From Octopus vulgaris (Eukaryota), in contig OX597817.1 of the NCBI GenBank assembly GCA_951406725.2, forward strand, positions 101,246,001-101,310,000: a stretch of DNA of 64,000 nucleotides, in the 5' to 3' direction. The position numbers and the translations under genes are program-made. Positions 1-64,000 of this stretch are shown piece after piece (positions within the stretch are counted from its first letter, which is position 1; every line of letters starts with the position of its first letter). Under the pieces are notes generated by a model. The model was not told where the DNA came from, made no database searches, and worked only from the letters and a program-made list of their open reading frames with translations.

Positions 1-78
1 ATATATATATACGGTATGTTCTATATATGTGTGTGTGTGTGTGAAAATATATATAAATTTAAATGTATGTGTAGGTAA

Positions 79-108
<30 letters not shown>

Positions 109-115
<7 letters not shown>

Positions 116-417
116 GGTTGTATACTGTCAATCTAACAAGAACGTGACAGTAGGGGGTACACCACCGTTATATAGCCTAGGAGGCATCGAACGCCTCCTG
201 ACAGCTTCGACACATTTTATCATGTGTCCTTATATACACATACGAACACAGGATAAAATGTGTCGAAGCTGTCAGGAGGCGTTCGATGCCTCCTAGGGCT
301 ATATAACGGTGGTGTACCCCCTACTGTCACGTTCTTGTTAGATTGACAGTATACAACCATTATATCGCTCCACCACCGTACACCTCTCTACGAGAGATTT
401 AGAAACTCAATATTTCT

Positions 418-418
<1 letters not shown>
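109..418. mobile_element. Foldback element (~119-bp inverted arms plus tail) in (TA)n; probable Penelope-like terminal-repeat derivative
   Basis: Arms 109-227 and 246-365 are near-perfect reverse complements. The tail CCGT..CTCT..GAGAGATTTAGAAA resembles the tails at 11998-12030 and 27428-27460. Confidence 0.7.
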
Positions 419-516
<98 letters not shown>

Positions 517-554
517 TGTACGTATGTATGTGCGTGTGCATGTGCATGTGTATG

Positions 555-1013
555 CGTGTACGTGTCCGAGCGTTAAATGTTAAAGCCCAGCTAAGGAGAA
601 TTGCATGTGTTACCAACCATGAAGAAAAAAATCAGCAATACAAAGAAATGAAATACTAATCCCTTTTAAACGGCAACCACTTTAACAGTACCAGAATCAC
701 CATCCCACTACATCTATACATTCAAAGCAGTTTACCAACGGTCGGTCAGTAACAGCACACCCTGATAAGCTCAGAGGCTACTACTAAATTCAGACCACGA
801 CAGACAGGATGTTCCTGAAGCCGAAGATTATAAACTTACGGAGAAAATATTTACATATCGCCTGAGGAAACACAACTAGGTCTCATAATGCAGGGAAACA
901 GTTGCATAATCACGTACCTGCACACTTGGAGAATTACGTTGCGTGGAAACAATTGTATTGATTAAAAAATAAATGTCCAACCGTACTCCTTGTTGACTCC
1001 AGTTTTTTCAATT
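555..1013 (+). mobile_element. 3' fragment of a Penelope-like element (decayed ORF end plus HHR-bearing terminal region)
   Basis: Lies between microsatellites and contains the HHR-like motif at 857-962. Assignment of the ORF remnant is tentative. Confidence 0.45.
857..962 (+). ncRNA. Degenerate type I hammerhead ribozyme with long stem II
   Basis: CTGAGGA (862-868), stem II ACACAAC/GTTGCGT (one mismatch), GAAA (946-949), palindromic stem III ACAATTGT, GUA triplet, weak stem I ATCG/TGAT. Confidence 0.5.
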
Positions 1014-2829
1014 ATATATATATATGTTCTTTTTTAATACATATCTGAATAAATGGTCTTTTGAGAGATTGGCATTAATCTCAGACAATGTAATCTATCA
1101 TAGGCATAGGCAAGATTGTGTAGTCAGGAATTTCGCCCTACACCTAATTAACGCGTCATACCACAAGGAAGAGCAATGTGTATGTATGTATGTATGTATG
1201 TATGTATGTATGTATGTATGTATGTATTATGTATGTATAGTTTTCAAGTGTACATGCTTTTGACCTCGATGTGTATATAGACTCTATGATCAAACTAAAA
1301 AGTTCTCACTGCAGATGGAACCGAAGAGTTATTTTATTAAGTTTCACCTTGTCGACTTGTTGAGAACCTCTAGTTTATTTATTCCACTGGTAATCAGAGT
1401 AACGCAATCATCCACAATGTAAACAAAGAATCAAAACTTTTCTTTAGTTTACGTGAATAAAATTTTCATGTTTTTAAAGCCAAGAGAACGAACCTCTGCT
1501 ATGTTTATACAACGTTCAAACTGTATCAAAAAGTTTTATATTGGTTATGTTCTTCTTTCAAAGGTGTTTATAATTTATCCCATCGACAAAACCAAGTTAA
1601 ATGACTTATTTAAATATGTCTCAGAGATAGTTATTCTTTTCTTTTTACTTGCTTCAGTCATTAGACTATGACCATGCCGGAGCAAACTCTTGAAGTTATG
1701 ATAATGATAATGTTTTTGGAATTCTACATTTGTAATCCTCAATTGCTGCGGATTACCCATTAGTGTAAATGAACACAACCTTGTATGCGAAGCAAACAAC
1801 TAGTCTGCGTATACATTCTTACATAAAATTGATAGAACACTTCATTCACTTTTCTTCACCGAAGCTCTTGAAATATATCAGGGCTGTATAAATATCTAAA
1901 TTTACAGCTTTAACATCTAGGATTTGGAAGTATCACACCTGAATCCAAGCTGCACTTAAACAAAGCATCTAGGAAATTCAACTTGCCAGAAAAAGCAGCC
2001 CTTTTCCCCTCAAATCACGTCCTACATTCTTTAAAACATTATAATAATTGGATAATATTGTATCAGCTACACAATGGCTAAAGATAAATGGTTATTATCA
2101 CACCTAAAATGCATTTGGTTATAGAGTGCTCTATCACGGCTGATTCTAGGCGGATTCTAGTATCAACTAACACATAATTAGACTAGAATTAAGGAATCAT
2201 GCTCAGCTTCTCTACTATACTTCATAACATAAACTATAAACTACTACATGTGTATAGCAGAATATAATTCAACGAAGGCGGATGACCGGCATATCTGGAA
2301 CAACGAATATGTGGATAGCACCCAGCCATTAGACTATTTATATATATGGATGGTTGATCTATCCTACAGAGGTTAACTTTGGACTAAACAACAATTGTAT
2401 TTAAATCTGTAAAATCACATAAAATAAATACAGTAAAAATTATTAAATCATTGCTAATTAGAAGATAAAAATATACTCCTGACAGTAATTTCAAATATTT
2501 TTACTCATGAAAATAAAACTACTTGTCAAAAAAGTGATTTATCCCTGAATTTATATTTAGACAGTTTCTTTAAAATATGAATTTCAAAATAATTTTCATT
2601 AGGATTGTAAATTAATAAAACTGACGCTATATTTTTAGGATTTAATTCAGGTGGATGTTATAATTATCTCTTGCTTTTAAATATTTTCTCTTGAGAAAAT
2701 GCTGGATTATTTTCTTTTAAACTTTGGAACGGCTTCCTTGAAATTAAATTAGAAATGTCATTTACATACGAGTGTTTATATGTAAGTATGTATGTTTGTA
2801 TGTATGCTATGGGTATATGTATGTATTTA

Positions 2830-3460
2830 AGTACGGCCTGCTTGATCTGCAGCAGCGGTGACATCTGCTGCGCCTCCCACGTGCTCTTTCGTATTCTCTG
2901 TGTAGTTTCTCCTCAATGGCTGGAATTACGATCTTGAGCGAGTTGTGCCATTCCTTGCACCGGAAGGCCTTCCCCTCCAAGGTATCTGGAGTGATGTCGG
3001 AGTTCTTCATATGTTTCTTCAGCATATGGCTGTATTGCAACCTCTGACTACCACAGCTCCTCCTGCCTTGGTGCATTTCAGCGTAGTAAACTGCCTTTGG
3101 GATCTTGTAGCCTTCCATCTTGCAAATATGTCCTGCCCAATACAGCTGCAATCAGGCAATGGGTGCCTCCACATTAACCTAGGCAGCGCGGCGCAGGACA
3201 TCTATATCAAGAATGCGACACTGCCATCTGATATGCAAATAGAGCGCAGATGATGAAGTTGAACTCGCATTAGGGTTTTGATATGCCTTTGGTAGAGGAC
3301 CATGCATTCTGTGGCATAGAGGAAGCAAATGATAACTGTGACACTGTACATTATCATCCTCTTTTGGCGGTTGAATAATGCCATGGCAGCTCTATAGACG
3401 CTCTTCAAGTGAGCCAAAAGCCTTTGTGACAGATGGTATTCTCCTCTCAACTTCGCGGTC
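2830..3460 (-). mobile_element. RTE-clade LINE 3' fragment (frameshifted)
   Basis: ORF pieces FLYATECMVLYQRHIKTL..QLHHLRSI and QLYWAGHICKMEGYKIPKAVYY match the RTE post-RT region, as does the ORF at 62161. Confidence 0.8.
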
Positions 3461-4269
3461 AGAAGACCTAATACAAGTCAATGCGGTGTACAAGAGTCCA
3501 ACGAGCATAGCCAACGATGGAGCTGCCCAGCAATAACAGTTAACTTGCTACTTGACGTCCAACCATTGTCTAATGGTAGAGATCTTCCGCTTCGCCGCAA
3601 TAATCTTCAAGCCGTTCATCTAAGAGGCTAAAGGCATAAAAAACAACAAATTTTGGCTAGAATTTTTCTTGTCAGTTATCCAATGTTCTGTTGCCGACGT
3701 CTTCATCGAACCCCTGACACGGGAGGCTAAGAGGTTGCTAGCACTTGCCTAAGGTGCCACCCCAGACTACGGACGGAAAGGGCGGCTTACTCTCCCTTTG
3801 ACGGTCTACTATCTTTCTGTCATTATGTTGACCACTTTCTCTATTTCATCTCTCGTTCTGTTTTTATTTAAATATTTATAGGTTATGAATCTTGGCACTT
3901 CTTTTTCCTTTCGCTACATCCTTTCCCTCCACCTCCTCTGAAATTCCGTAGTGATCGCCACTAATCTTCCGCGTTCCTTAGTGATCATCCCTGAATTATG
4001 ATTAGCTAGATCTCCAATAATTAAAGTTAATATTCGATTAGTTCTGTCATAATTAATCGGCGAACTTTTATCAAGGTTAATTAAGTCAACGAATACGTAA
4101 CGCCGGGATTTATTAACCATGTGATTCATTCATGTAGCACAACGTAATGATCCGGTGTGGGGTATGTACCTGGTGCACTCTTTTCATACAGGTAGCCATG
4201 GTGGGTATATTGAGCTTCATATATTTGTATCCTAGTGTCACTTTGAAGACATGCGTTGCTCTCTCATTC

Positions 4270-4270
4270 A

Positions 4271-4351
<81 letters not shown>

Positions 4352-4366
4352 TTAATAATAATAATA
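4270..4366. repeat. (AAT)n microsatellite
   Basis: Seen directly in the sequence. Confidence 0.98.
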
Positions 4367-6270
4367 GAATCTCTTAATGTTGGAGATGTAAGAATTTCAT
4401 TTGTCATTTTCCAGGATGATTCTCTATCACCACTCCCCATTTGTTTAGCCTTAATACTGCTCCCGAAATTGCTCAATGATGTACAATACGTTATATAACT
4501 GTTTGATAAAAATATAAATGATCTCATTTACATGGATGATTTAAAGCTCTTTGCAAAGATGACCAACGGCTACATGGCTTACTAGCGATTGTTAAACAAT
4601 TCAATGATGACATCAGGATGCAATTTGGCCTCGATAAATGTGCAAAAGCTACATTTATCAAAGGAAAAATAACAGAAACATCTACCGTTAGATGTTTCTG
4701 TCATAGCAGAATATCATAAAGGAGTTAGAACCAGCGGATAGCTACAAATACCTAGGGGTAATTGAAGGAGACGGAAAAAAACATTCAGTGATGAGGGAAA
4801 GGATCAGAAGAGAATGTTATCGCAGGGTAAGGGCAATACTCAAGACAGAGCTGAATGTAAGAAACAGGATCGAAGCGATCAATACTTTAGCTATACCTGT
4901 CGTGACTTACAGTTTCAATATCATTAACTGGTCAATTACTGAAATATAATCTTGACAGAAAAATACAAAAATTGTTGACAATGCATAGAATGCACCACCA
5001 TAGGGCAGATATAAAACGACTTTATCTGCCAAGAAAAGATGGAAGCCGTGGACTTTTACAATTGGAATTAACAATGAAGATTGTCACAATTAGCTTAGAT
5101 GCCTACCTGAAACGTTCTGGTGACTGGATGTTAAAACTTGTCTCAAAAGATGAAAGCAAGAAAGCATCATACTCAGTAAAAAAAAAAAAACAGGCAAAGA
5201 AATATCTAAGTGAATTCCAAATACAACAAATTCTAGAATTAGACGTACGAGAAACAAGCACAGAAAAAGTTAAGCATATGAAAACCCGTGCTAAAACTGC
5301 TGCCTTAGATATTCTGAATGGTAAATGGCAAGAAAAACCTCTCAACGGCAAATACCCAAAGAGAGCTAATAATGCCGATGTTCACAAACTCCTTACCTAT
5401 CAATGTTTAATGGCCTCTGGCTTAAACTCAGAAGGGTTTATCATAGCAGCTCAAGATCAATGCCTACCTACAAGGAACTACCAGGCCGACATATTAGAGA
5501 ACGGCAGCTTCCAAACATGACGTGTATTTCAACAACAAAATGAGACCATTGATCATGTCTCCATGTGTAGTTTTCTTGTGCCTACAGAGTATCTCAATAG
5601 GCATGATAGACCTGCACAATATATTCACTGGGCAATTTGCAAAAACCTGAACCTGCCCCATGATAAAAACTGGTGGGAACACAAAACACCTCCAGTGCTT
5701 GAAAATGACCACATCTCACTCCTCTGGAACTTTACCATTCAAAATGACAGAAAGATAGATGCGAATAGGCCAGACATTATATTGAAAGGCTTGAGACAAA
5801 AATCATGCCTCCTCATTGATATGACATTCCCAATCGATATAAATGTATCTGTCAAGATCTACCACAAGCTGAACAAATATAAAGATCTTGAAATAGAAAT
5901 TGACAAAATGTGGAACCTGATGACTAAAACAATACATGTTGTCATAGGTGCCCTAGAAATGATAGCAAAGAGACTGATTGCTACTTAGCTCAGATACTAG
6001 GAAACCCCAAAATGGCAGAAATTCAAAAGATAAATCTCATAGGAACTGCCCACATCCTACGTAAAATACTGTCTATGTAATCTTAAATTTTAAAACAAAC
6101 TCAATTTTCTTATGTTTTCTTAAACATTCTCTAGAATAATACTATGCGCAAAACCAAATATATCACGCCCTCGGCATAACACCAGCATGTACTTCTAAGT
6201 TGTTGTCTCTTGAGGTCACTGAGTGAAACTTGGAATCAACTTGTACAAATACAAAGTAAAAGTCAAACAT
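4367..6270 (+). mobile_element. 5'-truncated R4/Dong-like LINE (RT C-terminus, zinc knuckle remnant, restriction-like endonuclease), frameshifted
   Basis: FQDDSLSPL, YMDDLKL, IAAQDQCL, RHD and RPDI..LIDMTFP..KYKDL motifs. Both ends abut (AAT)n. Confidence 0.9.
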
Positions 6271-6282
6271 AATAATAATAAT

Positions 6283-6570
6283 GCCCTGATGCAGAACCAG
6301 TCAGCGGCTCTCATGGCTTCTCATTTTAACTGATCGGAAGTGTTACCATGTATATTGTTTTGTCTTGGTATAAAAGAAACGCAATAGCAAATATTCTGTG
6401 CAATACCATAGATTTCATTGTCAGTTGGTTCACTTTAACCAGTTGAGCACTCTCTTAGTGGCTGACGATATGTGCATCTCGGATCTTTAACAGAAGTAGT
6501 GGGGGAGCATCATAGCCATATGTCGAGAGGAATTCTTTGGGGTTTGGATAATTCACCTTTGGAAACATGG
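6283..6570. mobile_element. Partial copy of the non-autonomous repeat seen at 7394-7942 (opposite orientation)
   Basis: Reverse-complement similarity to 7660-7942. Other partial copies lie at 4135-4268, 20227-20310, 59440-59680 and 60312-60445. Confidence 0.7.
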
Positions 6571-6835
6571 AAAATGGAGAAGGTGAAAATAGTGCCAATT
6601 ATTGTTGGGTCCTTAGAAACATTATAAGAAAGCATCAAGAGGAATATAAAGGTAATTGGAATAGAGTGTCCAATAGAAATGTTACAAAAGGTTTCCTTCC
6701 TTGGCATGACCAGAATAACCAGGAAAGTATTAGATAGCTGAAAAGAACGAATAACATGGTATTGTAGGCTGCAGGTAGTAAGCCCGCTACGCATTCAAGA
6801 CTCCAGGAGCTCCAACACATCCTGTGATAAAGAGA
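6570..6835 (+). mobile_element. 3' end of another RLE LINE
   Basis: VKIVPIIVGSL..LQKVSFLGMTRITRKVLDS, followed by a 3' UTR and (AAT)n. Confidence 0.75.
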
Positions 6836-6863
6836 TAATAATAATAAAAATAATGATAATAAT

Positions 6864-6935
<72 letters not shown>

Positions 6936-7224
6936 GATATATCTTGCATATAATAAAACCTGTCGGTCACGCTCGATGGAGAGGAGAGTGAAAGAACAAC
7001 TGCAGCGAGAGTGGGTGATAGAAAGACGACAGCATTTAAAGGCTTTCATCCGAAGACGCTGGTAGTTTAATAAAAATAATATTGCAAATTTTTATTACCT
7101 GTATCATTTTCCCTCTCTCTCTTTTCTTCTCACACACATACTCAAACGCACGCATGCATGACCACACATACACACATGAAATTAAATATTATATACATTA
7201 TTTACATTATTCACATCTAACGGA

Positions 7225-7258
7225 ACACAACGTTTCGGCTCCAGCTTTCATCAGGTGT
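7225..7258 (-). ncRNA. Minimal type I hammerhead ribozyme motif
   Basis: Minus strand reads ACAC CTGATGA A AGC TGGA GCC GAAA CG TT GTGT: stem I 4 bp, short stem II, palindromic ACGT stem III. Confidence 0.65.
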
Positions 7259-7330
7259 ATTGGGGAAATTTTGAACCTCGGTTCTCATTCCTAAGGTATT
7301 TTTCGATGTCGTTGTTGTTGTTGTTGTTGA

Positions 7331-7393
<63 letters not shown>

Positions 7394-7394
<1 letters not shown>

Positions 7395-7942
7395 GAGTGA
7401 GAGAGCAGTGCATGCCATCAAAGTGACACTGGGGTAAAATATACGAAGCCCAGTATACCCATCATGACTACCCGTCTGATAAGGGTACACCAGGCACATG
7501 CATCACAACCATATGTGCGCGACATAATGATCTCATATCAAGATAAACAGCACATGACCTTGCAGGTGGGGCCCAGTTAGAACTTTCTTCTGGTGGAGTA
7601 ACCAATCCTGCTCAAAAGGTCCGTGAATAAGTGTTGTTTAAGGATGTTGAACGAAACACCCATGTTTCCAGAGGTAAATTATTCAAGCCTTAAAGAATCC
7701 CTCTCAATACATGGTTATGATGCTACCCCACTACTTCTGCTCGTGATCAGAGATGCACATATCGTCAGCCACTAAGAGACATGCTCAACTGGTTAAGGTC
7801 AAACAGCTAACTAGCAAATCTGTGGTATTGAGCAGAATATTTGTTGTAGCCCATCTTTTGTACAAAGACAAAACGATGTACATAATAACACTTCCAATCA
7901 GCTAAGATCAGAAGCCACGAGAGCCACTGCCTGGTACTGCAT
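7394..7942. mobile_element. ~550-bp non-autonomous repeat lying between (TTA)n and (CAT)n tracts
   Basis: Several partial copies in the window, most adjacent to (AAT)n. No ORF. Confidence 0.7.
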
Positions 7943-7973
<31 letters not shown>

Positions 7974-8070
7974 CCATCACCATCACCATCCTCCTCCTCC
8001 TCCTCCTCCTCCTCATCATCATCATCATCATCATCATCATCAACATCAACATCAACATCATCATCAACAG

Positions 8071-8143
<73 letters not shown>

Positions 8144-8181
8144 TTCTTCTTCTTCTTCTTCTTCTTCTTCTTCTTCTTCTT
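7943..8181. repeat. Compound (CAT)n/(CCT)n/(CTT)n microsatellite
   Basis: Seen directly in the sequence. Confidence 0.95.
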
Positions 8182-8564
8182 CAGGTCACTGCCTGGAATC
8201 GTCCACACTTCCCGCCTCCTCCTCTATGCCACCATCCGTCCCACCCGCTCCCTCTTTCACACACTCGACCACCAACTCCCCCAAGCTTACCTCCTTTCTT
8301 CCCTCTGCCCTCCACCCTCCACCCAACCCATTCTCCGCTTCCATCTTGATCTCAACCACCAACTCCACAATTTCCTCACACAAAAAAAAAAAACTCCACC
8401 GCCTTCTCTCCCCTTACACATCCCCGACACCATCCCCCTCAGCTCCCCGACCCCTTCCACTCCCGCAGCCATCACGGTTCTCCCCACGCACCCTACGCAC
8501 TACCATTCAATACATAATATATACATACACACACACATACATATACATATATATACATATATAG

Positions 8565-8805
8565 ACCACACGCATGATTTGTTTATAGTGATCAAATGTT
8601 TGCGTTCACATAAGCTCACTCCCTCCATCAAATCAACATCACTTGTACAGGCACAATATGCGTCACATGCCAGATAACGAAATGATCACAAGGGAACGTG
8701 AAATGAAGTGTTTTGCTCAAGAACACAAAGCAACGCCCGGTCTGGGAATCAAAACCACGATCTCACAATTGCGAGTGCAACAACCTAACCTCTAAGGAAT
8801 GAGCC
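8565..8805 (-). mobile_element. tRNA-derived SINE (decayed)
   Basis: Minus strand has A-box-like (AGAGGTTAGG) and B-box-like (GTTTTGATTCCC) motifs followed by TTCTTGAGCAAAACACTT. Confidence 0.6.
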
Positions 8806-9164
8806 TTTATATATATATATATATACATTGATGATGGGTCGTTATTTGTCTTACTTGTCCTGTTTTCCATTTTTTCTTTTCTGTGTGTATGTGTGTGTGT
8901 GTGTTTGTGTGAGTATGTGTAAGTGAGTCTGTGTATGTATGAGGCGGTTATTTTAAGTCTAATTTTAAGACTGTATGGCCAAAAAATTCTCAGATGGGCC
9001 ATGTCAGCATATGAAGGTGTCCAAATTTCGAGAAAAGAAGAGTAAGTTAAATTGCATGAAATCTAGAGCTTTTAGAGGAAAACTAACATCAAATTTGATT
9101 TCAACATACTCAAATGAGTTGAGAAGTGCTGGTATTAATGCTACTAAAACTTTGTTTCCCTCTG

Positions 9165-9646
9165 TTATTCAAGCATAGACTCAGAATTGACTTGAGAATC
9201 ATAGGCATAAAGTATAACAGACGCCATCATTATTGATTCGACAGGCTCAATACTACAGAAGATAACTGTTCGCCATTTCCAGGCACTTATTTGATTCGTC
9301 GTTATTGAACGTTCTGTATAAGATTAATAGAAATTAACAATTGACAGCATTGCAGCGAATCCCTTCTGAAACAGACTTTTCTACTCTAGGCACAAGGCCT
9401 GACATTTTTGTGGGAGGGGGCGAGCCAATTAGATTGACCCAGTACGCAACTGGTACTTAATTTATCGACCTCGAAAGGATGAAATGCAAAGTCGACCTTG
9501 GCGGAATTTGAACTCAGAACGTAAATACAGACGAAATACAGTAGCATTTCGTCCGTCGTGCTAGCGTTTCTGACTGACTGACAAATGTTAATGACACGGT
9601 AAATTACTGTTTATTATATATGTAGAAGTTGCCTCCCTTAGATCAG
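9165..9646. repeat. Left arm of a long inverted repeat (partner 14851-15136), interrupted by a SINE
   Basis: 9165-9354 is the exact reverse complement of 14947-15136. The inner part is diverged. Confidence 0.9.
9378..9572 (-). mobile_element. tRNA-derived SINE (family A)
   Basis: Shares the GAGTTCAAATTCCGCC..GGTCGACTTTGC..TTTCATCCTTTCG core with 10949, 15925, 20799 and 35312. Confidence 0.85.
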
Positions 9647-10948
9647 GTTTAGTTATATTACAGTTGTTGTTTGTATCAAACTGGTACATACGTAAAAGAT
9701 GAAATGGGCTGAGAAATTAAATGGATAACAAAATGAACTCGGTTCACAAGAGAGATCAGAAGTATAATTAACTTATCAATTGGACGTCACTCACAGAAGA
9801 TATTAAAATGTTAACAAGATACAATTTTGTTGAGGAGAAAAAAAATCAAGTTTTTCAAATACAGAAATACCCCGTTTGACAGAAGTAATGCGCCTTTGGA
9901 AATTTTTTTCCGTAACGCGAAATTAATGATACCGTTGATTTTCATGTAATAAAGAGAGGATGCATTCCGACGAATTCTCTCGACAAATAAAGAATAAAAG
10001 AGTAATAAAGAAAAATAAGTAAAATAAAAAAAAAGGGATACGACGACCTCTATACGTAAAAATATCAATTTCAATACGCACACAGTCAAAATGTATTTAT
10101 GAAACATTTAAAATGAAATATGGAATAAATAAGAATTGTAATACCGTATTAAGTTACAGTCTTACCATAAGAGATGTTGACTACTAAGTGAGGACGAGGG
10201 TGGAATGAGAAATACTGGAAAGTTGAGGGACACTGTCGTATATCTTATAGTTCATTATCATTAACATACGGGTCGAAGAACTTATCCATCAACTTTTTCT
10301 ACAGCTCAGTGTAGGAACTGAGTTCATTGTAAATTTCATCTGTGATTTTTAAATTTTAGTTCATGATTAGGTTTGTTATCAGTAAAAACTCACTGACTCT
10401 CCTCCATAAGAACGAACCGTTTAACAATATTGTTTGCAATCAATTTAAGTGGAGTTGATGGAATTTCCGTATTCTCTACCTTGTTCTTATTCTAACAACA
10501 TTAACTCCTCGTTAGATAAACTTTTCTGCACACACACACACACAGACACACACGCGCGCGCGCGCACACACATACACACACACACACACACAAACACATA
10601 ATTAAATATTTGAACAACTTTATTTACTTACATTACTCTGTCAATGTTTACATCAGTGTTATGCACCCTTTATTCACGTGCGGTATACTTTTATATTCTT
10701 TTCAAAATTCGGCGGCACACCTGAACTAAAAAATATAACCGAAAGTATAGGGAAAAAAATTATATTCAGGTTACACTGCGGCACACCTAGTATCGTCTCC
10801 TGGCACACCAGCGTGCTGCAGCATACCGGTTTCGGCGCACAGGTTTACATGTCCAGCGCTGCAAAACCTTAATACAATGCACTAATTATTCTACTGCATG
10901 ATTACGTCCTTTCCCTACAAGCATGTTCTTGTTACAACATAACCTTTA

Positions 10949-11082
10949 AGGCGGCGAGCTGGCAGAATCGTTAGCACGCCGGGCAAAATGCTAAGCGGTA
11001 TTTCGTCCTTCTTTACGTTTTGATTTCAAGTTCCGCCAAGGTCAACATTGCCTCTCATCCCTTCGGAGTTTATAAAAGAAGC
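10949..11082 (+). mobile_element. tRNA-derived SINE (family A), 3'-truncated
   Basis: GGCGGCGAGCTGGCAGAATCGTTAGCACGCCGGGC head. Confidence 0.85.
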
Positions 11083-12133
11083 ACCTTTCTTCCAATGCTT
11101 GCTGTTCTCAATAGAGCAGATTTCTGAATGAATACAACTCTTTTAGTTACATCAATCTCAATAAGGGAGCTGTTAAGTTTATCGGTGACGTAGCCTAAGC
11201 ACCCATAACAACTGGCATTACTTTTGTAGAAACCCTCCATAATCGCCGTATTTCCCGAGCCAAATCCTGGTAATTTCCTATTTTCTCCTATACTTTGAAT
11301 GCTACATACATGTTCACAGATATAGCCACATCTATGATGGTGCTGTCCCTTTTCCCCTTGCCAAGAAATATTTCGTCTCTTAAAATTGTTGGCCTTGTGC
11401 CAAATTTGAAACGATTATCACATGACCCTATGTTATTTCAACATTGCTGTAGAAAAAGACGACAATATACCGTTAAAACTGAGGGATACAGTACCATTCA
11501 TTTTTGCAGAAAGGTGCTTGTCAACTTCGCCTACTGGAAACAGTTCAGTTAGAAGACGAAGACGGTCTGCGATTCCTATGCTGAGCTCTGAAGATTTCAA
11601 TATAAACATTATAAATGATTATTCGAAAGAATTATTTCCAAACGTGAGCGTATATTGAGGCTGCTTTTAACTCTTTCATTTTCACAGATAGTAGTTGTTG
11701 TATTTTACTTTATCAGCCGAATTAGCGTTATGACAAGAAGTAAATGTAAATCAATAATAGAAATATTAAAATTACTAAGTCTCTCTAAAAGAGAACACGG
11801 CAGCGTTCCTGGAAATTAATAGTTATCGCCATACTAATATGGCATTCTTGTTCGAAGGTTATATGGATACAGTTTGTGTATCAAATAGCTAACTTAAGGC
11901 GATGGCCTCATGGAGCTAATAAGCGGACAGCTTTATTCTTATTTTTATAAGAATGCCATATTAGTATGGCGATAACTATTAATTTCCAGGAACGCTGCCG
12001 TGTTCTCTTTTAGAGAGACTTAGTAATTTTAATATTTCTATTATTGAAAACAAGTGGACGTATTCCACCGAAACTAGGTAAATAAAACCTTCGAACAGAG
12101 ATAGTCGGAAGCGACACCTACTGGTCTGACTAC

Positions 12134-12175
12134 GCTACATTGACAAGGGGCAATACCCCGAAACGCGTCTGTAGC
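12134..12175 (+). ncRNA. Type I hammerhead ribozyme, U3:A8 core variant (copy 1)
   Basis: GCTACA TTGACAA GGGG CAATA CCCC GAAA CGCG TC TGTAGC: 6-bp stem I, 4-bp stem II, palindromic stem III, GUC triplet. Confidence 0.85.
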
Positions 12176-12495
12176 TGTCGATCAAGTAGTGTGGAGCGAC
12201 TGACCTCCCTTGTTCGAAGGTTATATGGATACAGTTTGTGTATCAAATAGCTAACTTAAGGCGATGGCCTCATGGAGTTAATAAGCGGACAGCTTTATTC
12301 TTATTTTTATAAGAATGCCATATTAGTATGGCGATAACTATTAATTTCCAGGAACGCTGCCGTGTTCTCTTTTAGAGAGACTTAGTAATTTTAATATTTC
12401 TATTATTGAAAACAAGTGGATGTATTCCACCGAAACTAGGTAAATAAAACCTTCGAACAGAGATAGTCGGAAGCGACACCTACTGGTCTGACTAC

Positions 12496-12537
12496 GCTAC
12501 ATTGACAAGGGGCAATACCCCGAAACGCGTCTGTAGC
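12496..12537 (+). ncRNA. Type I hammerhead ribozyme, U3:A8 core variant (copy 2)
   Basis: Identical to 12134-12175, 362 bp downstream. Confidence 0.85.
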
Positions 12538-13389
12538 TGTCGATCAAGTAGTGTGGAGCGACTGACCTCCCTTGTTCGAAGGTTATATGGATACAGTTTG
12601 TGTATCAAATAGCTAACTTAAGGCGATGGCCTCATGGAGCTAATAAGCGGACAGCTTTATTCTTATTTTTATAAGAATGCCATATTAGTATGGCGATAAC
12701 TATAAATGTAAATCGTATCGCAGCATTTCTTTGGTGCAATTTTGAATCAATGCTGCCTTTTCTGATCTAATGCACTAAGTCTATGTCTAACGAACACATC
12801 TTACACATAATCTTCCAGCTACACCGAGCATAGTTGTGATTAAATTTTCATCCCTGTCCAGCCTGGATTGAATTTCTTACCGGCTTTTCTTTGGGAAGGA
12901 TTTACCAACGCTAATCTCTGTTTAATTGCTGCAGAGGATTCACCAATTGTTCTATTACATGGTATGTCTAAAATAGTTTGACTTCAGCTGTACTTACAAA
13001 GTGATAGGTCATACATTAAAAATCGGTTTAAACCAATAATAACAGTAATTATTTTTGTTACATCCTTCGAAATAATTCAACTTACAGCTGTTCATCAAGA
13101 AAATTAGCCTTGTCTGTCTGTCTGACTGGTAGGGAGGTGTCTTCGAAAACATTGGGTACAGACAAAAATAAAAATTAAAGATTTAAAAGATTAGCAAGCT
13201 GCAGTTCAACCAAACAGACGAGCCGTAGAAGAACGGGTGGGACAAACGGTGATCATATAGCTCACCGTCAAGGAAACGCTACAGGTAACATAGCATCAGC
13301 GAATGTCTTGCGAATCAGCAGAAGAGTACGCGCTCCAGAAAGCAGAAGAGTACGCGCTCCAGAGGGTCAGACGTGAACTGGAGCAATGC

Positions 13390-14600
13390 ATGACAGTCAA
13401 ACGATAATATATGACGGACGCGATGTATGCATTCGCCACACTGCCCGACCTTTCAGGGATAGCTTTCTCTCGGCCACTTTGCTCATCACCTCGTCCCAGT
13501 TCTTTTCCACCTGAAGATCTGGGCCAATCCAGACCCCGAGCAATTTAACCAGTCCACTGTTCCACGACGTTGTTGGTCGGCATGGACTTGCCTCTCCAGG
13601 TGCCGAGTTGCAGGCCTACTGACTTTCCTGGGTTAATTTTTGCTTCTGTCACCGTCTCCTATTCTTTTAGAGCTGTGTCGACCAGTTTTATTTGCCTAGT
13701 GTTCGACATTCTGACTGTGACGTCGTCTGTGTATGTTGACACGGTTCTCCCTCATCTTAGTTTGCGTGGGATGCCTCTCAACGCCTCCAATTTCCGCAAC
13801 AGTGATTCTAGAGCCAGTACATACAGAACAGACACACTGACGAGCAGAGTGCATGATGCAAAATAGTTCTAACAGGTAACTATTCACCCGAACTACCGAG
13901 CAGATGTCATTGTAAATTGCAACGATTCAGCCAAAGAAAACGGGACCGAAACCGGCAGGCGTGACAACGACCTCCAAGTACTGGTGGTCAATCCTATCGA
14001 AGGATTTATATTGGTCCAAATTGATTAGGGTCGCACTCATACAAGCTTCTTTACCCACCCTGTTTATGATGTATCGCATGAGACAGAGGTTGTCGGGAAT
14101 GGATCTGCTCGGGAAGGTGGATGTTTGTACATCACCGATCACTTACCTGACGATAACTCTTTCCTAACACCTTGACCTAAATTTTCAAATCTGAGTTGAG
14201 CAAAGTTATGGGCTTAGAATTTTCTATTTTACCCACCTTGTTTGGGCCCTTTCTCAGCAGGTCATAGGCATACCGTCCAAACCAGGCGATTCTCCCCACC
14301 CAAATTTCGTGCAACCCATCATCGCATCCTGTGTTTCCATGGCTGTAATCGGCATTTCGCAACGCCCCGCTCCCCTTATCAAGAGTCTTGGTAGGCCGTC
14401 GTGATAGACACTGAAGTCCATCCTGCGTTCCGGGGTGCAATTCGTCCCAAAGAGTTGGACGAAATGCTGCTGAAATGCCGCTCACATCAAGTTGGACTCG
14501 AGTACCGTGCATCCATTTTGGTCCACCACAGACCGAATTTGTTGCCACGTTGCGTCTTTACCACTCCGTTCTCTCTTTTCTTTGAGTTCGCGCCTTAGCT
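13390..14600 (-). mobile_element. L1/Tx1-clade LINE RT fragment (pseudogenised)
   Basis: KPITLLNSDLKI, INLDQYKSFDRIDHQYL, YTDDV and KLLGVWIG motifs in shifting frames. Confidence 0.85.
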
Positions 14601-14850
14601 CTCTCAATGCATCCTTCGTTAATTATGTAATATTTCAAAAGTTACAGATGTTCTTAAATCAACACAATTATTTCAGTTCGCGATTTAATGCACCCTACAA
14701 TAAATATGTGGAATCCGATTCAACTAATAAAGTAATTATAATTCTGTTCTTTCCCTTTGTGAAATGCTTCTCATTCCACTTGAGTCGATAGACTGTACAA
14801 CATTATGATATGATAATAAATCAACAATATAGTTATCCTAAAGACTTCTG

Positions 14851-15136
14851 CTGATCTAAGGGAAGTAATTCTTACATGTATAATGAACAGTAATTTACCG
14901 TGTCATTAACATTTGCCACAGCCAGTCTGTTTCAGAGTTGATTCATTGCAATGCTGTCAATTGTTAATTTCTATTAATCTTATACAGAACGTTCAATAAC
15001 GACGAATCAAATAAGTGCCTGGAAATGGCGAACAGTTATCTTCTGTAGTATTGAGCCTGTCGAATCAATAATGATGGCGTCTGTTATACTTTATGCCTAT
15101 GATTCTCAAGTCAATTCTGAGTCTATGCTTGAATAA
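14851..15136. repeat. Right arm of the long inverted repeat (partner 9165-9646)
   Basis: Direct by-eye alignment. Confidence 0.9.
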
Positions 15137-15924
15137 TGATTATTCAAAACTAAATATATCAGTGTCTTAGCTATACTATGTTATATATCGCTATCATTTC
15201 TTACTTGAATCAACGAAATTTATTGAATCGACTCCAGTATATTACTGGACCCCAGGAGGAACAGAAGACAAAGTCAACAATTATATTTAGATTTGAACTC
15301 CCAAGTGATATGAAAGCATATCATCCAACGTTTTGAAGTTTAACATCTCTATTGGCCTTTATGTCAGAATTAATAACGATTTAAAAAAGATAAATAAGTA
15401 AACTAATTACAAATTGAGTAGGGGGACGATTGATATTATGTAGCATTTGTAATATTCTTTAGGGCATTATTGGTGAGGTGGGTTTCAATGAGAATTTGTA
15501 CATGATTCGCAGACACAATTTTCTGGTAAGGTACCATTTGGTCTACGACGCAATAACAACGCCGCTATGAATAAAGGCTATGACGACGACGACGACAACG
15601 ACAATAACAATGACAAGAATAATTATTATTACTAGCTGGACCCGTGAAAAATTGACTGAAAACATTAAAAATGTAAACCGATAGGTGTTGTTGACAAACA
15701 ACAGCAGTAATTTTATTCAGCTGAATACACGTCATTGATTGGTTGAAATTACCGAAATACGACAACTTAAACACGAAATAATTTCGTAAATAGAAACTTT
15801 CCTCAAAAACACTAAGAGTAAAAGATGTTTTATATGACACATTCTACCAGTGTCCGAAGTTTGAAAGTGCTTAGTAACAACAAATTAATTTCTCGATCTG
15901 CCGTTCAAAGGGAAAAGATCCACT

Positions 15925-16141
15925 ATTTCTACTACTGGCACAAGGCCTGAAATTTTATGGGTGGGTGGAGCTTGTCGACTACATCATCAACTCCAGTGCA
16001 CAACTGGCACTTATTTTATCGATCCCGAAAGGATGAAAAGCAAAGACGATCTCGGCGGAATATGAACTCAGAATGTAAAGACAGACGGAAAGCCACTAAG
16101 CAATTTACCCGGCGTGCTAACGATTCTGCCAGCTGGCCGCC
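15925..16141 (-). mobile_element. tRNA-derived SINE (family A)
   Basis: Reverse complement of the family A head and core. Confidence 0.85.
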
Positions 16142-16143
16142 TG

Positions 16144-16661
<518 letters not shown>

Positions 16662-19204
16662 ACGGTTTTGATTCAGTAATAGAGCAGTTAAAACAGTGGA
16701 TCATGGCAGAAAGCCAGAAGATCAGAAGATTTTTGAACAGAAATAAGCAGTTGGAGGAGTTCAAAAGTAACCCGTAGCAATTCTTCCGATCGTTAGAAGG
16801 AGACAATGGAGAAAATGTTGCTCCTGATGCAAATCAAGCCAAGAAGTTCTGGAGCAGATTAAGGGGAAACAATGTAGTGATAAAAGGGATGCAATGTGGA
16901 TAGGAACTATCAAGACATAATTACAAGGAGAAAAGAGGCAAAGGAATATTGTCATAAGCACAGCTGACGTGAAAGAACAAGTGTGTAAATTTCCTAACTG
17001 TAAAGCCTCGAACCAGATGGGATTCATGGCTTTTAGCTGAAGAGGTGCCACACAGTGCATAAAAAACTAGCAGCCCAATTGAATGAGTATGTCCAGAAAG
17101 GTAAAGTCCTCGTGTGGATGGTGACTGGGAGGACAACACTTATAATGAAAGATACAAGAAAGGGGAATATTGTGGGAAAGTACCGTCCCGTAGCATGCTT
17201 AAACATAATCTGGAAGATACAAACTGGATTATGTGCGGCAAAGACATATACATTCTTGGAACAAGAAAATATTACCAAGGGAACAAAAAGGAGGTAGAAA
17301 GAGTTCTCAGAGTACCAAGGATCACCTGGTCATCGATTAACCAGTTTTGAGGCATTGTAAAAAACATCATACAAACATGTCTATAGCTTGGATTGACTTT
17401 AAGAAGGCATATGATATGATGCCTCATTCTTGGATCGTTGAATGCCTGCAGATGTTTGGTGTAGCTGACAATATCACAAATTTTCTGATGCATTGCATGG
17501 AAGAGTGGAAAACCAATTTGTACAAAAGTAAATTATTCCTTGGAGAAGTTAATATTAAAAGAGGCATCTGCCAAGGTGACTCGTTTTCTCCGTTACTTTT
17601 TGTAATTGCGCTAATACCCATAACAATGACACTTAGGAAAGTTAAGATGGGTTACCGATGTAGGAAGAAAGGCCCATCATTGAACTATCTTCTGTTTATG
17701 GATGATCTGAAATTGTTTGGGAAATCTGAAAAACAGTCCAGAAGTGTGGTAGGGACATCGGTATAGAATTTGAGATTACCATATGCTCAGTATTAATATG
17801 ATAAGAAGGAAGAAAGCAACCAGCAGAAGATTACTGTTACCATTAGGAGAGACTATGGGTAAACTCGACGGTAGTGGGTATAGATACTTAGAGATTTGGG
17901 AGCTGGATGACATTCTACACAGATAAATGAAAGTCAAGGTCAGCGAGGCGTATAAAAAAAGGGTGAAGATGATGTTGAAATCCAACCTGGATGCCAAATA
18001 GTTAATTACCGCAATGAATGTCTGGACAGTTGCGGTGCTCAGATATAGTGCGTCCATTCTCAAATGGACTAAGGAGGAAATATCAACACTGGATAGAAGG
18101 GCGAGAAAGTTGATGACGGTGCATGGGGCGCTACACCCCAAAGCAAGCGTAAACAGACTGCATATGAAAAGAAAGAATGGTGGCAGAGGACAAATTTGTA
18201 TAGACCATTCTATAAGGAGTGAAAGGAGAATGCTTGCCGAGTATTTGATAAATAGTGATGAAGACCTGCTGCAATATGCCGCAAAAGATATGGTTGTAAG
18301 TACAGATGAAATGATGGGCAAGGAAGAGTATAATCAAAGAGTTGAGGAGATGAGAAAAGAAGACCTTCTTGAAATGAAAATGCATGGACAATGTGAAAGG
18401 AATACACAAGACGTTAAGGATAATACAGCATCGTGGGAATGGCTTGAGTAAGGTAATTTGAAGTGTACCACCGAAAGCGTGATCATTGCTGCACAAGACA
18501 AGGCTCTCGCTACCAATTCAGTGAAGTATAACATCTATAAAACTTCTGGCACTCAGAAATGCAGACACTGTGGAAAGAGTATAGAAAATGTGACCCACCT
18601 GCTAAGTGGATGTGAGAGCCTTGCACAAAAATAATATAAGCGCCGCTACGATAAAGTGTGTGTGTATCTTCATTGGTTCTTATGCTGTAAATACCAATAT
18701 AATGTAACAGAGGACTGGTATGTGCATGTACCAAGTAAGTTATGCAGGAGGTTGGAAAAGTAACGATACTATGGGACTATGATTTTCAAACGGATCGTGT
18801 AATCGAACACTGTCAGCCGGATATTGTCATATTGAATAAGAGAGACAAATACTGTGAGATTATTGATGTAGCCATATCAAATAACATGAATGTTGTGAGT
18901 AAAGGGGTTGAAAAATCACCAAGAACTCCGAATCGAAAGTGGAAATGGCAAGACTATGGAATGCGAGGGGGTAATGTAAAAAGGATACCAGTGGTGATCG
19001 GAGCGTTGGGCTCAATCCCACTGAAACTTCAATATATCTTAAGGCAACTGGAAATCTCATACAAGAGTGATGTCTTGCAAAAAGCAGCCTTTTTGGGCGC
19101 AGCGCACATCTTAAGGAAAGTATTATCTGTCTGAGGTCCTTGCTGTGACTTGATAGATGACTAAAGACTCCGGTGCATTTTTACCTACATTGTGTTACGA
19201 AGGG

Positions 19205-19205
<1 letters not shown>
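16662..19205 (+). mobile_element. R4/Dong-like RLE LINE, 5'-truncated and degenerate
   Basis: YRPVACLNIIWK, WIDFKKAYD, GICQGDSFSPLLF, FMDDLKLF, CRHC..H..C zinc knuckle, QPDIV..IIDVAI endonuclease. Flanked by (AAT)n. Confidence 0.92.
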
Positions 19206-20208
<1,003 letters not shown>

Positions 20209-20310
20209 AATAATAATAATAATAAATGCTCTGATGTAGTACCAGGCAGTGGCTCTCATGGCTTTTTATCTTAACTGATTGTTATCATTTACATTGTTTT
20301 GTCTTGGTTA

Positions 20311-22360
20311 TGCTAAAGATTCTGCCAGCCCAAAACAGGAAAAGCAGGGAACTATAAAATCTATAAAATCAAAACACTTATAAACTTTCCTGAGACTAAT
20401 GAACTGTTGAAATAGCGTATACAGTTGAAAACCCAACGGCTTAGAAAGTATGAATAAAATTTTATCGTCAAAAGAATATATGCAAGACAGATGCAAAAAC
20501 GTTTTATAGGGAAATTGGCAAAAGTAAGATAGAAGTAAACAAGCTACTTAAGATTGAGGAAGTGAAAGATTTCTGGCAGAAGATATGGGGCAAGGAAAAA
20601 AGTATTGATTGAACGTGAGAAAGAGCGACTGAATGAAGTTGAAGAACAGAAATGGGAGACAATAGAATAGAAGAGCTAAGGTGTGTTTTTAGAAAGTCTC
20701 ATAAATGGAAAACCAGAGGAATAGAACGGATCCCCAACTTCTAGGTGAATTGTTTGATAGAAGTACACGAAAATCTTGCTCTATCTCTAACTGGTATTGG
20801 CGAGTTGGCAGAATCGTTAGCACGCCGGGGGAAATGCGTAGCCGTATTTCGTCTGCCGTTACGTTCTGAGTTCAAATTCCGCCGAGGTCGACTTTGCCTT
20901 TCATCCTTTCGGGCTTTTTAAAATAAGTACAAGTTACGCACTGGGGTCGATATAATCGACTTAATCTGTTTGTCTGTCCTTGTTTGTCCCCTCTGTGTTT
21001 AGCCCCTTGTGGGTAGTAAAGAAATAGGTATTATTCAGAACCGTGATCAAATACTTGCTTAGTTGACTGAAGGAACTACCTACTTACTACTAAAATCTGA
21101 AGACATAAAACCTTGAAGAATTACCGATAAATAACATGTCTCAACACCAGTTATAATATGCTTACATCCATAATAACTGAAAGAATATACGCTCTCCTTG
21201 AACAGAACGCTATCCTTCCACAAGGCCAAAAAGACTGAAAAAGAAATTATTATGGGTGCAAAGATTAATTCCCCATAAATAGAATGGTTTTAGAGAATTC
21301 CCGGCGCAAAAAGAATAACCTGAGCACTGCATGAATAGACTACAGGAAAGCGTTCGGTAATGTCCCACTTAAATGAATACTCAAGGCCCTTGAGATATAC
21401 AAGATCTCACCTGTCGTCTCCAAATTCTTACAAAATAGCACGGCCAAGTGGAACATACGTCTCTTCTAAACCATAGTAATGAGATGAGCCAGTTCAACAG
21501 CATCAACATCAAACGAGGTATCATTGAAGGTGACACCCTCTCCCTAATACCTTTTTGCATGCTTCTGATCCCACTCTCAAATGAATTGGATAACACCGGA
21601 TATGCGTACAAAATTCTTAACAAAGTAATGAATAATCTTTTTTTCATGAACGATCTGAAGCTGTTTACACGGAATGACCCAGAACTAGAAGGGCTGCTAA
21701 TAATTGTTAAAGAGTTTCGCAATGACATTGGGATGGATTTGAGCTTCCACAGATGTACTAAAGTAAAACTCAGATAAATCGCGTCTATTAAATAAGATAT
21801 TGACACTACCATCTGGAAACTTATCGACAACAAAACTTATAAATACCTGGGAATAAATAAAGGAGATGACCATACTTTATGGCACTATAAAAGAAAACAT
21901 AAGAAAGGAGTACTATAGGAGAATAGGATTTGTACTGTAGACTGAGCTCAACTCAAAAAATCGCATCGAAGCCATTAACACTATCCTACGTAAAGCCAAC
22001 GCACGGAGAGGAAACAAAATTGTCATCTAAGAACATGCTAACCGACTGTACCTATCTAGAAGCAGTAGGGGAAGAGAAATTATGCACTTGGAACTCTGCT
22101 CTACTGTAAGAATGAACAGGTACCTATCTAGAATAGAGGACTGAATGCTGCGACTTGCGTACGAACATGGTAGCAGTATAAATTGCATTGTATTGTCAAG
22201 GAAGCTTGCAAATTCTTAGCGTTAACCCTGAATTAAATGAAGAACCTGATACCACTGTTACTAAGCAAGAAAAACGAATCAACTAGACTACAAAAACGAA
22301 CGGACAGAAACAAACTTAGTAGCGATTGAGCCAAAGCACCCTGCACGGACAATGAGTATT
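20311..22360 (+). mobile_element. Heavily decayed RLE LINE RT region, interrupted by a SINE
   Basis: INIKRGIIEGDTLSLIPFC and FMNDLKLF, with many stop codons. Confidence 0.8.
20799..21026 (+). mobile_element. Full-length tRNA-derived SINE (family A)
   Basis: A- and B-box head plus core. GGTATT occurs on both sides (possible TSD). Confidence 0.88.
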
Positions 22361-22947
22361 CAGTTGTTCGATCGTTAAATTAAAGAGGATGAGTGACAGT
22401 ATTTCACAGATATGCACCTTTAACATAACTCAGAGATCAAATGAAAGAGAAACAATATAGAACGAAGAATTTGAATTACAATTACAATCCATTATGCGGA
22501 TTTCCAAACACGTTCCTCCTATCTATGTGCCCAGGAACAGGGCTCACAGTTGTGTGTATGCGGAGGAGGAACGCACATTCTTAAAATGTTTGTGGGGTGC
22601 AAAATCAAATTTGCATCACCAGACACTTATAGCAGGTTTATAAATTAGTGCTGAAAAAGTGATCTGTAACAAACTTGAATTTTTCTTTTCTCAGAACAAG
22701 AGTGAAGAACAAAAATAAATACAAGAAAACCCATTTGACTAAGCTTGTCATGAAATTCACAAAGGAGTTCCCGAGAAAGATTTATTAGTGAACAAAAGCA
22801 GCATCAACACCAAATTAAAAGAATACACACGCACACGCACACATACGCACACACATATATATACATGCATACATATATATATGTATATATATACATACAT
22901 ATATATATATATATATACCTATACCTATATATATGTATATATATACA

Positions 22948-22992
<45 letters not shown>

Positions 22993-22998
<6 letters not shown>

Positions 22999-23552
22999 AA
23001 TGTGAGGATAAAATTCTTTTCGAAAAAAAAATTTTCTCGAAAAAATTTTTATCAATGGCCAGCATATTAAAAAATACCTTTGACGGTTAAATTTATAAAC
23101 AATTCATAAATGAGGGCAAAGCAAAAAATTTCTAATGCCAAATATGCCGAAGAATTGGACATATTGTCCATTAACCATATAATGTTTTCACAATACGCAC
23201 GCTACTCGAAAAAAGGTCGACAGAAATTTCTAAAAAATTCCCTTATTACCATATCGGACCGATTTCAGAGTTAGCTACTAAGAGCCCTCTCTTCGTCAAT
23301 GATACATGTGGCAAAAGAAATAAATGAGATACTTACTCGTACCCATGGAAGAAGCAAACACTAAGTCACGGGCACAACTAAGTACCCCAAATACATCCAA
23401 AATAGAAATACTCCAGCCCATTCGAGGCACGTGCGATTTGAACTGAGAATCTCACAGAGTGAGTTAGTTAGTTCGGAAGTGAACGCTTAAATTTATATCA
23501 AATGTGAGGATAAAATTCTTTTCGAAAAAAAATATTTTCTCGAAAAAAATTT

Positions 23553-23555
<3 letters not shown>
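22993..23555 (-). mobile_element. ~502-bp monomer plus ~58-bp direct terminal repeat in (TA)n, containing a degenerate HHR
   Basis: CAAATGTGAGGATAAAATTCTTTTCG at 22997 and 23499. HHR-like motif at 23251-23305. Confidence 0.7.
23251..23305 (-). ncRNA. Degenerate type I hammerhead motif (U3.G8)
   Basis: Minus strand reads GTATCA TTGACGA AGAG..18 nt..CTCT GAAA TCGG TC CGATAT. Confidence 0.5.
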
Positions 23556-23606
<51 letters not shown>

Positions 23607-23610
<4 letters not shown>

Positions 23611-24177
23611 CAACAATTGAGGGTAAAATTAATTAATTATTAATCAATTTCACCAAGTATTCAGTATGCAAAGGGACCATTTAAGGCGAATTCAAATTAT
23701 TACATTATATAAAAGGGCTTAGTAAAATAAATTACTTTGCCACATACTGAACTCATTAGAAATAGTAGCTAAAAAAACTCAGATGTTTTTTTCGGCTGAT
23801 GAGTACGGGTCACGTGTATTTGCTGCAATATTTGCAGCCTTAATAAAGGTAGTCTTCGTACGAAACAATTGTACCAAAATAGTAGCCAGTTTGCTGGCAC
23901 TGTTAGTTTCGAGCAGATCTTCAGAAGCGATAAGAAGCCGAAAGGGTATGCTCCCACTTTCAGTGTTTTCAAATCCAAACCAAGGAGTTCTGAGCTGATG
24001 ATAGAAATGTCGAGTTGACTAATCTAGAAACGTACGTTCTCAAATAACCTTTGCATTTGATTTTTTAATGTCTTTACCCCCATACTTTCGTGAGTTGAAT
24101 TGAGCAAACACTATATGAGAGAGATTTTCTTTAAGTATTAGAAATAGTTTTAAAAAAGTTTTATTACTAAGCCCTTT

Positions 24178-24185
<8 letters not shown>
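23607..24185 (+). mobile_element. HHR-bearing Penelope-like terminal element with a short inverted end
   Basis: ATTATATAAAAGGGCTTAGTAA (~23704) is inverted at ~24164-24185. HHR at 23790. Flanked by (TA)n. Confidence 0.65.
23790..23879 (+). ncRNA. Type I hammerhead ribozyme with canonical core and extended stem II
   Basis: TTTCGG CTGATGA GTACG..49 nt..CGTAC GAAA CAATTG TA CCAAAA. Confidence 0.8.
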
Positions 24186-24240
<55 letters not shown>

Positions 24241-24242
<2 letters not shown>

Positions 24243-24980
24243 AGGTCTGATAAATAAGTATCTGGATTGTTGCTATAGTAACGAAGCTAAAGCACGCAGT
24301 GTAAAGCTGCTTGGCAAAATTAACCTTGAACTCTGCTGTACATGCGCACTAAGTGTTAACGTCGCATTGACCATGACAGAGAAAGTTGTCTTGGTGATAC
24401 CTGCTCAGAGGCTCACACAAAGATCCAGAAAGAGTATAGAGAGGAGTGTATGAGCCTCATACAAGTGTACGAGTGGTTCAGATGTTTTCAAGATGGCCGA
24501 AAACTGTCGATATTAACGTACATTCTGGGAGACCTGCAACCAGCAGAACTGAGAAAATCATCGCAGATGTGCGTGCAGCTGTGAAAGGAAATCGCCGAAT
24601 TACCACACGTTAGTTATCGGAGGATGTAATAATTAGTTACGCCAAAACTGCTATCAGCTGACCAAGAAGACACTAGGGTTTCAGTTGTACAAGATCTCCT
24701 TGATTGTGTTGAGAACGATGAAAACTCTTTGAAAATTTTGAGTAGGCTTCTGAGCAGGCATCGCCAAGCTTTTGGCCCAATTTGATGCAGATTCTCTGCT
24801 CAACTTTCTGTCATGGTCAGTTTGACGATCACACGTTAAACGCCTTCCTTCCAAGCACTGCTGTAAATAGCAGAAGTAAGTTAGAACGTTAAAACATTGT
24901 GTAGCTGCATAACAGAGTTCAAGGTCAATCTGTGCCAAGCGGCGTTACTCTGCGTGCTTTAGCTTCGTACTATGGCAATA
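24241..24980 (+). mobile_element. Mariner deletion derivative with long (~110-bp) imperfect inverted ends
   Basis: TTGCTATAGTAACGAAGCTAAAGCACGCAG is inverted near 24951-24979. Internal QVYEWFRCFQDGR remnant. Confidence 0.75.
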
Positions 24981-25003
24981 TGTTTTGAGAACTCAGATGT
25001 TTT

Positions 25004-25093
25004 TTTCGGCTGATGAGTACGGGTCACGTGTATTTGCTGCAATATTTGCAGCCTTAATAAAGGTAGTCTTCGTACGAAACAATTGTACCAAAA
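25004..25093 (+). ncRNA. Type I hammerhead ribozyme (duplicate of 23790-23879)
   Basis: Identical sequence 1214 bp downstream. Confidence 0.8.
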
Positions 25094-25241
25094 TATTGAT
25101 CCATTTTTGTTGCTTTTTTCTTGTTTATAATCATCCCGCATTATCTTAAGGTTAATACCATATAGATTTCTGGTGCATCTAAGTTAAGTACCGCATTCAT
25201 TTGAATTCAACAGAACTCCCTTGAATCTTAACTGCTTTTAC

Positions 25242-25299
<58 letters not shown>

Positions 25300-25400
25300 A
25301 AATAGAAAGATGAATAATCTTGTAGTAGATTAATCAAACGATTTCTGTTCAATCTGCGTTCAGATTGAACAATAATATATATATATATATATATATTCAC

Positions 25401-25431
<31 letters not shown>

Positions 25432-25456
25432 GCATACATAAATACATACACATACA

Positions 25457-25510
<54 letters not shown>

Positions 25511-25511
<1 letters not shown>

Positions 25512-25672
25512 GACGGGCTTCTTTCAGTTTCCGTCAAACAAATACACTCACAAGGCTTTGGTCGGCCCCAAGCAATATTAGAAGACACATGCCCAAAGTT
25601 CCACGTAGTGGGACTGAACCCAGAACCATGTGATTGGGAAGCAAGCTTCTTACCACACAGCCATGCCTGCAC
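25511..25672 (-). mobile_element. tRNA-derived SINE (family B)
   Basis: GGCTGTGTGGTAAGAAG..GGGTTCAGTCCCAC head on the minus strand. Related copies at ~30250-30360, ~31680-31800 and ~49165-49295. Confidence 0.8.
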
Positions 25673-25745
25673 CTGAAATTGATAGTCAGCGTTAATTTTC
25701 GAATCTTATTGGATTCTCATCACAGGTGTCTGCATCAATTTGGCC

Positions 25746-25821
<76 letters not shown>

Positions 25822-25896
25822 TATACATGTATGTATGTATGCTTGTATATATACACATGTGCGTATGTGTTTGTGTGTGTGGTGTGCGTGCGTGTG

Positions 25897-25950
<54 letters not shown>

Positions 25951-25952
<2 letters not shown>

Positions 25953-27212
25953 GGGGTTGGACAAAATAATAGAACCACCTTAAAATTTCAAACAAATTTA
26001 TTTAAATATGGGGTAGGACTACCTTTGGCAGTAATTATAGCTTGAATTCTACGATGTATGGACTCGTACAAAGTTTGAATTGCTTCCAAAGGAATGTTTG
26101 TCCATTCTTCAGCTAAAACAGTCTCCAGTTCTTGTAGTGGCGATGGTGGAGAATATCGACTCCTTACTTGTTTTCCTAAAATGCACCGTAAGTTTTCAAT
26201 AATACTGAGATCTGGGGTCTGTGGTGGCCAAATAAGATGCTCAACTTTTCTAGAATGTTCCTTGTGCCATTCAGTAACAACTTTAGCCGTTTGAATTGGT
26301 GCATTATCATCCTGAAAGATTGCGTTTCCCTCCGGAAACAGTTCCGCAACCATAGGATGAACTTGATCAGATAAAAAGCTTAAATAGTTTTGACTATTAA
26401 TTCTGCCATGAAGAGAAATCATTGGGCCGGCAGATTTCCAAGATATAGACCCCCACCCAGATCCTCATAGATCCTCCTCCATGTTTAACAGTTGGAAGAA
26501 GGCAATCTGGGTCAAATGCTTCTTTTGGCAGTCTCCACGCGTATACTCGGTCGGTGGTCGGAAATAAGGTAAAAGATGGCTCGTCCGATAAAATAACATT
26601 CTTCCACTGCTCTAGGGACCAATTCTGTACGTTTTTACTCCACTCTAAACGCTTTGCAACGTTCGTTCTTGTAAGTAGTGGTTTTCTGATTGCAGCCTTC
26701 CTGTGAAATCCAGCTTTGCGCAGCTCCTGGCGAACAGTTTCTTTGGAAACTGGGTTCTCGAGGTGGTCATTAAGCTCTGCAGTAATTTTGGGAGCTGTAT
26801 CTTTGTTATCCTTTCTAACACTTCGCGCAAGAGTCCGACGGTCCCTATCTGAAAGGTTTGGTAATCTTCCGGAGTTTTGTTTCGATGAGGAGGTTTTTTC
26901 CTCTTTCTCAAAGGCTGTCATTATTTTCGAGACTACTTCTTGATATACTAAACATTTCGGCTGTTTTCGTTACGCTAGCGCCTGCCATACAAGCACCAAC
27001 GATTTGACAGTCCGATAGTTCTATCATTTTAATGAATTTTAATTACCTATTCTGATGATATTTGAAAAGAAACAGCAATTTTATAAAAACATATTAAGCA
27101 ACACTAATAATAAATAAAAAAGCATAAAAATAAACAGGCTTTTGACGATTTTATAGAAATTTTAAAATATGATGCTATGATGGTAGGTGTTTCCATTATT
27201 TTTCCAACCCCC

Positions 27213-27215
<3 letters not shown>
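25951..27215 (-). mobile_element. Tc1-family DNA transposon with frameshifted transposase
   Basis: TIRs CAGGGGTTGGACAAAATAAT / ATTATTTTTCCAACCCCCCTG. Motifs ILSDE, PTVKHGGGS, FQDDNAP and WPPQTPDLSIIE (DDE). Inserted in (TA)n. Confidence 0.93.
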
Positions 27216-27307
<92 letters not shown>

Positions 27308-27309
<2 letters not shown>

Positions 27310-27460
27310 AATAGTTATCGCCAAGCTAATATGGCAGTCCATAAATATAGGACGAACGGTAGCTTTCGTCCTATATTTATGGACTGCCATATTAGCTTGG
27401 CGATAACTATTAATGTCTAGTACCGCTGCCGTAGTCTCCTTTAGAGAGACTTAGAAATTA

Positions 27461-27463
<3 letters not shown>
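27308..27463. mobile_element. Foldback (49-bp perfect arms) plus tail, related to the 362-bp monomer
   Basis: Arms 27308-27356 and 27365-27413. GCCATATTAG..TGGCGATAACTATTAA..CGCTGCCGT..TTTAGAGAGACTTAG is shared with 11955-12023. Confidence 0.85.
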
Positions 27464-27520
<57 letters not shown>

Positions 27521-27527
<7 letters not shown>

Positions 27528-27785
27528 ATAAAGGCTCTTGGGTTAGGCCAGAACAATGCGAAGTAGATGCAAGGCAAATCACAAAAAAACAACAAATATA
27601 TGAATTACCTTTTAGTCAATATTTCGAGGTCATGATCCCATTTCAATATATAAGTCATGGTAAATCTATATCAATTTATATATTTGTTTTATTGTGATTT
27701 GCCTTGCATTTACTTCGCATTGCTCTGGCCTTACCCACGATCCTTTATACAATATATTCTACACAATTCTTCGTAGTACTTATTC

Positions 27786-27787
<2 letters not shown>
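27521..27787. mobile_element. Foldback element (~80-bp imperfect inverted arms) in (TA)n
   Basis: 27521-27601 pairs with 27677-27755. Confidence 0.75.
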
Positions 27788-27826
<39 letters not shown>

Positions 27827-27892
27827 TATCATAATATAAATAATATATATATATATGTATATGTACATACGTATATGTACATACATCTATAC

Positions 27893-27942
<50 letters not shown>

Positions 27943-28630
27943 GCATATGTGTGCACAGGACGTCACGAAACGTGTACAACAAAAAAGTTCGAAGCATGAG
28001 TACATGGAACATGAACTATTCTTTCGAAAAAGGAAAAACACAAATGGAACACAAAACAAATAACATAAGGAACGACCCTTCATCAGTTGTTGGCTGCTTT
28101 TCCAGTTTCGTATTTCGAGCATTTAACAACAATATACGCTTTCGATAAAACAGTTGCTCCCGCAAAGCAAATTAAATAAAATTTGGGATTTTGTGGAGAG
28201 TCAAAATTAGTAACACAAACAGGAAGGGCTGCTAAACCTAGACGATGTTGTGGCGAATGCGTAAATCAAGCTAAGACAGGAGACAAAATAAGAACACGAC
28301 TTCCTTGTTCCAGTTACAACGTAGAGAAAAAAGATGGCCGATAGTCACGTGGAAGCCACGTGAGCAAGAGAGGTGGAGTGAGGGAGAGAGTGAGACAGAG
28401 TAATAGGATAGAATAGAGGGAGAAGAGGAGGTAAAAGAATAAGAGAGAGAAAAAGAGAAACGAAAGAGTAAAAACATCGTATACAGTGCGCATCAGATTT
28501 ATTAAGATAAAACTTACTTGGAAAATGAGGTGTGGCATTGAATCATATAATAATGTATTATACATAGATATATGCATACATACATACGTTTATGTACATA
28601 CTTACATATACACATACATACATATATACA

Positions 28631-28776
<146 letters not shown>

Positions 28777-28826
28777 TATACATATATATATGTATATAGG
28801 TATATATATGTATGTATGTATGTATG

Positions 28827-28904
<78 letters not shown>

Positions 28905-30379
28905 TATAAACATACACACACATTAAATATATACCGGAGTAAGCACACAGATGTAAAAAAAGGTGGAAAAAAGAGTACTCAAATACCAGTGATTAGAGTA
29001 ATATGCTTTATTTAAAACCTACAGAAATATGTTATATTTCTGCTGCTTTTAAATAAAGTATATATATATATAATTCGAAATGCCAGCATCATATATCCAC
29101 CACGGCTGATCTTCTCAGCATATATATACAATATCAAGGATTCGGGAGAGAATCAGGTACTTAAATGATTGGTACCATGTTGGGTCGAATTAACTTGTAA
29201 ACACCACCTTTACTCGAATACATATGATGGGTACTGAAGTACATCCAGTAAAATATTCAGGTTATGTATATAGAGAATCAAACTCTAACGCGTATTGAAC
29301 GCGTAAAGGTTGGTCCAAAGTGCACGTTGTGTTGGTAGCACGGTATTTGCGACGGATTAAGTATCCCTTTTGGTGTACTATAATCAAATGAATAAATAAC
29401 AAACGATAGATAAATGTCATTTCATTACAGCAGTTTCTAACGTATTTTTTAATAGATGAATGAATACATCACATCATAACAAAAAAACAGTTTCATGGGA
29501 TGATACATAGAATTCTAAACAATATAATTAAAATCTATGACTGCAGTAGGAACACAATTAGACTCCATGCCTGCTTGGGTTGGTCTAGTCTCGACCAACG
29601 CTTTTAAGTAGGAATCGAAATCTGAATGTAGATTAGATTCCCAAAGTCATCAAAATTCTAATAAGACAACTGCTACATGGAAAATTAGCTAATATTTAAT
29701 TCAAAGGGATAACTCACTGAATATAGTTTTGGTATAATTTATTATAAAATATTACAATAAATGCATTTACGTAGAAATATGCTTTTGCGTATTTTGAAAT
29801 ATTTTTTCCCGAAACCGACCTCAAAAGCCTACACCAAGCAATTGCGCGCCATTTATTTGGTGATACATACAAATACGATAAAATTATGCCATCAAAAAAT
29901 AGCTTGAATGGAGTAGATATGAAATTTACATCATATCTGACATTAAAACTTTAAAAAAAATACGGACCACACATCTCAAAATGTATTTCCTTTCTTTTTT
30001 TCTCTTTCTTTTTAGCAAACAAACTGTAAAATCACTATTTACTTATGCATCGATGATGGGTGGGATTTGTTTCTTTACTAGGAGCTAACAAACCTAGAAT
30101 ATCAGTTTAATTTTCAAACTCTTTCGTCAAAACTGAAGGAAGAAATACCTCTTTGCAAGCTCAGTTGGTAGAGCAACAGACATTGGAGATAACCGGAGTG
30201 TCACGAGTTCGAGGCTAATTATGAGTGTATGTTCGTGCATAGACGCAAATATGTCTGAACCCACATGGTTCTTAGCACCTTGCATGCGTGTCTTTTACTG
30301 TAGCCTCGGGCCGACCAGTTTCGTGATTGAATTTGGTAGACGGAAACTGAAAGAAGTTCAATATGTGTGTGTTTATGTA

Positions 30380-30460
<81 letters not shown>

Positions 30461-33400
30461 ATGTGTCTTTGGGCCCTTGTTTGTCTCTTAGCACCGCTTG
30501 ACAACGGGTGTTGATGTATTTACATCTTCGTAAGCTAGCGGTTTGGCAAAACATACCGATATAGGATTGAAAAAATAGGTACTGGAGTCGATTCGCCAAG
30601 GCGGAGCCCCAGCATAGCCGCAGCCTGATGACCGAAACAAGTAAAAAAGAAAACAAATAGAGATCTTGTGTATGAAATAGCAAGTTGTTATATAAAACTG
30701 CTTTAAAAAATGAAGAGCTATTGTGTATAATGTATTTTCGTAAAATGACCCAACATTGTCATGAACAGACCGCTGATGGTGAGAACGTTTTATTTCTGAA
30801 GAGAAATGTAAATGAAAAACAAGGGATACTTAGAAGTTATATTATAATATACAAGACACTAGTGAGTTGTATTCTTCTATCACTGAAACTATCCGATTCT
30901 GTGTGCGTGTATGTCTGCGTTTTGTGCGCGTGTATGTCTGCCTTTTGTGTGCGTGTGTGTCTGTGTTTTGTGTGTGGGGGGAATAGTGTGCGTGCGGATG
31001 GTGTGTGGTTTGTATGCATATTATGTAACGTACAGAAATTGTATTACCTTAAATAAAATGATGATACCTTAAACAAAAGGGAACTCGTATTATGACTAGA
31101 TAGATGTTTTTTGTACTTCTTTACAATACACGATCTTAGAAGAAAGCCTAATTTCACGATCAGTAGTATATAAGATTATTGATAGTCGACAGAAGGTGTC
31201 TGCTAAGATACATGTATCAAACGATGACAGATAATTTCGAATGCAACCTATATGAGCTTCAGGGACACTTGCACTTAACAGCACTTGCGGCATCAGTTTT
31301 CTGAACCGTAATACTACATAACCGTAATAACCGTAATACTAAATAACAGATTCTGATGCAATAGCACACTTTTCATATTGTCCATTGTTAAAACTGTATT
31401 CCAATAATCCACACTTAGATGCATGCCTACCAATAACCAAGAGTAGATGGAAATGGGGAAATATCGAGCCATTTGAATGTAGTCCGGCTGGGATACCACA
31501 TAAAAGATTTTAATCGACTTCAGTCGTCCCAGTAATTTTTCTCGTGCCTATTTTATGGACCGACGAAAGGGCCAAATGTTAAAGTGTGATGGACGAAAAA
31601 AGAGGCAATCAAAGCGAACCGAAATACCACAGTTTTTCGTTTGACTCGTACAGACGCGTGCACATCCATCCAACGGCGTCCATACGACTTCCGTGAACCA
31701 AATTTCTGTCACAAATATTTGGTTCACTGTATACTATGGCACAAGATGTTGTTTACTAGGGTGACATGGTTGTGAAATGAATTTCAGTACTACACTTCCG
31801 TACATGAAACATTATATTAACTTCTTAGTACAAAAATACAAAAATATCAATGAAATAGTGAAAAATGAAAGCTAATGGAACAGATGGTTTGTCGGAATCA
31901 TCATAATTCAGTATAATGACTAGAATCTAAATGATGGCGGTATGTAAATCTTAAGAATCGTGGACGTTGTTCTTGTTTAGTCCCTTATTGGCCAAACCTA
32001 TGACTTATTGTCTGCAAGCACAATATATTACCAAATATATCTTTTCATTTGTAAGAAATGTAGGATGTGATTCTGAAGAATATTCATTTGAGATTATTAG
32101 CAAGCCGAGTGACTGCGAATAGGTTCCCTAGATGTATAGTGTATGTTGTGTTTTCGAGATCGCCATTTTTCATTTATCGAATTATTTCAAATAGAAATCT
32201 GAATAAAAAATTACCAAACTTGAATACTATCAATATTTCATATTAAAGGAATATGGTCAATCGAATCAATTCCTGGTATTTTATAATGAGATGAAATGTA
32301 AAGCCTATCCCACCAAAATTTGAACTCAGAATGTAAAGAAGCAAATGTAAATGTTGGATGATAATTAGTTTGAAATTTTTCTTTCATTTCCAAATATAAC
32401 TGTCGTTATAAATCTGTGTAGCGTCCAACAATATATTCTGTTTGATGTCGAGTCTCTTGCATCGCCTGTGTGAGAACTCACAGTGGAAATAATTATGATT
32501 TTGGCATTCTACAGAAAAGAGTAAAAAATGAAAATGAAAATGAAAACATTATGAAGTTAACCAATGTAAAACAAATTAAGATCATTAAATTGAAATATGC
32601 AAAACCAAAGGAAAGAAAAATTTGCAAAACACATTTCCAAATGAAAAAAGGAAAGAAACAACATTAAAAATGTATTATTGGATAAAAGAACGGGAAAAAA
32701 ATTTAATTATTAAGAAATTTGAATTAAGAAAAAAGAATATTAAATTGTAAAAAGGATGGACGGATATTAAAAGCCTTACGTGCAAAATATACTGGTATAT
32801 TAACATGAGATTGAATATAATAATTGCATCTAAAAACTATAAGACAAAGAAAACAAGTAATTGTAAAAGTCTGTAACTGAAACTATGAGTTTTTTGAGAT
32901 TAATGAAAAATTCAGGCAATTCTTTATGTTTGTAGTTAAGTATATATGAAGAGTTTCCAACATGAGTTTCCAAATTCTAGTTGATTAATAGTATACTTCC
33001 CATATTATGGATTTGCAATACTCTGAAAAATGGTTACATATTAAAAACAAAAAAAAAACAAAATCAACTTTCATCAAGACTGAAATTGTACCGGGTGAAT
33101 TTCGTAGCTTACTACCCTTAGTTGGTCTTCATATTATTCAAACGTAAACTGTGTTTGGTGCTTAACTAAATAGATAATTGAGAATACAGGTTATTAAGTT
33201 GAGTGTATTTGTTGAATGTTCTATTAGCAGTGTCTTCTTTAGTTTCTCTCATAGCCCCGTTACTTTCAAATTTAGTGTCTGTGAGTTTCCAGTTTCTCAT
33301 CTGCGTTTGTAAAGATTGATTTTGGTCTTGAAGTAATTATGTTTATTAAAAAAAAAAAATTTCTCAACCACATTCATTGTTTTGTGATTCACGAATTTAT

Positions 33401-33942
33401 TACTGGAAAAAAAGGAAATAAATCATCTTTTTTTTTGTATATAAATAGTTTTGTAAATCATGTATACTACGTAGAACAATTACATAGATATATGTCTTAC
33501 ACATTATCTAACTTCTCTTCTTATAGCGACCAAATCTCAATGACAGAACATAATTCGATTGCATACGAATATATTTACTTAGATACTGTCCAGTTGTCTC
33601 ATTTTCAGGCGTTTCAGTAATCGCCAACGTGGAACTCAGTTATGATTCACGAAATCGCCAGCCTCTAATAAGATGCATAAACTCTATGTAGAGATACTTT
33701 TATTTTATTTGTAAACACGATTCATATAAGTGTATATATTAAAAACTGGATGAAAGAATACATTCCATTGTTTTATTAATGTTTTGAACGTATATAATTG
33801 TTTGGCATCCATATGAATAAAGAATAATGCATAAATAAATAAACTTCTAATAAATGACAAAGATCAATTCAAGCAATGAAAATAATATATTTTATTGTTG
33901 AAGTAGACTTTTATATAAAATACTGACATCTGCATATATATC

Positions 33943-33991
<49 letters not shown>

Positions 33992-34657
33992 CATTTTCTA
34001 GAACAGCGTTAGACGGGAAATAAGAGAAAAAATAACACTAAGTTAGCCGAACCACATGTTTACCACTTGCCGCGCGACCACGTAGCTTGCAGTTAATAGC
34101 AAATGTTTTCTGCTAATTCTGTCATCAAAATTGCTAGATGAATAAAATACACTGCTTGTTTGAACTCTAGAATATGATAAAAAGTTACTTTAACGTATAA
34201 TGATGATACACGCACACATACACACATACGCATACACACAAACACACACGCACACACAAACACTCACACACACACGTACACACACACACACACTCACACA
34301 CACGCACTCACACATAGGTACGTGTGTAAATTTGAGTTTTTAATATAGCATGTCTATGAAAAATATTTATCTTTGACAAAAACCACAGCATCGTGTCTGT
34401 CAACAGTATATGATATTAAACAGTCAGTTTAATGCGGTTTCGATTACGGATACCGAGTTTTTATTAATCCCGGAGACTATGCGCAATATCGGTGAATGTA
34501 TTATTCACTGTATAGGCATGCGACTCGTGAGTACGCGTTATTGACAAAGCCCACGCAAGGTAAAATGCATCAGTTCGGTACACTGTACGTGTGAGTGTGT
34601 GTGTAAGTGTTTGTGTATTTATATATATATACATCTACGCACACACACACACATATA

Positions 34658-34722
<65 letters not shown>

Positions 34723-34844
34723 TCAAAGTAGTTTATATCTTTTTTCAGTAGAAATTACACATATCGCAAATATTATTTTTTACCTATTTTCATGCTACAG
34801 GTAAAAGAGACAGACCAGTGCAGACCCACACGCAGACACGCACG

Positions 34845-34929
<85 letters not shown>

Positions 34930-35311
34930 ACACATGCAATAACCATTTATGTTATAAGTACTTAGTTTTCCTATTCACGGAATTGTCTCAAGGTATTAAC
35001 ATCAAATTTCAGTGAAATTACTGCCTTAGATCACACAATACTGAGGTAAAGTATCTTTTGATGGTTGAATTGAAGTTATTTGTGGTTTTCATATGATTTA
35101 AGTAGGAAGTGATAATTATAATTTAATAAAGAAAAAATTTATATATACTATTTCGACAGATAAATTTTGCAGAACATTTTTGCTGTAATGAGTAGAGAAG
35201 TCGCCATGCAAACTACATATACGTGATTCGCCTATGTTACGTCTAATTACAATATATGCGTGCGCGTGTTTTTTGTGGTGTATGTATGTAAAAATGAAAT
35301 ATTAATTTCAA

Positions 35312-35518
35312 ATTGGGACACAAGTCCATCAAGTTTGGGGGGAGGGGGTAAATCGATTATATCGACCCAAGTGCTCAATTGGTACTTATTTTATCGACTT
35401 CGAAGGGATGAAAGGTAAAGTCGACCTTGACGCAATTTGAAGTCAGAACGTAAAGACGGACGAGATGCCGTTAAGCATTTTGCCCGGAGTACAAACGATT
35501 CTGCCAGCTCGCTGCCTT
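35312..35518 (-). mobile_element. tRNA-derived SINE (family A) just 3' of the VWA gene stop codon
   Basis: Reverse complement of the family A head and core. Confidence 0.85.
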
Positions 35519-35566
35519 AATGAGCAATGAGATATTAATAGCATTATTATCAATTATGAATATTTA

Positions 35567-36105
35567 TTAAGATAGATTTAGTAATGGTCTAAAATAAAAT
35601 GGTGTATTTCTGGCCTTGTTTAACATGTCTTCGTATGTTGGGACTTGAAGTATATGACAATTTAAAGATTTTAATATGAGATGTTGTGGCATAAGATTAT
35701 ATCCAATATTGACTAAAAATATTTTACAATTAAGTTTTCTCAATTTACCGATTTCTTCAATGATATTAGGTGTGATAATATTTACAGATGAGTCAAAATA
35801 AATAACAACGTTGAAATGATCAGTACTCCTATTATTTAAATCTAGTTTTGATTGTATCGTCTGAGACATTTTGGAGATAACGGCTTCAAGATTAGAAACG
35901 TTTTTAGCAGTGTTAGTTACATTCAGTTTAGTTTCTGAGTGTATTGGGGTGAGTGGAATGCTGAAAGTCTGTGGGCAATATGGAAGTGCTACGATTTCGA
36001 AAGCTCCATATCCAGTATACGGGAGAAGAATCCTTATGAACTGATTGATCATTTTACCTCGGAGTGCTCCTATCGATAACAAATCGTAACCAAAACAAAC
36101 AGCAT
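35567..36105 (-). CDS. Last coding exon of the VWA-domain gene; degenerate VWA-like domain
   Basis: Acceptor TTTTCTTTACAG. Phase-1 entry continues as (N)AVCFGYDLLSIG..VVIYFD..KIFLVNIG..NLS* with no internal stop. Confidence 0.8.
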
Positions 36106-36460
36106 CTGTAAAGAAAATTGTTATATATTAGAAAAAGGTAAAACATCAGAAGTAAAACATGCATAAAGATTTAATAGTTTTAATAACAGCAGTGATATCT
36201 ATATACTGAGATAAAGGTTCTATGCACAGGTATTTAATCTTAAAAATCTGTGAGGATAGAATACTTTCCATCATATTTTTTTTATTTTAAAGTTTTTCCT
36301 AAACAAAAAAGTTTTGTGTTCATCTTCCCGACGCTATCTCTAGATGAAATAGCAACGTAACAGCCATTTTATTGTAAGATAGTATCGTGGAAACACTATG
36401 GTATTTGATTCTTAATCATTATCCCCTGACCTTATATTTTAGAACGTGAAATCAAATCTT

Positions 36461-36541
<81 letters not shown>

Positions 36542-37814
36542 TTGTCTGTCTGTCTATATACATATGCACACATATTTACATATATAAATATGTATGTGTG
36601 CTCATACTGTCATAAACAGCATAAGCAGATTCGCTAGGTTAAATTATTTCTTTGTACATCATAGCCAAATACAATATCTACAATCGCCCAGAGAGAAGAG
36701 AAGATGAAAGAAGTTAAGAATTAAATGACCATTGACACTGTAAAATATCCTTACATCAATCTTTCCCGAGAAGTGTCATACAAGCATGAAATACTAAATC
36801 AACTCTATTTCAACAAAATCTCTAATCGATTCGGACATCAAAAATTTGATACTGGTTCCCAGATATATCTATCATTTCACTGGCTTCACATCAACATTTT
36901 ACGTGGGAAAATGCCACCCATTTTAATTTTAACTTCAATGTAATGTAATAAATAGTTCCTTCTGCCAAAGATTGAAACTTGTTCTCAAAATAGTGCAAGT
37001 GCCAGGCATAATATATTGTCGCAAGTGTCGAAAATAGACCTCTTTTAGTAATATTAAAGTTAGATACATATTTCTTTACAATCGCGTTCCTTTTTATCTG
37101 TAGGAGTCATGTAAAAACAATATCATTAAAATCTACTTAATCCAAGACAGCTATTATTTAATTACACTTGAGTCTTTGGGGAGAATCTACTAGTTCAAAG
37201 AGCTCAATGTTATATGTAATAATACCATAACTATATCTGAATATTTTGTGAAGAAATTTTCTCAAGAATAAAACGTATAATAGACATATTCGTATTTCGA
37301 TAACATCTGATCCTTGTGACATGCATGGAGAACACAATAACAACGAAGAGGAATTAAAAACAAATACTAAACAGACGAAATTATTTACTCTTGAATATAA
37401 AATTAAGAACACATGTTTAGAAACATATACAAGTTAAAACCACCACAGGAGACTTTTCAAATATTGTGCATAGAGAAAGCAAGGACAAGAAATACTCGTG
37501 GGCTTTTAGTCCCTCTACTAATATGAAAACTTCAGTTTGTAAAAGCAAAGCATATGTTCATAAAAATAAATGTTTGCTTCCAAAAGGAATGGCCGAATGT
37601 AAACGGGGAATATTTTCATGTGGCACTGGTGACATTTATTCCACTCTTGAAAGAAGCAGAAGCACAAAAATGTTTTAGGAAGTGAGATAAGCCAAAGAAG
37701 GATATCTATATCGTTCTTTTCATAAGCCCTGAATACAACAGAAAAGACTACAGCCGAACGTGAAACGTGTGCTATTCTTGAGTGTGTAAGTTATGTCATC
37801 ATTTACAAATGTAT

Positions 37815-38500
37815 GCAGTCGGTCATATGCCTTTTCTAGGTCCATATAGGTCCAATACACTTCCCTCTTTTTTGCCAAAAACTTCTCACACATATGTCTT
37901 ACTATAAATATTTGATCTATACACCGACTTCCATTCCTAAAACTGTACTTCTTCTCCCCTAGTACACTCTCTGGCTGGTTCCTCACCCTAACAATCAGAA
38001 TTCTCCCATACAGTTTAACAACCATACACAGCAGACTTATACCCCTAAAATTTCCACACTCACATTTATCCCATTTTCCCTTATACAGTGGCACTATACA
38101 GGCACTGCAGCACTCCTTTGGTACTCTTCCAGCCATATAACAAACATTCATAAGCCCCATTAACCATTCAACCACTCTCACTCCTCTTTTCTGTGGGCAT
38201 TCTACTGTACACCCATCTATACCTGGTGTCTTCCGGTTTGCCATCTTCCGCAAGGATTCCCTCACCTCCTCTCTTCCAATTGTACCGTAATTCCATTCCC
38301 CAACAACAGGCACTCTCCTCTCTCCTCCTATTTGCCTCACTAAAATCCTCCACATTTAACAGCTCACTAAAAAATACTCTGCCCACAGCCTTCGTACATC
38401 CTCACTTCCTTTCGACAAATTTCCATTTACGGCTTTCACCCTTTCTTCCTTTCCTCCGACCAACTCTCTTATCCTCTGTACCACTTTCCAACACGTCTTT
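37815..38500 (-). mobile_element. RTE-like LINE RT fragment (intronic)
   Basis: KTPGIDG, IVPLYKGK, NFRGISLL and YMDLEKAYDR. Confidence 0.88.
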
Positions 38501-40627
38501 TTATATAAAAGAACTAAAGAATAAATAACACTTATGGAGCAATTCCAAAAAAGTTATATCACAAGAAGTCTTCTTATTGAATCTAAAATATCTCTTTAGT
38601 GATGTATCATTTTCTTTGTACTAACTTAACTGCAGTACTGTAAATACAAGAACCAATTCTAACTTTCTGTAATTTCACTGCTCTTAGAATTATCAGATTG
38701 TATTAGTGTATATGTGTTTTGACAATTAAGGGAAGGAACTTATCAACCAAGACACGGCAATATCTATCAGAGAGAGAGAGAGAGAGAAAGAGGGTGGGTG
38801 TGTTGCTGACGTTGCTTGTTGTTATTGTATCTGTTCCCCTACAAATAGGTAATGATTATCTATATTCTTCGATTAATAATCGTAGATGTTTGCATATTTT
38901 CGAGTAACGGCCTCTCAGAACGTAGCGATAAATACTTAGATAGTTTCATTGATGCTTTTTCAGCTTTTCTTGGCTTTTTCAATGAGAGGATGGAAAATTG
39001 CAAGTTTGCATGGTTTAGAGATTTGCGGATAACACAAAGGGATGGTAATGATGATAAAAAGCTGTTGTAACTTGAGTAATATAGTTTGTTAAGATACAGA
39101 GCTTTACTGTCTTTTACGGAAGTTCATCGTGAAAGCGACTTTGTTGTATTGTTCATGAAAGTATTCTTGCCAGACAATTCAAATTTGGTATCTAAACACA
39201 TTCCTATATCTTATTTTTGATTTTTAAAACATAGTGACAAAAAAGATTACTGAGTGAGTAATTCTTTACTCAATGAGTAATTACTTAGAAAGAAAGAGTA
39301 AGCCGAACTGTAAAATCAAAATCATCTTTGCTCAAATCGGATATCTTCTGTTCGAAAGGGTGCAATTTCTACTAGTATATTCTTACAATTCAAGTGAGTA
39401 TGCCAAATTCCGAGGAAGATAAGAATACTGTGAGTCAAGCGTGCAGAGAACTAATGTCAGATAAAGTCTTATATGGTATACAGGACTGTTCAAATCATAA
39501 CATTTATGAATGCCTGCCGTGAGAAGAATATAATAAATACAAGTGGAAGACACAAGGACGACATCTCAGTATCGGGATGACCTAAATGGTCAACAGTTTT
39601 ACAATAAATTTCTCATCGTTTGAATAAGTGAGTTGATCTATGATCAGAAGTTTTTCAGTAATGACTACTGCATTCCTATGCAGTTATCATGTACTTGGCA
39701 TTATAGTATCGAATATATAATTTCTGAAGATGGAAGGGTGTAATTTGAGAGACATTTGGCTACTAGTTCTAACAGATCATAAACTCCTTCAAATAGCTTT
39801 TGTGTAGTTGAAAATCAACTCTGATAGTGCAAATTTATAATCAAGGACTTCTGACCTTGGCATCTCACCTTTTACCACACACAGTGTATCTAGGTCTAAA
39901 ATATCCAATGAGCCGCCTCTTCATTTTTCAAAAACAAATGGTTGGCTGTTTCCAACAGTCTGACGGACGCGAATAATCTCCTTCTCAGAATTACTTTTTA
40001 CAAGTTTTCAAATGAGCAGAAAAAAAAACGTCATGTGTAGTGAGGTCGATAACTCTTGGTCGAGGTCGACAACTCTTGGTCAATCTAAATATTTGGTTAG
40101 TTCTATAAAAACACTGGTATCTACGCTATCTAGCCAGAGCTACGAAATGGAGCATGACATTCGTTCGGAGACCAGTGATAATGTCAGAGATGATTACAAC
40201 ATTACTTTAGACTGAATAATAGCGTTAACTTTTAGACGATTACATTACTACAATAATATATACAATGTATGTATGCTTGTGTGTATGTATGTGTTTGTGT
40301 ATGTGCATTATGTATATATGTATTGTTTATCTAAGAATGTGTTTTATGACTACACATGCGAATATGTTCGCGAGTCATTGTATCTGAATATGTGTATGAG
40401 CACATGTGTATGAGTGAGGAATGGGAGCGACAGAGATTGTGCGTAGTTAAGAACGATTATTAACAACACAGTCTCACGTGTAGATATGCGTAGTTTTAAT
40501 GCTTACTGTCTCAAACCAATGTTGTTTTTACTAACATTGCCATTTTGGCTGTTTACATTTCCCTTTTTTTCTCTTTTCTTTCTCATCCCTCCATCCTCTT
40601 TCTCTTTCTCTATTAATCACTTTATAC

Positions 40628-40716
<89 letters not shown>

Positions 40717-40738
40717 TACACATATATGTATATGTATT

Positions 40739-40842
<104 letters not shown>

Positions 40843-40975
40843 GTTTATATATTTATTGTGCAAGATTTTTTATATATTTATATATGTCTGTATATATATA
40901 TATATATATATATTCATCGACCTTTCTCTTTCATTGTATGGCACTATTTAAGTACCCAAGGTTATATCTACTTAC

Positions 40976-41014
40976 TTCTTTCGTCTCTTAGCATTGGCTC
41001 CGTTGCTGCGGAAA
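40976..41014 (-). CDS. 39-nt micro-exon of the VWA gene, (V)[12 protein letters not shown]
   Basis: TTTTATTTTCTTTCAG acceptor and GTAAGT donor. Phase 1-1 and open in the frame linking the flanking exons. Confidence 0.75.
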
Positions 41015-42041
41015 CTGAAAGAAAATAAAACAAAATATTACGTTTATATCAAGAATATTTAAAACTCTGTTTTAAACTGTTTTTCTTCTTTTCTCATTTG
41101 CTCGTTTTTAATCATAAATGTACATGTTTTTAATATTGATCAGGTTTGAAGCCATGGAAACCATTTGGTATTCAAGTTCATTTGGGATCACATTGTATTG
41201 ACTACTGGAACAACTATTTCTCAGTCTCCTGTTTCAATCTTCATTAGTTGCATTCCTTTAAAATGAAATGCAATAGCATTGCAGTGTATAGATTTTCAGA
41301 CACTGGTAATACATTTTCTTTTAACTATGTATATTTTCAATTATACTGCAATATAATGTCTTCCATATAATGTCTTCCATATAATGTCTTCAAAATGTCT
41401 AAAGAGCCTACCAGTGTCAGATAATAACTATAGTTTCCTGTAGGAAAAGTGAAATACACCATACTGAATTTGATTAAACTTCTATCTCGTAGACAATCCA
41501 ATTTTCTTCTTCAAATCCTAATTAACATATGTACAGGCAACTCTTTCTAAACTTTTTAAGGTCATTTCTGGGTTATTTTTCTTCATCAGCACAGAACAAT
41601 TATTCTGCCGAACAATTATTTTGTGCTGATGAAGATAAATAACCCATAAATCACGATACACAGGTTTTGTTTTGAGCTGAGTAGGGTTGCTAGATTCCCT
41701 TGTTCGAAAATATAAGGACACAGATCGTGTCGTATAGCCAGCTGGAGACGATGTCTCCTGGGGCTAAATTACAGCAACGTTGATTCTAAATCAGGACTGC
41801 CATGTTATGTTGGCAAACAATCTTTACTGCATAAATTCCTGACAAAGAAAATACTTTTATATCAGAATTGAAGTAAACATCAGTCGACAAGAGTTAAGCT
41901 GTTGAAAACCGACGATAGCATTCTTTCAAATCACAGCTGAATCCATTTCAATTCGTTTATGCTAATAGCTCTTGACATATATCACAATCCTCACTCCTTT
42001 CTCCTACACATATAAAAGATTAAAATCGTTGATGAACGTAC

Positions 42042-42077
42042 CTGTGGACATACTGGCTGTTGGTAATATCGGTATAT
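42042..42077 (-). CDS. 36-nt micro-exon of the VWA gene, (D)IPILPTASMST
   Basis: TCCTTCTTGACAG acceptor and GTACGT donor. Phase 1-1, open, linker-like peptide. Confidence 0.7.
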
Positions 42078-42732
42078 CTGTCAAGAAGGAATAGCAAAAT
42101 CATTATGAAAGGGAAATTAAAAGACAATAATGCATGCTAGAATCTTTTCTCTTCTTCTTGGAAATTCTGTCATAAACAATGATTGAGTAATACTTAATTA
42201 TAAACGATAAACACAGTCAATTACATAAAAAAGTCATCATATATATGTAACGCAGGAGCTGTGTTTTGGGAGATACTATATATTAAATGTTTAATTGTGA
42301 AATTAAGTTACATAATGGAAAAGTTAAATAAGTTATATATTTGGAAAAGAAAAAGGATGGAATACATAACGGTTAAAGAGTCAGACATTAAAAGAAATAC
42401 CTGAAAAATCGGAAACGCTAATTTTAACGAATGTTTACCCCGTCTTATAAATACAACCAGCGATGGGATAGGTTCTTCTAGGTTAAGTTAAAACAAACCT
42501 CTATGTAGTTGACCAATCTGCAAGTAATAACAGCCAAATAACGCCCCATTTGTTTTCTAAATGGAAGAATATGTTGGATGATTGAAAAGAATGGATGGTC
42601 ATGACCAGAATACCTTTTACAAAGGGCTGACTCCGGTTAAAACACGTATAAATATAGTACTAGAAGACCAACTGACTCTTACATGATCCTTTTAGAATCT
42701 ACTCGACGATGACACACAGCATTAATATCAAT

Positions 42733-42816
<84 letters not shown>

Positions 42817-42852
42817 GTATGTATATGTATATGTATATGTATATATATGTAT

Positions 42853-43049
42853 GTGTCATGTTGGATCGTTAGCCCCTACACGCAATTTTTTTCTCTCCTT
42901 GTTTCTTTTCTGTGTATCTTTCTGTCGAAGAGCGTAGGCTCGAAACGTAAAAGACTTGTTTTATTTCTATTCCTGAGCGCCATACTAATACTTTGTTCGT
43001 TTGTACTCCACCTGCCTTCGTCTTTTGTTTATTTTCGTAAACCTTCCCG

Positions 43050-43051
<2 letters not shown>
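42853..43051 (+). mobile_element. ~200-bp HHR-bearing short element in (TA)n (same family as 58647-58851)
   Basis: High reverse-complement similarity to 58647-58851. Confidence 0.8.
42917..42954 (+). ncRNA. Minimal hammerhead-like motif, A6U variant
   Basis: TCTTT CTGTCGA A GAGC GTAG GCTC GAAA CG TA AAAGA. Confidence 0.6.
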
Positions 43052-43599
<548 letters not shown>

Positions 43600-43692
43600 G
43601 TTAATCCAAACCAGAAAACAAAAAACAACAACGCAAGGATGTGGAACAAATAAAGTATTATTGGACGCTCAGGAAAGAAGGGAAGAAGGAGG

Positions 43693-43727
43693 GTTTGACG
43701 TTTCGAGCGGAGCTCTTCGTCGGAAAC
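43693..43727 (-). ncRNA. Minimal type I hammerhead (U4C variant) at the Penelope 3' end
   Basis: Minus strand reads GTTT CCGACGA A GAGC TCC GCTC GAAA CG TC AAAC. Confidence 0.7.
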
Positions 43728-44069
43728 AGGAGAAAGAAACATCCCAAGATGGGAAGGACCGAGGAAAAAAAATTGCAGGTAGTCTACACGAGGTCACATG
43801 CTAAAAGGACGGAAGTGGTCAAAAGGAAGGAAGAGTGTTTTTTAATAACAAAAGAGCGGGTCAGAGACTGAATGGTAAAAGAGGTGTGCGAGATGACAAG
43901 GGTGTGTGTGTGGGTATGCGCGTGTGTGTGTATGTGTGTGTATGGTGGACGAGGCTACTAGCAGCAGTGGCGGAATGTTGGATGATGGCTGGTAGCAAGC
44001 AGTAGGGAATTAAGGAGTGGGTGGGGGTACGCTAGCAAGTTAGAGGATGGCGAGTAACTGTGCTTAGAC

Positions 44070-46700
44070 TTAGTGTATGTGTGCGTGTGTGCTTGTACGT
44101 GCGTGTGTGTGTATATATACGTATGTATGATTGTGTGCGAGTGTGCGAATGTCTGTGTGTCTGTGCTTATATGTGTGTACGTATGTGTATGTGTGCTTGC
44201 GCGTGGAGGTATATGTTGTGTGTATGTATATGTGTCGGTGTGTATGTGAATTAGTGGGTTTTTGTACGTCTGTATGTGTGTGTGCGTGTATTGTAATTAT
44301 ATGTGAATTTGTGCGCGTACGTGCATACATACACACACACACACTTACACACATACATACATACACACACACATACTTACATACACTCATACGGACACAC
44401 ATACACACATACATACACACACACATACCTACATACACACTCGCATGCATACGTACACACATGCATGCGGGAGTGAATGTATGTATGTGCGCGTGCGTAC
44501 AAATGTGTGTTTATATGTTTGCAAACATACGCACACACAAGCACACTCACACACTCACACACATATGCCCGCACACGTACATATATATGCACGCAAGGAC
44601 ACACTTCGCAACTTAAGGAAAGATGGAAAAGACTACCAGTGGTGCGGACGCATGCGAAACCGCAGGCCCACCCGCACAAGCGCAGGCGCGATCCCGAAAT
44701 AACGCCAGCCACCAAAAACGTGCGTGCATGCATGTGTGTATGTGTGCGTGCGCGCGCATGCATGTGTGTACGTGTGCATGCGAGTGTGTATGTAGGTATG
44801 TGTGTATGTATGTATGTGTGTATGTGTGAGTGTGTTGGTGTGTATGTCTGTGTGTATGTGTGTCCGTATGAGTGTATGTAAGTATGTGTGTATGTGTGTA
44901 TGTGTGCATGTGTGTATGTATGTATGTATGTATGTGTGTGTCTGTGTAAGTATGTGTGCATGCGTGTATGTGTGTGTATGTATGTATGTGTGCAAGCGTG
45001 TATGTGTGTATGTGTGTGTGTATGTATGTATGCATGCATGTGCGTATGTGTGTGTGTATGCATGTGTGTGTATGTGTGTGCATGTGTGTGTGTATGTATG
45101 TGTGTGTGCGTGTGTGTATATATGTATGTGTGTATGTATGTATGCGTGTGTGTATGTTTGTGTGTGTGTGTATGTATGTGGTATGTACGAATGAAAGTAT
45201 GAATGTATGTATGTATGTGTGTACGTATGTGTGTATGTGTGTGAATGTATGCGTGTGTGCGTGGGGGTGTACTCTGGAGCTGTGTGAGCGTAATGTATGT
45301 ATGTATGCGTGCGTGTGCGTGTGTGCGTGTGTGTATGTATGCGTGCGTATGTGGGTGTGTATGTGTGTATGTGTGTGTATGTGTGTATGTATGTATGTGT
45401 GAGTGTATGGGTGTATGTCTGTATGTATGTATGTCTTGTGTATGTATGTATGTGTGTGTGTGTATGTGTGTATGTGTGCAGGTATGGGCGTAATGTATGT
45501 ATGTATGTATGTATGTATGCGTGTGTGTGTGTATGTATGCGTGTGCGTGTGTATGTGGGTGTGTATGTATGTATGTATGCAAGTGTGTATGTGTGTATGT
45601 GTGCGTGTGTATGTGGGTGTGTATGTATGTACGTGTGTATGTATGTATATGTGAGTGTATGGATGTATGTCTGTACGTATGAGTGTATGGGTGTATGTCT
45701 GTACGTATGTATGTCTTGTGTATGTATGTATGTATTTGTGTGTGTATGTGTGTATGTGTGTATGTGTGTAGGTATGTATGTGTGTGTGTATGTGTGTATG
45801 TGTGTAAGTGTGTGTGCGTGTATGTATGTACGTGTGTATGTATGTATATGTGAGTGTATGGATGTATGTCTGTACGTATGAGTGTATGGGTGTATGTCTG
45901 TACGTATGTATGTCTTGTGTATGTATGTATGTATGTGTGTGTATGTGTGTGTATGTGTGTAGGTTTGTATGTGTGTGTGTATGTGTGTATGTGTGTAAGT
46001 GTGTGTGCGTGTATGTATGTAGGTAAGTATGTGTGCGCGCGTGCATGCAAGCATGTATGTGTGTATGTATGTATACACACGCCACACACACGCACACACA
46101 CACAACAACACACACACACACAACGCACGCATATGGGGCCGGCCGCACCCCAGGAGCGCTCCAACGCGCGCGATGCGCGCCCGCGGACCCACGCCCGCGG
46201 ACCCACGAACAGCCACACCAAAAAAACCGAACTCCATCAATCCCTCAACCAAAAACAGAAGAAAGGGCGTGCGCCTAGGTACAAACATATGCAGGTGTTG
46301 CGCGTAAACGCGCGCACGTGTGCATGCGCGTGTGTGCGTACGTATGTAGGTAAGTATGTATGTACGTATGTGTGCGTGCGCGTATGCGTGCACATGTATA
46401 TGTGTATGTGCCGCGTATGCGTGCACATGTATATGCTTATGGGCGTATGTGTGTGTGTATGCATGTGTGTATGTATGTATGTGTGTGTGCGTATGTATGT
46501 ATTTGTGTGTGTATGCGTGTGTGTATGTAGGTATGTGTGTACGTATGTGTGTATGTATGTATGTGTGTGTGTATGTGTATGTTTGTTTGTTTGTGTGTAT
46601 ATATGTGTGTATGTATGTGTGTATGTAGGTGTGTTGGAAGTAGGTATGTGTTTGTTTGTGTGTATACGTATGTATGTATGTATGTAGGTGTGTTGGAAGT
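44070..46700. repeat. 2.6-kb complex (TG/TATG)n array with internal duplications and strand flips
   Basis: Seen directly. ~44325-44470 is inverted relative to ~44755-44900. Confidence 0.9.
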
Positions 46701-48021
46701 GGGTATGTGGGGGGTGTTGAGAAAAAAGGTGGGTGGGAAGAGAGGTGGAGCGCAGACTAAGAGGAGGGGGCTGTGTTGAGTCCGTGTGGGGTAATGGTTT
46801 GTAAAGTGAAGATGAAGCGTTGCTCCAAGTGGAGCCTGGAATGCGGAAGACCGTTGTGTGGGGCGAGACCAAACACTGAGATGTCATCGGGGGAATGGTT
46901 GGCCGAGCAGAAGTGACGTGCGACGGGAGAAAGGGACCGTAGGCGAACATCCCTCAGATGTTCGGCGAATCGGTCAGACAAACGGCGTCCCGTCTGTCCT
47001 ATATACATCATTCCGCAAAGGTTGCATTTAATACAGTATATGAGGCCAGACGAAGTGCACGTAAAAGAATGTCTGATACGTACAGTTCGCTGGTTGGAGC
47101 TGGTGACAGCAGTGGTGTTGGTGATGAAGGGGCAGGTATTGCAGCGGGATCTAGAGCACGGGAAAGATCCGTGTGGGGCTGAGGGGGAAGAAGGGAGGGT
47201 GCTATGGACCAGGAGGTCGCGTAGATACCGAGCTCGTTTGAAGGTAAAATGGGGAAAATGGGGCGAGTCGTGGGATCGAGCTGGAGGCGACGGAAGGCAC
47301 GTAGTATCTTCCGACGAAGAGGTAGAGTAGAGGGGTGGAAAAGGAGGGGAAAGGGGGTGCGGTTGGGGGGGGGTGAGAGGAAGGGGGGGTGAGAGGAAGG
47401 TGGTGCGGTCGATGCGGCGGGCGCGGGCGAGGGCAATTGAGATTAGTGTAGGTGGGTATCCTCGGTGCCTGAACAGGCGGGCCAGGTATTGAGATTGGGT
47501 CTCGAAATCCTGGTCGCGGCTGCACAAACGTCGGAGGCGGAGGAACTGGGAGTATGGGATGGCCCGTTTGGTGTGGAAGGGGTGGGAGGAGGAGAAGTTG
47601 AGATAGAGGTGGGAATCCGTGGGTTTAAAGAAGGCGGAGGTGGTGAGAGAGTGAGAGGGGTGGTCGATGCAGAGAGAGATATCAAGAAAGTTGACAGAGG
47701 TGTTGGAGATGGTAGAAGTGAATTGTAGAGGGGGTGGAAGTTGGAGAGGAAAGAGATGAATTGGCTGAGAAGTTCGCAGGAAAGGGAGGTGGCGCCTATG
47801 CAGTCGTCTATATAGCGACCGTATAGTTCAGGGGTTGGTCCGGAGAATTTGGGAGAATACTTGGGCCTCAATATAGCCAAGAAAGAGATTGGCGAAATTA
47901 GGGCCCATTTTCGTTCCCATCGCGACCCCGGACACTTGTTGGTACGTTTTCCCGGCGAACGTGATACAGTTGAGGGTGAGGACGAGCTCAGCCAGGCGGA
48001 GAAGGGTGGGGGTCCTGGGGT

Positions 48022-48064
<43 letters not shown>

Positions 48065-48302
48065 AGCGAACTTCATAAAAAGTAGATTCTACCGTTGTTA
48101 ATGCTAGAGTTCAAATTTTGACAAAGCAATCACCACCATTTCCCTCTCAGTGTAGGTTTTATTGGCAAAACGTTTATAATATTGGCTAATCGACTGGTTT
48201 GAAGTATTGAGTAATGATTACAAATCTACGGCAAATGGGATTGCAAGCGTCGTGGAAACATTTTATGAAATAAATGTAATACAGTAATATCATTAACTTT
48301 AC

Positions 48303-48866
48303 CGTTGCACGTCTTTATATCAAGTCTCTGGGAAAGCTTTTCCAGCGCGTAATAGTCAGTTACTTGGTAGACATTTTCGTCAGGATCACTGGCAAGAGCT
48401 TTTAATTCTTCAACACTGTACTCTTTGCCAACACCTATTGCATAAACATTGATCCCAAGTTGATGAAGAGTTTTGGCTTCCTTTGCTGTTTTATTGGGTT
48501 GTCGTGAATGACCATCTGTTACAATTATTGCAATAAAAGGACCTGAACGTCTTTCAAGGACACTTTGCATTTCCTTTCTCAATAAAATAAGCGCTTTTGC
48601 AGTGTTGGTCGTTCCGCCTCGATAAGGAACGGCCAGAATAGCAGTTTTGAGATACTCTTTTGTAGTGAACTTGTTCAAGGAAATATCTAAATTCGCTCTG
48701 CTGCTGAAAGTTATCACGCCAACTTGAACGCTGTTTCCATCTGGTTTAATATCAAAGCTGTCTACTAGTTTGGTGACAAACTTTAATTGTCTCCGATAGT
48801 CTTCTACCCAAACACTACTTGAAGAGTCCAAGACAAATATGATACTAGCTGATTTTCCAGAACACC
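48303..48866 (-). CDS. von Willebrand factor A domain exon (matrilin/collagen-VI-like extracellular protein)
   Basis: CSGKSASIIFVLDSSSSV (MIDAS DxSxS), VQVGVITFS, GGTTNTAKAL, IIVTDG, VYAIGVG. 564 nt with AG/GT ends, phase 1-1. Confidence 0.92.
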
Positions 48867-49303
48867 CTACAATATATAATGATATTAATATAAATATATG
48901 CACATAGTAACGGAGAAAATATCTATATATAAATAAACGCATATTCATACAAACACACAAACCCACACATATTTGTATTTTTGCATACAAAAGAATTTAT
49001 TTTCTTATTGTGTGCAGATATACACAATATAATTATTTTACAATACATTAGTTTCATTATATAATGCCTCATATATTTGAATTTAAACAATTTCCCTGGG
49101 TAATTATCTTTTATCTTTTACTTGTTTCATGTATGTATGTATGTATGTATGTACATCTATAAAATGGGCTTCTATCAGTTTTCGTCTACCAAATCAACTC
49201 ACAAGACTTTGCCTAAAGTGTCGCGCTATGGCATTGATTTCAAGACCCTATGTCTAGGAAATAAGCTTCCTAAGAGAGCCACGCTTCATCCCATGTCTAT
49301 GTA

Positions 49304-50593
49304 TTGGGTTGGCTACCAAGATCCTGCCGTTGTTTTAAATTTTGGAATTTATTGCGTTTTTAAATCTTGAAATCTATTTTTTTCGAGAATTCTATTTTTG
49401 AATCATTTTGGAATCTATTTTGTTTTTGTTTTTTTCTAGTTAATTTTAGTTAATTTTTGTTTATTTTCAGATCATTAAAATGGAATGTCAAGTTAAGAAA
49501 AATGAGCATTTTCGACACCTCCTTCTTTTCGCTTTTAATCAAGGTTCAATGCCGCAAAAGCTGCTCTCGACGTTTGTGTTGTATATGGAGAGGGTGCTAT
49601 AGCTGAAAGAACCGCTCGTGATTGGTATGCCAAGTTCAAAAATGGAAATTTTGACCTCAAAGACGCACCTCATTCTGACCATGCAGTTGACTTCGATGAA
49701 GAGCGATTAAACCAACTTTTGCACGAACATTCTCGTCAAACGACAAGGGAACTGCCAGAGAAAATGGAATGCTCCCACACTGCTATAGAGAAGCATCTTC
49801 ACTCGATGGGAAAGTTTCAGAAGTATGGAGCATGGGTTCCGCATGCTTTAAGTGACAACAACAAAAATCAACGAGCCACAATCTCCGCTGGCTTGCTTGC
49901 TCGTCACCGCTCAACTCATGGACACAAGCAACGATTTCTTTACTGACTCGTTACTGGCGACAAAAAATGATGCCTGTACATCAATATGAAGCAGCGTAAG
50001 GAATGGCTTAGCTCCTGTAAACAAGCGACACCGCGCATGAAAGAAGATCTTCATCCGCATAAAACGATGTTCTGCGTATTGTGGGACTTGGAAGGGATTA
50101 TCCATTACGAATTGCTTGAACGGAACTAAACGGTCAACGCGGAACTCTATGTTCAACAGATGGAACGAGTCAACACGGCTATTCAAGAGAAAACACCTAA
50201 TCGGCAGCATGGAGTTCTGCTGTATGACAACGCCCGCTCTCATATTGCCAATATGACCAAGGAAGCCATTCAAACACATTGCTGGGAAGTGCTACCACAT
50301 CCGCCGTGCTCTCCTGATTTGGCACCAACGGATTTCCACCTTTTTCGATCTCTTTCAAATGCTATGCGCGGAGTCTCGTTCAATACTGATGCAGAATTGA
50401 GAGCTTGATTGGATCGAATTTTCGAGTCAAAATCGGATGATTTCTACCAACGAGGTATTGAAAATCTTGTTGAACGTTGGGAAGAACTTGTAAGCAACAA
50501 GGGTGAATACATTATTGAATAATGTTATTTTCTATTAAACCTTTTTAAAAATCCTAAATTTAAAAAACGGCAGGAACTCAGTTGCCAACGCAA
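49304..50593 (+). mobile_element. Full-length mariner transposon with inactivated transposase (~49480-50522)
   Basis: TA-flanked imperfect TIRs TTGGGTTGGCTACC.. / ..GTTGCCAACGCAA. WVPHAL, YDNARSH and CSPDLAPTD motifs, with stops and frameshifts. Confidence 0.93.
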
Positions 50594-51794
50594 TACATAT
50601 GGGCAATAGCTTTTCCTTTAAACAATACATACTAAAAAGACGTTGCGAATATAGTTAAATTTTTCTTTTCGTTAGGGCTTTTTGTGTCTACATTACGAGA
50701 CCCTTATATATCATTTGGAACAATAATGTTCCGAAATTGCTATTTATCCAAGTTTCCATAACCTCATCTTCAGGGTTAAAAGTGGTGTTGTCTTCTCTTC
50801 AACCCCTTTTATAGTGAGTGGTTGTAAACTTTACAGCCAGAATATGACCGTTGAAGCGGTTAGATTTACACGCAATAGAATAGTGAAGTTAGCAACTTTC
50901 ACTTTTCAATCAAATTTATAAGTTATGCTGTTCATTTTGGGTTTGCTCTCCGGCTTAAATGCTTGTAGTGTGTTGTTAATAAGGAGGTTTGCGATCTTGT
51001 TTTTGTAATCACATGTTAGTTTATGGTTTTCTGTCACGTTTTTTGCTTTTCGTTTTATTAGATTTTTGTTTTTCATGGGTCCATTGTTTTGTATACTTGG
51101 CATGCATTTGATTCATATGGTTAACTTTGCGTGTAATATGCATGATTTTGGGCAAGTTACTGTCTAATGGATTTGTTTTTCTGATTATGTTCATTAGTAG
51201 ATTGGTCTTTTAGTTACATATATAATATAAAATATAATTACTTTTAACTGTCTGGCTCGCGTCAACCTGGCAAAGAGATGAAAAATAAAATTAAAATAAT
51301 AGAATTATATGAGTTATGTTATTCTATTTATTGTATATATTAAGTAACGATACAATCATACACTTTCGCTCTTTTATTATTTCCAGTTGATATTGAAAGT
51401 ATGTCTAAATGAAAGTATTCTGTTTAGTATTAAAGTGGTATTGAGGTACTGAGGGGCTAACATGCAATGATTTTGCATAACTGTTATTATAAGTAGAAAA
51501 CAGTTTCTTTCTAACCATACCTTACCCTCTTAAGCTAAATATGAAACTCCTGGAAAATATCTTCACTCATATACAAAAAACCGGATGCTCATATTTGGTA
51601 TGCGTTTGATAATAGTTAGCCAGAGGCTAAACAACAAGAACCATTTTAAGATACGCAAGAAACTAAATGGTGACAATTAAAAATGCATTCAATTAGTTTC
51701 GTCCACAGGATGTTTGAGTAAGAGAAAAATACAGAAGCTATCAGATAAAAATGTCACACACACACATACACACACAAACACAGACACACACATT

Positions 51795-51877
<83 letters not shown>

Positions 51878-52044
51878 TGGTTGATGCTAAGTAATAAGCT
51901 GTGATGGAAATCATCTGTAGCGCGGAGTGATTTTCAGAGCTTCAAATCATTTTATAATTAATTCTCGTTTTCATTAGATATTTGCTTTCATATTAATAAT
52001 TCCACACAATAATTACTCATATCCAGTTAATAACACATCCACAC

Positions 52045-52120
52045 TTTTAGCTGACGCTTGAAGAACTAATGTTACTGCAGAAATACTATATACTAGAGAA
52101 ATATATAATCATGCCAGCAT
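52045..52120 (-). CDS. Candidate first coding exon (signal peptide) of the VWA gene, with an in-frame TGA at codon 4
   Basis: MLA*LYISLVYSISAVTLVLQASAK, preceded by CTTTATGCAG. A weak phase-1 donor (GTGTGG) would join the VWA exon in frame. Confidence 0.35.
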
Positions 52121-52269
52121 CTGCATAAAGCACACATGCACACACACGCACACACACACAAAGACAAGGACAAAGACGAATATAAAATAATGAGCGATTA
52201 TATTAAAGACTTTTCTTTAATGTATCGTTCGATTTATTACAATGAAGAAATTCAATTATAGTTTGAAAT

Positions 52270-54060
52270 ATAAAACGTTTCATTTACGTAGCAATCAAAT
52301 TTCAGCTTTCGAATTTAGTAGGGCTGCAGGTCTTCGATCTAATAAAAATGAGTGTTCTTTAATAATCGCGTAGATCTTCTACAATGGTCCACTCAATAAT
52401 ATCTGCAATACTACTATCCTTGATATGGCTTGTTTGTTTTTCTTTTCTTATCTACATGTTTGAAATAACATCGTTGCTTGGTAAATGCCTTCAAAACCTC
52501 TTTCACATATATGTTTTTTCTTTCTTTCAGTTCTTTCATTTGATGGAACGGGAGTTTCCTAGACGACTCAGCAAACCATGTATGTCTAGCAGGTATGTAT
52601 GTGGGTTCCTGAAGTTGAAGTTGGAGTGAACGTTTTTGCTGGGTTATGTGAAAAGATGTTTTTCAAATCAAAACCGCAGCTGTAGGAAACTTTCACCAAA
52701 CTTCTATAGAAGATTTTCTTGGCTTTCATCTATGGCTATCGCGGAAATGTTTATCTGTCGGGGTTAAGAATTTTTACCTACATTATTTCTAACATTCAAG
52801 GAGAAAGGGAGTGACCTATATAACTTTCCTACTTCTCTTTTTTACCTAGTCCTTGTTTGTGTCGGAGTTTATGTTAGCTTCTCTTTAAAGCCACTGTAGT
52901 GCTATTTTATCAAAAATGTATTTAGAGGTGGAGATGTTAGAGATCATATTACTAATGTTAGCAATTTGGTTTTTAAAGACGATAGTTGGGTGTATGGTAG
53001 GGCTTCTAGGTGCTTAAAACTAGGTTCGGAGAAGCAGCTAAGGAGTCAGCTTTAGTAAGTTTGTTACTAATATGTTATAAAACCTATAGTACTAAAGACT
53101 GATAGGATACGAGATTTTCCTAAAAGCCATAAGATATGCCTAATCCATCATTTCAAAACAAATCAATACCATGGTAGGAAAGCAGGTTTTTAGGATAGCT
53201 AATATATAATGCTCTACTAAATCACATATGTCATCACTCTCATGTGACTCCATCGATACATCAGACAGTTCGCCCAGTTTCGGTTTCTTGACCCAAGCCG
53301 AACCCTTACTAAAGATGAGGGTTTTACGTGCATGAATGGTTAACTCAATTTCTGTTTGGTCGATAATGACGTATTTACTAGCGAACTCCATTACTTTATT
53401 TACATAGAAGAACAAGTCCACGCTACCAAACTGTTAAACTTAACCAGACATATCCTTTAGGTGGTAAAATCAGCCTATGGCACTGCGCATCATTAATGAC
53501 AATATATCAATCTCTGCTAACATTCTTATATTTACTAGAAGTACTATCATGCAGCAACTTATGTTTATCATTGCTAATTTCATTGAAGTTATTAAACTTA
53601 TCAGAAAAAAACATAAAGAACTTATATTTTAGGGTTTTAAAGTTCCGAATATCAGTTATAAGTCTAACATGGAAAGTATTTGAGTATTTCAGGCTTCAAT
53701 GTTGGTTACTATATTGAGTAGATCGGCTTTAAATGGAATTAAACTTTTTACTCTATTGCGATCTTTTCGTATGTTTAAGTCATAGAATTTCGTGGTGTCG
53801 AGTGTCAGCTCAACATTAAAATATAGGGCCTTCCATCACATCTATTTCACTGAGTTTTTCACTTTCTCTAGGAGAATCTTAATATATAGGTTATTAGTAG
53901 GGTAAGTATATTCCTGATAGAGCAAGCCAAGTGGTACTGTGCTGGTTGAATCCTTAGAAGACTCATCTTAACTTGTGACTATCTTGGTTGTCACATGTAT
54001 TGTGAATTCGTATGAATTTGCTGTGCAAATACACGCGTCAAAGGTTATATAGTGTACTGT
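52270..54060 (-). mobile_element. Decayed Penelope-like element (RT region)
   Basis: HARKTLIFSKGSAWVKK..DVSMES..ICDLVEHYIL resembles the PLE RT 'DVTMGSxDGAEVCELVG' region. Confidence 0.7.
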
Positions 54061-54469
54061 GCGCTTCTTGACTAACTCAGCCCGCCCCCACAAAAATGCA
54101 TTCAATTCAGCGAGTGATAAATTTCATTTCATGAAATACAGAACTTGTACGTGAACTACTCCAAGTTTCGTACCATCAGTATTAATAGTATTCTTCAATG
54201 TGCGAGTTAAAGGAAGATAACCTTGTTTATATAATGGAATTATCTCCTTTCCCTTAGAACACATCTTGACTCTTTTTCTTGAATTTTTTTTCAGTTGTAT
54301 ATCCTCACGAATAGCTATTTTATCTGAGCCTGAAAGATTGTCGATTCGTGTACGGTCTGATTTCTGCATTATCTGAGCCTGTCTTATTTCTGCATTATCT
54401 GAGCATAAAATTTAAGGTAACCCAAGTATAGGTCTTGTGTTCACTAAATGATATAAGTCTCCGTGTGTG

Positions 54470-55338
54470 CGAGGGTGGGGGTACCCAAAAGAAACCGGAA
54501 TTTTCCAGTATTATTATTTTATTCACTTTGTTTCACATGTTTACACTTTTATCGCTTTCAAAGTATTCTGCATTTGAAGCAATGCATCGATTCAGATACG
54601 TTTTCCATTATTCGAAGCAGTGCTGGAACTTTTGCGAAGTGATGCCTTTTAATGCCTGCGTCGTTTTTTCCTTAATCTCTTCCACATCTGCTTTCATAAC
54701 CAGTGGTGACCTTCGAAAAATGGTCCAGATCAACTTCCAACTGTCCTTTCAGTTCACGACATGCATTCAAGCGAGGCACAAGTTTTATTGCAACTCTTTT
54801 CATTCGCAATTCCTCGTTCAAAATTCGTTGACAGGAGTTCCAGAACACACCAGTTATATCAACAAGTTCATCAATTGTTCGGCGACGGGTCTCCAAGATC
54901 ACTTCATGAATTTTCATGATGTTTTCATTCGTTCGACGATCGTCCTGAACAAGATTGGTCTTCAAGCGACAAGTGACCATTCCTAAAGCGTGGAAACCAC
55001 TCGTAAACTTGTGTTTTGCTCATGGCAGCGTACTTGTAAGCTATTTGAAACATGACAACTGTTTCAGCCGCCGTTTTTCCCCCAGCAAAAAAAAAAAAAA
55101 AACAGAATGTTACGGAAGAACGCTGTTCCTTTGTTTCAACCATCGCAAAAATCAACGAACGGAGGAGAAGCACTGCAAAACAAAGACGCACCACGTGGCT
55201 GTATGATCTCACGCGATGACGCCGGTCACCAGACAGATGTCTGAGGGTTGTGTCAAGTGGCTTCTAGTGGTGGAAACCTGAACTACAACAGGCTTGTCTC
55301 ACAAAGAACGTTTCCGGTTACTTTTGGGTACCCCCTCG
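54470..55338 (-). mobile_element. Internally deleted mariner element
   Basis: TIRs CGAGGG..GTACCCAAAAGAAACCGGAA / TTCCGGTTACTTTTGGGTACCCCCTCG. MSKTQVYEWF..F and RVAIKLVPRL remnants. Confidence 0.88.
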
Positions 55339-58038
55339 AATGTCTGTATATCATTCTGTAGTTTATGCATATAAATGTGTATGTACCTTAAAACGTTGAC
55401 AAATATTCAGTTATATTAGATCTCATTTTAGAGTTAAGCGCGTTCTAAAAGTTCTAAAAGCATGTATAAAGTACATATCTATTTACAATGTAACATATGC
55501 CATGAAATACTATTACGTCATAACATACGCGTATGCTTAAAATTTTTGCGAGAATAGGGTTAAACAACTACTCATAGAAAAGAGAAGTATATCCAAATGG
55601 TAGAGAGAGAGGTATTGTATTATATTTAGTTTGTTAAGAACGCCGATCAAAATAGGATGGAAGATGTTAAAGTGCATCATTATATTTATAAGTCTAAACG
55701 TCTTTGTGCGTGAAGGAAGGATTGTTCTGGAATTTTGGGAGTCGATGATCAAAAGATAGAGGCATAAGAAGATACGATTTTCACAAAAAGAAATACTTTA
55801 TCTAGCAGGATATTAGCTTACATTATATTTTGTGGTGTTACTTTGTGAACCTAAAAATTTTAAGGCGAGAAAAGATGAAAAAACAAAATATGAAAAAGAG
55901 AAATAAAAAGGAGGAAACATTTCGTATATCTAACTCTGTAAGCTAAAGTCAAAGAGTTTGGAATTTGTATGAAATATATATGGAATTGAGTCTGTTATTC
56001 GAAGGAAGAGCATTTTTAAAAAAAATATGTAATAAAAGGATATGACTGGAGAAGTAGTAAGTTTCATGTAATGATAAGAAATTGGTAGTAAATTAATAAC
56101 GGAGATGGGTGTGTCAACTTTTATTATCGGTATTTCGTTAGATTAGGAAGATGCATGTGGTTCTACATTAAAACACCCAGGTTAATGTTTCTAACGAACC
56201 AAAGATGGGCTAATAAATGTGCAGTGATATTTAGATGGTTAAAGCATAGCGTTGTAAAGCAGGAGGGAGAGACAAAGAGGAAGAAATAGTGTGGTGTAAG
56301 AGTGCCTTATTGATTTCCTGTTCTTTAGTGTTTGTAAATGTTTTATTAATTATATATGCGTGACTGGGTTTAAAAGATTTCACATCTCCCTGGGAAGTAA
56401 GTGATATCTTCAAAAGCAATATGCTTCAAAAGCAATATCCAGTTCAAGCGTCTCTATAGGAGGTAAAGAATAGATATGGATTATATAGTATGTTTCTTAT
56501 TATGACTCGTATTTAGTGTAAAGGGAAGTGAAATAGTTCACGAACGTAATTAGTCATTTAGTTAACATGTGTACGTACAAGATTGGTATTTTGTTGGAAT
56601 AAATGAAAATTTAGAAGTGATTATTGATAAAGTAACCTTTAAAGGTATGGTCACTGCTAAAGGTTAGTGGGGAAGGAAGTAAGAAAAAAGTCGATACTAC
56701 TATAACAGGAATTGTAAACTTAATGGTAAAACGATGCTGTAGAATAGACAATTACCTTTAGAGTCTTTAATTAGACCAAGGTCAAAGTTTCACTGTGTTA
56801 CATTCAAGTACTAAATTAACTCGGGAGAGGAAACTGACCCGGGTATACAGTCAAAACTCATACGTAACTATCAAAATTTATTAAGATTTATGAAAAAAAA
56901 AATGATTTTATATTTCTTATTGGGTATTATTTCAAATAATGTTTTAACATACATCCATATATGTTACACATTAAACAACTATGCATTATTCTGTGTGTGT
57001 TTGTGTGTGTGCGTGTGTGTATGTGTGTGTGTATGTGGTGTGGTGTGTGTGTGTGTGTGTGCGCCCGTTCATGTGTTACGTTGAAGACACGACTATGTTC
57101 TCGTAATAGTGTTTTCTTTGTAACAAGTTTGAAAGGAAAAAGTGCTCTCTGTATAAAAATACATACAATTATATATTCTGCATTTGGGGGAATTGAAGCA
57201 ATGTTGAAACGAAATTTGTCCACTTACCACAAAAAGTAGGTATGAGAGAAACACGAAGATTGCAAGAGACATTTTAAGAAATGGTTCGTACTGCAAACGT
57301 ATACTACATGATTAGGAAAGTCAAGCCAGTTTATATAGAGAAAAATACCGAATGGTCAGTGACCACTGAGTGTGATGGGTGTAACGTTTTGTAGTGCACC
57401 CAATGAAGGAATGTCAGAAACAGAGAATTGTCTGGGAAACCATGTGAAATATTGTCATACTATACATACATACACACGCACACACACACATACTATACAC
57501 AGACACACATCGATATATATATATATAGGCACACAGACATATACATGCAATCACACATACACAGATGCTCACACGCATACAAGCAGACACATAAATATAA
57601 ATATACACAACGACAACACCAGCAGTAGCAACAACAACAACAACAACAGGAAGGAGAAGACGCAAGCAATGAGAGAAAAAAACAGAACAGTGACAGCTAT
57701 AGAAACTGAGAGAAAACAAGACAAAAATTATATAGAAGGTCATTGATTTTATTAGAAATAGCAACATTGACAGCTTCAGTGCAATACAATTAAAATTAGA
57801 TTAAATACATAGTGACATCCACCTCCCTGAACTTCCTATTTACATCCTAAATTTTAAAGCAAAATACCTAAACTCTACCATCATTTGCGGAAGTGACTTC
57901 TCATCTCCTTCATTTTTTAACACATACACATAAATATACATTGACGTGTAACATGGGTACGCATCAGCGAGATTTTATGAGTGCATATATACGTATACGT
58001 GTGTGTGCGAATGTATGTGTGTATATGTATGTATGTAA

Positions 58039-58100
<62 letters not shown>

Positions 58101-58126
58101 ATAAATACACACACACATATATATAT

Positions 58127-58161
<35 letters not shown>

Positions 58162-58162
58162 C

Positions 58163-58224
<62 letters not shown>

Positions 58225-58616
58225 AATATACGTACATATACATATATATATATAAATACATAATTTTGTATTATTTATATATTAGTCCGTTCCTGCTAAG
58301 CCGATTTAGCCTCTATCATCTTCCCTTGGTATACCTCTTCTAATTTACTAAAGGCACTCTAAGGCTTTTGTAATACTGTTGTATTACGATAGCATAGGCT
58401 TCCGTATATTTCTTATACTGACTTACTTGAAGACGTTGTTCTATTGCATGGGCTTTAGCTACTATGATCTTTGCTTAGCAGGGTCCCTTGACCTCTTTTT
58501 AAACGGCAGTGCATCAGCATGGCCACAGCTATGAGATGAAAATACAGCAAAAAAGTGTCTCTCTATATATATATCTATAGATATTTATTTATATGCATAT
58601 ACACATACATACATAT

Positions 58617-58646
<30 letters not shown>

Positions 58647-58647
<1 letters not shown>

Positions 58648-58851
58648 ACGGGAAGCTTTATGAAAATAAACAAAAGACGAAGGCAGGTGGAAAACAAACG
58701 AACAATTGTATTAGTATGGCGCTCAGGAAATATAAATAAAACAAGTCTTTAACGTTTCGAGCCTACGCTCTTCAACAGAAAGATACACAGAGAGAGAAAA
58801 ACACAGAAAGAAGGAGAGAAAAAAAATGCGTGCAGTAGCTAACGAATCAAC
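58647..58851 (-). mobile_element. ~200-bp HHR-bearing short element (second copy)
   Basis: Reverse complement of 42853-43051. Confidence 0.8.
58746..58783 (-). ncRNA. Minimal hammerhead-like motif, A6U variant
   Basis: Minus strand reads TCTTT CTGTTGA A GAGC GTAG GCTC GAAA CG TT AAAGA. Confidence 0.55.
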
Positions 58852-59348
58852 ATATATATATATATATATGTATATATATTTACATATATGTACGAATACG
58901 TCAGTCTTGAAAATTTTAAGACAGATATTCCCTAGGCATCGATACAGACGCCTCGTGTATATTTGTCTCTCCCAGGTTTTTTACTGATGAAGTGTAACCT
59001 ATGGTAGATTAGCTTAATTTAATTTAATTAAGCTAATTTAATCATTAATGACACAGAAACGTTGCAACGTCTAAAAGATGAATTAGGGTAAATGTTTTTG
59101 AATTTTCACCTAATTTTTGAATTACTACTACTTGGCGGTGTGAGTTATGGCTGCTCTTTCTGGTGGACGAATGACCTGTTAGGGTCATTCCTAAATTGTT
59201 ATATGTATATATATATATATATATATTTATGTACATATATATGAATATAAATATATATATATACATACATACGTATACATATATATGCATATATTGATAT
59301 ATATATATATATATACATGTATGCATATATACATATATACATATAATG

Positions 59349-59444
<96 letters not shown>

Positions 59445-60207
59445 GACTATGATGCTCTCCCACTACTCGTGCTCGTGATCAGCGATGTTCATATCGTTAG
59501 CCACTAAGAGACATGCTCAACTGGTTATGATCAAGCAACTGATAAGCGAATCTGTGCTAATTAGCAGGTTATTTGCTGTAGCCCGTCTTTTACACACTAA
59601 GACAAAACATGTTTATGATAACACTTCCAATCAGCTAAGATCAGAAGCCATGAAAGTCACTGCCTGGCATTGCATCAGGGAATAAAACAGGCACTTCCTA
59701 TTTGGCCAAGCTCTCGTCAATTTCTTCAAACATCATTTGAAGAGGAATGTGAAAGTAGAGAGGGAGGTGCTACCTTCTAGTGTGTTTATGAAAAGGTAGT
59801 CGACAGTGGCAAGATTAATGACATTGAATATATCGACACTAAGTGTACTTTTCTAAGCAGGAGGAAAAAGCTGGAAGAGAGCGCTTTCCCGTGCCTTGGA
59901 CTTTTGCGTGGGTTTTACTCCGGATTAATATAAGTGGACTGCTCTGCTATTGGGGGTTCTACTTATTTATTTATTTATTTATTTATTTATGTCTAATTGC
60001 TCTTATTTATCTTCTGTCATATCCTTTAATGTATCAGTATCTTCCTTTGATTGATGTAAACACCACCTGTTTTAGTTATTGCAATTTTTGCCTTTGTTTT
60101 GATTTGTGTGCCGTAACCTGTCCTTCGATATTGTCCTCCATATCTCGAGCCCTTGTGGCCAATAAAAAAATAATTTATTATTATCATTATCATTATCATT
60201 ATCACCA

Positions 60208-60307
<100 letters not shown>

Positions 60308-60562
60308 CATTGAGTAAGAGAGCAGTGCAACCCATGAAAGTGACACTGGGGTAAAATATACGAAGCCCAGTATACCCATCATAACTACCCGTCTGATAAG
60401 GGTACACCAGGCACATGCATCACTATGTGCGCGACATAGTGATCGCATATGGAATTTTATGATTCGGTGCAACCATGAGATAGAGAATAGGAAACCATTC
60501 ATAGTCTTAATTCCTATGCATGTATATATATGTATATATGTATGTACATACGTATGTATGCA

Positions 60563-60600
<38 letters not shown>

Positions 60601-60602
<2 letters not shown>

Positions 60603-61071
60603 CAATAATAAATCTCTGAACGAGATGTAAACAGTAACCGCTCGACAACGTAAAGTATAGTAGCCATCTCAATATGGCTAACCACAAAGGGTGGGTGTTA
60701 CTGTAGCTTTTAGCCCCAGGAGATCATCGTCTCCAGCTGGCCTTTAGACACACTTTCTGTGCCCTTATGATATTTGCAAAGGGAGGTCATCCCTCTCTCG
60801 TAAACCTAAGTGATACGCACGGACTGCAGTTTCGAGGTAATTTGCCTCTTGTCAACGTACGGTAATCACCAGTTTTCGATGACGAGAGACCTGTTTGCGA
60901 ATATCTATTTAATGTTTTTCCCAGTAACCAATGTCACTGATTTCGAAAAACTGTCTGAAAGCAATAATAAATCTCTGAACGCGATGTAAACAGTAACCGC
61001 TCGACAACGTAAAGTATACTAGCCATCTCTATATGGCTAACCACAAAGGGTGGGTGTTACTGTAGCTTTTA

Positions 61072-61072
<1 letters not shown>
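60601..61072 (-). mobile_element. Retrozyme-like element: 359-bp monomer plus 113-bp direct repeat, in (TA)n
   Basis: 60601-60713 is repeated at 60960-61072 (3 mismatches seen). HHR at 60816-60861. Confidence 0.85.
60816..60861 (-). ncRNA. Type I hammerhead ribozyme, U3:A8 core variant
   Basis: Minus strand reads CGTACG TTGACAA GAGG CAAATTA CCTC GAAA CTGCAG TC CGTGCG. Confidence 0.8.
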
Positions 61073-61090
<18 letters not shown>

Positions 61091-61109
<19 letters not shown>

Positions 61110-61325
61110 TCGGTGGGGGCTGAAAAGCTCCTGGCTTTAAGGTTATCGCGAAAGATCTGGTTGGAGCCCGAACTTGCCGTGTTATTTTACAGGGTTTTAG
61201 AAAAACTAAATAATCGCTGCAATAAGTGTGGGAATCTGCAAATGGAATATGTTGCATAAAATCATAATTAAATGCTCCTCTTGTATTTTTTTACCTACAT
61301 CTAAGAACTTTTCAGGAACCCCTCG
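61091..61325. mobile_element. Mariner-derived MITE
   Basis: Imperfect TIRs GGGGGCTGAAAAGCTC / GAACTTTTCAGGAACCCCTCG in (TA)n, with a remnant resembling a transposase C-terminus. Confidence 0.65.
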
Positions 61326-61337
61326 TATATATATATA

Positions 61338-61396
<59 letters not shown>

Positions 61397-61534
61397 CGGA
61401 GATGTACTTACATAGCAAGTGACTTGATTTGAGATCGTGTCCTGAAACAAAAACAGTTGCAATGTGGGAGATGTTTGTAAGCATTTAAGAACACACAAAT
61501 ACTGTTAGTTTCACTTCAACATTTAAATTTAATG

Positions 61535-61581
61535 TGTCAAAATATGTTCGTCGCCTTGAAACCGCGACCTGTTCACTGACA
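61535..61581 (-). ncRNA. Hammerhead-like motif with a G3:C8 core
   Basis: Minus strand reads TGTCA GTGAACA G GTCGC GGTTTCAAG GCGAC GAAC ATAT TT TGACA. A15.1 appears mutated to C. Confidence 0.55.
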
Positions 61582-62160
61582 AAACTTCGTGCTGCATCTG
61601 CGAAAGTAACAGTTAGTTTATGATATATATGCGTTTATGTATGTATGTATGTATGTATGTATGTATGTATGTATGTAGACTTCCGGTCGGCCTCCGATCA
61701 ACATGTGCTTTTTTAAGCTCCTAGAAAATCGCCAAGAAATTTCTGAAAAGCTGCGACGGCTATTATAAATAAAACTCAAAAAAGCCTTGAATGTCTTCCT
61801 GAATGACTAAGCATTGACTTGAGGAAATTTAAAGTGAAATATATTAAGCAGGAAGAATCTTTTGCGAATGTAGTAATTATAAACATTGCAAATAATGGAT
61901 TTTATGAAATTTGAAAATTAACTGCGATTTTTGATCGGGACAAAAGAATAAAATAAAATAAAATCATTATCTGAATAACTTTTGAATGAAAACGTAACAA
62001 GATATATTTAAAGAAAAACCATCTGAAATACAAAGAAGGAAAAAACAAAATATATACACAAACGTATCTCTTTAACTTGAAAAGAAGTCCAAAGTCTTCC
62101 ACTGCCTTAGAAATACCCATCTCTTTGGAAAAACTAGATAAGTATCTGTATATATATATA

Positions 62161-63217
62161 CAGTTTGTCTACCTGGGAAGCACTATTAATAGATATGGCA
62201 ATGTGGATGATGAAATTCCATATAGAATTAGGAAAGCAAGTGTTGCTTTCGGAAGGCTAGAAAAGCGCCTCTGGAGTCGGCGAGACATATGCAGAAAGAC
62301 AAAGATAAAGGTGTACAAGGCATGTGTGCTCCCTTCTCTTCTCTATGCCTGCGAGACGTCGGTCACATATCGATACCACCTTAAACAACTGGAACGTTTC
62401 CATCAGATGTGCCTCAGACGGATCTATGGCATTAAGTGGAAGGACCGCATCAGTGATCTTGAAATACTCGAAGGCTCTCGGTGTGAAAGTATAGAAGCTC
62501 TTGTGTTAAAGCAAGGGCTCAGATGGAGTGGTCATCTGGTCAGAATGAAGGATTCAAGGATGCCAAAACAACTCTTTTATGGAGAGTTAGCTAAAGGAGA
62601 ACGACCTCCACATAAACCAAAAAAGAGGTATAAGGACTTGCAGAAGGCTTCCTTAAGAGATGCTTGCATCTCTCCTGACACATGGGAAGGCATAGCTATT
62701 GATCGTAGCAGGTGGAGAAGGATTGTGCATGAGGGGACAGCCACGTTTGAGAAATCTCGAGTTGCACATGAGAAAGTAAGGAGGGATGTCAGGAAGGGCA
62801 TCGCTGTTACACTTCCAGAAGGGAAGGGTCATCCTTTGATTCTGAAATGCAATGTCTGTGCAAGACCCTGCCTCAGTAAAGCTGGACTCATGAGTCATCT
62901 TCGTAGTCATAAAACGAGACAGATGAGTGACAACCTGGCCACTGGTGGTGGTGTAACACACCATACTAATCATATCTGTCGGGCATGTGGAAGAGAGTAT
63001 AATTCGGCAGGAGGACTTAAACGACATGCAAAGGTACATGCAGCCCAGTTACAACTACAGCCGGCTATTAACAGTAAAGGTTTTAGTTGCCAATTTTGTA
63101 CAAGACATTGTAGATCTTTAGCTGGGCTAAAAAGTGACATTCGATCACAGCACCAGTAACAGTTAATCTTCGTGAAATGGCCATACTCGATAACGAGGGG
63201 GCAGCCATAATAATAAT
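62161..63217 (+). mobile_element. 5'-truncated RTE-clade LINE; ORF open to the stop at 63159, ending in three C2H2-type zinc fingers
   Basis: FVYLGSTI..DDEI..RIRKASVAFGRL, LLYACET, LRWSGHLVRM..RMPKQLFYGEL. Short (ATA)n tail. Confidence 0.9.
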
Positions 63218-63499
63218 GTATGTATGTATGTATGTATCTATTATGAATGCGTGCATGTATGTATGTGCCTATGCGTATGTATTCATGCGTATGATACAAT
63301 GTCTTAGATACATACATGCAAATATAAACTTACCTATACATATGTACAAGCACACACAATCATATAAATATGTATACAAACACATATATACGTATAATAT
63401 TACGGTATACACACATATATGTTTATCAATCTACATATATACGTATCTCTATTTTCACAGACAACGATTAAACGCAAAACTTTTCTTTTTTCTTTTTTT

Positions 63500-64000
63500 G
63501 CCCAACAGCAAGCATTAAGAACGAATTACATCAAATACAGATCAGACAACACATCAGAAAGTGAAAAGTGCAGAATTTGTGGACAAAATGGTGAAAACGT
63601 ATGGCATACTACCAGAAAGAATATAACAGACATCATGACAATATGGCAAAGATTATCCTTTGGACACTTTGCAACAAGTATGGACTTGACAGAGCACAAA
63701 AGTAGTACGAACATAAACCCGAAGGCATCATCGAAAATGAAAATGCGAAGAGCCTATGGGATTTTATGATTCGATGCAACCATAAGATAGAGAATAGGAA
63801 ACCAGACATAGTGTTAATTGAGAAAGAAAGCAAACGATAGAAAAGTCAATAGATATAACAGGTTAGCTTGGGAGATTAAGCAATTGTGGTCGCTGAAAAA
63901 GGTGGTAGTAGTACCAATAATTGTCGGAGCCATGGGAACAGTGAGTAAAAATATTGAGAAGTGCATGGAATGCATAGGGGCTGCAATAAGTGTGGAGTAC
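63500..64000 (+). mobile_element. Decayed 3' part of an RLE LINE (runs off the window)
   Basis: QQQALRTNYIK, KCRICGQNGENVWH, KPDIVLIEK and VVPIIVGA. Confidence 0.8.

Follow-up and report, generated by a model that had tools for sequence, protein, structure and literature searches.

A putative non-LTR retrozyme of Octopus vulgaris with Penelope-like insertion ends

The element at positions 11741-12714 of the stretch of Octopus vulgaris DNA analysed here (64 kb in length, hereafter referred to as the window) is a real, young member of a new family within a known class, the animal non-LTR retrozymes. We consider it quite probable that it represents a recent retrozyme insertion written by the reverse transcriptase (RT) and GIY-YIG endonuclease of a Penelope-like element (PLE), which would have primed on both strands of a staggered cut, probably on a circular RNA. 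Copies of this family end at two fixed sites, one per side, as PLEs of the same genome do, and the retrozyme is therefore likely copied by a borrowed Penelope-like enzyme.

PLE mobilization of animal retrozymes has already been proposed (Cervera and de la Pena, 2020, PMC7229834; Li et al., 2026, bioRxiv 10.64898/2026.07.22.740005), and in the available parts of these reports the case is built on co-occurrence and, in Xenopus, on sequence similarity, not on insertion anatomy, although the supplements of Li et al. may list insertion features. The present analysis adds statistics on copy ends, which link a retrozyme to double priming by a PLE, as well as candidate new-born arrays; for the window family, there is a PLE footprint on >100 retrozyme insertions, with two nucleotide-level start sites, a 12-nt stagger, and long-ORF candidate enzymes in the same genome. 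Neither the family nor the rule of one end each was found in print, in a literature search outside which most subscription papers fell, and repeat libraries may already contain the unit without a name. The available text of a 2026 octopus repeat annotation makes no mention of ribozymes (PMC13282606). A preliminary description of this DNA had taken the element for an undescribed family, which holds for the family but not for the class, as non-LTR retrozymes are known (PMC7229834, in its available part).

Structure of the window element

The element is bounded by a 12-bp target site duplication (TSD), TAAATGTAAATC, with copies at 11741 and 12703 and nowhere else in the window; the chance of such a 12-mer match near both junctions is roughly 1.5e-4. 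The long arm on the plus strand (11847-12702, 856 bp) consists of 2.36 tandem copies of a 362-bp unit (99% match), with units 1 and 2 differing only at 11916/12278 and 12059/12421. The unit has a GC content of 0.41, no LTR, and no ORF (the longest stop-free frame in a dimer is 54 codons, and the longest from an ATG is 21). A descriptor scan found two identical type I hammerheads on the plus strand, at 12134-12175 and 12496-12537, each with a 6-bp helix I, a U3-A8 core variant, a 4-bp helix II, and a palindromic 6-nt helix III. Cuts are predicted after C12169 and C12531, which would delimit a 362-nt unit (12170-12531, plus strand). The TSD, the ~2.4 monomers with two substitutions, and the single hammerhead per full, ORF-less monomer thus all agree with the preliminary description.

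That description further included a 99-bp inverted head. The inverted match itself (11751-11849) is sound, being 100% reverse-complementary to unit positions m103-201 (where m1 is 11847), but 2 nt of it belong to the left TSD copy (11741-11752, plus strand) and 3 nt (11847-11849) are common to the long arm. The short arm proper spans 11753-11849 on the minus strand (unit ~m103-199, with RNA sense on that strand) and meets the long arm head-to-head at 11847-11849 through a 3-nt microhomology. Both arms have outer ends that are fixed across the family, the short arm at a site referred to here as S2 (m198-201, at 12044-12047 and again at 12406-12409, plus strand), and the long arm, at m132-137, at a site referred to as S1 (m133-137, at 11979-11983 and again at 12341-12345, plus strand), directly 3' of a conserved hairpin. 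S1 and S2 are putative RT start sites, and the interval of ~62-65 nt between them would correspond to a PLE-type "tail". The last 2 nt of the left TSD copy also match the unit just past S2 (2-3 nt of microhomology on this side), and the first 5 nt of the right copy (12703-12714, plus strand) match m133-137 at 4 of 5 positions, both suggestive of microhomology used in priming. Given the fixed outer ends, this microhomology at S2 and S1 on the TSD sides, and the 3-nt arm junction, the "head" is therefore better read as one of two target-primed 3' ends.

Both junctions are spanned by contigs of all three large sequencing runs (X15, X16, and X17), and the window element is therefore not an assembly artefact. 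Runs X15 and X16 belong to one study, perhaps of the source sample, and X17, which differs by a few letters in the flanks, to a second; loose (AT)n ends occur at 11754 and 12044 in the X15 contigs. No RNA run was listed among those containing the element, and contigs of run X1, perhaps from RNA, were left out of account for expression. Among the joints listed from the run contigs (15 of 30), none skips the element to give an empty site. The right flank is single copy, and there is therefore no paralogous empty site. Since the window copy carries two near-private changes, it is among the youngest of its family.

Dispersed copies and their two 3' ends

The preliminary description had supposed a dispersed and recently active family, and both suppositions are borne out in the assembly (2.8 Gb, 227 contigs). 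A search with the unit gave 1956 first-look candidates, of which 40 were scored, with full-length matches at 96-100%, and a 29-nt hammerhead core had 228 exact matches, vs 0 for a control. We fetched 120 loci and dropped 13 duplicates, leaving 107 distinct insertions. The best full-length matches supplied 34 of them, and the other 73 were drawn from the first 100 entries in the list of 228 core matches; the sample is biased in favor of full-length or hammerhead-intact copies. They fall into a young subfamily (>96%, n = 40) and an older one (~87%, n = 67). Head-to-head arms are found in 72 insertions, a single arm in 34, and a complex layout in one.

The 3' ends of the arms are concentrated at the two sites. 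Among 181 arm 3' ends, 85 lie at S1 (m126-143) and 84 at S2 (m192-206), so that 169/181 are at one or the other and only 12 elsewhere. In the 72 head-to-head copies the combinations are 61 S1+S2, two S1+S1, and no S2+S2, with nine copies having an unclassed end. Where both ends could be assigned (63 copies), 61 thus obey the rule of one end each (p = 2e-16 under a free choice of site). Either of the two arms may be the longer. The preliminary description had suggested a survey for circularly permuted start points; the outer ends are fixed, and it is the inner breakpoints that vary. The latter (n = 179) cluster at m354-m9 (35/179), m221-240, and m151-170, which are predicted stems.

Target sites are AT-rich, with (TA)n on at least one side in 79/107 insertions. 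The 28 insertions with no TA flank include 13 with a 12-14-nt duplication (exactly 12 nt in 8 of these), and the other 15 comprise three in simple repeats, two with 9-10 nt, and ten with ≤6 nt. The units and arms of a given young insertion have variants in common, divergence being 0.87% within an arm, 1.32% between the arms of one insertion, and 1.8% between young insertions; in the older subfamily the within-arm value (2.69%) is close to that between insertions (3.22%). The window itself holds a small head-to-head older relative (81-85%) at 27308-27472, lying between two (TA)n runs and ending at m136 and m195, and older fragments detected by a family profile at 41684-41828 (E 9e-19) and 240-420 (E 6e-4).

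In the mechanism we propose, a multimeric copy would be transcribed, and pairs of its hammerheads would form a dimeric helix III and cut, giving 362-nt units that a host ligase would close into circles. A PLE protein, which with somewhat better than even confidence we take to be of the Hydra type, would nick both strands of AT-rich DNA, in most cases (TA)n, with an offset of 12 nt, and one 3' end would prime at S1 and the other at S2 via 2-5 nt of microhomology. Both cDNAs would run round the template, in many cases passing the hammerhead repeatedly, and would be joined head-to-head, often at RNA stems, with repair leaving the TSD. In the window copy, the plus strand would have been primed at S2 and extended for 97 nt, and the minus strand at S1 for 856 nt. 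On a further reading, which we hold at rather less than even confidence, the strict S1/S2 rule would show that a PLE enzyme dimer primes each target strand at a different site of a single RNA circle, which it copies in a rolling fashion, and the PLE tail, the inverted pLTR, and the retrozyme multimers would be explained by one mechanism. How PLEs build tandem and inverted ends is regarded as unresolved in the literature, and would be testable in vitro with the 362-nt RNA.

Hammerhead, fold and the form of the template

A U3-A8 hammerhead core should retain activity. A relaxed U3-A8 pattern has 661 matches in the genome vs 0 in a control. In its available text, PMC4209133 treats U3-A8 as a natural covariation and describes short palindromic helices III as cleaving in the form of dimers, while PMC3088659 has no passage on U3-A8. 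The 6-bp helix I, 4-bp helix II, and short palindromic helix III are like those of the newt and axolotl satellite-2 hammerheads, which need a dimer (available parts of PMC4209133 and PMC7229834), and on this model cleavage of the window hammerheads should need a dimer as well. According to the same parts of these sources, the U3-A8 covariation has been reported in Schistosoma PLE hammerheads; here it is fixed across at least three tandem families. Rfam returned 0 matches for the hammerhead at gathering score; an RT-2 match of 20.8 bits, vs a cut-off of 40, was rejected as chance. No tRNA gene or origin was found for the unit, and the hammerhead pattern is absent from the viral contigs searched.

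The 362-nt unit is predicted to fold as a branched rod with both ends paired (circular MFE -115 kcal/mol), at z -6.7 (linear) and -7.4 (circular) relative to shuffles, and helix I is predicted to form in 10/11 natural units. Two sister families, tentatively referred to as B and C next to the window family (A), appear from the alignment to keep this fold by compensatory changes despite an identity of ~53%. Both helices I and II covary across the families, helix III takes several sequences that are palindromic in most of the variants listed, and 13/37 consensus pairs are changed on both sides among A, B, and C. The proportion of pairing cells across the three families is 95.8%, vs 32-47% when the structure is slid, on a basis of 11 units from four lineages and with a structure derived from the same alignment. 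Family B has a 359-bp unit, 53% identical to that of the window, and 3353 candidates; family C has units of 358-359 bp. The ends of family B lie ~46 nt apart, and 12 of 30 loci tallied (from 31) have two 3' ends, six being S1+S2 and six including an unclassed end. A single-arm family B copy of 1.3 units, with a U3-A8 hammerhead, lies in (TA)n at 60593-61072 of the window (minus strand).

Because 29/181 arms pass through the cut site two times or more (maximum arm length 2000 nt), the template must have been a circle or an uncleaved multimer, and we regard a circle as likely. An unlikely alternative is that a PLE copies uncleaved linear multimers transcribed from existing tandem copies, with no circle formed and the hammerhead a weak or inactive passenger. 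It would agree with the inner breakpoints, of which 9/179 fall at m318-330, around the cut site, vs ~6.4 expected (p = 0.2); in the lack of such enrichment, the copies give no sign of in vivo cleavage. It would also agree with the available text of PMC11167929, in which hammerhead mutants have no effect on in vitro insertion and unprocessed RNA is the main substrate for one PLE, and with that of a study in which 8/9 Xenopus retrozyme dimers remained uncleaved in vitro (bioRxiv 10.64898/2026.07.22.740005). However, if no circle is formed, each new copy can only have arms as long as those of its donor or shorter, yet multimers are found in every lineage sampled. Helices I and II also covary, and helix III stays palindromic, across families that are ~53% identical. 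A few arms begin at or near the predicted cut (loci L015, L189, L194, L195, L206, L222, L248, and L249); these may have arisen by run-off on cleaved RNA or by folding back via the helices.

Also at odds with linear templates are two ORF-less head-to-head arrays yielded by the hammerhead-bearing end of a Hydra-type PLE family of this genome, referred to as H3 below. The units of each array are a contiguous piece of that end. The first (G000:C5:37481400-37489300; L282 and L283) has 24 units of 333 bp in arms of ~20 and ~3.5 units, with a garbled unit at its center that may be an assembly error, and the second (G000:C2:64628300-64632200; L284) has ~13 units of 277 bp in arms of ~6 and ~7.5 units. 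Units in both are 99-100% identical, and both arrays have S1-like and S2-like ends and lie in (TA)n. Long arrays in both arms of one insertion, as in the second, would be easiest to explain by rolling copying. The array units fold no better than shuffles (z -1.1 and -1.5, vs -7.4 for the 362-nt unit). By their sequence, the arrays are candidate new-born retrozymes. We tentatively suggest, as a possibility we hold at rather less than even confidence, that Hydra-type PLEs may serve retrozymes of all ages in this genome, from newly born, unstructured 13-24-unit arrays of 277 or 333 bp, cut from an active PLE, to old 357-365-nt families that have lost any likeness to a parent but retain a selected circular fold and both start sites.

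Penelope-like elements and related systems

The preliminary description had pointed to a Penelope-like RT/GIY-YIG enzyme as the mobilizer, such as the one at 46757-48023 of the window. The general proposal is now much more strongly supported, by the two fixed ends with one on each side, but that particular PLE fits less well. It is part of a 5'-truncated and frameshifted element of the Neptune type (43594-48023, minus strand) with (TA)n at both ends. The 3' region at this locus is 3 kb long and microsatellite-like, with a minimal hammerhead (core C-C-G-A) near 43727-43696.

Besides Neptune, Hydra-type PLEs were recognized in the genome by their DKT and CxCx5C motifs; Pfam gave no PLE family above cut-off, and the clade names rest on motifs compared with the available text of PMC8557442. 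At least three Hydra-type families are present, namely H3 (L111-L119, L285-L297), H1 (L082-L110, L328-L352), and H2 (L116, L121-L130), the last with a cluster at G000:C30:20-21 Mb. Family H3 is young and has many near-identical copies, with open frames of up to 718 aa. Counted from the H3 hammerhead, the ends are at +61 on one side and +134 on the other in 7/7 insertions with both ends visible; those of H1 lie at ~+119 and ~+231 in 8/8 insertions, where the long end was selected by the query. The corresponding tails, 73 nt in H3 and ~112 nt in H1, are longer than the reported 30-40 nt.

Hydra-type PLEs therefore fit the two-end signature better than Neptune does. Mobilization by the abundant Neptune family, or by a LINE through ordinary twin priming, seems decidedly improbable to us. 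Neptune would be an obvious source of enzyme, with 34036 candidates, many long open frames, (TA)n ends, and a minimal hammerhead, and LINE fragments are common in the window. Nevertheless, Neptune 3' ends form a single cluster, at +118 to +125 in 29/30 loci (an end that the query favored), and have no sequence in common with the unit. LINE twin priming begins at a poly(A) 3' end, which the retrozyme copies lack, and is not known to use two fixed internal sites, one per side. Inverted arms, internal tandem units, and a TSD might also suggest an element moving at the DNA level (foldback or MITE-like) or recombinational amplification of a minisatellite. We regard this as very improbable, being contradicted by the end statistics (S1 and S2 ends that differ, inner ends truncated at many positions), by the 34/107 single-armed copies, and by an RNA structure kept through compensatory change.

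The Hydra-type PLEs favored here as mobilizers have no evident kinship with the unit in sequence. Comparison of the unit with H1, H2, H3, and others found no common sequence, and local alignments with H3, H1, and two Neptune ends scored at shuffle level. A profile search of 176 PLE loci (829 kb of Neptune and Hydra-type elements) found only scattered nested insertions. Within these loci the window family contrasts with the 24/57 Xenopus families that have a homologous PLE end (bioRxiv 10.64898/2026.07.22.740005, available part). Family B pieces beside some Hydra copies were considered as homology and rejected, as they look like nested insertions. PLE coding sequence occurs in the flanks of 3/80 loci outside the Neptune set and of two rows among L137-L251, at no common position.

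The window family has every sequence-testable feature of animal non-LTR retrozymes as given in the available parts of Cervera and de la Pena (2020, PMC7229834) and Li et al. (2026, bioRxiv 10.64898/2026.07.22.740005). These are units of 150-450 bp (350-390 bp in mussels and 362 bp here) that are repeated in tandem and carry a type I hammerhead apiece, no ORF, LTR, PBS, or PPT, GC <50% (here 41%), a TSD of >4 bp, and a predicted circle that pairs with itself yet leaves the hammerhead free to form. It differs from them in its U3-A8 core. Head-to-head arms with two fixed starts are not described for animal retrozymes in the available texts, and the word "inverted" occurs 0 times in that of PMC7229834. 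A plant LTR retrozyme, with a type III hammerhead in LTRs and a 4-bp TSD, was rejected, the hammerhead here being type I, the TSD 12 bp, and LTRs absent.

The insertion features are those of endonuclease-bearing PLEs. For one such element, the protein cuts and extends both strands of AT-rich DNA, and two internal RNA starts bound the genomic tail (PMC11167929, available part). Truncated PLE copies in inverted orientation, with a tail on one side, are also reported, as is insertion into (TA)n by Hydra and Naiad elements (PMC8557442 and PMC3846280, available parts). The window family resembles these PLEs in its two internal 3' ends, its inverted head-to-head copies with a tail on one side only, and its AT-rich or (TA)n targets. 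According to the same sources, its TSD of 12 bp compares with 8-10 bp in these PLEs and its tail of ~62-65 nt with 30-40 nt, and unlike them it has a precise 362-bp period running through both start sites; as the unit lacks an RT + GIY-YIG ORF, an autonomous PLE was rejected. With Hydra-clade PLEs (available part of PMC8557442; H1 and H3 here) it shares the (TA)n target, a hammerhead near the 3' end, and head-to-head insertions that pair a short end with a long one, whereas the hammerheads of H1 and H3 have the canonical C3-G8 core.

Exon-like frames of a host gene were also seen on the minus strand of the window. One, at 48226-48996, matches Pfam VWA (E 2e-34), and the other, at 35567-36127, resembles it by eye but has no convincing match.
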